Below the pieces are notes generated by a model. It saw only the letters and a list, made by a program, of their open reading frames with translations. It did not search any database and was not told the origin of the DNA. From an uncultured Gemmatimonadaceae bacterium (GTDB taxonomy: Bacteria; Gemmatimonadota; Gemmatimonadetes; Gemmatimonadales; Gemmatimonadaceae), in NCBI GenBank assembly GCA_963716745.1, contig OY970320.1, positions 1,856,001-1,920,000 on the forward strand: DNA of 64,000 bases, given 5' to 3'. The translations under genes and the position numbers were made by a program. Numbering within the stretch: the first letter of the stretch is position 1; each line of letters begins with the position of its first letter. This document shows positions 1-64,000 of the stretch, one piece after another.

Positions 1-17
1 TCGAGCAGTGTTGAACG

Positions 18-50
18 AACGGGCCCCGGCGACATGCCGGGGCCCGTTTT
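18..50 (+). terminator. Intrinsic terminator of an upstream gene
   Basis: 13-bp perfect stem aacgggccccggc / gccggggcccgtt, 5-nt loop, ending in a short T run. Confidence 0.75.
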
Positions 51-150
51 ACATCGGCGTGCAACACGATGCGGAACTTCCCGAAGAAGGGCCGTATAAC
101 AAGTGTGGATAAGGCCTAACCATCGCTCACCTGAGTCGTCAATATTCTGT

Positions 151-759
151 ATGATGCGAAGTCCATTGGCGCACCAGGTCTGGATGACCGGGGCGGTGTT
201 CTTCATCGCTACCGCCCACGCGACCGCTCAATCCGAGGTCGCGGCGCCTAAGCACATCCAGGTCCGCGGCGTGGTGGATGGCGCCACGTTCGTCGAGACC
301 GCCCGGAAATATGTTGGCGTGCGCTACGTGCTCGGCGGCTCGACGCCGCGGGCCTTCGATTGCTCCGGATTCGTGCGCTACGTGTTCATGGTGCACGGCT
401 TCGAGGTGCCGCGCACCGCGCACGAGCAGAGCGGGCTCGGCCGCCGCCCGGAACCCGGCGATCTGCAGCCCGGCGACCTGCTGTTCTTCTACGGCGGCGA
501 AGGCGCCCAGCACATCGCGATCTACGTCGGGCGCGACAGCATCATCCACGCGTCGAGCACCGGCGGCCACGTGAAGATCGACAAGCTGGCCGGCACGGGC
601 ACGCACCGGACGTGGTTCGGCCAGCGCCTCATCGCGGTGCGGCGCGTGCTGCCCGCGGAGGGCGTGTTCCAACTGCCCGGTTCGTTGGCGGCGACGTCGT
701 GGGCCGCGAACAGCTTCGCCGATCCGTTCGCCGACAACGGGGAGCCGCCGCTCTTCTGA
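151..759 (+). CDS. NlpC/P60 (C40) peptidoglycan endopeptidase, secreted
   Basis: YVLGG...FDCSGFV catalytic Cys motif, PGDLLFF, HIAIY and IIHAS His motifs; hydrophobic signal-like N-terminus; start uncertain (103/151/184). Confidence 0.9.
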   Translation: MMRSPLAHQVWMTGAVFFIATAHATAQSEVAAPKHIQVRGVVDGATFVETARKYVGVRYVLGGSTPRAFDCSGFVRYVFMVHGFEVPRTAHEQSGLGRRPEPGDLQPGDLLFFYGGEGAQHIAIYVGRDSIIHASSTGGHVKIDKLAGTGTHRTWFGQRLIAVRRVLPAEGVFQLPGSLAATSWAANSFADPFADNGEPPLF

Positions 760-811
760 TGGCGCCTCCCATCGTGGTGCGCGCGTGACGCTATGGACAT
801 CGTCGTTCCAA

Positions 812-1096
812 ATGCCGATGGACGATTTCGTGCTGCTCTATAGCCGCGAGCTTCCCGGCGGCGGGGTCGTCACGATCGAGGCGTTGCCGGAAGGCAGCCC
901 GAGCGTGCAGGCGCGCGTCTCCGTGGAGCGGCGCACCGATCCGAAGCGCCGCGAAGGACATGTCCCGCCGGTGATCGCGGAAGCGCGCGCGTCGACGCAG
1001 GCGTCGGCGTTCAAGGAATTGTATGGGATCGCGGCGGACAACGTCGCGGTCGCGCGCGGCATCATCCAGTGGCAGGCGAGGCGCCGCTCAGACTGA
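812..1096 (+). CDS. Hypothetical protein
   Basis: Protein-like ORF filling the gap (VLLYSRELPGGGVVTIEA...); start uncertain (785/812/818). Confidence 0.6.
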   Translation: MPMDDFVLLYSRELPGGGVVTIEALPEGSPSVQARVSVERRTDPKRREGHVPPVIAEARASTQASAFKELYGIAADNVAVARGIIQWQARRRSD

Positions 1097-1441
1097 TCGG
1101 GCGCGCCGGATCGTCCGCATCGGGTTGGGCTCGACCGCCTCGCGCAACGCTTCTTCGCCCACCGTCTTCAGCGAACGCGCACCCGAAAGCGCCACGCGCA
1201 CCGAGCGCCGCGGCATCGTCAGACACTCCAGCTGCAGTACCAGCCGCGCGTGTTCCTGGCCGGCCACGACATCTTCGGAGATGAGCCGGGCGACGACGGT
1301 GGCGCGCCAGCGCACGCCGCTCGCGAGTCGCACGATCCGCGACTCGGCGCCCGTTCCTGGCTCTCCCTGCGGCTCCACCCGCGCCCTGTGTCCAGCGCCC
1401 ACGGCATGCTCCGCTGAATATACCTTATATACATATTGCAA
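1088..1441 (-). CDS. Hypothetical protein
   Basis: ORF with plausible composition downstream of an AT-rich promoter-like tract; true start probably downstream of 1441. Confidence 0.45.
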   Translation of the reverse strand: MQYVYKVYSAEHAVGAGHRARVEPQGEPGTGAESRIVRLASGVRWRATVVARLISEDVVAGQEHARLVLQLECLTMPRRSVRVALSGARSLKTVGEEALREAVEPNPMRTIRRARSV

Positions 1442-1481
1442 CTAAAAAAAGTTCCAAGCAAGGCCGGCCGTGCCGCGTTGC

Positions 1482-2189
1482 TTAGCCGTTACCCAGGCCG
1501 TCGAAGCGCACGCCGCGGCGCCCGCCCCGGCGCTTGCGCGGCGAATAGCGGAATAGCTGCGCGGGCCGCCCCCGCCCTTCGCTCCGCCATTCGTCGGTGG
1601 GCTCCACCAGCCAGGCCGCGTGCAATGCGCGGCGGAAACTCGCCTTGTGCACGCGCCGCCCGATCAGCAGCTCGTACACTTCCTGCAGTTGGCTCAGCGT
1701 GAACGTGGGCGGCAGCAGCGAGAACGCGATCGGCGAGTGCTCGAGCCGGGCGCGCACCGCCAGGAGCGCCGCATCGACCATCGCGCGGTGCCGCGGCGGG
1801 ACGGGCGGCAGCTCATCCACCGGGAACCACGCCGTATCGCCGCCCACCGGGCCGGGGGCGCCGCCCGGCACGAGTCCGAGGAATGCCACGGAGACATCGG
1901 CGCCCCCCGGATGCCGCCGCCGGTCGCCGAACGCCGCGACCTGGTCCAACTGCACCTGCGATGACCCGAGCGCCGCGCGCGCCACTCTCGCGGCCGCGTC
2001 CTCCAACGCCTCGTCACCGCGCACACCATCCCACGGCAACTCCCACCGCTCCTTGTTCCGCGATTCGGCGGCGCGCGCCAGGAGCATCATGAGTCCGCGC
2101 CCTTGGGCGGCGAGCAGCACGACGTCGATCGTGAGCGCGGCGCGGCGCGCGGTGGGACGTGTGGCGGGAGGAGCGGAGCGTTCGGGCAT
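1482..2189 (-). CDS. nrtR: NrtR-family transcriptional regulator (Nudix-like domain + C-terminal winged HTH)
   Basis: TIDVVLL..WELP..E.LEDAAAR, LDQVAAFGD..R.P; C-terminal FTLSQLQEVYE...KASFRR...GRPAQLFRY. Confidence 0.85.
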   Translation of the reverse strand: MPERSAPPATRPTARRAALTIDVVLLAAQGRGLMMLLARAAESRNKERWELPWDGVRGDEALEDAAARVARAALGSSQVQLDQVAAFGDRRRHPGGADVSVAFLGLVPGGAPGPVGGDTAWFPVDELPPVPPRHRAMVDAALLAVRARLEHSPIAFSLLPPTFTLSQLQEVYELLIGRRVHKASFRRALHAAWLVEPTDEWRSEGRGRPAQLFRYSPRKRRGGRRGVRFDGLGNG

Positions 2190-2198
2190 CGGCGCCTA

Positions 2199-2226
2199 AT
2201 TAGTCGCTTCATGCGACTAATGTCAA
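2199..2226 (-). promoter_or_regulatory. Palindromic operator overlapping a TTGACA -35 element (probable NrtR autoregulation site)
   Basis: Perfect attagtcgc-ttcat-gcgactaat (2199-2221); minus-strand TTGACA at 2226-2221, 31 nt before the ATG. Confidence 0.75.
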
Positions 2227-2331
2227 GGGCTCGCCACGAATTAGTAACAAAAAATTTCTTAATCACTGCGCGTGCCGCTCTACGCGAGGATAGCGCCGCC
2301 CGCGCCGCGAGTCAACAGCGTGCGCGACCGG

Positions 2332-4176
2332 TTACTTCGGGAGTCCGTTCGGTCCGAGCGCCAGCGGAGCGAGATCGAGCCCCGCGCCCAGCGCCGCGTA
2401 CGGTGGGATCGGGATCGGGAGCCGGCCGCTCACGCGCGCCGAGCCCAACACGGCGCGCGCCGCGGCGAACTGCGATTGCGGGAATCCCGCCCACCCCACG
2501 ATGTACGCGGGAACATCCGGGATCTGCTGCAGGAGATACGGATTCCCCATTGCGACGACGATCGGATGCCGTCCGCGCTTCACCAGCTCCTCGACGAATT
2601 GCGCGAACTGCGGCGGCACGTTCAGCGTCGTCGCCAGATAATTCTGCGCGATGTACGATCCGATCACGATCACGTCCGCCGAATCGCTCAGCGAGAGCAG
2701 CCGCGCGTAGTTCGGCGCCGCGTCATCCGCATCCGCGTACTCCGACCGCAGGCCGCCGAACCATCGCTTCAGCTCCGCGTCGAATGTCACGCCGGCCGCC
2801 AGGTCGGGCCGGTGCGCGAACGTGATCGACAGCACACGCGTCGTGCGCGGAAGCTTCGCCAGCGGCAGCTGGTGGGCGGAGTCGCGCACGACGGTGATCG
2901 AGCGCTCGGCGATCCGCCGCGCCACCCACTCGTGCGCGGAATCTCCCACGATCGTGCGGACGCTGTCCGCATCCACCAGCCGCCGGCGGCGCAGTCCCAC
3001 CGCGAGCTTGGCGCGCAGGATGCGCCGCACCGACGAATCCAGGCGTGCTTCGCTGTAGCGGCCGAGCACCACGCCCGCCGTCACCGCATCGATCGCCGAC
3101 GTCGCGTCCACCGGCTGCAGCAGCACGTCGGCGCCGGCGGACACGGCACGCATGGTCGCCTCGGCGCTACCATACGTCACGACCACCGCGTTCATGTCCA
3201 TCGCATCGGTGATCACGAGCCCATGGAATCGCAACGTGTCGCGCAGCAGCGTCGTGAGCACCTCGCGTGACAGAGTGCCCGGCACGCCGCTCGAATCGAG
3301 AGCCGGCATCGAGCCGTGGAACGTCATGATGCCCGCGACGCCACCCGCGATCGCCGCACGGAACGGCACCAATTCCACGCTGTCGAGGCGCGCACGGGAT
3401 GCATTCACCACCGGCAGCGCGAGATGGGAATTGATCCCCGTATCGCCGTGGCCGGGAAAGTGCTTTCCCGTCGCGATCATGCCGCCATTCTGCACGCCGC
3501 GGATGTACGCCGCTCCCAGCCGCGCCACCGCCGCCGGATCCGCGCCGAACGAGCGCACGCTGATCACCGGGTTCGCCGGATTGTTGTTCACGTCCAGCAC
3601 CGGCGCGAAGTTCATCTGTACGCCGAGCGCGCGGCCTTCGCGGGCGGTCACCCAGCCATCGAGGTAGGCCAGCGCCGTGTCGCCGGTGGCGCCGAGCGCC
3701 ATGGAGGGCGGGAAATTCACCGCGCCCCCGAGATCGATCGCGTTCGGCAGGAAATATCCGCCGCGCACGCGGAATCCTGCGCCGGTCTCGAAGTCGGCGC
3801 TCACCATCAGCGGCAGATCGCTCAACGCCTGCAGATCGTTCACTTTCGAGACGAACTCGAGCGGTGACCCGACCGACATGATGATCCCGCCCACCTCGTC
3901 GCGCGTGACGTAGCGCGTGAGCTTGCGCCACGCCGGCATGTCGCGCGCGATGTAGTCGGCGTAGGAATTGGGCCATACCATCTGCGCGGCCTTCTGTCGC
4001 ATCGACAGGTGCTCGATCACGCAGTTCACCCAGTCGGCGTCCGCCGCCTGAGCGCATGCGCCCCACGCGGTCTCGCGCTCCAGCGCGACCGGGATCGGCG
4101 CCGCCTGCTTCGGCGTTGCGCAGGCGACGAGCGCGCTCGCGACGAACGTTCGCAACAGCCAGCGTCGCAGGATCAC
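2332..4176 (-). CDS. Glycoside hydrolase family 3 beta-N-acetylglucosaminidase, probable lipoprotein
   Basis: SADFETG, APVLDVNNNP, RSFG, KHFPGHGD, TDAMDM motifs; LVAC lipobox. Confidence 0.9.
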   Translation of the reverse strand: MILRRWLLRTFVASALVACATPKQAAPIPVALERETAWGACAQAADADWVNCVIEHLSMRQKAAQMVWPNSYADYIARDMPAWRKLTRYVTRDEVGGIIMSVGSPLEFVSKVNDLQALSDLPLMVSADFETGAGFRVRGGYFLPNAIDLGGAVNFPPSMALGATGDTALAYLDGWVTAREGRALGVQMNFAPVLDVNNNPANPVISVRSFGADPAAVARLGAAYIRGVQNGGMIATGKHFPGHGDTGINSHLALPVVNASRARLDSVELVPFRAAIAGGVAGIMTFHGSMPALDSSGVPGTLSREVLTTLLRDTLRFHGLVITDAMDMNAVVVTYGSAEATMRAVSAGADVLLQPVDATSAIDAVTAGVVLGRYSEARLDSSVRRILRAKLAVGLRRRRLVDADSVRTIVGDSAHEWVARRIAERSITVVRDSAHQLPLAKLPRTTRVLSITFAHRPDLAAGVTFDAELKRWFGGLRSEYADADDAAPNYARLLSLSDSADVIVIGSYIAQNYLATTLNVPPQFAQFVEELVKRGRHPIVVAMGNPYLLQQIPDVPAYIVGWAGFPQSQFAAARAVLGSARVSGRLPIPIPPYAALGAGLDLAPLALGPNGLPK

Positions 4177-4448
4177 CAGTTGATGCTTCCTTCTTTGCTG
4201 GTGTCCACCTGTTCCTCTTTACCGGTCTTGAAGAGGAACGCTTCCATGCTGCGCGTGAGGAATGCGCGAGCCTGCGGGTCCATCAGGTTCAGGCCGTGAT
4301 GGTTGATCAGCATCTTCTGCTGCTGCAGCCACTGGGCCCAGCACTCGGCGCAGATCTCCGTGAGCGCGCGCGCCCCGATCGCTCCGGGGAACGGCTGGCG
4401 CTCCAATCCCGCGCGTGTCTTCCCGCAGCGGGTGCAGGTCACTTCCAT
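4173..4448 (-). CDS. Fe(II)-trafficking / oxidative damage protection protein (YggX family)
   Basis: PFPGAIG...ICAECWAQWLQQQKMLINHHGLNLMDP.AR.FL pattern. Confidence 0.85.
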   Translation of the reverse strand: MEVTCTRCGKTRAGLERQPFPGAIGARALTEICAECWAQWLQQQKMLINHHGLNLMDPQARAFLTRSMEAFLFKTGKEEQVDTSKEGSINW

Positions 4449-4493
4449 GAGAGGATCTCCCGGCGCGGCGGCGCGAAGCGCGCCGCCTTCAAC

Positions 4494-5243
4494 TCACGCC
4501 CGCGCGTAGCGGACCTTGGCCAATCCGAACAGCTGCATCACCCGGATGTAGGCCCAGCCAATGTCGAACTCGTACCATTTTGCCTGGAACTTCGCGGAGT
4601 GCGGATCGGCGTGGTGATTGTTGTGCAGCTCCTCGCCGCCCAGCCAGATGGCGATGGGCAGGATGTTCCTGCTCTCGTCCTTCACATCGTAATTGCGATA
4701 GCCTAGCGCGTGGCCGACGCCGTTGATGATCCCCGCAGCCCAGAACGGGATCCAGAGCATCTGCGCGGCCCACACGAGCGGACCGGCGTAGAATCCGAAG
4801 AGATATATGTCGATCAGCAGCATCAGGATGATGCCGATCCAAGGCCGCTTCGACAGTACGTAGCGCTCGAGCCAGTCGCTCGGCGTTCCCTTGCCGTACT
4901 TCTCGAGGATCTCGGGGACGCGGACCGTATTCCGGTAGTAGAAGGCGCCCTTCAGGATGATGTTCCGGAGCCCTTCGAGCACGGGGCTGTGCGGATCGCC
5001 ATCGCGGTCGGCGAAGGCATGATGCTTCCGGTGCACCGCCACCCATTCCTTGGTGACGATCGAGGTCGAGAGCCACAGCCAGAAGCGCATCGGCACTTCG
5101 ACGATCTTGCTGAACGTCACGCCCCGGTGCGTTTGCGCCCGGTGCAGGAACAACGTGACACAGACATTGGTCAAATGGCCGGCGATCACTACGAAGAGGA
5201 TCGGCATCCACCAGTGCGCGGCCCAGCTTCCGAAATGCGGCAT
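4494..5243 (-). CDS. Membrane fatty-acid (delta-9 acyl-CoA type) desaturase
   Basis: His boxes LHRAQTH, HRKHH, LHNNHH; DPHSP; WYEFDIGW. Confidence 0.9.
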   Translation of the reverse strand: MPHFGSWAAHWWMPILFVVIAGHLTNVCVTLFLHRAQTHRGVTFSKIVEVPMRFWLWLSTSIVTKEWVAVHRKHHAFADRDGDPHSPVLEGLRNIILKGAFYYRNTVRVPEILEKYGKGTPSDWLERYVLSKRPWIGIILMLLIDIYLFGFYAGPLVWAAQMLWIPFWAAGIINGVGHALGYRNYDVKDESRNILPIAIWLGGEELHNNHHADPHSAKFQAKWYEFDIGWAYIRVMQLFGLAKVRYARA

Positions 5244-5380
5244 CGGGACCTTCCTTCGGCGATAATGAGCGGGCGTACCAGAGGGGCGCGCCCGCACGGT
5301 GGTCCGGACGCCTGTTCAGCGGCCTGGACTACCGATTCGTAATCTAACTCCGGAGGGGCCTTACGCCAACGACCGGGCGG

Positions 5381-7531
5381 TCATGGGGTGATGTTCAAAG
5401 GACTTGCGAGCCCGCCCGTGGTCACCTGCGCGGGGCGATCCTGCGGCGGTGCGTCCCCCCACGCGTCGTTCGCCGGATCCCAGTCCGGCACGCTCGGATC
5501 GGGCCACAGGCGTACACCGGTCACCGGGCTCGCGACGGGGATCGACGCGTCGTAGCGATCGCCGGCCGTCCAGATCTCCACCGGCAGCATCACCGTGCGC
5601 AGCGAACCGTCGGCGAGCTTGAGCCGCATCTCCACCGGGAACGGGATGCTCGTGTGCTTCGTGAGCCGCACCACCGCGCGCATGCCATCGCGCGTATTCA
5701 CCGTGAACGCGGTATCGACGCCAATGTCGAGCACGTCGTCGCTGTAGAAGAACGCGGTCCAGTACCACGAGAGGTCCTTGCCGCTCACGTTCTCCATCGT
5801 GCGGAAGAAATCGCCCGGCGTCGGATGTTTGAAGGCCCAGCGGCGCGCGTACTCGCGGAGTGCTTCGTCGAAGGCCGCGGGCCCCACCACGTGATTCCGG
5901 AGCGCCAACAGCACCGCGCCCGGTTTCCGATACGCCATCGCGCCGAGCGCTCCCGCATTGATCCGGTCCGCCGGCGTCATGAGCGGCGCCTGTGTACCGT
6001 CGGCCACCGCACGGCGCCAGTCGTCCATGTATTGCTCCCACTTCGTCGTGCCCGTGTCGTGCGCCTCTTGGGAGAACGCGTTGATGTAGGTATTGATCCC
6101 CTCATCCATCCATCCGTAGCGGCGCTCGTTGGATCCCACGAGCATCGGGAACCACTCGTGGCCCTGCTCGTGATCGATGGTGCCGAACACCGACGCGGTG
6201 TCGGATGCGAGCTTGCCGTAATGCACCATCACGAACATCGGATACTCCATTCCGCCCACCGGACCGGCGACGCTCGTCGCCTGTGGATATGGATACGGCT
6301 GCACCAGCTGCGAATAGAACCGGATGCTCCACCGCGTCCACTCGGCGGCGCGCTGCCATGACGCGCCCGCCTTGGCGAGCTCGTAGTAGGACTGGATGAG
6401 GATCCCGTTCCAGTTCGTCGCGTCCCAGCGGAAGTCGGGCGCGCCCGCCCACGCGACGTCGCGCACGTTCTGCGCGCGGAACCGCCACGTTCGCGTCCCG
6501 GCGCGCGGCGCCGCGGCGTCCTCGCCCGCGGCGATGATCGGAACGACGTTCGGCGAGCGCGCCGCATCGGCGAGCCGCGTGCGCTGCGCCGGCGTGAGCA
6601 CCTCGCGCGGATTCTGCAGCACGCCGCTCCCCGCGATCGTGTAGCCCGCCGGCGCGGTCACCGCGTAATCAATGTCGCCGTACTCGAGATAGAACTCTCC
6701 CTGGCCATAGTAGGGGTCGGTATTCCAGCCGCGCACGTCGTCGTACACCGCCATGCGCGGGTACCATTGTGCGATCTCGAACAGACGGCCGTCGCGCCCC
6801 ATCCGGTCGGAGCCATGGTTCGGGACGCGGAACGCATAATCCATCTCCAGTGTCAGCCGTCCGCCGCGCGGCGGCAGCGGCGACGCCAGCTTCACGCGCA
6901 TGCGCGTATCATCCACGCTGGGAAGCGCGGGCTTCCCGTTCACGGTCAGATTGCGGATGTCATACCCGCCGCGGAATCCGCGCGCGCCCCAGCGCGTCTC
7001 CTCGCCGCGCAGGGTGCTCCCCAGACTTCCCTCACGATAGAGGTTCTGGTCCAACTGGATCCAAATGAAGGTCAGGGTGTCGGGAGAATTGTTTGTGTAC
7101 GCGATCGCGACGTGGCCGGTGATATTCTGCTCGGCGGTGTCCAGGGTGACGGCAATGTTGTAGTCCGCGCGCTGCTGCCAGTAGTCGGGACCCGGCTGCC
7201 CGCTCGCGGAGCGGTACCGGTTGGGTCCTGGCCAATCCATGCGGTCGACGCGTGCGAAGGGATCCACCGGAGTGGCGATCGCTCCTTGTGCGGTCGTCAC
7301 CGGCGCACGCGGCGCGACGGTCGCTGCGGTCGGGCCCGTGGTGACGGTCGCGCTCTTCGGCGGGACCTGCGATCTCGGCGCGCTCGTCGCAGCCGGCGGC
7401 ACGGCCGTCGCGGTCACCGTCGGCAGGGAATCCACGCGGTGGGGCGCATTGCTCGGCGGAGGCGGTGGCACTTTCGCCAAGGGCGAGCACGCCGACAGGA
7501 GCGCGAGACTCGCGAAGAGCGATCGATTCAC
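5381..7531 (-). CDS. M1-family metallopeptidase, lipoprotein with Pro/Thr-rich linker
   Basis: GMEYP, HEQGHEWF (HExxH), WMDEG, AYRKP; LSAC lipobox after GTG at 7531. Confidence 0.85.
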   Translation of the reverse strand: MNRSLFASLALLSACSPLAKVPPPPPSNAPHRVDSLPTVTATAVPPAATSAPRSQVPPKSATVTTGPTAATVAPRAPVTTAQGAIATPVDPFARVDRMDWPGPNRYRSASGQPGPDYWQQRADYNIAVTLDTAEQNITGHVAIAYTNNSPDTLTFIWIQLDQNLYREGSLGSTLRGEETRWGARGFRGGYDIRNLTVNGKPALPSVDDTRMRVKLASPLPPRGGRLTLEMDYAFRVPNHGSDRMGRDGRLFEIAQWYPRMAVYDDVRGWNTDPYYGQGEFYLEYGDIDYAVTAPAGYTIAGSGVLQNPREVLTPAQRTRLADAARSPNVVPIIAAGEDAAAPRAGTRTWRFRAQNVRDVAWAGAPDFRWDATNWNGILIQSYYELAKAGASWQRAAEWTRWSIRFYSQLVQPYPYPQATSVAGPVGGMEYPMFVMVHYGKLASDTASVFGTIDHEQGHEWFPMLVGSNERRYGWMDEGINTYINAFSQEAHDTGTTKWEQYMDDWRRAVADGTQAPLMTPADRINAGALGAMAYRKPGAVLLALRNHVVGPAAFDEALREYARRWAFKHPTPGDFFRTMENVSGKDLSWYWTAFFYSDDVLDIGVDTAFTVNTRDGMRAVVRLTKHTSIPFPVEMRLKLADGSLRTVMLPVEIWTAGDRYDASIPVASPVTGVRLWPDPSVPDWDPANDAWGDAPPQDRPAQVTTGGLASPLNITP

Positions 7532-7599
7532 GGAGACCACCGCGTGTTGGGGAGTGAACTGCGACTGCCCAAGATAACGCGGGCGCCGGCCCGCGCGCG

Positions 7600-8829
7600 C
7601 TATTCGTGCCGGATCGCTTCGATCGGGCTCAGTCGTGCAGCGCGCACGGCGGGATACAATCCGAACACGATCCCGATCGCCACCGAGAGGCCCGCCGCGA
7701 TGAGGATCGTCGCCGGCGTGATGGCGGCATGCACCAGCGCCTTGGTCTTCGCACGCATGACCGCCGCGGCGAGGAACGCGATGCCCAACCCGAGCCCGAC
7801 GCCGACCGTGGCGCCCGCGCCGGTGATGACCACCGACTCCGAGAGGAACTGGATGAGCACGTCGCGATTGCGTGCGCCGGTCGCTTTCCGCACACCGATC
7901 TCGCGCGTGCGTTCCGCGACCGAGGCGAGCAGCACGTTCATGATCCCAATGCCGCCCACGAGCAATGACACGCCGGTGATCGCACCCATCAGCAGCTTGA
8001 ACACCAGGATCACCGACGCGACCTGCGCGACACGCGACTGGTTCGTGTTCACGCTCGCCCGCTCCTTCCACTTGGCGCCGTAGCGTTCCGCCATCCATCG
8101 CTCGGCGTCGCCACGGATGCGCTCGACGTCCTCGATCCGCGGCGCGACGAGCGCCAGGGTCGGCGCATGGCTGCCGGGGATCGCGCGTGCGGCCTCATCC
8201 ACCGGCACGTAGGCATCGAGTGCCGTCGCTTGCGGTCCGCCCGACACGACGCCGATCACGGTGAACGTGTTGCCGTTCAGGCGAAGTGCGCGCCCCACCG
8301 CGGATGATGGGGCCCCGCTGTCGCGCGTCACGGCGCCGGCGGCGCGCTCGTTGAGCACGACCACACCGGTGTCGCCATCCACGAACGTTCGCCCCGCGAC
8401 TGTCGTCATCTTCGCATCGTGGAAATGCGTGGCGAGCCCGCCGATCACGCGGAAGCCGCGCGGTGGCGTGGTCGGATAAAGCGTGACCATTGCCGCCCCC
8501 GAGGCGACAAGCGCCACCTTGTGCTCGCCCGCAATGGCGCCATCCAGCGCACGCGCATCCGCGCGCGTGAATTGCAGGATGTCCTCCCGGCGCACGAGCT
8601 GTCCGTCGATGTCCGCCTGCGTCGCCGGCACGATCGCCACGCCGAGCAAGTCCGTCGTCTCCTCGATCTGCGCCCGCGCGAACGCCTCGACGCCGTCGCC
8701 CATCGAGAGCACCGACACCATCGCGCCGACACCCATCACGACGCCCAGCCCCGAGAGCAGGGCGCGCAACGGATTGGCGCGCAGGGCGTCGAGCCCGACG
8801 TTGAGCGAACTGCGAGCGGAGATCGGCAT
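7600..8829 (-). CDS. ABC transporter permease, MacB/FtsX family
   Basis: LRANPLRALLSGLGVVMGV; GGIGIMNVLLASVAERTREIGVRKATGA; PAVRAARLSPIEAIR. Confidence 0.9.
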   Translation of the reverse strand: MPISARSSLNVGLDALRANPLRALLSGLGVVMGVGAMVSVLSMGDGVEAFARAQIEETTDLLGVAIVPATQADIDGQLVRREDILQFTRADARALDGAIAGEHKVALVASGAAMVTLYPTTPPRGFRVIGGLATHFHDAKMTTVAGRTFVDGDTGVVVLNERAAGAVTRDSGAPSSAVGRALRLNGNTFTVIGVVSGGPQATALDAYVPVDEAARAIPGSHAPTLALVAPRIEDVERIRGDAERWMAERYGAKWKERASVNTNQSRVAQVASVILVFKLLMGAITGVSLLVGGIGIMNVLLASVAERTREIGVRKATGARNRDVLIQFLSESVVITGAGATVGVGLGLGIAFLAAAVMRAKTKALVHAAITPATILIAAGLSVAIGIVFGLYPAVRAARLSPIEAIRHE

Positions 8830-8892
8830 GGCTACGTGTACGCTCGGCGGGCGGCGCCTGTTTCGGTCCGGTCAGCGATCATGGATGTGACA

Positions 8893-8923
8893 GAGCGCGC
8901 CGGCTGAGGCAGCCGGCGCGCTC
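8893..8923 (-). terminator. Stem-loop, probable terminator of the 8940-9530 gene
   Basis: 14-bp perfect inverted repeat gagcgcgccggctg-agg-cagccggcgcgctc; weak U tail. Confidence 0.55.
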
Positions 8924-8939
8924 GTTGTCCCGCCGCCGG

Positions 8940-9530
8940 TTACTTCGAGACCGAGACCGGCGTGACGATCAGATGCAGGTTGTGATTGATGCGCAGGCCG
9001 GAGACCCCGTCAGTCGGGTTCGTTCCCTTCGGTACCGTCGCCACCAATTTGCTGTTCACCTGGAAATGGATGGCGTCGGGAGCGACGTGAACGTACAAGT
9101 GGTACGTCGCCTTACCGCTCGCGTCTTCCGTCGGGACGTTCTCGCTCGCGGTCCACGGCACGACCGACGTCGCCTTCGTGCCGTGCATCACGCTCACCAT
9201 GTACTTCCCGTCGCCCCGCACGAGGAAGTAGGTGTACGTGCGCTGTGCGGGGTCATCCAGATTCGTGCCGCCGATGAAAACGCCGTACGCTTCCGGATAC
9301 TTCGGCTTGGTGACCTGCTCGATCGTGGCACTCGTCGCCGACCCGGTGGTTCCCATATCCTTGGCATTGAAGAGGATATGGGCCGGTCCGGTGGTCACGT
9401 CCCAGTTCGGTCCAGAGGCGGTATAGACCGCCTGCGCCATGTTCGCATCAGCCTTGTCTGGCACGGCGGTGTAGCCCGCCGGAATGTAGGTGGCGCCGAG
9501 CACTGCGACTGCGGTGAGAATGGATCGCAT
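8940..9530 (-). CDS. Secreted beta-rich hypothetical protein
   Basis: Signal-peptide-like N-terminus, GGAGGT-like RBS (gaggt), beta-strand-rich sequence. Confidence 0.7.
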   Translation of the reverse strand: MRSILTAVAVLGATYIPAGYTAVPDKADANMAQAVYTASGPNWDVTTGPAHILFNAKDMGTTGSATSATIEQVTKPKYPEAYGVFIGGTNLDDPAQRTYTYFLVRGDGKYMVSVMHGTKATSVVPWTASENVPTEDASGKATYHLYVHVAPDAIHFQVNSKLVATVPKGTNPTDGVSGLRINHNLHLIVTPVSVSK

Positions 9531-9693
9531 GTCTGACCTCGGGGGGCTAGGGTTCAGGGCGAATATACCCCGGACATCGCGCTCTGCACCACTATGTGCG
9601 CTGGCGGCACATCGCCCGCCTGTGCATACTAAGCCGTGCGCTGCTCGCAGTCGCGATGGCGCGCGGGACCATCAATCCATCCGGAGCACTCTC

Positions 9694-10020
9694 ATGGCTG
9701 CGAAGAGGAAGAAGAAGGCGTCGCGCCCCAAGGCCGGCGGCAAGAAGAAGGGGCGCAAGCCCGCGAAGCGGAAGACGGCGAAGCGCAAGGCGGCGCCGAA
9801 GCGGAAGGTCGCGGCGAAGAAGAAGCCGGCATCCAGGCGCAAGAAGATCGTCGCCAAGCTCGCGCCGACGATGGATCGCATGAAGATGGGCGCCACCGAG
9901 ATGGGTCAGGGCGCGCTCGACGCGGGCCGCATGCTCTTCGGCGAGGCGCGTGATGCCGGCGAGGAAGCGCGCGAGAAAGCGAAGGAGATCACCACCGACT
10001 GGATCAATCGCGTGACGTGA
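9694..10020 (+). CDS. Lys/Arg/Ala-rich histone-H1-like basic protein with acidic C-terminal helix
   Basis: MAAKRKKKASRPKAGGKKKGRKPAKRKTAKRKAAPKRK...; ggag upstream. Confidence 0.7.
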   Translation: MAAKRKKKASRPKAGGKKKGRKPAKRKTAKRKAAPKRKVAAKKKPASRRKKIVAKLAPTMDRMKMGATEMGQGALDAGRMLFGEARDAGEEAREKAKEITTDWINRVT

Positions 10021-10054
10021 TCGGAGACCCGCGCTCAAGTCGAGGAGCATCGCC

Positions 10055-10583
10055 ATGATGAGAATGGATCCTCATCGTACTGGGCGTTCTCGTCTTCGTC
10101 GCGGCGATCGGCTACACCGCGGGCGCGCGCTTGCCGCTGGCTCACTCGGCGTCGGTGCGCGCCCGCTTTGCGGTTCCCCCCGAATCGCTCTACGCCGCGA
10201 TCGTCAATGTCGACGCGTACCCGAAATGGCGCGCCGACGTGAAGAGTGTTACTCGGCTGCCGGATCACAACGGCCACACCGCGTGGAGCGAAACGACGAG
10301 CTCGGGCTCGCTCGCCTACGAGGCCACGCTCGCGGTCCCGCCGAATCGCGTCGTGAACACCATCACGACCAGGGACGCCGGATTCACCGGGCGCTGGATC
10401 TTCCAGATCCTGCCCGACAGCACCGGGAGCACGCTCACGATCACCGAAGAGGGCGCGATCGAGCAGCCGCTCTTCCGCTTCATGCAGCGCTACGTGTTCG
10501 GCATGACGGCATCAATGGAGACATTCCTGCACGCGCTCGGAGGCCGCTTCGGCGAGAGAGTCGCCGTCACGCCGCTGCACTAG
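10055..10583 (+). CDS. SRPBCC/START-like (polyketide cyclase family) protein with N-terminal membrane anchor; one apparent +1 indel near 10063
   Basis: PPESLYAAIVNVDAYPKWRADV...FTGRWIFQI...TLTITEEG; removing one A gives MMRWILIVLGVLVF in frame. Confidence 0.75.
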
Positions 10584-11446
10584 CTGGCGTCCAGCCACTC
10601 TCCGGCGAGCGCCGCGACTCGCGCGCGTTGATAGTCCGCCGCAATGACGTGGCCGGTCCCATCGAGCCACTCGATCCTCTTCTCTTGGGCGCCGAGCATC
10701 GCGAACGCGTGTTCGGCCACAGCCGGCGCGATCCGGTTGTCCTCGCGCGCTTGCACGTACAGCGTCGGCGGCCGCACGGATGGGAGCGCGGCGCGTCCGC
10801 GATCGGCGCACCGAATGAGCTCCGCGGTGAGCCTCGGACTCGTTGCGCCGAAGGCCAGCGAATGGGCGCGCGCATCCGGATCATGGATGGAGCGGTCGTC
10901 CGAGGTGACGACGTAGGGCATCACCGCCTGGAGTACGGGCTCGAGCGGCATCATGCGTCGCACTGATCGCGGTACATCGAAGTACGGAACAAGAAGCACG
11001 AGCGCACGCACGTCGGAGGACTCTTTCGTGAGCAGCGTCGCGAGCACCCCACCAAGCGATTGCCCCACGATCGAGACGCTCGTGCACTTCGCGCGTAGCT
11101 CGTCGAGAGCCGCGCGTGCGCTGGTAAGCCATTGCTCCGCATCACTCTTCGCGAACTCGCGCAGGGTTCGTCCGTGGCCGGCGAGCAACGGCGCGTATAC
11201 AGCGTATCCGCGTGTCTTCAGCGATTGCGCCAGCATCGCCACGCTCTGTGGCGTGTCGCCGAAGCCGTGCAGGATGAGCACGCCCCGGCCGCCGCGGCCC
11301 AGGACGATCGGTTCCGCGCCTTGGATGATCCCATCGGGGCCGACCGGGAGGCGCCGCCGCGACCCGCGCTCGACCATCGACGGATACCCCGCTGCCAGTG
11401 CGCCGAACGCGCTCGCCGCCGCGAGGATCGTGGTGAGGTCACTCAA
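10580..11446 (-). CDS. Alpha/beta hydrolase (carboxylesterase / monoacylglycerol lipase type)
   Basis: LILHGFG, GQSLGG nucleophile elbow, D and GH triad positions; TTG start overlapping the upstream stop. Confidence 0.85.
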   Translation of the reverse strand: MSDLTTILAAASAFGALAAGYPSMVERGSRRRLPVGPDGIIQGAEPIVLGRGGRGVLILHGFGDTPQSVAMLAQSLKTRGYAVYAPLLAGHGRTLREFAKSDAEQWLTSARAALDELRAKCTSVSIVGQSLGGVLATLLTKESSDVRALVLLVPYFDVPRSVRRMMPLEPVLQAVMPYVVTSDDRSIHDPDARAHSLAFGATSPRLTAELIRCADRGRAALPSVRPPTLYVQAREDNRIAPAVAEHAFAMLGAQEKRIEWLDGTGHVIAADYQRARVAALAGEWLDAS

Positions 11447-12621
11447 TAGCGCGGCACCGAAGGATCGATCTCGTCGCTCCACCGGCGGATGCCGCCGGCC
11501 AGATTGCGAACGCGCGCGAATCCGGCCGCACGCAACTGCTCCACCGCCTTCGCACTGCGTGCGCCGGACTTGCAGTACACGACGATGTCGGCCGTGCGAT
11601 CGAGCGATCCCATCGCCGCCTCGAGCGTGCCGAGCGGAATGAGCCGCGCGCCTTCGATGCGCGCGAGCTCCCATTCGCGCGGCTCGCGCACATCGATCAG
11701 CACGGGTCGGGTGCCTCCGGCGATCCGGTCCGCGAGCTCGCGCGGTGTGATCTCCATCGCGGCGTCCGGCGGCGCGATGCCGCAGAAGGCTTCGTAGTCG
11801 ATGAGCGTCTTCAGCGTGCGAGTGCCGCACGCCGGACAGGCCGGATCGCGTTCGAAACGCAGCATGCGGAATTGCATGCGCAGCGCATCCACGAGCAGCA
11901 GCCGGCCCACGAGCGGATCACCCGCACCGAGGATGAGCTTCAGCGTCTCAGTCGCCTGGATCACACCCACGAGACCTGGGAGCACCCCGAGAACGCCGCC
12001 CTCGTCGCAACCCGGCACGGAACCGGGGGGCGGCGGATCGGGAAAGAGACATCGATAGCACGGACCACCCGGTGCGCCGAACACGCTCGCCTGTCCATCG
12101 AAGCGGAACACGCTGCCGTGCACGTTCAGGCGGCCGGCGAGCACGCTCGCGTCATTGACGAGATAACGCGTGGGGAAATTGTCGCTCCCGTCCACGACGA
12201 GATCGTAGCGCGCCACGAGATCGAGCGCGTTCTCCGAAGTGAGCCGCACCGCATGCGCTTCGACGGTCACGTTCGGGTTCAGCGCTGCGATCGTCTCGCG
12301 GGCCGAGTCGATCTTCGAGCGGCCAATGTCCGCGGTGCCGTGCAGCACTTGGCGGTGGAGATTCGTCAGATCTACCGTATCGAACTCCACGAGCCCGAGC
12401 GTACCTACGCCGGCGGCGGCGAGATAGAGCGCGGCGGGTGAGCCCAGGCCGCCGGCGCCGATGAGCAACACGCGCGCCGCCTTGAGACGCCGCTGTCCGT
12501 CCGCGCCCACCTGCGGAAGCAACAGGTGGCGGCTGTATCGCAGCGTCTCCTCGGCCGTGAGTTCGGGCAGCGCGGCGAGGCGGCGTTCCATCGGGTTGGC
12601 GATCGATCCGGCCGGGCTCAT
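11443..12621 (-). CDS. moeB: MoeB/MoeZ-type sulfur-carrier adenylyltransferase with C-terminal rhodanese domain
   Basis: RYSRHLLL, IGAGGLGSP, NLHRQ, CYRC and CPAC Zn motifs, DVREPREW...YCKSGARS; start 12621 or 12591. Confidence 0.92.
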   Translation of the reverse strand: MSPAGSIANPMERRLAALPELTAEETLRYSRHLLLPQVGADGQRRLKAARVLLIGAGGLGSPAALYLAAAGVGTLGLVEFDTVDLTNLHRQVLHGTADIGRSKIDSARETIAALNPNVTVEAHAVRLTSENALDLVARYDLVVDGSDNFPTRYLVNDASVLAGRLNVHGSVFRFDGQASVFGAPGGPCYRCLFPDPPPPGSVPGCDEGGVLGVLPGLVGVIQATETLKLILGAGDPLVGRLLLVDALRMQFRMLRFERDPACPACGTRTLKTLIDYEAFCGIAPPDAAMEITPRELADRIAGGTRPVLIDVREPREWELARIEGARLIPLGTLEAAMGSLDRTADIVVYCKSGARSAKAVEQLRAAGFARVRNLAGGIRRWSDEIDPSVPRY

Positions 12622-12646
12622 GCTGAATAATAGCGCGTGCGGGAAG

Positions 12647-13597
12647 TCACCCCGGCCATTGCCGCGCGGACTCCACCACCGATTGCACTTCGTAGCCGCG
12701 CACGCGCCGGCCGGTGTGGAAGGTCTCCGCCGCGATCCCCTTCTCCTGCCACGCGGTCGCCATCGCCGCCTCCACCGCCGCGGCGTCGTCGGTCCGCGCG
12801 ATCGCGACGAGCGCGGAGCCCGAGCCGCTCAACGTCGCGCCGAACGCGCCGGCGGCCGTCGCGGCGGCGTTCACCGCGTCGTACCCGCGCACGAGCGCGC
12901 GGCGGTGCGGCACGTGCAGCACATCGTCGAGCGCGATGGCGAGGAGCGCCGGCTCCGCGGTCGCGAGTCCGCGCACGAGCGCCGCGCTCCGCGCGGCCGC
13001 CTGCACCGCCGTCACGTGCGGCACGACGTTCGGGAGCGCGGCGCGTGCGCGTTTGGTCTCGACGGTGAAGTCCGGCACCGCGAAGATGAACACGAGCGAT
13101 GGATGCACCTCCAGCGGCGTCACTACGAATGGCTCGCCCGCGAGCGCGAGCACCGCACCGCCGTACACCGACGGCGCCACGTTGTCGGGGTGTCCGTCGA
13201 GCGTCGCGCAGATGCCGGCGAGTGAACGCGCATCCAATCGCAGTGCGAGCATCGCATTGGCGAGGGTGGCGCCCGCCACCAGCGCCGCCGCGGAAGAACC
13301 GATCCCGCGTTCCACCGGGATCTCGGAGGTCCCCTCGAACACGAGGCCGGATGGGACGGGCGTTCCCGCCGCGGTGCACGCGGCGCGGAAACCGGTGAAC
13401 ACGAGATCGCGCTCGGGGCGCACCGCCGACAGCACCTCGAGCGTGCCGTGCCGCACCATGCGCGGCGTGGAATTCCCCAATGCATCGCGGCGCACGGTCA
13501 CCGTCAGCCAGCGGTCGACCGCCATCCCGACGCAGTCGAACCCCGCACCCAGGTTCGACGTCGAGCCCGGGACTTTCACCACGACCGACTCGATCAC
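12647..13597 (-). CDS. thrB: Homoserine kinase (GHMP family)
   Basis: VPGSTSNLGAGFDCVG, PVERGIGSSAAA, GHPDNVAP, LSGSGS. Confidence 0.92.
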   Translation of the reverse strand: MIESVVVKVPGSTSNLGAGFDCVGMAVDRWLTVTVRRDALGNSTPRMVRHGTLEVLSAVRPERDLVFTGFRAACTAAGTPVPSGLVFEGTSEIPVERGIGSSAAALVAGATLANAMLALRLDARSLAGICATLDGHPDNVAPSVYGGAVLALAGEPFVVTPLEVHPSLVFIFAVPDFTVETKRARAALPNVVPHVTAVQAAARSAALVRGLATAEPALLAIALDDVLHVPHRRALVRGYDAVNAAATAAGAFGATLSGSGSALVAIARTDDAAAVEAAMATAWQEKGIAAETFHTGRRVRGYEVQSVVESARQWPG

Positions 13598-13746
13598 AGC
13601 ACCCGCTCCGTTGGGGAACCGGCTGGCCGCCGGCCCATGACGATAGCGCCGGCGAGCGGCCGAAGGGAAGACGTCGCGACTGCCGCTGGCATCGCGACCC
13701 CGGATGTGCCAATTTTCGCTGTGCCCCTGCGGACCACCAACCACTA

Positions 13747-15054
13747 ATGCCGCGCGGCGCCCCTCAGTCGCAGACGGTACCGTCCGTCATCATCCTCGGC
13801 GCCGACGCCGTCTTCGCCGCTCTTCCCGCCACTCCGGTCCAGCTCGCGCACGCGTGTCAGCGTCTCGGGTATGCCTCGGCGTTCCCCGCGAGCTGGGGCG
13901 ACGAGCTCGTCGCCGGCGCATGTCTGAGCGAGCTCGCCGACCGCAACGCGGACCCGGCGATCCTCTGTTCGTGCCCGCTCGTGCGCGAGCGTTTGCTGCG
14001 GGCCGGCGACGATCTCGCCCCCTGGATGATCTCGCTCGTCGCGCCGCCCGTCGCGGTCGCGCGATATCTGCGGTCGGCGTACGGCGCGCGGATGCTGCAC
14101 ATCACGTATGCCGGCTCGTGCCCCGGCGCGGGCGATGCGTCGATCGATGAACGGATCTCCCCGGCGGACTTGTTGGCGCTGTGCCGCGAGCGCGGTGTGA
14201 GTCCCGCGGCGCAGCCGCAGTTCTTCGAGAGCATCCTGCCGCCCGATCGCCGCCGCTCGCTCTCGATGCCCGGTGGATCGCCGAGCGATGAGGCGCTGCG
14301 CGATCGCGCGGGCGGCCGCGTGCTCGCTGAACTCTCCGCTGACGATCCGATGGCGGAGCTCGCCGACCGCATGATGTCGCGCGCGCAGTTGCTCGTCGAT
14401 CTCGCGCCGCACGTCGGCTGCGCGTGCAGCGGCGTCGGTGCGGCGGTGGGCGGCCGTGACGAACGCCGTCAGTTGATCGTGCTCGAACCGCCGCGTTCGC
14501 GCGATCCGGTGGTCGATCTCACCGTTGATCTCGATCTGCTCGTGCCGGTGCCGCGGGAGTCGCCGCCCCCGGTGCCGCGCGCCGCGCGCGGCGTCGCGAG
14601 CGTGGAGATGCCGCCGCGGCTCCGTCGAGTCGCGAGCATTCCCACTCCGCCCTTCTTGGCGGCGCTGCCGGATCTCGGCCACGCGATCATCCGCGAGTAT
14701 CCGCACGGCGACACGCCGCGCCGCACCGTGATCGTATTGCGCCGCCGCGGTGCGAGCGAGACGCCGGCCGCTTCGTTGGCGGGAGTCAGCATGCCGCGCG
14801 CCTATCTCGGGAAGCGCCCGAAGCCGCAACCTGTGCGACGCCCAGTGCGCGTGCTTCCGGGCGACGGTCGCAATTCGCAGTCCGATCGCGAGCGTCCGAT
14901 GGATCGCTCGGACGATCTCGCCGATGGCCCGAGGCTTCGCACGTCGCCGGGAGAAGGGATCTTCTCGATCGTCGCGGATCCTCGCGATCCGCTCCCGCCT
15001 GCGCCATCCAAGCGCCGGCCGGGCGGCCCGATCGACAGCGGCGCCAGCATCTAG
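13747..15054 (+). CDS. [FeFe]-hydrogenase large-subunit-like (Nar1-like) domain protein with Pro/Arg-rich tail
   Basis: Motifs ILCSCP, YAGSCP and VDLAPHVGCAC in the order and spacing of H-cluster motifs L1/L2/L3; low-complexity C-terminal half. Confidence 0.6.
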   Translation: MPRGAPQSQTVPSVIILGADAVFAALPATPVQLAHACQRLGYASAFPASWGDELVAGACLSELADRNADPAILCSCPLVRERLLRAGDDLAPWMISLVAPPVAVARYLRSAYGARMLHITYAGSCPGAGDASIDERISPADLLALCRERGVSPAAQPQFFESILPPDRRRSLSMPGGSPSDEALRDRAGGRVLAELSADDPMAELADRMMSRAQLLVDLAPHVGCACSGVGAAVGGRDERRQLIVLEPPRSRDPVVDLTVDLDLLVPVPRESPPPVPRAARGVASVEMPPRLRRVASIPTPPFLAALPDLGHAIIREYPHGDTPRRTVIVLRRRGASETPAASLAGVSMPRAYLGKRPKPQPVRRPVRVLPGDGRNSQSDRERPMDRSDDLADGPRLRTSPGEGIFSIVADPRDPLPPAPSKRRPGGPIDSGASI

Positions 15055-15065
15055 CGACGCGCGCG

Positions 15066-15095
15066 CCGGGTGGAGCGCCGAAGCGCTCCACCCGG
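15066..15095. terminator. Stem-loop between convergent genes
   Basis: 13-bp perfect stem ccgggtggagcgc-cgaa-gcgctccacccgg followed by ttctcttattt. Confidence 0.7.
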
Positions 15096-15100
15096 TTCTC

Positions 15101-17209
15101 TTATTTCAATGCCGCGGTCGCCTCGTTCACCGCCTGCGCGGCCGCATCGAAGCGCGACGCGAGATCGGCGATCTCCCGCATCGTGAGCGCCTTGTCGCCA
15201 GTGCGCATCGCTTCGCCCACTGAGGGGAAGACCATGTCGGCGTATCCGTTGTCCTCGTCCGCAGCATAGATGAGGTTGCGGAACCATGGACGCGTGCGAA
15301 GACCTTCGGGCCGCAGCAGGGCACGCTCGACTCTCATGAGCGCCGCATTCGTCTTGGCGGCCATCTCCTTGGACACGGGACCGCGCGCCAGCTGCCCATC
15401 CCGGGCCGCCGCGAACGCTGTTGCCGCCGCGCCGAGCCGCGCGATCAATGCACTGAGCGCGGTGTCGCCCTGGTACCAGCCCTTCTTCTTCAGGGCGCTG
15501 TCCATGGGCGGCAGGTATTTCTTCATCGTGCTCGCGTACTCCTGGTAGTCGTACGGCAGGATCTCCGCGTTCGCGAGCCGCCACATCATCATCGCGCCGA
15601 CCTTGGCCGCCGCGGCGTGGTACTGGTACGACGTGTCCCCGAACGTCGCCATCCAGTGGTACGAGTCGTATAGCGAGTGATACACGCCGCCCGCGCCGCC
15701 GAATCCCCACTCCGCCATCGGGACACCGATGTGATTGTAGAATCCGGCGTAATCCGATCCGCCGCCCGGATCGCCCATCGGCGGCTGCGCGCTGTCCGCG
15801 ACGCGCGCCTGCTTGCGCCACACTTCGTAGACCGTGCCTTTCCCGCTCGGGTCCTGGATGTGCGCCATCACATCGCGGATCATCGGACGCAGCGATGGCG
15901 ACCCGCCGCCGCCGATGCGCGGGCCGGACGCCGGAGAGTCCTGATTGAGATACGCGATGCCGCCGCGGATCAGCCGGAGTGAATCCTCCTCGACGTATTC
16001 CGTGGAACCGAGCAGCCCCCACTCTTCAGCGTCCCAGGTCGCGAAGATCATCGTGCGCTTCGGCTTCCGCCCGGCTTTCACTTCCGCCATCACAGCGCGT
16101 GCCGACTCCAGCACGCTCACCGTGCCGCTCACGTTGTCGTTCGCGCCAGGACCCCACGCATCGCGGTGCCCGCCGACCATCACGATCTGGTCGGGCAACT
16201 CCGTGCCGCGCACGATGCCGAACGTGTCCCAGATCTTCTTATACGCCGCCGTCGCGCTGTCCGAGTGCACGATCATGTGCGCGGCCACGGGGCCGGGGCC
16301 GGCGTGATAACGGAACGCCAGGCCGCCCTGCCAGCCCTGAGGAATGCTCGCACCTTTGAGTCCGCGCAGCAGCTGCGTCGCGTTTCCATAGGACATCGGG
16401 ATCACGGGGATGTGCGGCACCGCCATCTTGTCGAGCGCGATGCGCTGTGCGCCGGCCTTGCTTGCGTAGCCCGGCGTGCTCGGATCGCCGTCATCGTTCA
16501 TCACACTGCCGCGCTGCACGCCCTGCGACGGCCGCATCGGTCCCGCGGGATACACATCGCCGCGCGCGAAGCCATCGTCGGCCGGATCGCTGTAGATGAT
16601 GAGCCCGAGCGCGCCGCGTTTCTCGGCCTCGCGCGCCTTGATGCCGCGATAGGAACGGCCGTAGCGCGCGATCGCGATCTTCCCCTTCACCGACACGCCC
16701 ATCGAATCGAGCTGCGCGTAGTCCTCGATGAGCCCGTAGTTCACGTACACGACCTGCCCGCTCACGTCGCCCGTGCCGCTGTATCCGTTCGCGATCACCG
16801 CTTCCGTCTCGTTCCACGACGTCGTGTCCTGCGGCACCGGACCTTCGGCGAGGTTCAGCGCGACCGTATCGGGCGAGATGCGCCACACCTGGATCGTCGT
16901 GGTGTGCGGCATCCACACCACGTACTCGCGCACTTCCGTCTCCATGCCCCACGATTTCATGGCGGCGATCACATAGTCGCGCGTCCACGCCTGCGCCGGC
17001 GTGCCGGCGATGTGTATCTGATGGGACAACGCGCGCGATTCCGCGCGAGCGGTGTCGGCCGACATGCGCGCCGCGGTGTTCGCCTCGAGCGTGCGCTCCG
17101 ACGCGGATGCGGCGGCGCCGTAGCCAGGCAGCGACGGTTCTTGCGCAGAGATGGCGAACGCCGGCAGCAGGAGGGCGAACGCGGCGACACGAACGGAATC
17201 TCGGATCAT
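15101..17209 (-). CDS. M28 glutamate carboxypeptidase II / transferrin-receptor-like peptidase, secreted
   Basis: PA domain (YVNYG, ARYG, YSDP), GGHRDAW, DNVSG, WDAEEWGLLGS, YHSLYD, TfR dimer-like C-terminus. Confidence 0.9.
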   Translation of the reverse strand: MIRDSVRVAAFALLLPAFAISAQEPSLPGYGAAASASERTLEANTAARMSADTARAESRALSHQIHIAGTPAQAWTRDYVIAAMKSWGMETEVREYVVWMPHTTTIQVWRISPDTVALNLAEGPVPQDTTSWNETEAVIANGYSGTGDVSGQVVYVNYGLIEDYAQLDSMGVSVKGKIAIARYGRSYRGIKAREAEKRGALGLIIYSDPADDGFARGDVYPAGPMRPSQGVQRGSVMNDDGDPSTPGYASKAGAQRIALDKMAVPHIPVIPMSYGNATQLLRGLKGASIPQGWQGGLAFRYHAGPGPVAAHMIVHSDSATAAYKKIWDTFGIVRGTELPDQIVMVGGHRDAWGPGANDNVSGTVSVLESARAVMAEVKAGRKPKRTMIFATWDAEEWGLLGSTEYVEEDSLRLIRGGIAYLNQDSPASGPRIGGGGSPSLRPMIRDVMAHIQDPSGKGTVYEVWRKQARVADSAQPPMGDPGGGSDYAGFYNHIGVPMAEWGFGGAGGVYHSLYDSYHWMATFGDTSYQYHAAAAKVGAMMMWRLANAEILPYDYQEYASTMKKYLPPMDSALKKKGWYQGDTALSALIARLGAAATAFAAARDGQLARGPVSKEMAAKTNAALMRVERALLRPEGLRTRPWFRNLIYAADEDNGYADMVFPSVGEAMRTGDKALTMREIADLASRFDAAAQAVNEATAALK

Positions 17210-17255
17210 TCGACGGGGGGCTGGAAGTGTGTCGTGCAGGAGGATCGCGATCGGT

Positions 17256-17876
17256 TCACTTGTCATCATACTCGAGCAGCAGCGCCTGGAGTGCCGCGCG
17301 AAGGCGGTTCTCGCGCTCGGGCCCTTCAGGAATGCCCGCCGCGATGAGGGAGAATTGCTCCACCATCTCGCGTTCCACGAAGCGCGCGGTGTCCTGCGCG
17401 CCGAGATGTTCGAGCGCGCGCTGCGCCACGCGTCGTAGCAGCGCGCGGGTGGACGGATCGAGCGCGCGCAGGTTCTCTGGATCCGCCGCCGGTGGTGGGA
17501 GCTCGGGCTCGCGACGGCGCCGCCCGGCCTCTCGCAGCGCGCTGAGCGGCGCCGGCGTGACCACGAAGGAACCGGGCGTATGCTCCTTCACCGCGGAGAT
17601 CACGCCGCGGCGGCGCAGCGACGCGAACAGTCGCACGACCGCCTCGCGCACCACCGCGATGCCGCCGTCGCTCTGGTTGCCGCGACCTGTGATGATGAGG
17701 AGCTCGCCGGCGCGGCTCGCCTGGCGCTCGCGGATCCACGACTCGGCGCGCCCGACCGCTTCGCGCGCGGTCGGGAGCGTGTTCCGCAGATTGAGCGTCT
17801 TCGCCGGGCCGAATCGCGCCTCGTCGAACGCGCTGTGCAGCGCTTGTGGGCCGGAGATGCGCGCCACGATCATCAC
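17256..17876 (-). CDS. Stand-alone Smr-domain protein with C-terminal helical extension
   Basis: TLNLR...AREAV...LLIITGRGNQS.GG...GSFVV. Confidence 0.7.
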   Translation of the reverse strand: MMIVARISGPQALHSAFDEARFGPAKTLNLRNTLPTAREAVGRAESWIRERQASRAGELLIITGRGNQSDGGIAVVREAVVRLFASLRRRGVISAVKEHTPGSFVVTPAPLSALREAGRRRREPELPPPAADPENLRALDPSTRALLRRVAQRALEHLGAQDTARFVEREMVEQFSLIAAGIPEGPERENRLRAALQALLLEYDDK

Positions 17877-17880
17877 GCCA

Positions 17881-19479
17881 TCACTTCAGCGCGTTCCAGA
17901 GGATCGTCCCGTCGACATGTTCGGTCGGCAACGTCGCGGTCACCCACGCCAGCGTCGGCGCCAGGTCCTCGGCGAGCACCGGCATCGTGTAGCGGCCGGC
18001 CTTGAACGGCGCACCCCACATCACGACCGGTACGTTGTTGTCGTAGTCGTAGGGCGAACCGTGAATGCCCGGCGCGTAGGTGCCCCACACCGAGAACTCC
18101 TTGAGCGTCACCACCAATTCCACCGGGAAATCGGCCGGTAAGGTGTGGTACCACCGACGAGCGATCGGATCCTTCAACGTGTCCTTCGCGAGATCGGCCA
18201 CGCGCATCACGCTCGCCACACCGGGCGTCGCCCGCACTTGCGCGGCGAACGCGTTCACGAGCGAATCCACGTTCACGTGCGCGCGGAGGAGCGGCTCACG
18301 ATTCACGAACAGCATCGCATCCTCGAACCAGAAGTCGGTCGAGTCACCGCCCAGCGCAGACACCGCCGCCTGGAATCGCTGCCCGATCGCGGCGAGGTTG
18401 AGCCGCTGCGCCGGCTTGTGCGTCCGGGCCGCGTACTCCTCGGGGAGCGGGGCGACGCCGTGGTCGGCAATGAGCGAGATGACGACGTGCGTCGAATCGC
18501 GCACCGCGAACACCGAATCGAAGAACGCGCCGAGTTCACGGTCGAGCCGAAGGATCTGGTCGTGCATCTCCCGCGAATCGGGGCCGTAGCGGTGACCGAT
18601 CGCGTCCGTCGTGGAAAGTGAGATCGCCAGCACATCGGTGGCGTCGCCCGCGCCAATGTTCATCGCTTTCATTCCGGCGAGCGCCACCTGCAGCGTCACC
18701 GCGTCCATGAACGGCGAATCCGCGAAGCTTCGCAGCGCCGTGGCCGTGTCCTTCGAGAGCGGGTGCGGGAACATGAAATCGGTTCCGAAGTTCTCCCACA
18801 CCACGCTGTCCTTCTCGGGATAGGCGCTGTCGGGCAGCAGCAGCGTCCACACGCTGCCGGCGTAGCTCGCGGGGATGCGTCTCGCATTGAACGTTCGGAT
18901 CCAGGTTGGCAGCGTGTCGGCGTAGTACGTGCTCGTCGAGAAGTTGCCGCTCGCCGGATCGTACCAGAACGCGCTCTGGTGCGTGCGGCCCAGCGGGAAG
19001 ATCGCGCCGCGATCCTTCCGCGAGACCGAGAGCGCGCGCGTCCGCGGGTCCTTGATCCGGAGCCACTCGGTGAGTCCGCCGCCGCGGAACCGGAACGGCG
19101 ATGCGAACATGGTGGTGCTTCCGATCACGGGCGCCTGGGGATCGAACGCACCCAGTGAGTTGCTCACGATGCCCGTGCTGCGCGGGAATCGCCCCGACAT
19201 CCCCACCGAGTGCCCGGGCGCGGTCTCGGTCGCTTCGTAGTCGAGCATCGCGTTCGTGAAGAACGCGCCGTTCTTCGCGAGACGGCCGAGCCCGCCGGTC
19301 AACTGCGGCCCGAAGCGCGTCAGATAGTCGGCGCGCATCTGGTCCACGGTGAGGAAGATCACGAGCGTCGGCACCTGCTTCTTCGGCGGCAGCGGGCGCG
19401 CCGCGGGGTGCGCGGCGGCCTGCGCCGCGAGCGACGCAGCGCCAGTGAGGCTGAGCAAGGCGATCGAGAGACGGCGCAT
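17881..19479 (-). CDS. Alkaline phosphatase superfamily (PafA/NPP type), secreted
   Basis: VDQMRADYL, TETAPGH, SRKDRGA, TDAIGHRYGP, ADHG, IHGSPYDYD. Confidence 0.9.
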   Translation of the reverse strand: MRRLSIALLSLTGAASLAAQAAAHPAARPLPPKKQVPTLVIFLTVDQMRADYLTRFGPQLTGGLGRLAKNGAFFTNAMLDYEATETAPGHSVGMSGRFPRSTGIVSNSLGAFDPQAPVIGSTTMFASPFRFRGGGLTEWLRIKDPRTRALSVSRKDRGAIFPLGRTHQSAFWYDPASGNFSTSTYYADTLPTWIRTFNARRIPASYAGSVWTLLLPDSAYPEKDSVVWENFGTDFMFPHPLSKDTATALRSFADSPFMDAVTLQVALAGMKAMNIGAGDATDVLAISLSTTDAIGHRYGPDSREMHDQILRLDRELGAFFDSVFAVRDSTHVVISLIADHGVAPLPEEYAARTHKPAQRLNLAAIGQRFQAAVSALGGDSTDFWFEDAMLFVNREPLLRAHVNVDSLVNAFAAQVRATPGVASVMRVADLAKDTLKDPIARRWYHTLPADFPVELVVTLKEFSVWGTYAPGIHGSPYDYDNNVPVVMWGAPFKAGRYTMPVLAEDLAPTLAWVTATLPTEHVDGTILWNALK

Positions 19480-19514
19480 GGGAATATCCGGAAGAAGTCG
19501 CTGTGTCATTCGCA

Positions 19515-21298
19515 TCATTTCGGGAGCAACTCGGCGCGCCCGTACAGCGCGCCGCCCTTCATCACCATCACGACCAGCTTCGCGTTGCCGATGTCCGCGG
19601 TGGGATCGGCCGACCAGACTACGAGGTCCGCGGCGCGTTTCGCATCGAGCAGGCCGAGCTCGCTGTCGCGCCCCATCGCCCGCGCCGCGACGATCGTCGC
19701 CGATGCGAACACCTCCGCCGCCGGCATTCCCGCCGCCTGCAATGCTTCCATCTCACGATACACGCTGGGACCGGGCGCGGTGCCGGGGTTCCCGGCATCC
19801 GTGCCCATCGCGATCGGTATGCCGGCAGTACGCATGCGTGCCACGTTCCGTTCGGTGGCGTGGAACGCGCTGTCGAAGCGGCCCGTCGCTTTCATGCGAG
19901 CCAGCCGTGCGGCGCGCAACGAATCTGGCAGTGGCGTCTCGAGATGCGCGCGCGTTACGGCGTCGACGCACGCCAGCGGGTAGCGCGCTGCCGGCGACCG
20001 GCCGGCGTACACGTCCGCATACCCTTCGAAGACCGTGAGCGTCGGGATCACGATCGTGCCGTTCGCCTTCGCGAGCGCCAGGAACTCGTCGTCAATGTCC
20101 TCCGGCGCCACGCTGTGCACGAGCACTCTCACGCCGGCATGGAGCGCGTCCTTCGCATTCGCGAGCTGCGTGGCATGCACGAGCAATGGCAGCCCGGCGC
20201 GCTTCGCTTCTTCGCCGGCGACCATCAGCCGCGCGCGCATCACCGCTCTCTGCGAGTCGGGGACCTGGAGATACCACACCTTGATCGCACTCGCGCCATC
20301 GCGCGCGAGCGCGCGCACGCCCGCGCGCACCGCCGAATCGCTGCTCATGTAAATGAACTGCTTCTCCACCGCCGTGTTCACCCACGAGTCGTACGTCGTG
20401 AGCAGCGGACCGGCGGCCGACATCCGCGGAGCGTTCAATGCGGATTCATGATCGCGCGCCATCGTCAGCGTCCACGGATAGCCGCCGACATCGAACACGC
20501 TCGTCACGCCGCTGCAGAGGTACGCGCGATCGAACTTCGACGGATCGTGATGGAGCGCCGCGACCACGGAGTCGTACGGGAACTGCGAGCGCAGGTCGAG
20601 CGCGTCGGGACGGCCGTCCACCCACCCCGTTTGTGAATAGTGCACGTGCGCGTCGATCAATCCCGGGCCGATATACTTTCCGCGCACATCGATCGTCTCC
20701 ACTCCCGCTGGAACGGGGCAGTCCGCACGCGCGCCTGCGCACACGATGCGCCCGCCCGCGCACGACCACCGTCGCGTTCGGCACCGCAGGCCGGCGCGGA
20801 TTCACGAGCGTTGCGCCCACCAGCGCGACCGGCGGCGGCAATGCACCGGCTGACAGTCCGAATGCCGTGCTCACCGCGATCTTCCAGCCTTTCGGCGGTC
20901 TTCACGAAGATGCGCTCCGAGATCCCTTCGATCGTCGGGCCGTTGTGCACTACCTGGCGGTAGTGGTACGTGCCGTAGACCACGCCCGGTGCGATCGGCA
21001 CCATGCGCAGATCGCGTGCGACCAGCGTGTCGGGCCACGTGTTGTCGCGGATCGCCGCCCAATCCTTGTATCCCTGCTCGAGCCCGCCCGTGCCGTTGCG
21101 CGCGAGCGTCTCGGTCTCGATGTAGTAGGACAGATATCGCGTGCGGTCGCGTTTGTGGATCGCGTCGATGTTCGCTTCGAACACTTTTCTCGCGCCCGCC
21201 GTGTCCGATTCGGCTTGGCCGGCGGCAACGGAGGACGAGACGAGCATCGCAGCGACGACCAACGCGGCGCCGGCGAGCGGCGCGCGGGAACGGCTCAT
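19515..21298 (-). CDS. Secreted amidohydrolase with N-terminal NTF2/SnoaL-like domain; two apparent indels (~20893, ~20757)
   Basis: Three ORF pieces join into signal peptide + NTF2-like domain + ALVGATLV...PGLIDAHVH...AIKVW...VHA...LVHS...GTDAG...KRAADLVV. Confidence 0.75.
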
Positions 21299-21370
21299 GC
21301 GGATCTCCGATTCGGGACGGAGAAATGTTGCACCCGCCCGCACCGAACGGCCAGTCACGCGCCGACAATA

Positions 21371-21401
21371 GAAAACGGCCCCGCCGCGAGGCGGGGCCGT
21401 T
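21371..21401 (-). terminator. Intrinsic terminator of the outer-membrane protein gene
   Basis: 12-bp stem aacggccccgcc-gcga-ggcggggccgtt; T run on minus strand. Confidence 0.8.
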
Positions 21402-21423
21402 CGGACCGCGTCGTCGCGGCCGT

Positions 21424-21981
21424 CTAGAACATGATCCCGACGGTGATCGGGATATACTCCAGGCTCTTCTTCGATCCGTCGCTCTGCACCAGTCCATTCG
21501 ACACGTCGTTCCAGCGCGCTTCAATGAAGAGCATCGCGAGCTTCACGCCGACGCCCGCATTATAGCCGAAGCTGGATTGCGTACTCGTCACAGATGGTAG
21601 CGGCGGCGACGTCACGGAGACCTTCTGCTGCACGCCATAGTAGCCGACGCCGCCAATGAGGTACACCGGGCCGAGCATGTTCCATTGCACGTTGCCCGTG
21701 GCACTGTAGATCGTGAAATCGTTCTTCTCGGTGGCCGGGCCCGGCACCATGATCGACTTGCCGTTCATCAGCCCGTACGTCGCGTCGACGCGGAAGTGCA
21801 CTGGCACGACGGGCGCGCCGAAGCGCAGCGTGACACCGCCTAGCCAGCCGTTGTTCGCGTAGTCCTTGAGCGTGCTGTTGGGGATAGAGTAGCCGCCCAT
21901 GATGCCGAAGCCGATCTGCGCGCCCGCCGGAGCGGCGAGCGTCACAATGGCGACCGCGGCGCCAAGAATGAACCGTTTCAT
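21424..21981 (-). CDS. Outer-membrane beta-barrel protein (8-stranded OMP type)
   Basis: Signal peptide, alternating beta strands, C-terminal Phe (ITVGIMF), GGAGGT RBS. Confidence 0.8.
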   Translation of the reverse strand: MKRFILGAAVAIVTLAAPAGAQIGFGIMGGYSIPNSTLKDYANNGWLGGVTLRFGAPVVPVHFRVDATYGLMNGKSIMVPGPATEKNDFTIYSATGNVQWNMLGPVYLIGGVGYYGVQQKVSVTSPPLPSVTSTQSSFGYNAGVGVKLAMLFIEARWNDVSNGLVQSDGSKKSLEYIPITVGIMF

Positions 21982-22089
21982 GAGAAAGACCTCCGAATTG
22001 ACAGAGAGGATCCGCGGCGAACGGCCGCGGGCACTAATTGTTAGACGAATGATAGAGGGAGGACGCCACCAATGCCGTCCCGAACCGGT

Positions 22090-22587
22090 TCACGCGGCTT
22101 GCGCGAGCACGCTCGCGTCCAGCAGCCGGCGTACGCAGATCTCCGCGCAGCCGAAGCGCCGTGAACAACCCGCGCAGTCCCGCCGCACCTTCTCGGGGTA
22201 ATGCGCCCGGTCAATGATCGTGTACCCGGCCTTCTCGAAGAAGTTCGGCGTCAGTGTGAGCGCGAACAGTTCGGCAATGCCGCGCCGGCGCGCCAGCGAC
22301 TCAAGCCGCTCGACGATCGCCCGGCCCACGCCCAGGCCATGCGCCTCGCGTGCGACCGCCACCGACGCGACCTCCGCGAGCGAGGGCGAGTACTCCTTGA
22401 GCGCACCGCACGCGAGCACGCGACCGTCGGCTCCGCAGGCGACGGCGAAGTCATCGAGCGCGATGCGCACGGAATCGGCGGTGCGCGGCAGCATGATCTT
22501 CTCCGCCGCGAACGAATTCACGAGATCGACGATCGCCGCGACGTCATGCGGCTCCGCCATGCGGAACGTCACGCATTCGGCGCTCAC
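22090..22587 (-). CDS. argA: Short GNAT N-acetylglutamate synthase
   Basis: MLPR, LAEVASVAV, GLGVGR, LFALT..PNFF, C-terminal KV.RDC..C....GC.E; last gene of the arg operon; GTGA overlap. Confidence 0.8.
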   Translation of the reverse strand: MSAECVTFRMAEPHDVAAIVDLVNSFAAEKIMLPRTADSVRIALDDFAVACGADGRVLACGALKEYSPSLAEVASVAVAREAHGLGVGRAIVERLESLARRRGIAELFALTLTPNFFEKAGYTIIDRAHYPEKVRRDCAGCSRRFGCAEICVRRLLDASVLAQAA

Positions 22588-23799
22588 AGGGCACCCTCCA
22601 GGAGCGCGATCCCCCGTGCGAGCGCGGCGCGCGTCCGCCACGAGCGGCGGCAGGATCCGGATGGTGTAGTCGCCGGCGCCGCAGAGCAGCAAGCCGGCGT
22701 CGCGCGCGCGGGACACGATCGTGGAGGCTGGCTCCATAACGTCCACCCCCCACATGAATCCGGCGCCCCGCACCGCGCGGATGCGTCCGGTGCGCAGGGC
22801 CACCGCGCGCAGCGCCTCGCCCATCCACTCGCCATCCGAGCGCACGTGCGAGAGCAGCGCCGGATCGCTCAAGCGATCGAGCACATGATTCGCGACCGCC
22901 GCCACCGCCGGGCCGCCGCCGAATGTCGTCCCGTGATCGCCGGGCTTGATCGCCGCCGCGATCTCCGCCGACATGAGCACCGCGCCCATCGGGAATCCTC
23001 CCGCCAGCGGCTTCGCGAGCGTCATGAGATCGGGTGTGATCCCGGAACGCTCGTGGGCGAAGAGCCAGCCAGTGCGGCCCAGTCCGCATTGCACTTCGTC
23101 AAGGATCAGCGCGGCACCGTGCGCCACCGTCAGATCGCGGATCGCGTGAAGGAATTCCGGCTCCAGGACGCGCACGCCTCCCTCGCCCTGCACCGGCTCC
23201 GCGATCACCGCCGCGACATCGCCCCCCTCCAGCGCGCGCTCGAGTTCCTCCGGATCGCGCTCGATGATCCGCACGCCGCCGGCGAGCGGCGTGAACGGCG
23301 CGCGATATTCGGGCCGGTCGGTGGCGGCGAGCGACGCGAACAGCCGCCCGTGAAATCCGCCGCGCAGCGCGATGATGGTGTGCTTGGCCTCTCCGCCGGC
23401 CACGCGCGCCCACCGCCGCGCGAACTTGAACGCGCCCTCGTTCGCCTCCGCGCCGGAGTTGCAGAAGAAGACGCTCGCCGCGAACGATCGCGCCACCAAC
23501 GATTCGGCGAGCGCGCGCCCGGGGCCCGTGCGGAACAGATTCGACGTATGCACGATCCCGCTCGCCATCGCGTCGCACATCGCCGCCGCGATGCCAGCGT
23601 CGCCGTAGCCGAGCGCGTTCACGCCGATCCCGCTCGTGAAGTCGAGATAGGCGCGCCCCGCGTCGTCGAACAGCTCGACCCCCGCGCCGCGCACGAACTC
23701 GATCGGCGGGCGCCGGTAGATCCCGAGCAGCGGTTCGATGGCCGTCGTCTCCGGCGCGACCGGCGGCAGCACGTTCTCCATCATTGGGAGCGCGCTCAC
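22584..23799 (-). CDS. argD: Acetylornithine aminotransferase; apparent indel ~22637
   Basis: DFTSGIGVNALG, NSGAEANE, EPVQGEGG, DEVQCGLGRTG, LAKPLAGG, HGTTFGG; true end ...ALLEGAL* in another frame. Confidence 0.9.
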
Positions 23800-24557
23800 G
23801 CGGCCGCCCGCGCGCGGGTCACCAGCGTACCGTCCGCCTCATCGAGCAGCGAGCCAATGCCGCCGATCCGGACGCGGCGGACGCCGCCCGTGAGCGCGCG
23901 CGAGGCGGCCTCGAGTTTGGCCACCATGCCGCCGCTCGCGGTGCCATCCGCGATGGCGCGCATCGCATCCGCGGCCGCCAATTCCGCGACGCGTGCACCG
24001 CGAACGACCACGCCATCCACGTCGCTCACGAAGAGCAGTTCCACCGCGCCGACCGCCGCCGCGATGATGGCGGCCGCATCGTCGCCATTCACGTTGAGCG
24101 GCGCGCCTTCGGCGTGCCCTGTCTCCCGCGCCACAGGTGAGATCACCGGCACGTATCCGCCGCTCACGAGATGGCGCAGCAGCTCGGCGTTCACGGTCTC
24201 CGGCGCGCCGACGCGGCCGAGCAGCGCCGCGGCGGCTACGCGCGCGCCGATCAGCGCGCCGTCCTCGCCGGAGATCCCCACCGCGTTGACGCCGGCCGAG
24301 ATGAGCCGCGCGACCAGCCGTTTGTTCGCCGAGCCGGAGAGCGCCATGCGGACGAGCTCGACGTCGGCGGCGGTCGTCACGCGCCGGCCGCCGATGAAGG
24401 CCGGCTCGGCGCCCATCGCGCGCTGGAGCGCGCTCACCGTGCCGCCGCCGCCGTGTACAATGCACACCGCGCCCGCCGATCGCGCGCACGCCACCGCGAG
24501 CGCCTCCGGGAGGCGCGGATCATCCTGCGCAGTCCCGCCGACCTTGATGACGCGCAT
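23796..24557 (-). CDS. argB: Acetylglutamate kinase
   Basis: VIKVGG, VHGGG, GRRVT, NVNGDDAA, SDVDGV, GGMVAK. Confidence 0.92.
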   Translation of the reverse strand: MRVIKVGGTAQDDPRLPEALAVACARSAGAVCIVHGGGGTVSALQRAMGAEPAFIGGRRVTTAADVELVRMALSGSANKRLVARLISAGVNAVGISGEDGALIGARVAAAALLGRVGAPETVNAELLRHLVSGGYVPVISPVARETGHAEGAPLNVNGDDAAAIIAAAVGAVELLFVSDVDGVVVRGARVAELAAADAMRAIADGTASGGMVAKLEAASRALTGGVRRVRIGGIGSLLDEADGTLVTRARAAA

Positions 24558-25525
24558 CAGGACGGGAGTCCCATCGTCTCTTCGAGTCCCAGCAGCAGGT
24601 TCGCATTCTGCATCGCCTGCCCGGCCGCGCCCTTCATGAGGTTGTCGATCGCCGCCACCACCTGCAGCATCGGCTGCCGCACGCCGGCCACCGGGCGCGC
24701 GGTCACGCGCATGACGTTCCGGCGCACGACCTCGCGCAGCGACGGCGCCTCGCTCGTGACCTCGATGAACGGTTCGTTCGCGTACTGCTCGCGCCAAGGC
24801 GCGAGCGCATCCGCCGGCACATGCGTCACCGGCACGAGGATCGTCGCCAGGATCCCGCGCGCGACGGGAAGCAGATGCGGCGTGAACACGAGGTCCGCGT
24901 CGCTGCCGAACGATGCGAGCACCGCCCGCATCTCGGCCGTGTGCCGGTGCGAGTTCCCCAGCGCGTACGCACGGAAGTCCTCCGCCACCTCGGCGAATAG
25001 CAGGTCGCGGCGCGGTGTGAATCCAGCGCCGGTGACGCCGCTCGCGGCGTTGATCGTGATCACCGCGCCGGGCGCGATGAGTCCCCGCGCCGCGAGCGGC
25101 ACGAGCGCGAGCAGCGCCGCCGTCGCGTAGCAACCGGGGTTCGCCACCACGTCGGCACCGCGGACATCGTCGCGGCGGACTTCGGTGAGGCCATACGGCA
25201 CGTGGCGCCCGGAGAACGCATCCGCGCCGGGCCGGAGATCCGATGAGAGGTCCACGACCTTCGCGCCGGCCTCATTCGCGGCGCCCACCCACGCGGCCGA
25301 CTCGCCGTGCGGCAGCGCGCTGAAGATGAGCGCTGCCTCGGCGAGCGGCGCGTCCTCGGTCGCGGCGAGAGTGATCGAGCGGCCGCCCGCGTCCACGCGT
25401 TCACCGCGCCGCGTGTCGGCCGCGGCGAACGCGAGCGTCATCCGGGGATGGCGCCCGACGAGCGCGAGCAGCTCGCGGCCGGCGTATCCGCTGGCGCCCA
25501 GGATCCCAATCGGGACTTTATGCAT
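24557..25525 (-). CDS. argC: N-acetyl-gamma-glutamyl-phosphate reductase
   Basis: GASGYAG, ALPHG, ANPGCYAT, SGVTGAG, DNLMKGAAGQA. Confidence 0.93.
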   Translation of the reverse strand: MHKVPIGILGASGYAGRELLALVGRHPRMTLAFAAADTRRGERVDAGGRSITLAATEDAPLAEAALIFSALPHGESAAWVGAANEAGAKVVDLSSDLRPGADAFSGRHVPYGLTEVRRDDVRGADVVANPGCYATAALLALVPLAARGLIAPGAVITINAASGVTGAGFTPRRDLLFAEVAEDFRAYALGNSHRHTAEMRAVLASFGSDADLVFTPHLLPVARGILATILVPVTHVPADALAPWREQYANEPFIEVTSEAPSLREVVRRNVMRVTARPVAGVRQPMLQVVAAIDNLMKGAAGQAMQNANLLLGLEETMGLPS

Positions 25526-25560
25526 TGGGAATGCATAAATTCCCATCAGCAGATTGTCAA
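25509..25560 (-). promoter_or_regulatory. Tandem ARG boxes overlapping the argC promoter and start codon
   Basis: Perfect inner palindrome tttatgcatt-ggg-aatgcataaa (25517-25539), read as two 18-bp boxes 3 bp apart; TTGACA at 25560-25555. Confidence 0.8.
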
Positions 25561-25612
25561 TACGGCGGCCGGCGCCCTGGCCGACCGCTCCGCCGGCCGT
25601 TATGCTCCCCGC

Positions 25613-26071
25613 ATGGCGAACAAGCGCGAACGGCAGGCCGGCATCCGCGATCTCATCAGCTCGCGCGCGGTGGAGAGCCAGGAGGAGCTGCGGCGTCTCC
25701 TCAAGCAGCGCGGCTGGGCGGTCACGCAGTCCACCCTGTCGCGCGACCTGCGCGAGATGCGCGTTGCCCGGGTGCCCGCGCCGGGCGGCACGGTGCGCTA
25801 TGCCCTCACCGGCGCCACCACCGACGACCGTCCGCCCCTCGAGGCGCTCCTGCCGCACCTGTACACCGAGATCGGCGGCGTCGGCGAGATGGTCGTATTG
25901 CACACGCTGCCCGGCGGCGCGCAGCCGATCGGCGTCGCGCTCGATGCCGAGGAATGGCCGGAGGTCCTCGGCTCCGTCGCCGGCGACGACACCGTGCTCA
26001 TCATCTGCCGCTCCGCCGCGGCGCGCGAGCGGCTGACCCACCGCCTCCGTTCCATCGCCGGCGCGAGCTGA
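25613..26071 (+). CDS. argR: Arginine repressor
   Basis: SQEEL...VTQSTLSRDLREM; TLPGGAQ; GSVAGDDTVLII. Confidence 0.95.
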   Translation: MANKRERQAGIRDLISSRAVESQEELRRLLKQRGWAVTQSTLSRDLREMRVARVPAPGGTVRYALTGATTDDRPPLEALLPHLYTEIGGVGEMVVLHTLPGGAQPIGVALDAEEWPEVLGSVAGDDTVLIICRSAAARERLTHRLRSIAGAS

Positions 26072-26096
26072 GCGCCGGAGGCTGGCCGCGGGCCTC

Positions 26097-26152
26097 TTGA
26101 CGCCCGCATCCGGATAGACTAAATATGCACGCGGGTCGCATATTTATTCTTT
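26097..26152 (+). promoter_or_regulatory. argG promoter with tandem ARG boxes
   Basis: TTGACG at 26097; boxes atagactaaatatgcacg (26114-26131) and gtcgcatatttattcttt (26135-26152), 3 bp apart, resemble WNTGMATWWWWATKCANW. Confidence 0.8.
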
Positions 26153-26169
26153 CCCTTGCCTGCCTGCCC

Positions 26170-27424
<1,255 letters not shown>

Positions 27425-27428
<4 letters not shown>

Positions 27429-28876
27429 CGCCGCTCAAACTCGACGGCGCCGCCGCGCACAAGCTCTGGGGAGGCCGCTTCAGCGGCGACTCCGCACCCG
27501 AGCTCGACACGCTCAACCGCTCGATCGACGTCGATCTTCGCCTCTGGCCGTTCGACATCCAACTCTCCAAGGCCTGGGCCGTCGCGCTCTGGCACGCCGG
27601 CGTCGTCACGCTCGACGAGAGCCGCGCGCTCGAGCACGGACTCGACGCCGTCGCCGCGCGGCTCCGCGCCGGCGCCGCGCCCGTTCCGTCGGACGAGGAT
27701 GTGCACACGCTCATCGACCGCCTCCTGCACGACGAGGTGGGCGACGTCGCCTCGAAACTCCACACGGGCCGCAGCCGCAACGATCAGGTCGCGACCGCCA
27801 CGCGGCTGTGGGCGATGGACGCCGTGTCCGCGCTCGACGCCGCGGTCCGCACGCTCCAGCATGTGATCGTCGCGCACGCGAGCGACCTGCACCACGCGCG
27901 CGCGCTCATGCCCTCGTACACGCACCTGCAGCGCGCGCAGCCGGTCGCCGCGGCGCACTGGATGCTCTCGCACTTCTGGCCGCTCGACCGCGATCGCCGC
28001 CGGCTCGCCGCCGCATCGCGCGCCGCCGCCTCGCTCCCGCTCGGCTCCGGCGCGATCGCGGGCTGCGCGTTCCCGGTCTCGCGCGTTCTCCTGCAGGAGA
28101 CGCTCGGCTTCGCGCGCCTCTCGCCCAATAGCATCGATGCGGTGAGCGATCGCGACTTCGTCGCCGATCTGCTCTACGCCGCAGCGATGCTCGGCGTGCA
28201 TCTCTCGCGGCTCGCCGAGGATCTCGTGCTCTTCGGCACAGCCGAGTTCGGATTCATCCGGTTCGGCGAACGCTTCACCACCGGCTCGAGCATGATGCCG
28301 CAGAAGCGGAATCCCGATGTGTTCGAGCTGGCGCGCGGATCCGGCGGCCGCGTGCTCGGCGACCTCACTGCGCTCCTCGCGACGCTCAAGGGATTGCCCA
28401 CGGGCTACAACAAGGACATCCAGGACGACAAACGAGCCTTGTTCGACGCGGTCGACACCATGCAGCGTGTCCTCCCTGCCGTCGCCGGCGCGCTCGCAGA
28501 GTGCACCTTCCGCCCCGACCGGATGCATGAGTCGCTCTCGAGCACGATGATGGCGACCGACCTCGCGGATCACCTCGTCGCGAAGGGCGTGACCTTCCGC
28601 GATGCGCACGCGGCCGTCGGGCGCTTGGTGCGCGAGGCTGAGGCCGCCAGCGTCGAACTCCACGCGCTGCCGGTGAAGTCGTTCTCACAGGCGCACGCCG
28701 CGTTCGGCACCGACCTCGGCGACGCGCTCTCGGCGGAAGCGAGTGTGGCGCGCCGCGAGGTCGAGGGCGCGACCGGCCCGAATGCGGTGACCGCGCAGCT
28801 CGAGGCTGCCGTTGCGACGCTTACGGTTCCAGTGGACGTTCCGCGCGGCAACGCACTCCATCTCGCGCGCGATTAG
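27425..28876 (+). CDS. argH: Argininosuccinate lyase
   Basis: KLWGGRF, HTGRSRNDQ, YTHLQRAQP, GSSMMPQKRNPD. Confidence 0.96.
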
Positions 28877-28902
28877 CCGCTCGTCGCTGCACGAGCGCGA
28901 AT

Positions 28903-28938
28903 GAAAAAAGGGCGGCACTCTCGCGAGTGCCGCCCTTT
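28903..28938. terminator. Bidirectional intrinsic terminator between argH and csp
   Basis: 14-bp stem aaagggcggcactc-tcgc-gagtgccgcccttt with an A run on the left and T run on the right. Confidence 0.85.
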
Positions 28939-28960
28939 CCATTCGACCGTGGTCGGCGCG

Positions 28961-29173
28961 TTAGCGCTTGGTCACGTTCTCAGCCGCGGGACCCTTCTGC
29001 CCCTCGACGATGTCGAACTCCACCGCCTCGCCTTCGGCCAGCGTCTTGAAGCCGCTGCCCTGGATCGCGCTGTAGTGGACGAAGCAGTCCTTCTGACCGT
29101 TGTCCGGGGTGATGAAGCCGAACCCCTTCGCGTCGTTGAACCACTTCACTTTGCCTGTGACACGCATTGCCAT
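28961..29173 (-). CDS. csp: Cold-shock protein (CspA family)
   Basis: [15 protein letters not shown] (RNP1), CFVHYSAI (RNP2), [16 protein letters not shown]. Confidence 0.97.
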
Positions 29174-29345
29174 ACTCCTGAAGATGTTTGTTCAGGGTGC
29201 GGCATGCGCCTTTCCCTGACCAAGTGATGCCTGACGCGAGCGGATTTGCCAGCGCGCCGAGCTCCACCTGCTTCCCCGAAACTACAAAACCCGGACGAGA
29301 GAGCCGCCCGGGTCCTCTAACGAGATGCGGGTGGTGCCTGGCCCG

Positions 29346-29374
29346 AATATAGGCCTGCCCCGGGATCGGGGCAA
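29346..29374 (-). promoter_or_regulatory. Sigma70-type promoter of csp, implying a ~165-nt 5' UTR
   Basis: TTGCCC-N17-TATATT on the minus strand. Confidence 0.7.
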
Positions 29375-29389
29375 TAGTGGACTTTAGGC

Positions 29390-29818
29390 CTACGGGCTGG
29401 CGGGGGCGGCTATCGGGTTCACTCCTACCACATAGTACTCGGTATCGCCGAAACAGCTGGTCGGCACGCCCTTGTGCTGCTCGTAGATGATCGCGACCCG
29501 CTGGCCGGCCATGCCGCGCAGCAGCTGCGCGACGGAATCGTTCCGGACGGTGAAGTCGAACACTTCGGGCATCGTGCCCGGGAGGTTCGCCATCGCGATC
29601 TCTCCCTCCCACGTCTTACAGATCCAGCCCTTCTCCGAGAATTTCTGCAGGTAGCCCGCGCGGTCGCCCTTCGAGTACGAGAAAGCCAGCGCACTCCACG
29701 TGTATACCGCGAATACCACCGCAGGCACGAGGATCACGAGCGCCAACCATCGCTTCCACTTGAGCTTCTTGGGCGCCGCTCCGCCTGTCGCGGGCGCTGC
29801 ATCGGTCGCGTTCGTCAT
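29390..29818 (-). CDS. Membrane-anchored hypothetical protein
   Basis: One TM helix then YSKGDRAGYLQKFSEKGWICKTWEGE...CFGDTEY; gaggc RBS-like sequence. Confidence 0.8.
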   Translation of the reverse strand: MTNATDAAPATGGAAPKKLKWKRWLALVILVPAVVFAVYTWSALAFSYSKGDRAGYLQKFSEKGWICKTWEGEIAMANLPGTMPEVFDFTVRNDSVAQLLRGMAGQRVAIIYEQHKGVPTSCFGDTEYYVVGVNPIAAPASP

Positions 29819-29932
29819 GATCGCTCGCCTCAGAGGTGATCCCGCCTGCCCTCACCAATCTATGCCGCCGCTCCGTGGGCGCGAGACGCCATGGCATCCC
29901 CCTCGCTCCCGCTGCCGTCTATCTTTCCCACC

Positions 29933-31156
29933 ATGGCCTTCCTCGCGCGGCGCACCACAGTAACGGTTCGGGTCGGCGGCGTACCGGTCGGTTCGGGCCA
30001 TCCCGTGGTCGTGCAGTCGATGACCAACACCGACACGGCGGACGCCGCCGCCACCGCCACGCAGGTCGCCGAGCTCGCGGCCGCCGGCTCCGAGTTGGTC
30101 CGCGTCACGGTGAACAACGATGAGTCCGCCGCCGCCGTGCCGGAGATCATGCGCCGGCTCGCGGACGTGGGCGTCGTCGTCCCCGTCATCGGCGACTTCC
30201 ACTACAACGGGCATCTGCTGCTCGCCAAATATCCCGACTGTGCGCGCGTGCTCGCGAAGTACCGCATCAATCCGGGGAATGTCGGCGGCAAGCGCCGCGA
30301 TGAGAATTTCCGCACGATCATCCGGATCGCGATCGACCACGGGAAGCCCGTCCGGATCGGCGTGAACTGGGGCTCGCTCGACCAGGACCTTCTCACGCAG
30401 TTGATGGACGAGAACGCGAAGCGCTCGGAGCCGATGGAGGCGCGCGGGGTATATATCGAAGCGATGCTCGAGAGCGCGCTCCGGTCGGCGCAACTCGCCG
30501 AAGAGACGGGACTCGGTCACGACCGCATCATCCTCTCGGCGAAGGTCTCGGGCGTACAGGATCTCGTGGACGTCTACCGTCGCCTCGCGGCGCGCGCGGA
30601 CTACCCGCTCCACCTCGGCCTCACCGAGGCGGGACTCGGCACGAAAGGCGTGGTGGCGAGCACCGCCGGGCTCTCGATCCTGCTGGGCGAAGGCATCGGC
30701 GATACGATCCGGGTATCGCTCACGCCGCGGCCCGGCGGGGATCGCTCCGAAGAAGTGCGCGTCGCGCAGCAGATCCTGCAATCGCTTGGGCTCCGGAGCT
30801 TCGCGCCGCAGGTCACCGCGTGCCCCGGGTGTGGGCGCACGACGTCGACGTTCTTCCAGCAGATGGCGGAGGATATCCAGACCTATCTGCGCGACCAGAT
30901 GCCTTCGTGGCGCGAACGACATCCGGGCGTCGAGGAGATGCGTGTGGCCGTGATGGGCTGCGTGGTGAACGGTCCCGGTGAATCGAAGCACGCGAACATC
31001 GGGATCTCCCTGCCGGGCACGGCCGAGGATCCGCGTGCGCCGGTGTACGTGGATGGCCAGCTCCACGTCACGCTCAAGGGCGATATGATCGTGCCGGAGT
31101 TCCTGCGAATCCTCGAGAGCTACGTCGCGCGCGCGTACCCGGCCCAAGGCGCTTAG
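29933..31156 (+). CDS. ispG: (E)-4-hydroxy-3-methylbut-2-enyl-diphosphate synthase
   Basis: [49 protein letters not shown]. Confidence 0.97.
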
Positions 31157-31163
31157 AGAGCGC

Positions 31164-31772
31164 TCAGTCGTTCGCGCGGTAGCGCTCGAGCTCCTTCACG
31201 ACCGCGTCGAGTTCCACCATGATCGGAGCGTGGAATCCAGCTGCACGCAGCCGGCGCGCGACTTCGCCATACCAATCGAGCGTGCCGGTCCGTCCCGCGG
31301 CAAAACGGCTCCATATCGATTCGGGGAATTCCGTGCGCCGCAGGTTCGCCAATAGAGTGCTCGCCATGTGGACGCTCACGGCGGCGATCACCCAGTGGCC
31401 GCGCGGGGAGGCCGACGCGAGCCGGTCGAGCTGGTCCTGCTTGCGTTCCGGCGGCGAAAGTTCTACTCCATCATCATCGCTGCGCCGCTCGACGATGCTC
31501 AGCGCGACGGTCTGCACCCCAGTGCCGAACTTCTCGGCGATGCGACTGCTCAGCATCTCCGGTGTGTAGCCATCGCGAACGAAGTCCTCGACCGCGTCGA
31601 CGACGATCGCCGAAACGATCGTCTCGTCATCCTGGCCGTAACGGGCTAGAATGAGTGCAACATTCGGCGCTGATATAAGGTAGGGGAGGCGCGTGCCCTT
31701 TCGCGTCTCTTGGTCGTGATGCTTCGTCGCGAAGGCGAAGGCGTGGTTGATGGAATCGGAGTAGCCAAGCAT
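31164..31772 (-). CDS. HD_4 / RelA-SpoT hydrolase-like (small alarmone hydrolase fold) protein with degenerate active site
   Basis: AFAFATKHHDQETRKG..LPY...VALIL...VVDAVED...KFG..V..V...E; HD dyad reads VD. Confidence 0.7.
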   Translation of the reverse strand: MLGYSDSINHAFAFATKHHDQETRKGTRLPYLISAPNVALILARYGQDDETIVSAIVVDAVEDFVRDGYTPEMLSSRIAEKFGTGVQTVALSIVERRSDDDGVELSPPERKQDQLDRLASASPRGHWVIAAVSVHMASTLLANLRRTEFPESIWSRFAAGRTGTLDWYGEVARRLRAAGFHAPIMVELDAVVKELERYRAND

Positions 31773-32210
31773 TGTCGCGACAACTTAACGCGGGCCGCGC
31801 CCCAAGGGGACGAGCGACCTCGAGCGGTGAGTGATATGTATTGTAAGCGGGTTTTGCACTTTAGTTGCGATGTGACGTAAAACTATAGCGCATTCTAATG
31901 GGGTTCCGCAGGTTGCGATGGTGGGCTGGATGCCTATATCCAGGTGTCGCTGGAACAGCTATAACAGACAGTTGATCGAAGATACGCTCAAGCTTGGATA
32001 TTCAACCAGATTGGTGAGAATATGCAACATAATTTGGCATATTTTCGTCGCCTGCTGATTAATTCTTGCATGATTGGAACAAAAAGTAGCAGTTTCGCCG
32101 TTGCCGGGAATTGGCGCACGGTTCGTGCATTACAGCACTCCGCCCGGGGGCCACTCGGGCGAGGTTCGCTGTCCCAGGCAGCCGCTTCTCGAAGGGTTAT
32201 TGGAGATGCC

Positions 32211-32796
32211 ATGACGCGATCGAGCGATTCACCGAAGCGTGCCGGGTTCACCCTGATCGAGCTGATGATCGTCATCACGATGCTCAGCATTCTGCTCGGC
32301 ATCGCGGTGTGGAAGGTGGACGTCGCGCGGTATCAGATCAACGGAGACCAACAGGTCGTCGGCACCGCGTTCATTTCCGCGCAGCGCCAGGCGATCGCCA
32401 AGCAATACAACGTCATCGTCGTGTTCGATGATGTGAACAACACTCTGCGTATCATCGAAGACGCCAACAACAATGGTCAGCTGGATGGCGCAGAGCATGT
32501 GCGAACGATCCCGTTGGGGGATCGGGTACGGTATGGGATCGGGTCTGCCAGCCCCCTCGCGTGGGGTGCGAGCCCGATCAGCTTCACGCAGACGGAGGGC
32601 TCCACCGGCAAACTGGCGGTGACCTTCTTCCGGAACGGCAGCGCGAGTGAATCACGGGGCATTTATCTCGCCTCCACTCGCGCCCTGGTCGATCCGGCGT
32701 TCGTGCAGAGATGTGCGCGCCATCCACGTCGAGCGGGCCACGGGCCGCGCGGAGTGGTGGCATTACGATGGTTCCACTTGGATCCGAGGCTTCTGA
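32211..32796 (+). CDS. FimT/GspH-like minor pilin; apparent indel ~32708
   Basis: KRAG/FTLIELMIVI prepilin motif; C-terminus DVRAIHVERATGRAEWW...GF* in a shifted frame. Confidence 0.8.
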
Positions 32797-33214
32797 TGCG
32801 CCTGACTGCTTCCCGCCGCGGGTTCTCGCTCGCCGAGATCATGGTCGCGCTGGTCATTCTGAGCGTGATCGTGATGGGGCTCGCGAGCACGACGATCACG
32901 TTCATGCATGAGACCACGGTGGACTACAGCCGGGTGCGTGCATCGACGTCGGCCGATACGCGGATCGCCGAGATCCGCGGCTGGCCCGACTACACCGCCA
33001 TCTCCGACTTTTGCCGGCGTGCAGGCGAACTATCCGGAACCGGGCTGGACGCGCACGACTACGGTGGTCGCGCGATACCTCGGTCACGACCGGCTGCGGC
33101 TTTCCGACGTTCCCGGCATGCCCGAACAACGATATCACTCACGTGACGGTCACCGTCACCTCGCCGACGTTGTCGGCGCCGGTGAGCCGGTCGATCTCCA
33201 TCGCTGCGTTCTGA
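32796..33214 (+). CDS. PilV-like minor pilin; apparent indels ~33012 and ~33070
   Basis: RRG/FSLAEIMVALVIL; C-terminal DITHVTVTVTSP. Confidence 0.75.
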
Positions 33215-33225
33215 GGCTGACTCCT

Positions 33226-34378
33226 ATGCGCAACCGCCGTGCGATGTCGCTGCTCGAGCTGCTCATCGCGATCGTGATCATGGGTGTCGTGATGGGCGCG
33301 GCCATGAACTTCTTCATCGGCCAGTCCAAGTCGTTCCGCCGCGGCGCGAGTGATGTGACGCTGCTGCAGAATCTTCGCTTCGGCGCCGACTTGCTGAACC
33401 AGCACTTCCGTTCCGTGGGCGCGAACACGATCGCTGGCCAACCACCGGTCATCTACGCCGACGCGAATTCGTTCTCGTTCAACGCCGATTACGCGACCAA
33501 CACGCCGGGCGATCACAACGCCATCTACTATACGCCGAACGCACCGGCCTCCGAGGTCGATGCCATCACGGCAGGCAATCAGATCACGGTGCCGGGCGGC
33601 AGTTCGCTCGTGTACCCGACGTTCGACTATAAGATCGATTCCGTGATCATGAGTCCCGCCGAGATGATCACCTTCTGGTTCGCGCCTGACACCGAGACCG
33701 CGCGCACCGATGATTACGTGCTTTTCCGCCAGGTGAACAATTCGCCGCCGGAAGCCGTGGTCCGCAACATCCTCCAGGATACGGTGCCGTTCTTCCAGTA
33801 CATGTACCTGAAGGATTCCGCGAACCTCAAGAGCATCGACACCGTGAAGTCCGGTTCGCTGCCGTTCGAGTTCGATTTCACGTCCGACACCATCAAGACT
33901 CGGCTCATCACCAATCTGCGCGCCGTGATCGTGAGCTATATCGTCACGAACGGGCTCACCGGGCCCGACGGAGCGCACGCGTCCGATGTCGTTGATCGCG
34001 CCATTCCCGAACATGGATGACCGGCAGCTGGAGACGTGCGGTAATGACCCGGTCGCGATGTCGGCTCCGACGATCTCCACGTCGGACAGTCTCTCGGTGA
34101 GTGTCACGTGGACCGCCGATGGCGATGAGGCCTCGGGCGAGCGCGACATCATGAACTATCTGCTGTGGCGCCGGCGCGTCGGTGACTCGACGTGGGGTGC
34201 GCCATTCATATCGATCCCCGCCGGCAGCCCGCCGACCTACAACTTCCTCGATTCGTCGGTGCCCCAGGATACGGTCGATGTGAACTGGGAGTATGCTGTA
34301 GCCGCGCAGGACTGCACGCCGGCGTATTCGGATGCCGTCAAGACCGCTGGTACTGTCGTGATCAAGGCCGCCCCATGA
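33226..34378 (+). CDS. PilW-like minor pilin with C-terminal beta-sandwich extension; apparent indel ~33965
   Basis: RRA/MSLLELLIAIVIMG; QNLRFGADLL..FRSVG. Confidence 0.75.
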
Positions 34379-34419
34379 AGAAGACCACGTCGCAGAACAC
34401 GTCCTCGGAGGTACGACCC

Positions 34420-36432
34420 ATGAAGAAAGCGCGCACCACGACCAAGCGTCGCGGCGCCGCGTTGATGGCGGTGCTGCTGGTGATGCTGGCCGTCATGGCC
34501 ATCATCGTCGTCGCATCGACCACCACGCTGAACGCCCGGTTGATCGCCAAGAACAGCGAGCGATCCGTCGTGCTCTACGATGCCGCCGAAGCGGCCGTCG
34601 AGGAGATCCGCAACCTGGTCAATACGCACCCGGGTGACAGCACCTTCTTCCAGGACAGCGGCGAAGTGCAGCTCGAGACGCACGTCCCGGTGAAGGACGC
34701 GAGCGGCACGATCATCCCGCACGTGTATCGCACCACCTGGGCAGGCCCGAGCTTCAGCACCACGGGCGAGTTCGGGATCTTCGGAACGGTCATCGCCAAG
34801 GTCGAGGATGACTACGGCAACGTCGTCTATCACCGCGGCACGATCTTCCAGGACACCTTCGCGAAGTACGCCTACTTCTCCAACAGCGAAGGCGGCATCT
34901 TCTTCGGCGGCGGCGACCAGATCTTCGGCCCCGTCCATTCGAACGACTTCATCAGCATCGCCGCGTCGGGCGCCGAGTTCCACGACAAGGTGACGACGGC
35001 CAAGACGATCGTGAACAAGCCGAACGGCATCTTCGACAAGGGTGTCACGCAGAAGGTGCCGGTGATCAAGATGCCGTCCACCACGCTGCTCACCCAGCTC
35101 AAGGGTCTGGCGACGGTGGGCAGCACATCGATCCTCGGCGACAATGTCGGCGGCGCAGGGCGAGGCGACGACCCGCATCGAGTTCATCGCGCTCGACCTC
35201 AATCAGGATGGCGACTCGAGCGACGATGATGAAGGCTTCATGCGCGTCTGGCAGGCGGACGCGCCCTCGACCGCGTGCGAAGGCGCAGTATGCGGTCGCC
35301 GCGAACACGGGGCCCGTGAATGCTGCGGGCGTGGTGACTGGAGCGACGCGCGCGAATACAACTGTGGTGCGGAAGTTCAGCGCCAGCAACACCTTCGAGA
35401 CCGTCAGCCAGGCGCCGACCTTGGCGCAGCGTCGCGCCCTCTTCAACAAGTTCCCCGGTCGCGGCCAGTGCTATCTGGGCGGCGATCCGATGCTGAATAC
35501 GGCCGGCAACCAGATGGGCGTGTTCATGCCGAATTCAGTTCACCTTCAAGCGGGCGTGGGTGAAATCGCCTATGGCGATCGATCCGCGTCTTGGGACCGC
35601 CGGCCTAAATCGCAAGGACAGCGCGTACCTCTGGCCGCTGAGCCACACGCTCAATCCGAACTTCAAGGGCGTGATCTTCGTGGACGGCAAGGTCGCGATC
35701 AGCGGCAAGGTGCGCGGCCGGTTCACGCTCGCGTCGCCGTACGATATCGTCATCGCCGACGACGTCACGCTGCAGGACAACGCCGCCAGCGATTGTGCCG
35801 ACTACCTCGGCCTCTTCTCGGGCGCGAACGTCGTGATGGCGGACAATCTGCTCAACTCGCCGCAAATGCTCGGGTCGGCTCCCGACTCGGTCATGCACTT
35901 GTCGTCGACCCAGGATGAGATCGTGCAAGCGACGATTCTCGCGCTCGGCGGCTTCGTCGTCGAGAACTACAGCTCCGGCGTGGCGCAGGGAGAATCCTGC
36001 GGCGCCGACTCGGCCGGTCGTGGATGCCTCTTCCTCACCGGCGGCATCATTCAGGGAACGCGCGGTTCGGTGGGCACTCTGAACGCCGGCCAGACCCAGG
36101 GCGTGTACGGCTACATCAAGCGGTACGCGTTCAACGTGTGCGGACTCACTTTCCCGCCGCCGTATTTCCCGACGACGGGCCGGTTCACTGCGAACCGTAC
36201 GTACGAGATGGATCCGGTGAACGCCGACATCCACCCGTACTACAAGATCCCGAAGCCGGTGTCGCTCGTGGCGCTGTACAAGAAGCCGCCACCGCCGCCG
36301 CCGGCTCCGCCGGGGCCGCCGCCTAAGCCAGCTCCACCGCCGCCGCCTCCGGTGCCGAAGCCGCCACCGCCGCCGCCGCTGCCGAAGCCGCCACCGCCGC
36401 CACCGCCGCCGCCGCCGCTTCCGAAGATCTAG
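34420..36432 (+). CDS. Large PilX/GspK-like pilin with polyproline C-terminus; about three apparent indels (35150-35570)
   Basis: KRRG/AALMAVLLV (no Glu+5, typical of the PilX class), AAEAAVEE, FAKYAYFSN, GPVHSND; GGAGGT RBS. Confidence 0.75.
36284..36424 (+). repeat. CCG/CCA-rich low-complexity tract encoding polyproline
   Basis: PPPPPPAPPGPPPKPAPPPPPPVPKPPPPPPLPKPPPPPPPPPPLP. Confidence 0.9.
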
Positions 36433-36448
36433 AGCGGAAGGCTGCATG

Positions 36449-36490
36449 AAAAGAAAGAGCCCGGGTGCGAAACTGCACCCGGGCTCTTTT
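36449..36490. terminator. Bidirectional intrinsic terminator
   Basis: 15-bp stem aaagagcccgggtgc-gaaact-gcacccgggctcttt between convergent genes. Confidence 0.88.
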
Positions 36491-36507
36491 CATTGCGACC
36501 TGTGCGA

Positions 36508-37008
36508 CTACTGGACCGTGATCGTTCCCTTCATGCCGAGCGCGAGATGCGGGAAGCAATGGAATGCATACGTGCCGGGGGGAATGTTGGCGAAGGAGAC
36601 CGTGTACGTCTCGTTCGGCTGGATCAGGAGCGGTCCCTCGAGCGCGCCCATGCTGTGATCGCCCGGCATGTTCGCCGCGAGCGCGGTCTGAACGTTCGCG
36701 GGGATCGTCGTGGCGTCGAAGCCGACGTTGTGCGGGCCGCCGCTCACGTTGTGGAAGCGGATCGCGTCGCCGGCCTTCACGGTGATCGTGTTGGGGACGA
36801 AGTGATACGTGGTGCCGTCCATCTGCATGTTGACGTCGACCGTCTTGCCGGTCACCGGCGCGGGCGCCGAGGCCGGCGCAGCTGCAGGGGCGGCCGCGGG
36901 TGCGGCGGCCGGAACAGTGCTGTCAGACTTCGCAGCGCTCTTATCCGAACCGGCGCAGGCGCCGATCGCGAACACAGTCGCGATGAGTGCGAGGCTGTTC
37001 AACTTCAT
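36508..37008 (-). CDS. Plastocyanin/auracyanin-like blue (type 1) copper lipoprotein
   Basis: IGAC lipobox, Ala/Pro linker, PHNV and CFPHLALGM (His, Cys-x2-His-x4-Met) ligands. Confidence 0.9.
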   Translation of the reverse strand: MKLNSLALIATVFAIGACAGSDKSAAKSDSTVPAAAPAAAPAAAPASAPAPVTGKTVDVNMQMDGTTYHFVPNTITVKAGDAIRFHNVSGGPHNVGFDATTIPANVQTALAANMPGDHSMGALEGPLLIQPNETYTVSFANIPPGTYAFHCFPHLALGMKGTITVQ

Positions 37009-37071
37009 TGCGTGGATTCTCCAGGATGGAGTGCGGGATTGACGCATTCTTCCGCGGTCGGCCGCGGAATT

Positions 37072-37087
37072 TGTGAACCTATTCACA
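37072..37087. promoter_or_regulatory. CRP-type binding site
   Basis: Perfect TGTGA-ACCTAT-TCACA in the divergent intergenic region. Confidence 0.7.
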
Positions 37088-37316
37088 TGGTGCGACAAAG
37101 ACAATCGCGCGAGAGTCGAGAGCGCGTGGTACGACCCCGTGGAGATCTCGCCGTGCTCACTAACTTCGGTCGTCGCGTCACCCTCAAGGTCCAGAGTCAC
37201 TCGCCTCATAAACTATATTACAACTGTATTTACTGTTTTTATTGTATTTTCACCTGCTTCTCACTATACTATCCGAGTCACCCAGACTCACGGCCACCTC
37301 AGCCAACGAGATAAGT

Positions 37317-37986
37317 CTGTCGATTCCCAGCTGGTTGCAGCGCTCTCTCGGAACCACCCGCACGACGATCCTCTCGGAACTGCAGCGCGAGCCGATGACG
37401 GTCGAGCAGCTCGCGCGCATTCTCGCGATCGCGCCGAGCGCTGTGCGAACTCACCTCGCGCTCCTCGAGCGCGACGGCATTCATCGAACGGCTCACGGTC
37501 CACCGCGCTTCACCCGGCAAGCCAGCACACGCGTATCGGATCGCGGAATCCGCCAGCGTCTTCCTCTCGAGTGCCTACGCACCGGTGGCGCTGCATCTGC
37601 TCGAAGCGCTCCAGGAGAAACTCCCTTCGCACGAGATCTCCGGCATGCTCCGCAGCGCGGGGCGCCGTCTCGCTTTCCGCCACCGCACGAACAGTGTGCG
37701 TTTACGCGCACGCGTCGCCGATGCCGCCGCCGCACTCACACAGCTCGGCGGCGCCGCGCGGATCGCCGAACAGCCGGGAGCCTATGTACTCACGAGTGAG
37801 GGTTGCCCGCTCGCGGCGCTCACTGGCGATCACCTCGCCGCATGCGGCATTCTCGAAGCGTTCGTCGGCGAGATCGTCGCGGCGCCGGTGCGGCATCGTT
37901 GCGCGCACGGTGATCGCGCGCGATGCATCTTCGAGATCGCGAGCGAGCACGCCGCACCCGACGCCAGCGGACACTCCGGCGAATGA
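37317..37986 (+). CDS. ArsR-like HTH regulator with Cys-rich C-terminal domain (COG2345/SufR-like); indel(s) ~37480-37520; start uncertain
   Basis: TRTTIL..L...PMTVEQLA..L.IAPSAVRTHLALLERDG; GCPL...C...C...C at the C-terminus. Confidence 0.75.
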
Positions 37987-38687
37987 TCGTCATCCCTGCG
38001 CTCGACCTGCGGGCCGGCGCCTGCACCCAAGCATCGACGCTGCCGCTCGCCGCCGAGATCCGGTCAGACGACCCGATCGACGCCGCACATGTGTGGCAGC
38101 GACATGGATTCCATCGAATCCACGTGATGGATCTCGATAGCCCGGAATCGCACAACGGACGAAAGGAGATCGTGCGGGAGCTTCTCGCCGAGGTGCCGCT
38201 GGTGACACAGGTCGGGGGCGGTGTGAACAGCGGGGACCAGGTCGAGCAGCTCCTCGCCAACGGTGCGGCGTTCGTGATCCTGGGTGGGCGGGCGCTCACC
38301 GATCCCGATTGGCTCGCGGGGACCGCCGCGACTTTTCCGGATCGGCTCATCCTCGCGACGCGCGTGAGCGGGCGTTACATCGACGCCGGGGAGCGCCGCG
38401 CGGGTCAGACGGTGCTGGATCTTGCGGATGAGATCGGCGACTTGCCGCTCGCCGGCCTGTTGCTGGCGCCGGAGTTCCGGGGCGACCGCATCACGCACGA
38501 CGATCTCTTCCTGCTCGACGACCTCGCCGTGGCCTCCCACCACCCGATCCTGCTCGCCGGCGGCGTACGATCCCTCCAGGACCTTCGGGCCATGCAGGAG
38601 CGGCACGTCTCGGGCGTGATCGTCGGCCGCGCGTTGTACTCTGGAGCCCTGGATGCGCGTCTCGTAGCAGAGGAGTTCGGCGACTGA
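37983..38687 (+). CDS. HisA/HisF-family TIM-barrel protein, divergent HisA-like
   Basis: MIVIPALDLRAG, IHVMDLD, QVGGGV, LAGGVRS..DL, VIVGRALYSG. Confidence 0.8.
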   Translation: MIVIPALDLRAGACTQASTLPLAAEIRSDDPIDAAHVWQRHGFHRIHVMDLDSPESHNGRKEIVRELLAEVPLVTQVGGGVNSGDQVEQLLANGAAFVILGGRALTDPDWLAGTAATFPDRLILATRVSGRYIDAGERRAGQTVLDLADEIGDLPLAGLLLAPEFRGDRITHDDLFLLDDLAVASHHPILLAGGVRSLQDLRAMQERHVSGVIVGRALYSGALDARLVAEEFGD

Positions 38688-38732
38688 TGGCCTGTGCATT
38701 GCGCCTGCTCCGTCCCATCATTCAGCACCACT

Positions 38733-39422
38733 ATGCTTGACCTCTCGGGCCTCGATTTCGACAAGAACGGCGGCGTCGTCACGGTCGTGACGCAGGACGC
38801 GGCCAGCGGCATGGTGCTCATGGTCGCGCAGCTCGACCGCGAGGCCCTGCAACGCACGCTCTCGACCGGCGAAATGCATTATTTCTCCGAGGCGCGCGGC
38901 GCGTGGCACAAGGGGACGAGCAACGGCAACACGCAACGGGTGGTCTCGCTCGCGGCCGACTGTGATGGCGATGTCCTGCTCGCCCGCGTCGTCCCCAAGG
39001 GGCCCGCCTGTCATACCGGCTCGCTCTCCTGCTTCGTAGGCCCGGAAGGGATGAGCGACGCGCTCTCGGCGCTCGATGCCAGCATCGCCGGGCGCGCCGC
39101 GAACGCCGAGGTCGACCGCTTCGACGCCGCCGCAACGACCGCGTTGCCGGAGAGCTATACCGAGCAGCTGCTCGAGGACCGCAACCTTCGGCTGCGCAAG
39201 CTCGGCGAGGAAGCGCGCGAACTCATCTCCGCGTGCGCCGACGGCGATCTTCCGCGGGCCACCGAAGAAGTCGCCGACCTCTTGTACCACGCACTCGTCG
39301 CGCTCCGCGCCGCCGGTGGGTCGCTGTCCGACGTGCAGCGAGTCCTGGCGAGACGAGCGACTCCCGCGGTCGCGGCGCGGCCCATCAAACGCGAACCGTC
39401 GATCAAGGATCGCAAGAAGTGA
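38733..39422 (+). CDS. hisIE: Bifunctional phosphoribosyl-AMP cyclohydrolase / phosphoribosyl-ATP pyrophosphatase
   Basis: VLMVA, WHKG..GN.Q, DCDGD, PACHTG..SCF, SYT..L, KLGEEA.E, EVADLLYH. Confidence 0.9.
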   Translation: MLDLSGLDFDKNGGVVTVVTQDAASGMVLMVAQLDREALQRTLSTGEMHYFSEARGAWHKGTSNGNTQRVVSLAADCDGDVLLARVVPKGPACHTGSLSCFVGPEGMSDALSALDASIAGRAANAEVDRFDAAATTALPESYTEQLLEDRNLRLRKLGEEARELISACADGDLPRATEEVADLLYHALVALRAAGGSLSDVQRVLARRATPAVAARPIKREPSIKDRKK

Positions 39423-40342
39423 CCGGCCTCGCGGCGCGACTCGACCCACGGCGCCTGCGCCACCAAGAGTCGCTCGCACCGTACACGACGTTTCGTATCG
39501 GTGGACCCGCCGACCTCTTCTACGAAGCGACCACCGCCGATGATCTCGCGTCGGCGGTGGTCGCGGCGCGGGAGACCGGAATGCCCTATTTCGTTCTCGG
39601 GCTCGGCGCGAACATCCTCGTCGGCGATCGTGGTTTCCGCGGACTGGTCATCCGCAATGCTGCCGCCGCGATCCAGTGGAAGCCCGACGGACGCGTCATC
39701 GCCGAAAGTGGCGCGATCATGCGCGACCTGATCCTCGGTGCCGTGGAACGCGGATGGTCGGGGCTCGAACACTTCGTGGGGATCCCCAGCACCGTGGGCG
39801 GCGCGATCTGGCAGAATCTGCATTTCCTGTCGCCGGCGCCCGAGCGTGGACGCACGGTGTTCATCGAAGAAGTGTTCGCCTCGTGCGACATCCTGAGCGC
39901 GGAAGGCGCGCGGCGCACGGTCGATAAGGAGTATGTGAAGTTCGGCTACGATGACAGCGTCTTCCATCACCGCGACGACATCGTGCTGCGCGCCGAGTTC
40001 GCGCTCGAACGCGGTGATCCCGCGATCATGCATCGCGTGCTCCAGGAGAACCTGGCGTGGCGCGGCGCGCGGCATCCGTGGCTCGATTGGCATCCGAGCG
40101 CGGGCTCCATCTTCAAGAAGATCGATGGCGCCGGCGCCGGCCGGCTCGTCGATCAGTGCGGACTGAAAGGACGCCGGGTCGGGGATGCGCAGATCTCGCA
40201 TCTGCATGCGAACATCATCGTGAACCTTGGCCATGCCACCGCGCGCGACGTGCGCGAGTTGATCGGCATCGCACAGGAGGCCGTGCGAGCGCGGTTCGCG
40301 CTCGAGCTCACGCCGGAGATAAAATTCGTGGGAGAATTCTGA
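39419..40342 (+). CDS. murB: UDP-N-acetylenolpyruvoylglucosamine reductase
   Basis: LAPYTTFRIGGPAD, GANILV.D.G, GIPSTVGGA, PSAGSIFK, HANIIVN. Confidence 0.92.
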   Translation: MTGLAARLDPRRLRHQESLAPYTTFRIGGPADLFYEATTADDLASAVVAARETGMPYFVLGLGANILVGDRGFRGLVIRNAAAAIQWKPDGRVIAESGAIMRDLILGAVERGWSGLEHFVGIPSTVGGAIWQNLHFLSPAPERGRTVFIEEVFASCDILSAEGARRTVDKEYVKFGYDDSVFHHRDDIVLRAEFALERGDPAIMHRVLQENLAWRGARHPWLDWHPSAGSIFKKIDGAGAGRLVDQCGLKGRRVGDAQISHLHANIIVNLGHATARDVRELIGIAQEAVRARFALELTPEIKFVGEF

Positions 40343-40352
40343 ACCTCGCCAC

Positions 40353-40703
40353 TCAGCGCGCGTCCACCCAGCGCTGCCACTCCTCCTCTGCGAGCCCGAT
40401 GGTGACGCGCTGCTGCTGCCTCACAAGCGGGAGTTTGAGCAGACCCGGCTCTTCGGCGAGCAGTTCCAACCAATGATCGTCCGAATAGCGGGAATGCTGC
40501 AAGCCGAGATCCTGATACCGGCGCGCCTCTTTGTCGATCATCGCCGTCAGGCCGAATTTCTGCGCGAATCGCCGCAGTTCGCCCAGCGCTGCCGCGCGCT
40601 TGTTCAGATCAACATAGTGAGTCTTCACCCGGCGCTCGGCGAAGAACCGGAGTGCTTTGCGAGTATCGGCGCTCTTGTTCACGCCGAAGATCTGGACTTC
40701 CAT
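40353..40703 (-). CDS. ArsC/Spx/MgsR-family protein
   Basis: IFG..KSADTRKALRFF.ER...PGLLKLPLVR; no N-terminal Cys. Confidence 0.8.
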   Translation of the reverse strand: MEVQIFGVNKSADTRKALRFFAERRVKTHYVDLNKRAAALGELRRFAQKFGLTAMIDKEARRYQDLGLQHSRYSDDHWLELLAEEPGLLKLPLVRQQQRVTIGLAEEEWQRWVDAR

Positions 40704-40753
40704 CCCATGACGCTATCGCCACGGCAACAAAGCGGAAAGTGCCGGAGGGCGGC

Positions 40754-41758
40754 GTGACGAACGGCTTCCGCGCGCCTCTCTGGCTGCGCAACCCTCACGC
40801 GCAGACGCTCTGGGGGAAGTTCGTGCGCCGCACGAGTGTGCCGCCGACGCGCGTTGAGCGCTGGGAGCTTCCCGACGGCGACTTCCTCGATCTGTGTCGC
40901 CTCGATGCGCCTTCCGATCGCCCGCGCCTGCTCTTCCTGCATGGACTCGAGGGCACTCCGCGCTCGCATTATGCGCAAGCGTTCTTCGCGGATGCGCACC
41001 GCCGCGGCTGGGCCGCCGATCTCATGGTGTTCCGCTCGTGCGGCGAGGAGCCCAACCGCCTCCTCCGCTCGTACCACTCCGGCGAGACCGGTGATCTCGA
41101 TCTGGTGGTGAGCCGGCTCGTCGCCGCCGAGCCTCATCGAACATTGATGCTCGCGGGTGTTTCGCTCGGCGGGAATGTGCTGCTCAAGTGGCTTGGTGAG
41201 CGTGGCGCGAACGTGCCGGCACAGGTCGCCGGCGCAGCAGCGATCTCCGCGCCACTCGACCTCGCTCAAGGGAGCAAGTACCTGGAACGAGGTTTCTCAC
41301 GGGTCTACGCCGCGCATTTCCTGAGGACCCTGCGGGCTAAGGCACGCGAGAAGAGCGCGCGTTTCCCGGGCCAGGTTCGCTTGCCTGAGGTGGAGGCCGC
41401 GCGAACGCTGTGGGAATTCGACGATGTCATGACTGCGCCAGTGCACGGCTTTCGTGACGCCGCGGACTATTACGCGCGGTCGAGCTCGATCCGCTTCCTG
41501 CATGCGATCCGTGTGCCGACCCTGATACTGAACGCGGCGGACGACCCGTTCCTGCCCGCCGCGGTGCTCGATGCCGCCCGCACCATCGCACTCGACAATT
41601 CGGCGCTCCGCATCGAGTTTCCTCAACATGGCGGGCACGTGGGATTCGTCGGTGGCACGGTTCCGTGGCGCCTTCGATACTATGCCGAACATAGGGCACT
41701 CGATTTCGTGGAGGCGGCTTTGGCGGCGCGCGTTGATGGAGGCGCGCTCGCGCGGTAG
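40754..41758 (+). CDS. YheT-family alpha/beta hydrolase
   Basis: NPHAQT, LHGLEG, YHSGETGD, GVSLGG, DDPF, GGHVGF. Confidence 0.9.
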   Translation: MTNGFRAPLWLRNPHAQTLWGKFVRRTSVPPTRVERWELPDGDFLDLCRLDAPSDRPRLLFLHGLEGTPRSHYAQAFFADAHRRGWAADLMVFRSCGEEPNRLLRSYHSGETGDLDLVVSRLVAAEPHRTLMLAGVSLGGNVLLKWLGERGANVPAQVAGAAAISAPLDLAQGSKYLERGFSRVYAAHFLRTLRAKAREKSARFPGQVRLPEVEAARTLWEFDDVMTAPVHGFRDAADYYARSSSIRFLHAIRVPTLILNAADDPFLPAAVLDAARTIALDNSALRIEFPQHGGHVGFVGGTVPWRLRYYAEHRALDFVEAALAARVDGGALAR

Positions 41759-41798
41759 GTTGCCTCGATAACTGTACTACTTCGCAAGGAGCGACATC

Positions 41799-42704
41799 AT
41801 GTTTCGTATCCGGTTCTTCAGTGCCGCATTCCTCGCTATCGCATGCGGCTCACTGGGCGCACAATCCGCGGCAATGCCGGCGGACATGCACCATGATCAC
41901 GCCGTCGCGACCGCGGTGCCCGCCGCTCCGGCGGACAGCATGCTGCCCGCGGACGCGGCTGGCGCTGCCGTGCGGCTCGCGGCATCGCCACGGCATCGCG
42001 AGTATGTGATGATCTCCGTTGGCGGCGCCGATTCGATCGGCGCGTGGATCTTCTATCCGCAGCGCAGCACGAAAGCGCCAGTCGTCGTGGTGGTGCACGA
42101 GATCTTCGGCATGTCCACGTGGGTCCGCGGCGTCGGCGATCAGTTCGCGGCCAATGGGTTCATCGCCATCGCGCCCGACCTCCTCACGGGCAAGAAGATC
42201 CCCGGTGGACCGGACAGCGTCACGGTGGATTCCGCGAGGAAGCTCATCGCGATGCTCAAGCCGGAGGATGTGCAGCGCGATCTGATCGCCGTCGCGACCT
42301 ACGCGATGCACCTTCCCTCGGCGCTGCCCCGCTACGGCATCGTCGGATTCTGCTGGGGCGGCGGCGTCTCGTTCCTCAATGCTGCCGCGTCGCCGAGCGT
42401 GCTCGCCTCGGTCGTGTACTATGGCGTGTCGCCCGACTCTTCATGGATCAAGAAGGTGCACGCGCCGGTGCTCGGCCTGTATGGTGGTATGGACAACCGC
42501 ATCACTTCAATGGTCCCCGCGACGGACAGCACACTGAAGGCGCTTGGTCGCACGTACCAGCCGACCATTTTCGCCGGCGCGGGTCACGGGTTCCTGCGCG
42601 ATCAGATGGGCATGAACGGGGCGAACATGGCGGCGGCGCAGACCGCGTGGCCGGCGACGATCGCGTGGTTCCGAAAGTACCTCGAGCTGCCTGCGTCGAA
42701 ATAG
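41799..42704 (+). CDS. Dienelactone hydrolase family protein, secreted
   Basis: HEIFG, APDLL, GFCWGG, AGHGF; signal peptide; AAGGAG RBS. Confidence 0.9.
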   Translation: MFRIRFFSAAFLAIACGSLGAQSAAMPADMHHDHAVATAVPAAPADSMLPADAAGAAVRLAASPRHREYVMISVGGADSIGAWIFYPQRSTKAPVVVVVHEIFGMSTWVRGVGDQFAANGFIAIAPDLLTGKKIPGGPDSVTVDSARKLIAMLKPEDVQRDLIAVATYAMHLPSALPRYGIVGFCWGGGVSFLNAAASPSVLASVVYYGVSPDSSWIKKVHAPVLGLYGGMDNRITSMVPATDSTLKALGRTYQPTIFAGAGHGFLRDQMGMNGANMAAAQTAWPATIAWFRKYLELPASK

Positions 42705-42705
42705 C

Positions 42706-43236
42706 ATGCTCTACGTGACGCTCGGCTTTCTGCTCGCGGGGCTCGTCGCCGGCGTCATCAGCATGGTCGGAGGCATCGATCAGCGCGAGCGATACAGCGT
42801 TCGCGTCCGGTACCTGAATCTGCCGATCTTCGCCGCATTCGCGACGGTGTTCGGCGTGGTCGGATACCCATTGTTCCGCTATACCGCGCTCAACCCCGCG
42901 GCGATCCTCGCGATCGCCGCGGCGAGCGCGTGTGCGGCGGCAGCCGGCATGGTCGGCGTCATCGCAGGGTGGGCCGTGCCGAGCGCGTCACGCGAGGTGA
43001 AGGATCCGCGCTACGATCTGCAAGGACATTTCGCGCGCGTGACGAGAGCCGTGGATCGCGGCACCGGGGAGATCGAGTACACCGCGGGTGACGTGGTGCG
43101 CCGCGCCGAGGCGCGGAGCCTCGATGGCGGCATGATCGACGCGGGAGTGGAGGTCGTGATCGAGCGCATCGAGGATGGCATCGCGCATGTGGAGCGCTGG
43201 AGCACCATCGCGGAACAGCTCGAGCTGCCGTCGTAG
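42706..43236 (+). CDS. NfeD-like (OB-fold) membrane protein
   Basis: Three hydrophobic helices, then G..ARV......GEI.Y...ARS.DG..I..G.EVVIERIEDGIAHV. Confidence 0.7.
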   Translation: MLYVTLGFLLAGLVAGVISMVGGIDQRERYSVRVRYLNLPIFAAFATVFGVVGYPLFRYTALNPAAILAIAAASACAAAAGMVGVIAGWAVPSASREVKDPRYDLQGHFARVTRAVDRGTGEIEYTAGDVVRRAEARSLDGGMIDAGVEVVIERIEDGIAHVERWSTIAEQLELPS

Positions 43237-43257
43237 CGCGGGCACTCGGGCAGTCGT

Positions 43258-43542
43258 TCAGCCGCCCTGCGCGAAGAGCGAAAGCCAGCCCGGCCAATTC
43301 CCCGATAGCTCGAAGAATTCTTCGAAATAGACGAGTCCGGCCTTTTCGAGCGCGCTCACGAGCAGTTCCAAATTCGCATCGTCAAAGATCGGTCCGATCG
43401 CGATGATCCCGCCTTCGACCCGGAACTCGTCGGGCGTGAGATTGAAGAGTTCGTCGATCGCGGCACGCGTGAGGCCGGAACGCTCCCAGGCCTCGCGTCG
43501 AACGAGTATTGTCGGCGTGTCGTGGTGGATGTCGAGTGCCAT
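43258..43542 (-). CDS. Hypothetical protein
   Basis: Acidic 94-aa ORF (MALDIHH...FFELSGNWPGWL); ggag upstream. Confidence 0.7.
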   Translation of the reverse strand: MALDIHHDTPTILVRREAWERSGLTRAAIDELFNLTPDEFRVEGGIIAIGPIFDDANLELLVSALEKAGLVYFEEFFELSGNWPGWLSLFAQGG

Positions 43543-43623
43543 GGCTCCAGTTTGCCGAGCGCGCGGGCGATTGTCCACCCGATGCCCTTTCGCTGAGAGC
43601 GCCGTCGGGGGCATTCTTCGAGA

Positions 43624-45565
43624 ATGTCCGATTCCCTGCCCCGTGACGTCGAGTTGACCGCCGATGTGATCGTGGTCGGCGGAGGCCATGCCGGCACCGA
43701 GGCGGCGACGGCCGCCGCCCGCTTGGGTGCTCGCGTGGTGCTGGTGACCGCGGCGCTCGAGACGATCGGGCAGATGTCGTGTAATCCGGCGATCGGTGGC
43801 ATCGCCAAGGGGACCGTTGCCCGAGAGATCAATGCGCTGGGCGGCCTGATGTCACGCGCCACCGATCTGGCGGCGTTGCAGTTCCGAATGCTGAATCGAA
43901 GCAAGGGCCCCGCGGTGTGGGCGCCGCGAGCACAGTGCGATCGAGGATTGTATCGGCGCGCTGTACGATCGCTCCTGGAGCAGCACGCGCGCGTGCACAC
44001 CGTGCAAGCGACCGTCGCGCGCTTGATCATCGACGAGCGCGGCAATCAGGTGCTGGGCATCGAAACGCTGGAGGGGCGGCGGTTCGGCGCGCGAGCGGTG
44101 ATCCTGACGACCGGCACCTTCCTTCGCGGGCGGATCCATATTGGGACCGACACTCAAGTGCCCGGAGGAAGAGCGGGCGACGCGCCCTCGACGCACCTGG
44201 CCGAACAGCTTGACGACATCGGCATCACGCACGCGCGATTCAAGACCGGTACGCCGCCGCGCATCGACGGACGTTCGGCCGATCTTGCCAAGCTCCAAGT
44301 CCAGCCGAGCGAGATAGAGGAGTTCGACTATTCCTGGTCGCATTTCTGGCCGGATGCGCGTCGTGCTGAGGGCCGAACGCGCCATCCCGAGCAGATGCGC
44401 TGCTGGATCACATTCGCCGGCGCGGAGGTGAAGCAGATCGTCTCGGAGAACCTGCATCGTTCCGCGATGTATGGTGGCGCGATCGCCGGCCGGGGTCCGC
44501 GCTACTGCCCCAGCGTCGAGGACAAGATCGTCAAGTTCCCCGACGTTGCGCGCCATCAGTTGTTCCTCGAGCCGGAGGGGCACGACACGAGTGAGTTGTA
44601 TGTGAACGGTCTATCCACTTCCCTGCCCGCGGACGTGCAGATCGACATGCTCCGCGCGGTGCCGGGATTGGAGCGCGTTCAGATGACGCGCGCCGGGTAT
44701 GCCATCGAGTACGACTATTGCGATCCGACGCAGCTCGATGCGACGCTCGCCGTGAAGGCGATACGTGGTCTGTATTTCGCAGGACAGATCAATGGGACGA
44801 CGGGCTATGAGGAGGCGGCAGGGCAGGGTGTGGTGGCCGGCCTGAACGCGGCGCTGATGGTGCAGGGACGCGCGCCGCTCGTCTTCGGACGCGAGACATC
44901 GTACATCGGCGTATTGGTGGACGATCTCGTCATGCGCGGCGTGGATGAGCCGTACCGTTTGTTCACGTCCCGCTCCGAGTTCCGTCTGACCGTGCGACAG
45001 GACAACGCGCTGGCACGACTGGCGCCGGTGGCGCGTGAGTTGGATCTCTACACCGACGGCGAGGAGCGCCTGGTGGCGCGGCGGCTCGCGGAGGCCGACG
45101 CGGTGCGCGACGAAGCGGCGCAGCGAAGCATCACGCCGGAGCAGGCGGCGCCACTCCTCGAAGCGCTCGGCAGTACACCGCTGCCGCACGCGATGCGCGT
45201 GAGAGAAGTGGCGCGCCGGCAACACATCTCCCTGAGCGCGGTATTCGCGGCAGCGGGGCTCGAGCGCGAATTCACCTCGGATGCGATCGCAAGCGTCGAA
45301 CTCGAACTCAAATACGCGGGGTTCTTCGAGCGAGAGCGCGTACTCGCGGATCGTATGAGGCGATTGGGCGATCTCGCGCTCGCGCCGGATCTCCCCTATG
45401 GAGGAGATGCAATCGCTCGCGATCGAGGCACGCCAGAAACTGGCGCAGGTGCGCCCACGCACGCTGGCGCAGGCCGGCCGGATCTCAGGAGTGAGCGCGA
45501 GCGATCTGCAGAATCTTGCGCTCGAGGTGACGCGCGGTCGTCGCACGCTCGGCGCGGATATTTAG
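43624..45565 (+). CDS. mnmG: tRNA uridine-5-carboxymethylaminomethyl modification enzyme MnmG/GidA; apparent indel ~45400
   Basis: VVGGGHAGTEAA, MSCNPAIGG, KTGTPPR, RYCPSVEDK, GQINGTTGYEEAA; final EARQKL...AGRISGV in a shifted frame. Confidence 0.96.
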
Positions 45566-45825
45566 TAGCATTTCGCTCCTAAAATTGCAATCTTCTAGAC
45601 TTAGCCAGCGCGCGCGATCCTCGCTCGCGTTCCACTGAATCTTCGTTCAGCGGTGCGTCTTCACGCGCGACATGAACACTTGAGGCGGATATCCTGGAAG
45701 TATGCACACACTCAATACCGATAAAGTGCCAATATTGGCTCATTAATGTCGTGTTAATGTTGCTATATAAGCCTGGATGATGCCATGATTGTGGATTTTG
45801 TCAATGAATGTGCAGTTCGGATGTG

Positions 45826-45841
45826 TGTTTCACGTGAAACA
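45826..45841. other. parS: parS centromere-like site
   Basis: Exact consensus TGTTTCACGTGAAACA about 110 bp upstream of parA. Confidence 0.93.
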
Positions 45842-45950
45842 TTGGCGGTGGCTACCGGGCTATTATGCCGCATTTTCTAGCTACCTGAAGAGCACGCACC
45901 TATATTGCCCCCTTCGTCGGCCTGGTCGGCGCACACTTCTCCGGAGCAAC

Positions 45951-46784
45951 GTGCCCAGAGTCATCGCGATAGCGAACCAGAAGGGCGGGGTGGGAAAGAC
46001 GACCACTGCAGTCAATCTCGCGGCTAGCCTCGCCGCCGCGGAACAACGCACGCTGTTGATCGACGGAGACCCTCAGGGGAATGCGACGAGCGGCATCGGT
46101 CTGGAAGGGGAGAGGGTCCAGCTCACGGTCTACGACGCGTTGATCGGCCAAGTGCCGCTCGAGAAGATCATCCTGCGATCCATTCAGTTCGCACACCTCG
46201 ATGTCGCGCCTGCAACGCCGGATCTCGCGGGCGCCGAGATCGAACTCGTCGACAGACCTCGCCGCGAACTCGCGATGCGCGAGGCCATCGCCCCAGTACT
46301 CGACCGCTATGACTATGTGCTCATCGACTGTCCCCCATCGCTCGGCTTGATCACAGTCAACATGCTCGCGGCCGCCGATGCGATTCTCATTCCTCTGCAG
46401 TGCGAATACTATGCGCTCGAGGGACTGTCGCAGCTCCTGAATACGGTCCACATGATGCAGCGCAGCGTGAATCCGACGCTCAATATCGATGGCGTGGTGC
46501 TCACGATGTACGATGCGCGATTGAATCTCTCGCGGCAGGTTGCCGCGGACGCGCGTGAATATTTTGGCGCGAAGGTATTCGAGACGATGGTGCCGAGGAA
46601 CGTCAGGCTTGCCGAGGCGCCGAGCTTCGGTAAGCCGATCATCCTGTATGACGTCGCTTCGGTCGGTGCGCAGGCCTACATGGGCATCGCGCGAGAATTG
46701 TTGCGCCGCCATGCTCAGCCCCAATCGACGCAATTAGATGAGCGCCCGCGCCCCGAGCCTGTCGTAAGCGAGTCGCGCGTTTGA
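45951..46784 (+). CDS. parA: Chromosome partitioning ATPase ParA/Soj
   Basis: NQKGGVGKTTT, DPQGNAT, IDCPPSLG, QCEYYALEG, PRNVRLAEAPS. Confidence 0.96.
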   Translation: MPRVIAIANQKGGVGKTTTAVNLAASLAAAEQRTLLIDGDPQGNATSGIGLEGERVQLTVYDALIGQVPLEKIILRSIQFAHLDVAPATPDLAGAEIELVDRPRRELAMREAIAPVLDRYDYVLIDCPPSLGLITVNMLAAADAILIPLQCEYYALEGLSQLLNTVHMMQRSVNPTLNIDGVVLTMYDARLNLSRQVAADAREYFGAKVFETMVPRNVRLAEAPSFGKPIILYDVASVGAQAYMGIARELLRRHAQPQSTQLDERPRPEPVVSESRV

Positions 46785-46841
46785 GCGCGCATCCCACGAT
46801 CATCAATGGCCGCCGGCTTACTTTCGTTGAGGGCCGATAAG

Positions 46842-47753
46842 ATGACTCCTGAAAAGCCGCGAAGGCTTGGCCGCGGACTCGAAGCGTTGCTCTCGGGTCA
46901 TGCCGCGACCGCGGAAATCGCGCCCGAAGAGCGCAGCGCGCTTCGAAATCTACCGATCGCACGGATCAGGCCGAATCCATACCAGCCGCGAAAGGAATTC
47001 GACGCGGACGAGCTCGCGGAACTGCAAGCAAGTTTGCGGGAGAACGGACTGCTGAACCCGATCGCGGTTCGTTCCGCGCCAACCGGCGACGGATTCGAGT
47101 TGATAGCAGGGGAGCGGCGCCTGCGCGCCGCCGCCGCGCTGGGCTGGGCGGAGATCCCGGCCGTCGTCAAGGAGATCGACGACCGCGCGTTGCTCACTCT
47201 CGCGCTCGTCGAGAATCTTCAGCGGGCCGATCTCAATCCCATCGAAGAGGCGGAAGGCTATCGTCACTTGATGCGTGACTTCTCGCTGACCCAGGCCGAG
47301 GTCGCCGAAGTCACAGGAAAAGACCGTTCGACAGTAGCTAACATATTGCGGTTATTGCAGTTACCAGCATCTGTCCAGAAATTGGTTCATGCGAAACAAC
47401 TGACGCTGGGCCACGCGCGCGCATTGCTTGCGCTCGACGACGAGCGAAGGATCATCGCTCTCGCGCACGAGGTCATCGCGCAGGGACTCTCGGTGCGCGA
47501 TGTCGAGCGCCGAGTCCGCGACGGCGACAGCACCGCGCAGCGCGCGATCAAGAAGGGTTCGCCGAAACGCGAACAGCGCGCCGACATCGCCGTGAAGCAA
47601 ACGCAGGAGGAGTTGCGGCGATTCTTCCAGACCGATGTGCACGTGAGCGAGAGTTCAGCCGGTCGCGGAAAGATCGAGATCTCCTACTACTCGATGGAGG
47701 ATCTGGATCGGCTGATCGATCTGATCCTCGGCGCGAGGCGTATCGCGCTATGA
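46842..47753 (+). CDS. parB: Chromosome partitioning protein ParB/Spo0J
   Basis: LGRGLEALL, NPYQPRK, IAGERRLRA, ENLQRADL, KDRSTVANILRLL. Confidence 0.96.
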   Translation: MTPEKPRRLGRGLEALLSGHAATAEIAPEERSALRNLPIARIRPNPYQPRKEFDADELAELQASLRENGLLNPIAVRSAPTGDGFELIAGERRLRAAAALGWAEIPAVVKEIDDRALLTLALVENLQRADLNPIEEAEGYRHLMRDFSLTQAEVAEVTGKDRSTVANILRLLQLPASVQKLVHAKQLTLGHARALLALDDERRIIALAHEVIAQGLSVRDVERRVRDGDSTAQRAIKKGSPKREQRADIAVKQTQEELRRFFQTDVHVSESSAGRGKIEISYYSMEDLDRLIDLILGARRIAL

Positions 47754-48553
47754 CCGAGCAGGACGAGGAGAAGGAGAAGGACGGGGGCCAGCGCGGCTAC
47801 GGCAACATCTATACGCCGCACGCAGGCGCGATGATCATCCACGTGCAGCGCGAGAGCGGTCTCGCGAACCGCATGATCATCTTGAGCGTGCGGCAAGTTC
47901 AGATGCTGCGCATCGGTGCGGTGCTCGCCGTGATCATGGTATTGCTCGGGGTAGGGAGCTGGCTCTATTTCGCGGGGAAGGCCGTGCAGGTGCAGGTGCT
48001 CACCCGTCGTCTCTCGGCGCTCGAGCACGATGCGCAACAGCTCGACACACTGAAGCGCGCGCTCGCCGAGGCGGAAGGGCGTTATCAGCAGGTGCAGAAG
48101 ATGATGGGAGCATCAGGGACCACCGCGCCGGCGACGTCGGGCGCGACAGACAGTGCCGGCTTGCCGAACGCGTGGCCGTTGCCCATCGCGGGGCAGCTGA
48201 TCGAGCCGACGAACGCGGAGGCGAAGCCCGTGGGCATCGAGATCGCGGTGCCTCGCGGCACACCGGTCAGTGCCGCGGGCGCAGGTTCAGTCGTCGAGAT
48301 ACGTGACGACGCGCAGTATGGGCGCGTCGTGCGAATACGGCACCGGCTTGGGTACGAGAGTCTCTACGGCAATTTGCTTCAGGTTCGCGTTCGCAACGGC
48401 GACCAGGTCGCTGCGGGAATGATCATCGCAATCTCCGGTGACAGCTCAGGTACGCTCCCCGCGCACCTGCATTTCGAAATCGTTCGCGACGGTACACAAG
48501 TCAATCCCGCCGCGATCGTGACCAAGGGACCAGCGCATGGCGATCTTCAGTAA
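47750..48553 (+). CDS. Membrane-anchored coiled-coil M23/LytM protein, first Zn motif degenerate
   Basis: TM helix, coiled coil, WPL..G, GTPVSAAGAG.V, YGRVVRIRH, HLHFEI; PVGIEI in place of HxGxD. Confidence 0.85.
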   Translation: MTEQDEEKEKDGGQRGYGNIYTPHAGAMIIHVQRESGLANRMIILSVRQVQMLRIGAVLAVIMVLLGVGSWLYFAGKAVQVQVLTRRLSALEHDAQQLDTLKRALAEAEGRYQQVQKMMGASGTTAPATSGATDSAGLPNAWPLPIAGQLIEPTNAEAKPVGIEIAVPRGTPVSAAGAGSVVEIRDDAQYGRVVRIRHRLGYESLYGNLLQVRVRNGDQVAAGMIIAISGDSSGTLPAHLHFEIVRDGTQVNPAAIVTKGPAHGDLQ

Positions 48554-48974
48554 GGAAAGCTCAGCACCGGACCAGACTCGCTCCGGGCCGCTCTCCGCCG
48601 GCACCTCTCTCTCGATCATCGCGGCCGGCACCACGATCGACGGCGACATCGACACCAATGGTGTGATCCGCATCGAAGGCAGGGTCGAAGGCGCGGTGCG
48701 CGCCGGCCGGCAGGTTCTCATCGGACGCCAGGGCGAGGTGCGCGGCGATGTGAGCACGCGTGAAGCCGTGATCGGAGGGAAGGTGCAGGGCGCCGTCACC
48801 GCATCGGAGCGGTTGGAGGTGCAGGGCACTTCCACGATCATCGGCAACATCACAACGAAGTCGATCGCCGTGATCGAGGGTGGGAAGATCAATGGCAATG
48901 TTCGGATCGTCGACGCGCGTGAAGGTGCGGTCGGCCAAACCGGATCGCCTGCATCGGTGGCGGTCGTGCGCTAG
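48537..48974 (+). CDS. Bactofilin (polymer-forming cytoskeletal protein)
   Basis: MAIF N-terminus; SIIAAGTTIDGDI..GVIRIEGRVEG...G.V.G beta-helix repeats. Confidence 0.92.
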   Translation: MAIFSKESSAPDQTRSGPLSAGTSLSIIAAGTTIDGDIDTNGVIRIEGRVEGAVRAGRQVLIGRQGEVRGDVSTREAVIGGKVQGAVTASERLEVQGTSTIIGNITTKSIAVIEGGKINGNVRIVDAREGAVGQTGSPASVAVVR

Positions 48975-49083
48975 CCATCGCTCGCCGCTCACGCTCGCCG
49001 CCAAGGCGGCCGTCCCGCTTGCGCAGGATGGCCGCCTTTCAACATTCTCCACACTCATCCACCTAACGAGAACGTGAGGCGCC

Positions 49084-50118
49084 ATGTCCAGGATGCGGCG
49101 TAAGTTCCGCACCATCTCCACAGCGACGCACACGCTGATGTGCATCGTTGTGTTGGCATGTCGCTCCAATGCGCGGCCGCCGTCGGCCGGAAAGGGCGAT
49201 TTTCGCGTGGCGCTTCTGACGCCCGGACCCATCTCGGATCACGCTTGGAATGGCGGGGCGTATGAAGGTCTCCTGCGCATTCATGACAGTCTCGGCGCGC
49301 AGATCAGTCATATCCAGACGGCATCGCCGGCGGATTTCGAGGAGAACTTCCGCCAGTACGGATCGCAGGGTTACTCGCTCGTGTTCGGACACGGCTTCGA
49401 ATTCCAGGATGCCGCATCGCGCGTGGGGCCGGACTTCCCGCACACGGTGTACATCACGACTTCGGGAAATCAGGTTCGGGCGAACGTCGCACCGATCGTA
49501 TTCGGATTCGAGGAGCCCTCCTATCTCGCTGGAGTCCTGGCGGCGAAGATCACGAAGAAAAAATTGATCGGCGCCATCGGTGGCACCGAGTTGCCGCCGG
49601 TGCGCAGCAGCTTCCTCGCGTTCGAAGCGGGCGTCCATTCCGTGGATCCGTCGATCCAGGTCCTCACGTCGTACGTGGGAAGTTGGGAAGACGCGAGCAC
49701 GGCCAAGGAACAGGCGCTCGCGCTCATCCACCGCGGCGTGGACGTGATCTTCCAGAATGCCGACGCGGCGGGTCTCGGGATATTCCAGGCGGCCCGCGAA
49801 TCGAAGGGGGTGTACGTGTTCGGCGCCAACGCCAACCAGAACGACGTGGCGCCCGATGTCATCATCGCGAGCGTGGTGATCGACCTGCCGCACGCATTCC
49901 TGCTCGTGGCGCGCAGCGTGAAGGATGGGACGTTCAAAGCTGGCGTGCTGAGGCTGGGTGAGAGCGAGAAGGTGGTGGCGCTCGTGCTCAATCCGAAACT
50001 CGCCGGGGCGATCACGCCGGCCGCGCGTGCGGCGGTCGATTCGGCTCAGGCCGGGATCGCGAGCGGCCGGATCAAGCCGCCGCATCTCGAGTTCGTGGAC
50101 ACCACGGTGGCTCACTGA
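49084..50118 (+). CDS. BMP-family ABC substrate-binding lipoprotein (nucleoside type)
   Basis: VLAC lipobox, GPISDHAWN, GHGFEF, SYLAG.LA, DVIFQNA. Confidence 0.9.
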   Translation: MSRMRRKFRTISTATHTLMCIVVLACRSNARPPSAGKGDFRVALLTPGPISDHAWNGGAYEGLLRIHDSLGAQISHIQTASPADFEENFRQYGSQGYSLVFGHGFEFQDAASRVGPDFPHTVYITTSGNQVRANVAPIVFGFEEPSYLAGVLAAKITKKKLIGAIGGTELPPVRSSFLAFEAGVHSVDPSIQVLTSYVGSWEDASTAKEQALALIHRGVDVIFQNADAAGLGIFQAARESKGVYVFGANANQNDVAPDVIIASVVIDLPHAFLLVARSVKDGTFKAGVLRLGESEKVVALVLNPKLAGAITPAARAAVDSAQAGIASGRIKPPHLEFVDTTVAH

Positions 50119-50119
50119 A

Positions 50120-50893
50120 ATGGCCGCCCTGCACGAGATCGCGGAATTCCTTGACACCATCTTGCACACCGCGACGACTCCGGACTCCTCCGGTGCGGTG
50201 AACGGGATCCAGGTCGAGACCGACGCGGACATTCGCCGCATCGCGGCGGCGGTCGATGCGCGTGAGCGCACCATCGAGATGGCGCGCGCAGCAGGCGCGC
50301 AGCTGCTCATCGTGCATCACGGGCTCTTCTGGGGCGGCGTGCAGCCGCTCCGTGGTCCATTCTTCCGGCGCATGCGCGCGCTGCTCCGCGAACGGATCGG
50401 CGTGTACTCGTCGCATCTGCCGCTCGATGCGCATCCCGATTTCGGGAACAATGCCCTGCTCGCGCGCGCACTCGGGCTCGAGCCCTCGGAGAAGTTCGCG
50501 CGCTACGAGACGATCGATATCGGTGTCGCGGGACGCTGTGATCTGCCGACCAGCGAACTCGTGCGCCGCGCCACAGAATTCGCGGCGAGGTACGCGACGG
50601 TCGTTCGCACGGCCGGGATATCCAGCGGCCGGACCACCCGGCACTGGGCGATCTGTTCCGGCGCAGGCGCGGGAAGTGACACGCTGCAGGAGTGCGCCGC
50701 GCGCGAGATCGACACGCTCATCGTCGGTGAAGGACCACACCACAGCGCGGTGGACGCCGACGAGCTCGGCATCGCGGTCGTTTACGCCGGCCACTACGCC
50801 ACCGAGGTGCTCGGCGTGCGCGCCATCGCGGAACATGCCGCCGCGCATTTCGGACTGGAGTGGTCCTTCCTGGACGCGCCCACCGGATTGTGA
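50120..50893 (+). CDS. Nif3-like dinuclear metal-centre hexameric protein (DUF34)
   Basis: NGIQV, AAVD, IVHHG, HLPLDAHP..GNN, GE..HH, AGHYATE. Confidence 0.92.
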   Translation: MAALHEIAEFLDTILHTATTPDSSGAVNGIQVETDADIRRIAAAVDARERTIEMARAAGAQLLIVHHGLFWGGVQPLRGPFFRRMRALLRERIGVYSSHLPLDAHPDFGNNALLARALGLEPSEKFARYETIDIGVAGRCDLPTSELVRRATEFAARYATVVRTAGISSGRTTRHWAICSGAGAGSDTLQECAAREIDTLIVGEGPHHSAVDADELGIAVVYAGHYATEVLGVRAIAEHAAAHFGLEWSFLDAPTGL

Positions 50894-52323
50894 GCAATGC
50901 GTCGGCGCTGACGCTCGAGCGGATCGCGAAGCGATTCGGCGAGGTGCAGGCGCTCGACGACGCGTCGCTCGCGGTGCGGCCCGGATCGCTCCATGCGTTG
51001 CTCGGCGAGAATGGCGCGGGCAAGACCACTCTGATGCGGATCGCGTTCGGCCTGATCCGGCCCGACGCCGGCAGCATCGCCGTGGATGGTCGCGCCCTCG
51101 TTCCGCGTTCCCCTCTCGATTCGATCGCGCGCGGCATCGGCATGGTGCACCAACATTTCACGATCGTACCCGCGATGACCGTGGCGGAGAACGTCGCGCT
51201 CGGCGGCAGCGGCCGATATCGCCGTGCCAATGCCGCAGCGACCGTCCGCCGGATCGGCGAGGAGACCGGGCTCGTTCTCGACCCCGACGCGATGGCGCGC
51301 GATCTGCCCGTTGGCGCACAGCAGCGGCTCGAGATCGTGAAGGCACTGGCGCGCGGCGCGCGCTTGCTCGTGCTCGATGAGCCGACGGCGGTCCTCGCGC
51401 CGGTGGAAGCGGCGGAGTTGCTGCGTGTGCTGCGCAAGTTCACAGCCGGTGGAGGCTCGGTGGTGCTCATCACGCACAAGCTGCGCGAGGCGCTCGAGGC
51501 AGCCGACGCGATCACGGTGCTGCGAAGGGGCCACAGCGTATGGACCGGCCGGCCCGCCGAGACCGACGAACGCGCTCTCGCGCGACTCACCGTCGGCGAG
51601 CTCGTGGATGCCGGCGCCCGCGCTCGAGCGACACCCGGTGCGATCGTACTCGCCGCACGCGATGTGCGAGCGCGCGATGCGCGAGGCGCCGTCAGTCTGC
51701 GCGGTGTTTCGCTCGAGGTGCGGGGCGGCGAGGTGCTTGGACTCGCCGGCGTGGAGGGTGCGGGGCAGCACGAGCTGCTCCGCATACTCGCGGGGAGACG
51801 TGTGGCCGATGCCGGCCAGGTGGAGCGCCCCGGTGCTGTCGGCTTCATTCCGGAGGACCGGCAGCGTGACGCGCTCGTCATGGATTTCTCATTGATGGAG
51901 AATGTCGCGCTGCGCGGAGCCGGCGTGGCGCGGGGCGTCATGCCGTGGCGCGCCATCCGGGACCGCACCACGCAGCTTTGCGAGCGCTTCAATGTGCGAC
52001 CCGCGCGCGCCGCGGCGATCGCGCGCGAACTTTCGGGCGGGAATCAGCAGCGGTTGGTACTCGCGCGCGAACTCGCGGACGAGCCAGCCGCCATCGTGGC
52101 GGAGAATCCAACGCGCGGGCTGGATGTCGCCGCCACGGCCGCAATGCATCGGCACCTGCTCGACCGGCGCGATGCCGGCGCGGCGGTGGTGATGTATTCG
52201 AGCGATCTGGATGAAGTACTCGAACTCGCGGACCGCGTGATCGTGCTCCACGCCGGGACCGCGCGAGAAGTCCCGCTGGACCGGGCGGCGATCGCGCTCA
52301 GCATGCTCGGAGGCACCGCGTGA
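50890..52323 (+). CDS. Double-domain sugar/nucleoside ABC ATPase
   Basis: GENGAGKTT, MVHQHF, LDEPTAVL, IPEDR, LSGGNQQR, NPTRGLD. Confidence 0.93.
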   Translation: MSNASALTLERIAKRFGEVQALDDASLAVRPGSLHALLGENGAGKTTLMRIAFGLIRPDAGSIAVDGRALVPRSPLDSIARGIGMVHQHFTIVPAMTVAENVALGGSGRYRRANAAATVRRIGEETGLVLDPDAMARDLPVGAQQRLEIVKALARGARLLVLDEPTAVLAPVEAAELLRVLRKFTAGGGSVVLITHKLREALEAADAITVLRRGHSVWTGRPAETDERALARLTVGELVDAGARARATPGAIVLAARDVRARDARGAVSLRGVSLEVRGGEVLGLAGVEGAGQHELLRILAGRRVADAGQVERPGAVGFIPEDRQRDALVMDFSLMENVALRGAGVARGVMPWRAIRDRTTQLCERFNVRPARAAAIARELSGGNQQRLVLARELADEPAAIVAENPTRGLDVAATAAMHRHLLDRRDAGAAVVMYSSDLDEVLELADRVIVLHAGTAREVPLDRAAIALSMLGGTA

Positions 52324-53534
52324 CCGCGCGCCCACCGCTCGCTGCCCGGCAACTCGCAGTGACATCCGCCGCCGTCGTACTCGGACTCGCGCCGTGGTTC
52401 AGCACGACCGCAGTCGCGCCGGCAATGGTCGCGGAGTGGGGACTGTCCGGCGCCACAACGGCATGGCTCACAATGGCGGTCCAGCTTGGGTTCGTCGCCG
52501 GGACGCTCTTGAGTGCCGCCGCGATGTTGAGCGACCGCTGGAGTGCGCGGCGTCTCGCCGCATGGAGCTCGGCGCTGGCCGCGGCGAGCACAGGGGCGAT
52601 CGCGTGCTGCGTGCATTCGTCTGGCGCGGCCATCGTCTGGCGCGTGATCACCGGCATCGCGCTCGCGGGCGTCTACCCGCCAGCGATGAAGATCGTGGCG
52701 GGATGGTGGCGCGAAGGGCGGGGACTCGCTGTCGGCGTGCTCGTCGGCGCGCTCTCGATCGGGTCGGCGACTCCGCATCTGCTGCGCGTCCTGGTTCCGC
52801 AGGACGAATGGCGCACGGTGTTGTTCGCCGCCGCTGCGTCGGCACTCGTCGCCGCAGTGGTGTTCGCTTTGGCAGTGCGGTCCGGACCGTATGAGGCCCC
52901 ATCGTCGCCGCTCGATCGGGCCGCCTTCGCGCGCATCGTCCGGGACCGCGGCGTGATACTCTCGACGGCCGGTTATCTCGGGCACATGTGGGAGCTCTAT
53001 GCGATGTGGAGCTGGATCGCAGCGTTCTGGGCCGCGATCGCGATCGCGCGCGGTTTCTCGCCCGCGCTCCCCGCCCTCATCGCGTTCGCTACGCTCGCCG
53101 CCGGCGCGGCAGGATGCGTCGCAGGCGGATGGGTCGCGGACCGGAGTGGGCGCACGGCGCTCACGATCGGCGCGATGGCGATTAGCGGGATCTGCGCGCT
53201 CGTCATCGGACCGTCCGCGGGTGCGCCGTTCAGCGTGCTCCTCGTGATCACGCTCGTATGGGGCGCGAGCGTGATCGCCGATTCCGCGCAATTCTCCACG
53301 TGCATCACGGAACTGGTGCCACCTGAGTACACGGGCACGGCACTCACGCTCCAGACGTCGCTCGGTTTCTTGCTCACGATCATGAGCATCCGGCTGGTGC
53401 CGCTCTGGGTCGCGCAGTGGGGATGGACGTACGCGTTCATGCCGCTTGCGATCGGACCCGCGCTCGGTTGTGTCGCGATGTGGCGGCTTCGCGGACTTCC
53501 CGAAGCGCAGCGACTCGCTTCGGGACGGCGATGA
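52320..53534 (+). CDS. MFS transporter
   Basis: About 12 hydrophobic segments, GVYPPAMK, HMWELYAMW, ADRSGR, ADSAQFS. Confidence 0.88.
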   Translation: MTARPPLAARQLAVTSAAVVLGLAPWFSTTAVAPAMVAEWGLSGATTAWLTMAVQLGFVAGTLLSAAAMLSDRWSARRLAAWSSALAAASTGAIACCVHSSGAAIVWRVITGIALAGVYPPAMKIVAGWWREGRGLAVGVLVGALSIGSATPHLLRVLVPQDEWRTVLFAAAASALVAAVVFALAVRSGPYEAPSSPLDRAAFARIVRDRGVILSTAGYLGHMWELYAMWSWIAAFWAAIAIARGFSPALPALIAFATLAAGAAGCVAGGWVADRSGRTALTIGAMAISGICALVIGPSAGAPFSVLLVITLVWGASVIADSAQFSTCITELVPPEYTGTALTLQTSLGFLLTIMSIRLVPLWVAQWGWTYAFMPLAIGPALGCVAMWRLRGLPEAQRLASGRR

Positions 53535-54628
53535 GCGGCGGCGCGCTGCGAACGATCGCGCAGCGAGCGATAGCTGTTGCTCTGTCCGCGGCGTTGGCGG
53601 TGGTCGTCACCGCGATCGTCCTCGCGCTCGTGGTGGCAGCCGGTGGACATGCCGTCGCGCCGGCACTCGCCGCGCTCTGGACGGGATCTTTCGGCAGCGC
53701 CTATGCGCTCACATCGGCGACGCTAGTCCGCGCCACGCCGCTCTTGCTCGCCGGACTGGGCGTGACGCTTGCGTTCCGGGCCGGCGTCTGGAACATCGGC
53801 GCCGAAGGGCAACTGCTCGTCGGTGCGACGGCGGCGGCGATCGTCGCGCTCCAGGGAACGCACGTCTTGGGTGTTGCGGCGTTGCCCGTCGCCCTTCTTG
53901 CCGGCGCCGCGGCCGGTGCGCTGTGGGCAGGCGCCGCCGCGTTCTTGCGCCAACGGTACGGCGTGCTCGAGGTCATCAGCACCATCATGCTGAATTTCAT
54001 CGCGATCTACCTCGTCGGATATCTCGTGCGCGGACCGTTGCAGGAGCCGACAGGCATCTATCCGCAATCGGCGAATATCGATGCGATCGCGCGGATCCCG
54101 CGACTCGTCGCTGGATCGCGACTGCATTGGGGCCTCGCCATCGCGTTGCTGGCCGCGCCGGCGCTCTGGTGGGCGCTCGATCGATCGGCCGCCGGTTTCC
54201 GTGTACGCGCGGTCGGTCAGAATCCCGACGCCGCCGCGAGCGCGGGCGGCATCGATGTCGCGAACACACGGGCACGCGCATTCCTCGCGAGCGGAGCGCT
54301 CGCCGGTCTCGCCGGCGCGGTAGAACTCACGGGGGTCACGTTCGCGCTGTACGAGAATCTCTCGCCAGGCTATGGATTCACCGCCATCGCCGTCGCGCTT
54401 CTCGCACGATTGAATCCGATCGCCGTCGTGTTCACGGCCGTGCTCTTCGGCGCGCTCGAGTCGGGCGCGCTCGCCATGCAACGCGAGGCCGGGATCCCGG
54501 CGGTGACCGTCTCGATCGTGGAGGGCGCGTTGATCCTTCTCGCGCTGGCCGGTTCCTCCGGCCGATTCGGCTCACCGGCCGCGTTCTTCGCGCGTCGCCC
54601 GCGGGCCGACGTCACCTCATCGGCATGA
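53531..54628 (+). CDS. Nucleoside-type ABC permease 1
   Basis: ATPLLLAGLG, WNIGAEGQ, EVISTIMLNFI, GFTAIAVALL. Confidence 0.9.
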   Translation: MSGGALRTIAQRAIAVALSAALAVVVTAIVLALVVAAGGHAVAPALAALWTGSFGSAYALTSATLVRATPLLLAGLGVTLAFRAGVWNIGAEGQLLVGATAAAIVALQGTHVLGVAALPVALLAGAAAGALWAGAAAFLRQRYGVLEVISTIMLNFIAIYLVGYLVRGPLQEPTGIYPQSANIDAIARIPRLVAGSRLHWGLAIALLAAPALWWALDRSAAGFRVRAVGQNPDAAASAGGIDVANTRARAFLASGALAGLAGAVELTGVTFALYENLSPGYGFTAIAVALLARLNPIAVVFTAVLFGALESGALAMQREAGIPAVTVSIVEGALILLALAGSSGRFGSPAAFFARRPRADVTSSA

Positions 54629-55542
54629 TGGCCATGCTCGCCGCCTTCCTCCAAGCATTCCTTCCGGCGACGATCCGCATGGCCACGCCACTCGCGCTCG
54701 CGGCGGTAGGCGAGTGCGTGGTCGAGCGCAGCGGTCTCATCAACATCGGTCTCGAGGGCGTGATCCTGGGCGGCGCATTCGGCGCGCTCGTCGGCGCGAC
54801 CGCCGGCGGCGTGACCACCGGATTCGTCGCGGGTAGCGCGAGCGGCGCGTGCATCGCGCTCATCTTCGGCATCTTCGCCATCGAACTCCGTTGCGATCAG
54901 ATCATTACCGGCACTGCGGTGAACCTTCTCGCGCTCGGGCTCACCGGCGCGCTGTACCGTGATCTATACGGCACGTCGGGCGCCGCGCTCTCGATCCCGA
55001 CGAGCTCCGCGCTCGCCGTTCCGCTGCTGTCGCGCATTCCGCTTGTCGGTCCGGCGCTCTTCGACCAGCCCTGGATCACCTACGCGCTCTATGCGCTCGT
55101 ACCCGCGGTCACGTGGTGGATGTTCCGCACGCATCACGGATTGGCGCTCCGCGCCGTAGGCGAGCGCCCGGCAAGCGCCGTCGTCGCGGGCATCTCTCAA
55201 CGAAAGGTGAAGTGGCAGGCGCTCATGTTCGGCGGCGTCCTCGGCGGGGCGAGCGGCGCCACGCTGGTGCTGGCGCAGGCCGGCACCTTCGCGGAGGGAA
55301 TGTCGGCAGGGCGCGGTTTCATCGCCATCGCGATCGTCGTGCTCGGGCGATGGCATCCTGCGGGCGTCGCGATCGCGTCGATCTTCTTCGGCGCGGCGAG
55401 TGCGCTGCAGTTCGCGTTGCAGGCAATGGGCCTGGCGCTCCCGTATCAGCTCTTTCTCGCGCTCCCATATCTGGTGACGCTCATCGCGCTGGCCGGCATG
55501 GGCGGCCGTCTCGCGGCACCGCAGGCGCTCGGTGAGCGCTGA
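54625..55542 (+). CDS. Nucleoside-type ABC permease 2
   Basis: ERSGLINIGLEG, DQIITG, RAVGE.P, GRGFIAIA, ALPYLVT. Confidence 0.9.
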   Translation: MMAMLAAFLQAFLPATIRMATPLALAAVGECVVERSGLINIGLEGVILGGAFGALVGATAGGVTTGFVAGSASGACIALIFGIFAIELRCDQIITGTAVNLLALGLTGALYRDLYGTSGAALSIPTSSALAVPLLSRIPLVGPALFDQPWITYALYALVPAVTWWMFRTHHGLALRAVGERPASAVVAGISQRKVKWQALMFGGVLGGASGATLVLAQAGTFAEGMSAGRGFIAIAIVVLGRWHPAGVAIASIFFGAASALQFALQAMGLALPYQLFLALPYLVTLIALAGMGGRLAAPQALGER

Positions 55543-55546
55543 CCTT

Positions 55547-55819
55547 TCAGCTCGGCGGAAGGAACGCGCCGACCAGATCCCAGTGCCATGCGTCGCGCCG
55601 CTCGCCTGTGCGCGGGTCGCGAAGTGGTTTGTACTGAAGTCGCTCGACCGGCAGTCCCACCGAGCGGCCGTAAGCGATCAATCGTTCGCGATCGGTCGAG
55701 ACGAGATGGGCCATCGCGTGTTCGCGATACACATGGCGATGCAACCAGAGTCCGCCTTCCATCGCGAAGATCATCCCATTGCGCCGCCGGTCGAACTCAC
55801 GGTAGGGCCGGTCGCTCAA
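55547..55819 (-). CDS. DUF4031-like small protein
   Basis: MAHLVS...L..Y...VGL......HWDL pattern; TTGA overlap region downstream of the pilin. Confidence 0.6.
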   Translation of the reverse strand: MSDRPYREFDRRRNGMIFAMEGGLWLHRHVYREHAMAHLVSTDRERLIAYGRSVGLPVERLQYKPLRDPRTGERRDAWHWDLVGAFLPPS

Positions 55820-55832
55820 AGCGAGCGTTGAA

Positions 55833-56219
55833 TCAGCCGCAGGCGATCTGTCCCTCGACCGTCGCGGGTGCGACCGGAGCCGCCGTGCCGAAGAAGACGG
55901 CGCAAGTGATCGCGCCCGCCGCTGGGCTGGAGGCGACCGCCGACCATCCGCCGGCAGTCGCTTCGGGGATCGCGATCGAAATGCCAGGCGAAGAGAGATA
56001 GTTCAGGCTCGGCACGCTCGTCGTGTACGCCGAGTTCGAGTAGTAGAACCCTTCCTCCGCTGATGCGAGGTTCCGCAAGTCGGAGATCATGGACGCATCG
56101 ATCGCTTTCCCTTTCGTGTTCGAAAATTTCGGGATCGCGATCGCCACCAGAACGCCCAGGACGACGACCACTACCATCAATTCCACGAGAGTGAAGCCGA
56201 TCCGGGGGGAGCGATTCAT
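55833..56219 (-). CDS. Type IV pilin (major-pilin-like)
   Basis: RIG/FTLVELMVVVVVLGVLVAIAIP; SDLRNL; two C-terminal Cys. Confidence 0.9.
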   Translation of the reverse strand: MNRSPRIGFTLVELMVVVVVLGVLVAIAIPKFSNTKGKAIDASMISDLRNLASAEEGFYYSNSAYTTSVPSLNYLSSPGISIAIPEATAGGWSAVASSPAAGAITCAVFFGTAAPVAPATVEGQIACG

Positions 56220-56411
56220 TGGTGGTTACTTTTGGTCTGGGTTCACTGCTACTGTGCATAAGTGCAATAGCGAGTCCCCACCAAAAAGAACAGCCAATGT
56301 ATTGTGGTATAAGGAATTACGGACTTTATGGGCGGTCGCTCGGTAATTCTGACCGCTTGAAATGCCACAGTCGCCGCAGAGTGCAATCCGCTGGCGAGGC
56401 CGTCCAGGCTG

Positions 56412-56795
56412 CTACTGGCAGCCGATGATGGATTTCGCCGTGGCTGGCGGAAGGATCGCTGCACTGCCGTAGTACACCGCGCAAACAGTCGTGTCATTCA
56501 CGTAATTTGCCTTCGCCGACCACCCGGTGCTGTCGGCCTCCACGAACGTGATCGAGACGGCGGCGGTGGGCACGAACTTCAACGCAGTGATGTCGTTCGT
56601 ATAGAAATCGGAGGCTCCGAAGTACGACTCCTCGGTCACGGCGAGATTATGCAGGTCCGAGACCATGGTCGCTACATAGAAGCGGTGCTTATACATATGA
56701 ATGCGCGGCACGGCGAGCGCGGTCAGGATGCCCACGATCACGAGCACGGTGAAGAGCTCGAACAGGGAGAATCCGGGCCGAGCGCGAAGTGGCAT
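56412..56795 (-). CDS. Type IV pilin paralogue
   Basis: RPG/FSLFELFTVLVIVGIL.ALAVP; SDLHNL; two C-terminal Cys. Confidence 0.88.
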   Translation of the reverse strand: MPLRARPGFSLFELFTVLVIVGILTALAVPRIHMYKHRFYVATMVSDLHNLAVTEESYFGASDFYTNDITALKFVPTAAVSITFVEADSTGWSAKANYVNDTTVCAVYYGSAAILPPATAKSIIGCQ

Positions 56796-56954
56796 CGAAT
56801 GGCGAGAATTAGAGATGGTCAGGCGGACAATTCCGACTGACCCATGGTAAAGATGCTAACGCCGCAGAGTGATGAGAAGCAACATCCAGGCCGTTCCACC
56901 GTGGCCAAGCCGAACGAAGACTGAAGCGTTGCTCGATGGCGATGTTCGCGCACC

Positions 56955-59786
56955 TCAGCTCTTCGCGTCCATCCAGTTGACGCCTTCGCCCAGGTCCACC
57001 ACCAATGGGACCGACAGCGCCGCCGCGTTCTCCATCTCGTGTTTCACGAGCGATCCGGCCGCTGCCAATTCTTCAGGCGGTGCCTCCAACACCAACTCGT
57101 CGTGCACTTGGAGCAGGAGTCGCGCGCGCAGTTTCTCTTCGCGCAACCGCCGGTGCACGCGGATCATCGCGATCTTGATCAGGTCCGCCGCCGATCCCTG
57201 GATCACGGAATTCGCCGCCGTGCGTTCGCCGAATGCGCGCGTGTTGAAGTTGGAATCCTTCAATTCCGGGATGTAGCGGCGGCGTCCGAACAGCGTTTCG
57301 ACGTACCCTTTGTCGCGCGCCGATTCGACGATCGCCGTCAGGAACGCGCGGACGCCAGAGAATCGCGTGAAATACTCATCGATGAACCGCTTCGCCTCGG
57401 CGTGCTCCACTTTGAGCTGGCGCGACAGTGCGTGGGCTCCCTGCCCATAGATGGTCGCGAAGTTGATGGTCTTCGCGCGGGCTCGCATCTCGGAGGTCAC
57501 ATCGGCGAGCGGCACCGCGAAGATCAGCGCGGCGGTCTGCCGGTGGATGTCGCCGCCGGCGAGGAACGCCTGCACGAACGCTTCGTCGCGGGAGATATGG
57601 GCCAGCAGTCGCAATTCGATCTGCGAATAGTCCGCCGCGATGAATCGCCACCCCTCTTCCGGCACGAAGCCGCGGCGGATATCGCGGCCGAGCTCTCGCG
57701 AATCGGAATGTTCTGGAGATTGGGATCCGTGGATGACAGGCGGCCGGTGCTCGCGACGGTCTGATTGAAGTTCGTGTGCAGCCGGCCCGTTTCCGGATTC
57801 ACCAACGCGGGCAGCGAATCGAGGTATGTGCTCTCGAGCTTCGCGAGCTCACGATACTCCATGAGCAACTGCGGGAACGCGTGGCCCTGATCGGCCAATT
57901 CCTGCAGTACGGACGCGTCGGTCGACGGGCCGGTGGGCGTCTTCTTGAGAATGGGGAGCTGGAGCGTTTCGAACAGCACGGTCCGCAGCTGCGCGTTCGA
58001 GTTGATGTTGAACTCGCTGCCCGCGGCCGCGTAGATCTGCTGCTCGACCTTCTGCCGGTCTGCCTGGAATCGCTCCTTGAGTTTCGCGAACCAGGCGCGA
58101 TCGATGCGGATCCCGGTCCACTCCATGTCGGCCAGCACGTCGATCAAGCGGGACCTCGATCTCGCGCAGCAGTTTCCCGACGCCCAGCGACTCGACGAGC
58201 GGCTCGAATTTCTGACGGAGCTGGAGCGTGACGTCGGCATCCTCGCCGGAGTATTCCCGCGCGGCCTCGATCGGCACCAGATCGAAGGTGATCGCGTCCC
58301 GCCCCTTGCCGGTGAGTTCCTGGTACGACGTGGTGCGCCGCTCGAGGAATTCGAGTGCGAGCATGTCGAGCCCGTGCGAGCGACGGCCGGGATCGAGCAC
58401 GTAACTCGCGAGCATCGTATCGAAGTCGAGGCCGCGCAGCGGCACCCCCGCGCGCCGCAGAACGAGCAGATCGTATTTCCCGTTCTGCGCCGTTTTCCGG
58501 ACGGCGGGATCCTCGAGCAGTTCACGCAGCGGGGCGAGCGCTGGTGAGGCGAGCGGCGGCAGGTTCGCCTTATCGATGGCCGGCGCCGTCTCCACCGGCA
58601 TGAGCTCCCCCTGGGCCGCGATGGTGCGAGTGCGGTGACCGAACGGGAAGTAGTACGCCTCTCCCGGAGCGACGGCCATCGAGATGCCGATGAGCGATGA
58701 GCGCATCGGGTCGACATCGATCGGGCTATCGGCTGCGACGATGGTCTCGGTGTCGATCGAGATGAACGGCGCAGCACGTGCGCGTGCGACCACTTCGCGA
58801 ACGGCGGCCGGCGAATCGACGGTCTTGAATGTCGACACCTTCGCCGCCGGCTCCGGGAGCGCTTCCTCCTTCGCGGCCTGCCCTTTCGCCGCATGCTCCT
58901 TCGCGAGCGAATGGAATTCGAGCTCGACGAACATCGCGCGCAGCCGTTCATGATCGGCATCCCGCGCCTTGAACTTGTCGAGCGTGAGCGACACCGGCAC
59001 GTCGCGCCGGATGGTCACGAGTTCCTTCGAGAGCCGCGCCTCGGCTTCGCGCGCGAGCAATGCTTCGCGCGGCCGCTTGTTGGTGATGCTCGCGGCGTTC
59101 GCGAGGATCTCGTCGAGGCCGCCGTACTTCGTGATCAGTTCCACCGCGGTCTTCTCGCCGATCCCCTTCACGCCCGGCACGTTGTCCGACGTGTCGCCCA
59201 CCAGCGCGAGATAATCGATGACGCGCTCGGGCGGCACGCCGAGGCGTTCGCTCGCGTTCTCCATGCCGACCCAATGCTCGTCCACCGCCGCGGGTCCGCC
59301 GCGTCCGGGGTTCAGCAGCCAGACATCGGGCGCGACGAGCTGCTGGAAATCCTTGTCGCCCGAGACGATCACCGAGTTGAGCGACGACGCCTGGGCGAGC
59401 GATGCGAGCGTGCCGATCACGTCGTCGGCCTCGTAGCCCTCGACCGTCACGACCTGGATATTGAACGCATCGAGCAGCGCGACGATCCGCTTGAGGCTGG
59501 TATCGAAATCCGCTTGCAGCTCATCGGTCAGTTTCTCGCGCGTGGCCTTGTACGCTGGGTACCGCTCGTGACGGAACGAGAGGCCGGCGTCGTGCACCCA
59601 CGCGATGTATTCCGGCCGGTGCGTCGTTTGGAGCCGGCGAAGGAAATTGACGATCCCCCAGCTCGCGGAGGTGTTCTCGCCGCGGCTCGTCTTGAGCGGC
59701 CGGGCGATGAGCGCGAAGAACGCGCGATAGATCAGCGCGTACCCGTCGATGAGGAAGAGCCGGGGCGAGGAAGGTAGCTGCATCAC
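56955..59786 (-). CDS. polA: DNA polymerase I; apparent indels ~58150 and ~57697
   Basis: LIDGYALIYRAFFA, EADDVIGT, GDTSDNVPG, IDTET, TGRLSSTDPNLQNIP, ADYSQIELR, AKTINF, LQVHDEL. Confidence 0.96.
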
Positions 59787-59899
59787 AGAGGCTCAGCGTC
59801 GAGATGGGCCGCGATTCGATGCCCGGGGAACGGAAACGCGCTCCCACAAGATAATGGGAGCGCGCCCAGGACCGCTCACTGCCGGTGCTGCGCGGACGA

Positions 59900-61345
59900 T
59901 CAGTGCACCATCTCCTGTCCCGCCACCTGCTCGAACTCGGCTTCACTGCGCTGCGTGAGCCGCCACCGGCCGTATCCCGTCTGATCGACGAACTCGAGTC
60001 GAATGCCGTGGCGCGAATATGCCCAATACTGGCTCCGCCCAGTCGGCGTCAGCCCCTTTCCGTTCGAACCCATCACCTGATCCGGTTCGCCGAGCGTGAT
60101 ATAGACCTTGCCGCGGTCCGTGAGCCAGCCGGGCTCGCCGGGCTCCTTGAACTGGCGATTCGCGGATTGAATGCGATCGAAATAATCGAGCAGCGCCTCA
60201 TTGTCCGCGGTGGCCGGATTCGGGTCCGTCTCCTTCCAGAAGGCGTACCATGCCGCACCGCGCTGTGCCGGCGGCGTCGCGCGGAGCGTCTGCAGCCGTT
60301 CCGGGGTCGCGAAGTAGCGGAGGTAGCTGAGCAGTTCGTCGAAGCTTACGATGCCGATGCCGTCGCCGACCGTGATGAAAAGCGGCGAGCGCAGCGTGTC
60401 GCGCGCACCGACCACCATGGCCACTAGCGTACGCCGGCCGAGTCCGAGGCGAGGCATCGGCAGGTCGAACTCCGCGGCGGCTACCGGCTGGTGACGCGTG
60501 AGCGTGACCGTATCCGTGAGCAGCACGCTGTGGTCCTGGTTCTCGACACTAATCGCCAGACGCGAGCCCGGGGCGAGATCATACGCTTCGAGGTAGATGG
60601 GGGCAACCGAATCGCGCCCAAAAACGAGCGTCGAACGCGGGTTGGCGATCACATCCGGGAGCGTATCGCGCCGTGCGCGCGCGGTCGCGCTGAACACCGT
60701 GGTGGGCGACGAGAGTGCGCCTGCCCCGAGCGTGGGCACGCTGATGCTCGCCTGCACGGCCGAGGCGTTGTTAGTGGCGCGGTCCGTGATCGTGAGCGCG
60801 AGCTGATACGCGCCCGGAGGGATCACGATGTAGCGCTGGAACACGATCGTTTCGTCACCCCGCATCGTCTCTTTGAACGTCTGCACGGCGATCGTCTGCT
60901 GGTCCTCCGTGTGCGACACGACGTGCGTGCTGTCGCGCACCACGATCCCGACGCTGAATGCCGCATGATCGCCCTTGGTCCCTTCCGCCGTGAACATGAG
61001 GGACCGATTCGCCATGGAGACCGCGACGAGCGCGAGCGTGCTGTCGGCGGTGGCACCTGCGAAATAGTGCACCGAGCCCACGAAGGGGATCGGCTGCGCT
61101 TGCACCAGCATCCCGGCGGTGCGGTAGGGGCCGAAGCCATCGCCGGTGACGGGTGCGCCGGGCGGCGTCGCCTTCGCCGCCGGCGCGCTCGCCGGCGCAC
61201 TCGTGGGCGTGCCGGGCGCAGGGGCCGGCGCCGCGGGTTCGGAGAATGGCGGCGCGCCCGCGCATGCCGCGGCGAGTGCGATCGCGACCGCGCATGGAAA
61301 GAGCATGCTGAGCGTCTGTCGCGAGATGACCGACCGTTTCGCCAT
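59900..61345 (-). CDS. GWxTD-domain lipoprotein
   Basis: FWKETDPNP.T..NE...YFDRI..AN..F....GWLTDRGKVYITLGEPD; AAAC lipobox; start uncertain. Confidence 0.85.
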   Translation of the reverse strand: MAKRSVISRQTLSMLFPCAVAIALAAACAGAPPFSEPAAPAPAPGTPTSAPASAPAAKATPPGAPVTGDGFGPYRTAGMLVQAQPIPFVGSVHYFAGATADSTLALVAVSMANRSLMFTAEGTKGDHAAFSVGIVVRDSTHVVSHTEDQQTIAVQTFKETMRGDETIVFQRYIVIPPGAYQLALTITDRATNNASAVQASISVPTLGAGALSSPTTVFSATARARRDTLPDVIANPRSTLVFGRDSVAPIYLEAYDLAPGSRLAISVENQDHSVLLTDTVTLTRHQPVAAAEFDLPMPRLGLGRRTLVAMVVGARDTLRSPLFITVGDGIGIVSFDELLSYLRYFATPERLQTLRATPPAQRGAAWYAFWKETDPNPATADNEALLDYFDRIQSANRQFKEPGEPGWLTDRGKVYITLGEPDQVMGSNGKGLTPTGRSQYWAYSRHGIRLEFVDQTGYGRWRLTQRSEAEFEQVAGQEMVH

Positions 61346-61459
61346 GGTTCTATTCGCTCCCGAGAACATGATGATCCACTGCTCGAGACTCTACCCGTTC
61401 CGCGCGCGAAGGTTGCACTGCGCTTGCTCCGCCCCGCCGTGACCACTAACTTCGCCCGT

Positions 61460-62377
61460 GTGACTCCCGAGAATCTTTCCGGCTCATCGCTCGCCGGTTA
61501 CACGTTGCAGGAAATGGTCGGTGAAGGCGGCACCGCAGTCGTCTATCGCTCCGAGCATCCGCAGCACGGCACCGTCGCGGTGAAGGTCCTCCGAGAGAAA
61601 CTGCGCAACGACAAGACTGCGGTCGCGCGGTTCCTCCGCGAAGCGACCTACGGGACGCGCGTGACGCACCCGAATGTCGTACGCACGATCGATATCGGCG
61701 AAGCGCGTCCCGGTGTGCACTTCATCGCGATCGAATGGGCGCCCGGAGAACTCCTCGAAAAGTACGCGAAACGCAAGGTTCCGCTGAGTCCCGAAGAGAC
61801 GGCACTCATCATCGGGCAGATCGCGGATGCGGTGCACGCCGCGCATCTCACCGGCATCATCCATCGCGACCTGAAACCCGAGAACGTGATGTACGATCCG
61901 GAAGCGAAGCTGGTCAAGCTGCTGGATTTCGGGATCGCCGCCCAAGCCGACACCGCGCCCGAGGAGCGGCTCACACGCGCCGGATTCTTCGTCGGCACGC
62001 TCATGTACGTGGCGCCGGAAGCACTTTCCGGCCAGTTGGTGACGGCATCCGCCGATCAGTATAGCCTCGCGACGATCGCGTACTATCTGCTGTCCGGCTG
62101 CCTCCCCTACTCGGGTCGCTCCCAGCGCGAGCTCTTCACACAGTTGCTCTCTCAGCCGCCCATCGCGCTCGGCGCGGCGAAGAAGGGACTTTCGATCGAC
62201 CCGGGCGTGGAAGCGGTGATCATGAAAGGGCTGTCTCGCAATCCGGCGGACCGGTACGCGGACGCATTGGCGTTCGCCGCGGCGCTCAAGACCGCGGTCG
62301 AGACGCCTGCGGCGCCGCAAGCCGGCGGATTGCTCGCGCGCATGAAGTCGATGATGCGCCGCGGAGAGCAGCCCTGA
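61460..62377 (+). CDS. Soluble Hanks-type Ser/Thr protein kinase
   Basis: GEGGTAVVY, VAVK, HRDLKPEN, DFG, GTLMYVAPE; no TM segment. Confidence 0.93.
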   Translation: MTPENLSGSSLAGYTLQEMVGEGGTAVVYRSEHPQHGTVAVKVLREKLRNDKTAVARFLREATYGTRVTHPNVVRTIDIGEARPGVHFIAIEWAPGELLEKYAKRKVPLSPEETALIIGQIADAVHAAHLTGIIHRDLKPENVMYDPEAKLVKLLDFGIAAQADTAPEERLTRAGFFVGTLMYVAPEALSGQLVTASADQYSLATIAYYLLSGCLPYSGRSQRELFTQLLSQPPIALGAAKKGLSIDPGVEAVIMKGLSRNPADRYADALAFAAALKTAVETPAAPQAGGLLARMKSMMRRGEQP

Positions 62378-62943
62378 CCACCGAGACGGAGCGGCTCGTT
62401 CGGCTGCTCGCCGAACGCTCGACGCGCCGCGGTCGCTTCACACTGGCATCAGGGCGCGAATCCACCCTGTACGTGGACTGCCGGCTGACGACCATGAGCC
62501 CCGAAGGCCTCTCGCTCATCGGGCCGCTCGCACTGCGCACCATTCGGGACGCTGGATGGGATGCGCAGTCGGTGGGCGGCCTGACGCTCGGCGCGGATCC
62601 GGTCGCCTACGCGATCAGCTACGCGAGCGCACTCGATGGGCCGCCGCTGCGCGCGTTCACGGTGCGAAAGGAAGCGAAGCAACACGGCACCGGGAAGCTC
62701 ATCGAAGGTCCGTTCTTGGCGGGTGACCGCGTGGTCGTCGTCGAGGACGTGATCACGACGGGCGGATCGGCGCAACGCGCCGCGGAGGCGGTGCGCGCCG
62801 CGGGCGGCATCGTGTTGGGTGTGCTCGCCGTATGCGACCGCGAGGAAGGCGGCCGCGAGACGCTCGAGCGTGACGGCATGGCCGTGCGCGCGCTGGCGCG
62901 GTTGAGTGACATCGTCGGAATGCTGCCGCCTCTCGAGCAATAA
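62374..62943 (+). CDS. pyrE: Orotate phosphoribosyltransferase
   Basis: GRFTLASGRESTLYVDCR, GGLTLGADP, RKEAKQHG, VVEDVITTGGS; the reading frame extends back to CTG at 62374. Confidence 0.93.
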   Translation: MTTETERLVRLLAERSTRRGRFTLASGRESTLYVDCRLTTMSPEGLSLIGPLALRTIRDAGWDAQSVGGLTLGADPVAYAISYASALDGPPLRAFTVRKEAKQHGTGKLIEGPFLAGDRVVVVEDVITTGGSAQRAAEAVRAAGGIVLGVLAVCDREEGGRETLERDGMAVRALARLSDIVGMLPPLEQ

Positions 62944-62956
62944 CGCGCGCCCAGGA

Positions 62957-63840
62957 TCACTCCAGACCGCGCAGCACGCCCGACCAACGCGAGCCCTTGG
63001 ACAGCGGATAGAAACGCCGCAGGATGCCAAGGTAGGGCAGCACGAGCTCCTCACGAAACCGTTGCAGCATGCCCTCGCCATCATACCGCGAGCGGAAGTC
63101 GAGCGCGGTCATGCCGAGCAGGGTGCGCACGTGGCGACCGAAGCTCTGCGGCGACGAATATTCGAGATGATTGGCGACGTTCGCGATCGATAGTCCGGGG
63201 TTCTCGAAGGCGCGCGCAGCATGCGTGAGGCGCGAATAGGCCAGGTATCGTTTCGGCGGCGGCAACTGTACGCGAAAGAAGCGGCTCATCAACGTGCTGG
63301 GCAGCACGTCCAGTTGCCGTGAGAGCCCGCGCACGGTGGAGCACGTGGCCGCCGGCCGGAACAATGCCTCGAAGAACCGCCAACAATCATCGGGCACGCC
63401 GAGCAGGTCGAGGGAGAGCAGGCCGAGCGCGAGCCGTTTAATGTCATCGCCTTGGCCGTTCGCCAGGACCTTTCGCAGATCGTGCCACCCGAGTCCTTCA
63501 CGTACATCCACGAGATCGCGCACCCCGCACTGGCCGAGCGTGAGGACTGCCTGCGCGGTCGCCGGTTCGATGCGCGAGAGCAGCGCGATGGCGGGCACGC
63601 GCGGGAATTCGCGCACGAGCTGTGCGATATGCGTGCAGGCGGCGGGATCACAGCGCGCGACCGAGACGAGGACGGCGCCGACATCCTGGGTGCGGAGGTC
63701 GTGGAGCACCTCATCGACGCTTTGGCGGTGGACGGCGTGGTAAAGACCATCGCCCGCGGCATCCACGCGTGCGCGTTCGGAGGGGATGGAGCACCGGTGG
63801 CGACGGTGCCGACGGGCCGGCGCACGTTCGGAAGCGGCAT
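62957..63840 (-). CDS. AraC-family regulator with receiver-like N-terminal region; apparent indels ~63785-63797
   Basis: TVRGLSRQL...STLMSRF; SIANVANHLEYSSPQSFGRHVRTLLGMT. Confidence 0.85.
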
Positions 63841-64000
63841 GGGGACGTCCTGAGAGGGTGAGCGATGCGGATCGACGCTATGCGGCGCCGTCACCGTGGC
63901 GTCACGGCCGCGCAATGCAATGCGTGGTATCGCGCGGAAGTGATCTCGTTCTTCGTGCGGAGTTTGATTTCGTATAATAGTGACCACTAATTACTAAATA

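Follow-up and report, generated by a model that had tools for sequence, protein, structure and literature searches.

In [FeFe]-hydrogenases, the lysine of the L2 motif (MPCxxKxxE) anchors the diiron subsite, while the catalytic L3 motif holds two cysteines in CxxxC spacing; the HydE, HydF and HydG maturases are needed for hydrogenase activity. The H-domain is also found in eukaryotic Nar1/CIAO3 (IOP1, NARFL), a protein of the CIA pathway. The H-domain site of Nar1 consists of the standard four cysteines, and Nar1 has an extra four-cysteine cluster site at its N-terminus. In the accessible parts of the literature, Nar1 is described as having neither a diiron subsite nor hydrogenase activity; its Fe-S clusters are O2-labile and it is proposed to be a trafficking factor (PMC12621388), and it binds partners via a bipartite interface (PMC13451876).

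Putative sensory hydrogenases of types M2e and M2f are defined by two N-terminal clusters and a Cx2Cx4Cx16C motif; the relay cysteine (C299, CpI numbering) is not conserved in the putative sensory groups C and D. Both statements are taken from the accessible part of PMC8163306. The HydS proteins of groups C/D (TmHydS, TamHydS; M2f/M2e) contain a genuine H-cluster and are catalytically active on H2. In Clostridiales, Fer4, Fe_hyd_lg_C and FeS serve as regulatory domains of sigma54 activators, according to the available excerpt of PMC6615313.

The window is a 64,000-nucleotide stretch of DNA from an uncultured Gemmatimonadaceae bacterium. One of its open reading frames encodes a 435-residue protein, here called the window protein (Table 1). 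Homologues align from residue 1 and the same-genus orthologue begins at the same methionine, at 13747; on these grounds, a longer open reading frame from 13480 was ruled out as the gene start. As stated in a preliminary description of the locus, the gene is divergent from thrB and a moeB-rhodanese gene. The thrB frame matches TIGR00191 with 192.6 bits (cut-off 168.25), aligned from frame residue 54, and the true thrB start is probably near 13585. A promoter scan of 13400-15300 found no sigma70-like promoter. None of the 20 matching sequencing runs listed is an RNA run; all are soil or rhizosphere DNA, with a word share of at most 0.45. The window neighbours (thrB, moeB and the M28 peptidase gene) are uninformative on signalling.

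Table 1. Features of the hydrogenase-like gene and its surroundings (positions within the window)
Feature	Position	Strand	Basis or remarks
MoeB/MoeZ-type adenylyltransferase with rhodanese domain, next after thrB	11443..12621	-	Domain search
thrB (homoserine kinase), divergent neighbour	12647..13744	-	TIGR00191
CDS, hydrogenase-like protein, monocistronic	13747..15054	+	435 aa; open reading frame translation, homologue starts
Compact H-domain-like fold, residues 5-270	13759..14556	+	AlphaFold2 pLDDT, Foldseek, VIA-align
L1-equivalent ILCSCPLV, residues 72-79	13960..13983	+	C76, ligand-Cys position; S75, proton-relay position; C74, extra Cys
L2-equivalent YAGSCPGA, residues 121-128	14107..14130	+	C125, L2 Cys position; Ala128, Lys position
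Invariant PPDRRRSLSMPGGSP block, residues 165-179	14239..14283	+	Alignment of 120 sequences
L3-equivalent LVDLAPHVGCACSG, residues 216-229	14392..14433	+	C225, second L3 Cys position; C227, new
Pro/Ala/Arg-rich tail, residues 271-435	14557..15051	+	Mostly low-confidence in model
Tail motif block RRR..PA....G..(V/I/M)PRAY..(K/R)R, residues 322-358	14710..14820	+	Predicted hairpin and short helix
Pre-anchor block DLADG..R.R.SP....I...P..P.PP.P.KR.PG, residues 390-426	14914..15024	+	Orthologue comparison
GC-rich hairpin with T-run, terminator-like, between convergent genes	15065..15096	+	1 found; shuffle mean 0.5
M28/PA/TFR_dimer peptidase, convergent neighbour	15101..17269	-	Syntenic in relatives

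The core of the window protein is, in its predicted structure, an [FeFe]-hydrogenase H-domain fold. Ten-residue blocks of the AlphaFold2 model have pLDDT values mostly above 90 over residues 11-230, and values of 71-93 over residues 231-270. Every Foldseek match listed (ranks 1-49) is an [FeFe]-hydrogenase; the best has an E-value of 7e-9. VIA-align matches residues 4-275 of the model to residues 215-574 of CpI. It gives Z 18.6 to CpI and TmHydA (rmsd 3.3-4.4 Å over 258-266 residues), and 74 chains score at least Z 8. The similarity to solved H-domains spans the whole domain of the window protein, which is about 95 residues shorter than that of CpI.

Sequence profiles give a more restricted match. 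Fe_hyd_lg_C (PF02906) scores 20.7 bits (E 3.7e-4) against a gathering score of 22.1, and aligns with residues 27-115 only; the score is 21.8 bits in a six-frame genome search and 22.3 bits with neighbours in frame. Among a subset of 20 relatives scanned against Pfam (422-885 aa), 12 reach the cut-off and 16 match at E <= 0.01. PF02906 is the sole domain in these proteins; extra domains were sought in the long relatives and are absent. A sequence search of solved structures found no hydrogenase match with the query alone or with a 120-sequence profile. The profile of a sister clade (f2) alone reached solved hydrogenases: HydA2 (7qv7_D, E 5.8e-4) and CrHydA1 (E ~3e-3).

The preliminary description had proposed this fold from motifs resembling those around the H-cluster. 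Its motifs are found where it placed them, including the flanking LAHACQRLGY (residues 33-42) and DLAPWMISLVAPPVAVARYLR (residues 89-109), and the PF02906, Foldseek and VIA-align results put the resemblance beyond chance. Of the two comparisons it had suggested, the structural one bears out the fold; the PF02906 score lies close to the gathering score, just below or just above it depending on the search.

The window protein is placed in a Gemmatimonadota clade, and the sister clade has a GGDEF-fused layout. Sister-clade proteins contain two Fer4 motifs, an H-like domain, Cx2Cx4Cx16C (118 of 120 proteins) and GG[DE]EF (116 of 120), with domain matches to Fer4 (two), PF02906 (E 2.3e-11), PF04060 and GGDEF (E 5e-42). 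This is a sensory-hydrogenase layout feeding a diguanylate cyclase; up to the Cx2Cx4Cx16C motif, it is the layout of groups C/D, with two N-terminal [4Fe-4S] motifs, an H-domain and C-terminal cysteines. The L1 site reads 'TD' in 110 of the 120 proteins and most have no H-domain cysteine at all; therefore, the fold can persist without a cluster. Next to the sister-clade genes lie a sigma54-activator gene and a gene for an HD-GYP-type protein. The input region of the Clostridiales sigma54 enhancer-binding proteins uses the same domain types, as far as the excerpt of PMC6615313 shows. Output differs: it is an AAA+ sigma54 activator in Clostridiales and GGDEF in the sister clade, and none is fused to the window protein.

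Uncharacterised Gemmatimonadales proteins named 'diguanylate cyclase' in databases are 31-38% identical to the window protein over the H-like domain. They share with it the blocks P.TP.Q...C, WGDE/GDEL, PPVA.ARYL, RRR..S..GG and EPPR. These proteins have accessory clusters and GGDEF and mostly lack the L1 and L3 cysteines; the window protein is the reverse. Full-text literature searches found no paper on the family, and database names are at domain level only. A search of the ESM Atlas yielded only clusters of the protein's own kind; they come from Gemmatimonadota, and 28-80% of their members carry PF02906. The family occurs in 144 of 301 phylum genomes searched (including the unpublished genome G057).

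The features of a diiron subsite have been lost. L1 was mapped via the f2 profile, aligned on the TSCCP of solved hydrogenases; the relay position is Ser75 (Ser, Ala, Val or Thr in relatives) and the ligand cysteine C76 is retained. The 'GVC' of f2 aligns with the 'MPC' of L2. The L2 lysine, already noted as missing in the preliminary description, is replaced by Ala128, and this site is Ala or Gly in nearly all f1-type relatives. L3 is rearranged to GCACSG, also as described earlier, with C225-x-C227 in a stretch whose alignment to the VMTCpEGC of solved chains is weak; the first L3 cysteine position is H222 and varies among relatives (His, Arg or Ser).

Accessory clusters and maturases were not found either. 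A Fer4 search of the window protein gave no match and there are no accessory electron-transfer clusters; the fold starts at residue 5, the first cysteine (C37) lies inside it and there is no N-terminal extension, in agreement with the earlier view that a ferredoxin domain is lacking. The earlier note of missing maturases holds across the whole genome, a 3.29-Mb single contig with an estimated completeness of 89.8%, in which HydE, HydF and HydG have no match above cut-off. HydG is above cut-off in none of 71 own-family genomes (the unpublished genome G321 is among the 71). A [NiFe] hydrogenase search also gave no match. The host is aerobic, as supposed in the preliminary description; its genome encodes a haem-copper oxidase (COX1, 537 bits).

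The window protein is not a hydrogenase because the L2 lysine is absent, the relay cysteine is replaced by serine, L3 is rearranged and no maturases were found; this part of the preliminary description stands. It is extremely improbable that the protein senses or converts H2 with an H-cluster obtained by an unconventional route. Such a route would be in keeping with the H-domain fold and with archaea reported to have active [FeFe]-hydrogenases without the three conventional maturases (accessible part of PMC11216029). However, the first L3 cysteine is missing along with the L2 lysine and relay cysteine, the domain is short, the protein has no accessory clusters for electron transfer, no maturases were found and the host is aerobic. 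Groups C/D share with the window protein the H-domain fold and a non-conserved relay cysteine. Unlike the HydS proteins, the window protein has no F-domain, C-terminal cluster or PAS domain, and it lacks the L2 lysine, one canonical L3 cysteine and maturases in the genome.

The cysteines are strongly conserved. The preliminary description had made its reading depend on their conservation among homologues; C37, C76, C125, C225 and C227 are each present in 121 of 121 relatives and C74 in 118. In an alignment of 120 sequences, P165, D167, R168, R169, R170, S173, G176, G177 and P179 are also invariant, and the R-R-R...S..GG core of this block is kept in f2 too. All four canonical positions (76, 125, 222 and 225) are cysteine in a minority of sister-clade proteins. 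The H-domain relic would retain the cysteine-lined site that houses the H-cluster's [4Fe-4S] part in hydrogenases. From the five invariant cysteines, of which three occupy canonical ligand positions, we infer that the protein binds a [4Fe-4S] cluster. Against a bound cluster, the first L3 ligand position is not cysteine in this clade and the CxC spacing at L3 is unusual for [4Fe-4S] clusters. C76, C125 and C225 would serve as ligands and the fourth would come from C227 or C74; the bound species is probably a simple Fe-S cluster, reactive towards solvent or O2.

Alternatively, C74-x-C76, C225-x-C227, C125 and C37 might bind zinc or form reversible disulfides as a switch devoid of Fe-S. The CxC...CxC pattern is unlike the CxxxC of hydrogenases; in addition, the five to six conserved cysteines exceed the need of a cubane and the host is aerobic. 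C37 and C125 persist even in relatives which have lost the other H-domain cysteines, and this hints that they serve a purpose other than holding a cluster. A thiol or zinc switch is nevertheless fairly unlikely: three of the cysteines are homologous in position to the [4Fe-4S]H ligands, the sister clade includes an intermediate with all four canonical cysteines, and relatives carry other Fe-S domains.

The C-terminal tail had been described as long and disordered. In the model, pLDDT stays below 50 along most of it but reaches about 85 over residues 341-355; therefore, the tail is not uniformly disordered. It contains two conserved motif blocks (Table 1). Within the first, xP[RK]A[aromatic/aliphatic] is present in 194 of 245 tails, and conservation is 90% or more at P340, G346, P350, R351 and A352. 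The second is directly followed by a C-terminal transmembrane helix in orthologues. This helix is missing in the window protein and the anchor has been lost in its genus; a transmembrane-like tail segment is found in about half of the relatives (137 of 262). The part of the earlier description which treated the tail as purely disordered is therefore not sustained. The tail has no cysteine and no Cx2Cx4Cx16C motif. The PRAY motif was considered as a vestige of the Cx2Cx4Cx16C domain ('CRAC' against 'PRAY') and this was ruled out (hhalign probability 0.1).

Several relatives have signalling genes nearby. A divergent, adjacent gene for a Crp/FNR-family regulator without cysteines is present at 13 of 22 best-hit loci. 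In the window's own genome, tblastn with the Crp proteins of two neighbours gave no match at E <= 1e-5. Downstream of the own-genome paralogue lie a cupredoxin gene and a gene for a membrane GGDEF protein. The genus is without a transmembrane anchor, and a Crp gene was not found with the queries used; both points count against the proposed output route here.

The preliminary description proposed a redox or O2 sensor or a cluster scaffold, analogous to Nar1. The analogy holds at the level of function only; a sensor is favoured over a scaffold because the nearest relatives have the group C/D architecture fused to GGDEF. As a bacterial functional analogue of Nar1/CIAO3, the window protein would pass a labile cluster from its H-domain site to clients. 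The fold and the loss of the diiron site are the same as in Nar1, whose O2-labile clusters and proposed trafficking role would suit a carrier (accessible part of PMC12621388); a flexible tail could recruit clients, and Nar1 has a bipartite partner interface (accessible part of PMC13451876). The window protein differs from Nar1 in its bacterial origin, its rearranged L3 (CxC), its long motif-bearing tail and its lack of the N-terminal cluster site; no Fe-S assembly genes were identified among the neighbours examined. Its closest relatives are GGDEF-fused signalling proteins, and it occurs patchily in its family, in 22 of 69 genomes, as would be expected of an accessory regulator more than of a core assembly factor. 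A carrier or scaffold is thus quite unlikely.

The domain could also be a pseudo-enzyme without cofactor, acting purely as a structural platform for protein interactions and possibly decaying in this genus, from which the anchor and the Crp neighbour have been lost. H-domain cysteines are absent from most GGDEF-fused relatives, and in-frame stops interrupt one relative (G114, L026). However, the cysteines of the window protein are invariant in all 121 relatives, and selection within the genus argues against decay. Measured against the same-genus orthologue, dN/dS is 0.143 for the whole gene, 0.048 for the domain, 0.31 for the tail and 0.105 for the tail motif block. Judged by these substitution rates, the H-like domain is under strong purifying selection and the gene is functional. 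A cofactor-free pseudo-enzyme is therefore unlikely.

On balance, the gene probably encodes an Fe-S-based sensor or regulatory module derived from a non-catalytic [FeFe]-hydrogenase H-domain relic. The most likely role of the window protein is to sense redox state or oxygen, not to handle hydrogen as an enzyme. As a module responding to redox state, O2 or Fe-S status, it would relay the state of its cluster to partner proteins through the conserved short motifs of the flexible tail; cluster binding, cluster type, sensed signal and partners are inferred. In relatives, the same domain would act either fused to GGDEF for c-di-GMP synthesis or tethered to the membrane beside a cysteine-less Crp/FNR-type regulator.

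A more specific version of this sensor model is speculative and rather doubtful. It holds that aerobic Gemmatimonadota have made a new class of Fe-S sensor from a sensory hydrogenase, with a rebuilt CxC...CxC site in a protein that is either held at the membrane by its tail or, like the window protein, soluble; the PRAY block would capture or release a cysteine-less Crp/FNR-type regulator or c-di-GMP enzymes when O2 or oxidants cause loss of the cluster. By analogy, such an 'anti-regulator' might parallel the eukaryotic conversion of a hydrogenase to Nar1, a comparison that is equally tentative.

On the sensor reading, an [FeFe]-hydrogenase core would have outlived H2 chemistry twice independently, in eukaryotic Nar1 and here; the second setting would be aerobic soil bacteria, with links to c-di-GMP and Crp/FNR signalling. 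Members of the family form a natural series in which to study an H-domain scaffold without its diiron site, from four canonical cysteines through a rearranged CxC to no cysteines. The family is also common across the phylum. Such proteins match PF02906; metagenomic surveys of Gemmatimonadota may score them as [FeFe]-hydrogenases and so overstate H2 metabolism in these bacteria.

The 435-aa product of the 13747-15054 gene is a compact [FeFe]-hydrogenase H-domain, from which the diiron machinery is gone, followed by a long tail. Judged by comparison with the same-genus orthologue in genome G327 (86% identity, dS ~0.66), the gene is real and under constraint. By the Nei-Gojobori method, dN/dS over residues 1-270 is 0.048, which indicates strong selection on the H-like domain; the tail as a whole gives 0.31, residues 325-360 give 0.105 and the final 40 residues 0.39. 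A longer ORF starting at 13480 is ruled out by the homologues and this orthologue, which begin at the Met of 13747. A hairpin follows the stop codon and the next gene is convergent; the gene is therefore monocistronic.

Features of the locus and the paralogue (window positions unless stated otherwise)
Feature	Position	Strand	Remark
Gene of the 435-aa H-like protein	13747-15054	+	
Terminator-like hairpin	15065-15096		after stop codon of the 13747-15054 gene
M28/PA/TFR_dimer peptidase, Smr-domain protein, type I phosphodiesterase/nucleotide pyrophosphatase	15101-19518	-	downstream of the 13747-15054 gene
thrB ORF as listed	12647-13744	-	start 2 nt from ATG of the 13747-15054 gene
Alpha/beta-hydrolase ORF as listed	10580-11830	-	overlaps moeB 3' end by ~390 nt
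Paralogue, outside the window	own genome G000:C1:2962009-2963925 (L040:7004-8920)	+	638 aa

The preliminary description had proposed a hydrogenase fold, and structure prediction supports this. In an AlphaFold2 model built from 120 homologues, the ten-residue pLDDT blocks mostly exceed 90 between residues 11 and 230 and lie at 71-93 between residues 231 and 270. The matches listed by Foldseek (ranks 1-49; best E 7e-9) are all [FeFe]-hydrogenases. VIA-align reaches Z 18.6, superposing 258-266 residues at an rmsd of 3.3-4.4 A; model residues 4-275 cover residues 215-574 of the reference hydrogenase CpI, and 74 chains have Z of at least 8. Compared with CpI, the H-domain of the query is ~95 residues shorter. 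By sequence, PF02906 matches residues 27-115 only (E 3.7e-4; 20.7 bits, under the cut-off of 22.1) and NCBIfam TIGR04105 is marginal (E 0.11); neither phmmer with the query nor a 120-sequence profile finds solved hydrogenases.

The motifs ILCSCPLV (residues 72-79, nt 13960), YAGSCPGA (residues 121-128, nt 14107) and LVDLAPHVGCACSG (residues 216-229, nt 14392) lie where they had been placed. Sites were mapped in two steps: a profile of the sister clade of GGDEF-fused proteins was aligned to solved hydrogenases, and a 105-sequence alignment then linked the sister clade to the query. The profile matches HydA2 (7qv7_D, E 5.8e-4) and CrHydA1 (E ~3e-3), with 'STDP' on the L1 'SCCP' and 'GVC' on the L2 'MPC'; L3 is a weak second stretch ('ILSa.EGa' on 'VMTCpEGC'). 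In the query, the L1 ligand Cys corresponds to C76, the L2 Cys to C125 and the second L3 Cys to C225, while the first L3 Cys falls on H222, a variable position (H/R/S). C227 and C74 are extra cysteines beyond the mapped ligand positions. The proton-relay Cys, which is C299 of CpI (PMC8163306), is S75 and the L2 Lys is Ala128.

HydE, HydF and HydG are not found over cut-off in the own 3.29-Mb one-contig genome (completeness estimate 89.8%), and HydG exceeds its cut-off in 0/71 same-family genomes, the unpublished G321 included (best 22.5 bits against 312). Together with the replaced Lys and relay Cys and the rearranged L3, this agrees with the earlier view that the protein is not a hydrogenase; a real hydrogenase is extremely improbable. 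The own genome encodes a haem-copper oxidase subunit I (537 bits) and gives no match to the [NiFe] large subunit.

Among 8000 scored candidates, 940 proteins match at E <= 1e-3; in an exhaustive 50%-identity library there are 457 matching clusters, 293 of them at E <= 1e-30. Conservation of the cysteines, on which the preliminary description had staked its reading, is complete for C76, C125, C225 and C227, and also for C37 (121/121 each); C74 is kept in 118 and C59 in 104 of the 121. Further invariant residues are H35, W50-G51-D52-E53, P100-P101, P165/D167/R168-170/S173/G176-177 and P248-P249-R250. The alignment thus shows a strictly conserved Cys set at and around the position of [4Fe-4S]H, the cubane part of the H-cluster. 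Such a set could also serve a zinc or thiol switch, which we consider unlikely. Binding of a simple Fe-S cluster is the reading we favour, if only somewhat; through its tail motifs, the protein would then report the state of that cluster (O2, oxidants or Fe-S supply).

The tail had been described as long and disordered. It is Ala/Pro/Arg-rich and mostly below pLDDT 50, but it holds two conserved blocks. The first (the PRAY block), RRR..PA....G..(V/I/M)PRAY..(K/R)R, occurs in 194/245 tails and is modelled as a hairpin and short helix at pLDDT ~85. The second reads DLADG...R.R.P....I.I...P..P.PPP..KR.PG; where orthologues of 62-72% identity are not truncated, a hydrophobic C-terminal helix follows directly. 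A TM-like tail segment is present in 137/262 relatives: 24/25 of those of at least 700 aa, 70/80 at 560-700 aa and 21/107 at 400-480 aa. The query, a 97%-identical relative and the same-genus orthologue do not have the helix and end a few residues past KR(R/K).G. With 47% identity over residues 3-268, the own-genome paralogue keeps all Cys motifs and the PRAY block; it also contains an internal TM helix, and its C-terminal part is rich in Pro and Ala. The genes after it encode a cupredoxin of SoxE/sulfocyanin-like type (165 aa) and a GGDEF protein with several TM helices (419 aa).

For 22 further genomes of the family, the gene neighbourhood of the best-hit locus was compared. In 13 of these (L012-L024), a divergent Crp/FNR-family gene (cNMP_binding and HTH_Crp_2 domains) lies directly upstream; the three sequences inspected contain no N-terminal Cys cluster. 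Relatives have an alpha/beta hydrolase beyond this gene, and M28 peptidase, Smr and phosphodiesterase genes downstream of the homologue. The window retains all four, the hydrolase being syntenic with the orthologues, and has thrB and moeB-rhodanese at the place of the Crp gene; thrB adjoins the homologue in one other genome (L011). Searched by tblastn with two of these Crp proteins, the own genome yields no match at E <= 1e-5. The peptidase and Smr genes adjoin orthologues in several genera and the phosphodiesterase is confirmed in one relative (L042); no functional link of these genes to the H-like protein is evident. Because the thrB model does not align before ORF residue 54, translation of thrB probably begins near 13585, in which case the divergent intergenic region would measure ~160 bp. 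Likewise, the hydrolase Pfam domain begins at residue 184 and the real start is therefore probably much later. One orthologue (L026, G114:C5:409636-410712:-) has an in-frame TGA and an in-frame TAG within the match and is thus probably a pseudogene.

Homologues occur in 144/301 Gemmatimonadota genomes searched, the unpublished G057 included: 22/69 in the own family, 112/125 in a second family of the same order, 7/23 in a third and 0/47 in a fourth. The second-family proteins (~560-600 aa) combine two Fer4 motifs, PF02906 (E 2.3e-11, profile 8-235 of 245), PF04060 'FeS' and GGDEF (E 5e-42); they match TIGR04105 (monomeric [FeFe] hydrogenase) at E 3e-24, well short of the cut-off. Their layout, with two clusters at the N-terminus followed by an H-domain and Cx2Cx4Cx16C, is shared with hydrogenases of subclasses M2e/M2f (group D/C), which are putative sensors (PMC8163306, PMC13104023). 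PMC6615313 reports these domain types (Fer4, Fe_hyd_lg_C, FeS) as regulatory domains of sigma54 activators in Clostridiales. In 120 close relatives from the sister clade, Cx2Cx4Cx16C is found in 118, GG[DE]EF in 116 and 'TD' at the L1 site in 110; no Cys is seen at L3. A minority of the clade has all four canonical [4Fe-4S]H cysteines (STCP, GVC, CEGC; L033, L034, L037, L038, L052), and most have STDP at L1 and SHEGW at L3, with no Cys at either (L035, L036, L039, L049-L051, L053-L059). Equivalents of C37 and C125 persist in most GGDEF-fused loci, C125 being gone in L053, L058 and L059. That the query is a cofactor-free platform is unlikely.

In the second-family loci examined (L051:3633-9437 and equivalents in L049-L059), an apparent operon encodes a sigma54 activator, the Fer4-H-like-FeS-GGDEF protein, a 249-aa protein that matches nothing in Pfam or NCBIfam, and an HD_5/MASE9 (HD-GYP-type) protein. 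It resembles a complete c-di-GMP module with Fe-S input. A BTAD/AAA_16/TPR protein of ~1100 aa is convergent to it. In an unrooted FastTree of 105 H-like domains, which gives no direction of change, the query's type (Cys 76, 125, 225, 227) makes up one side of a branch whose SH-like support is 100. The relatives of the query are signalling proteins; a carrier resembling Nar1, the eukaryotic hydrogenase-like Fe-S protein, is improbable.

Database names already carry the domain assignment, and Nar1 and HydS-type sensors are known examples of hydrogenase-like proteins that are non-catalytic. Three features appear to be new: a stand-alone form with a rearranged site and a tail tether, the sister relation of this form to pseudo-hydrogenases fused to GGDEF, and the conserved pairing with Crp; full-text searching found no literature on them. 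For marine Gemmatimonadota, one survey (PMC11316326) mentions 'few [FeFe] hydrogenases'; such counts could include proteins of the query's kind.
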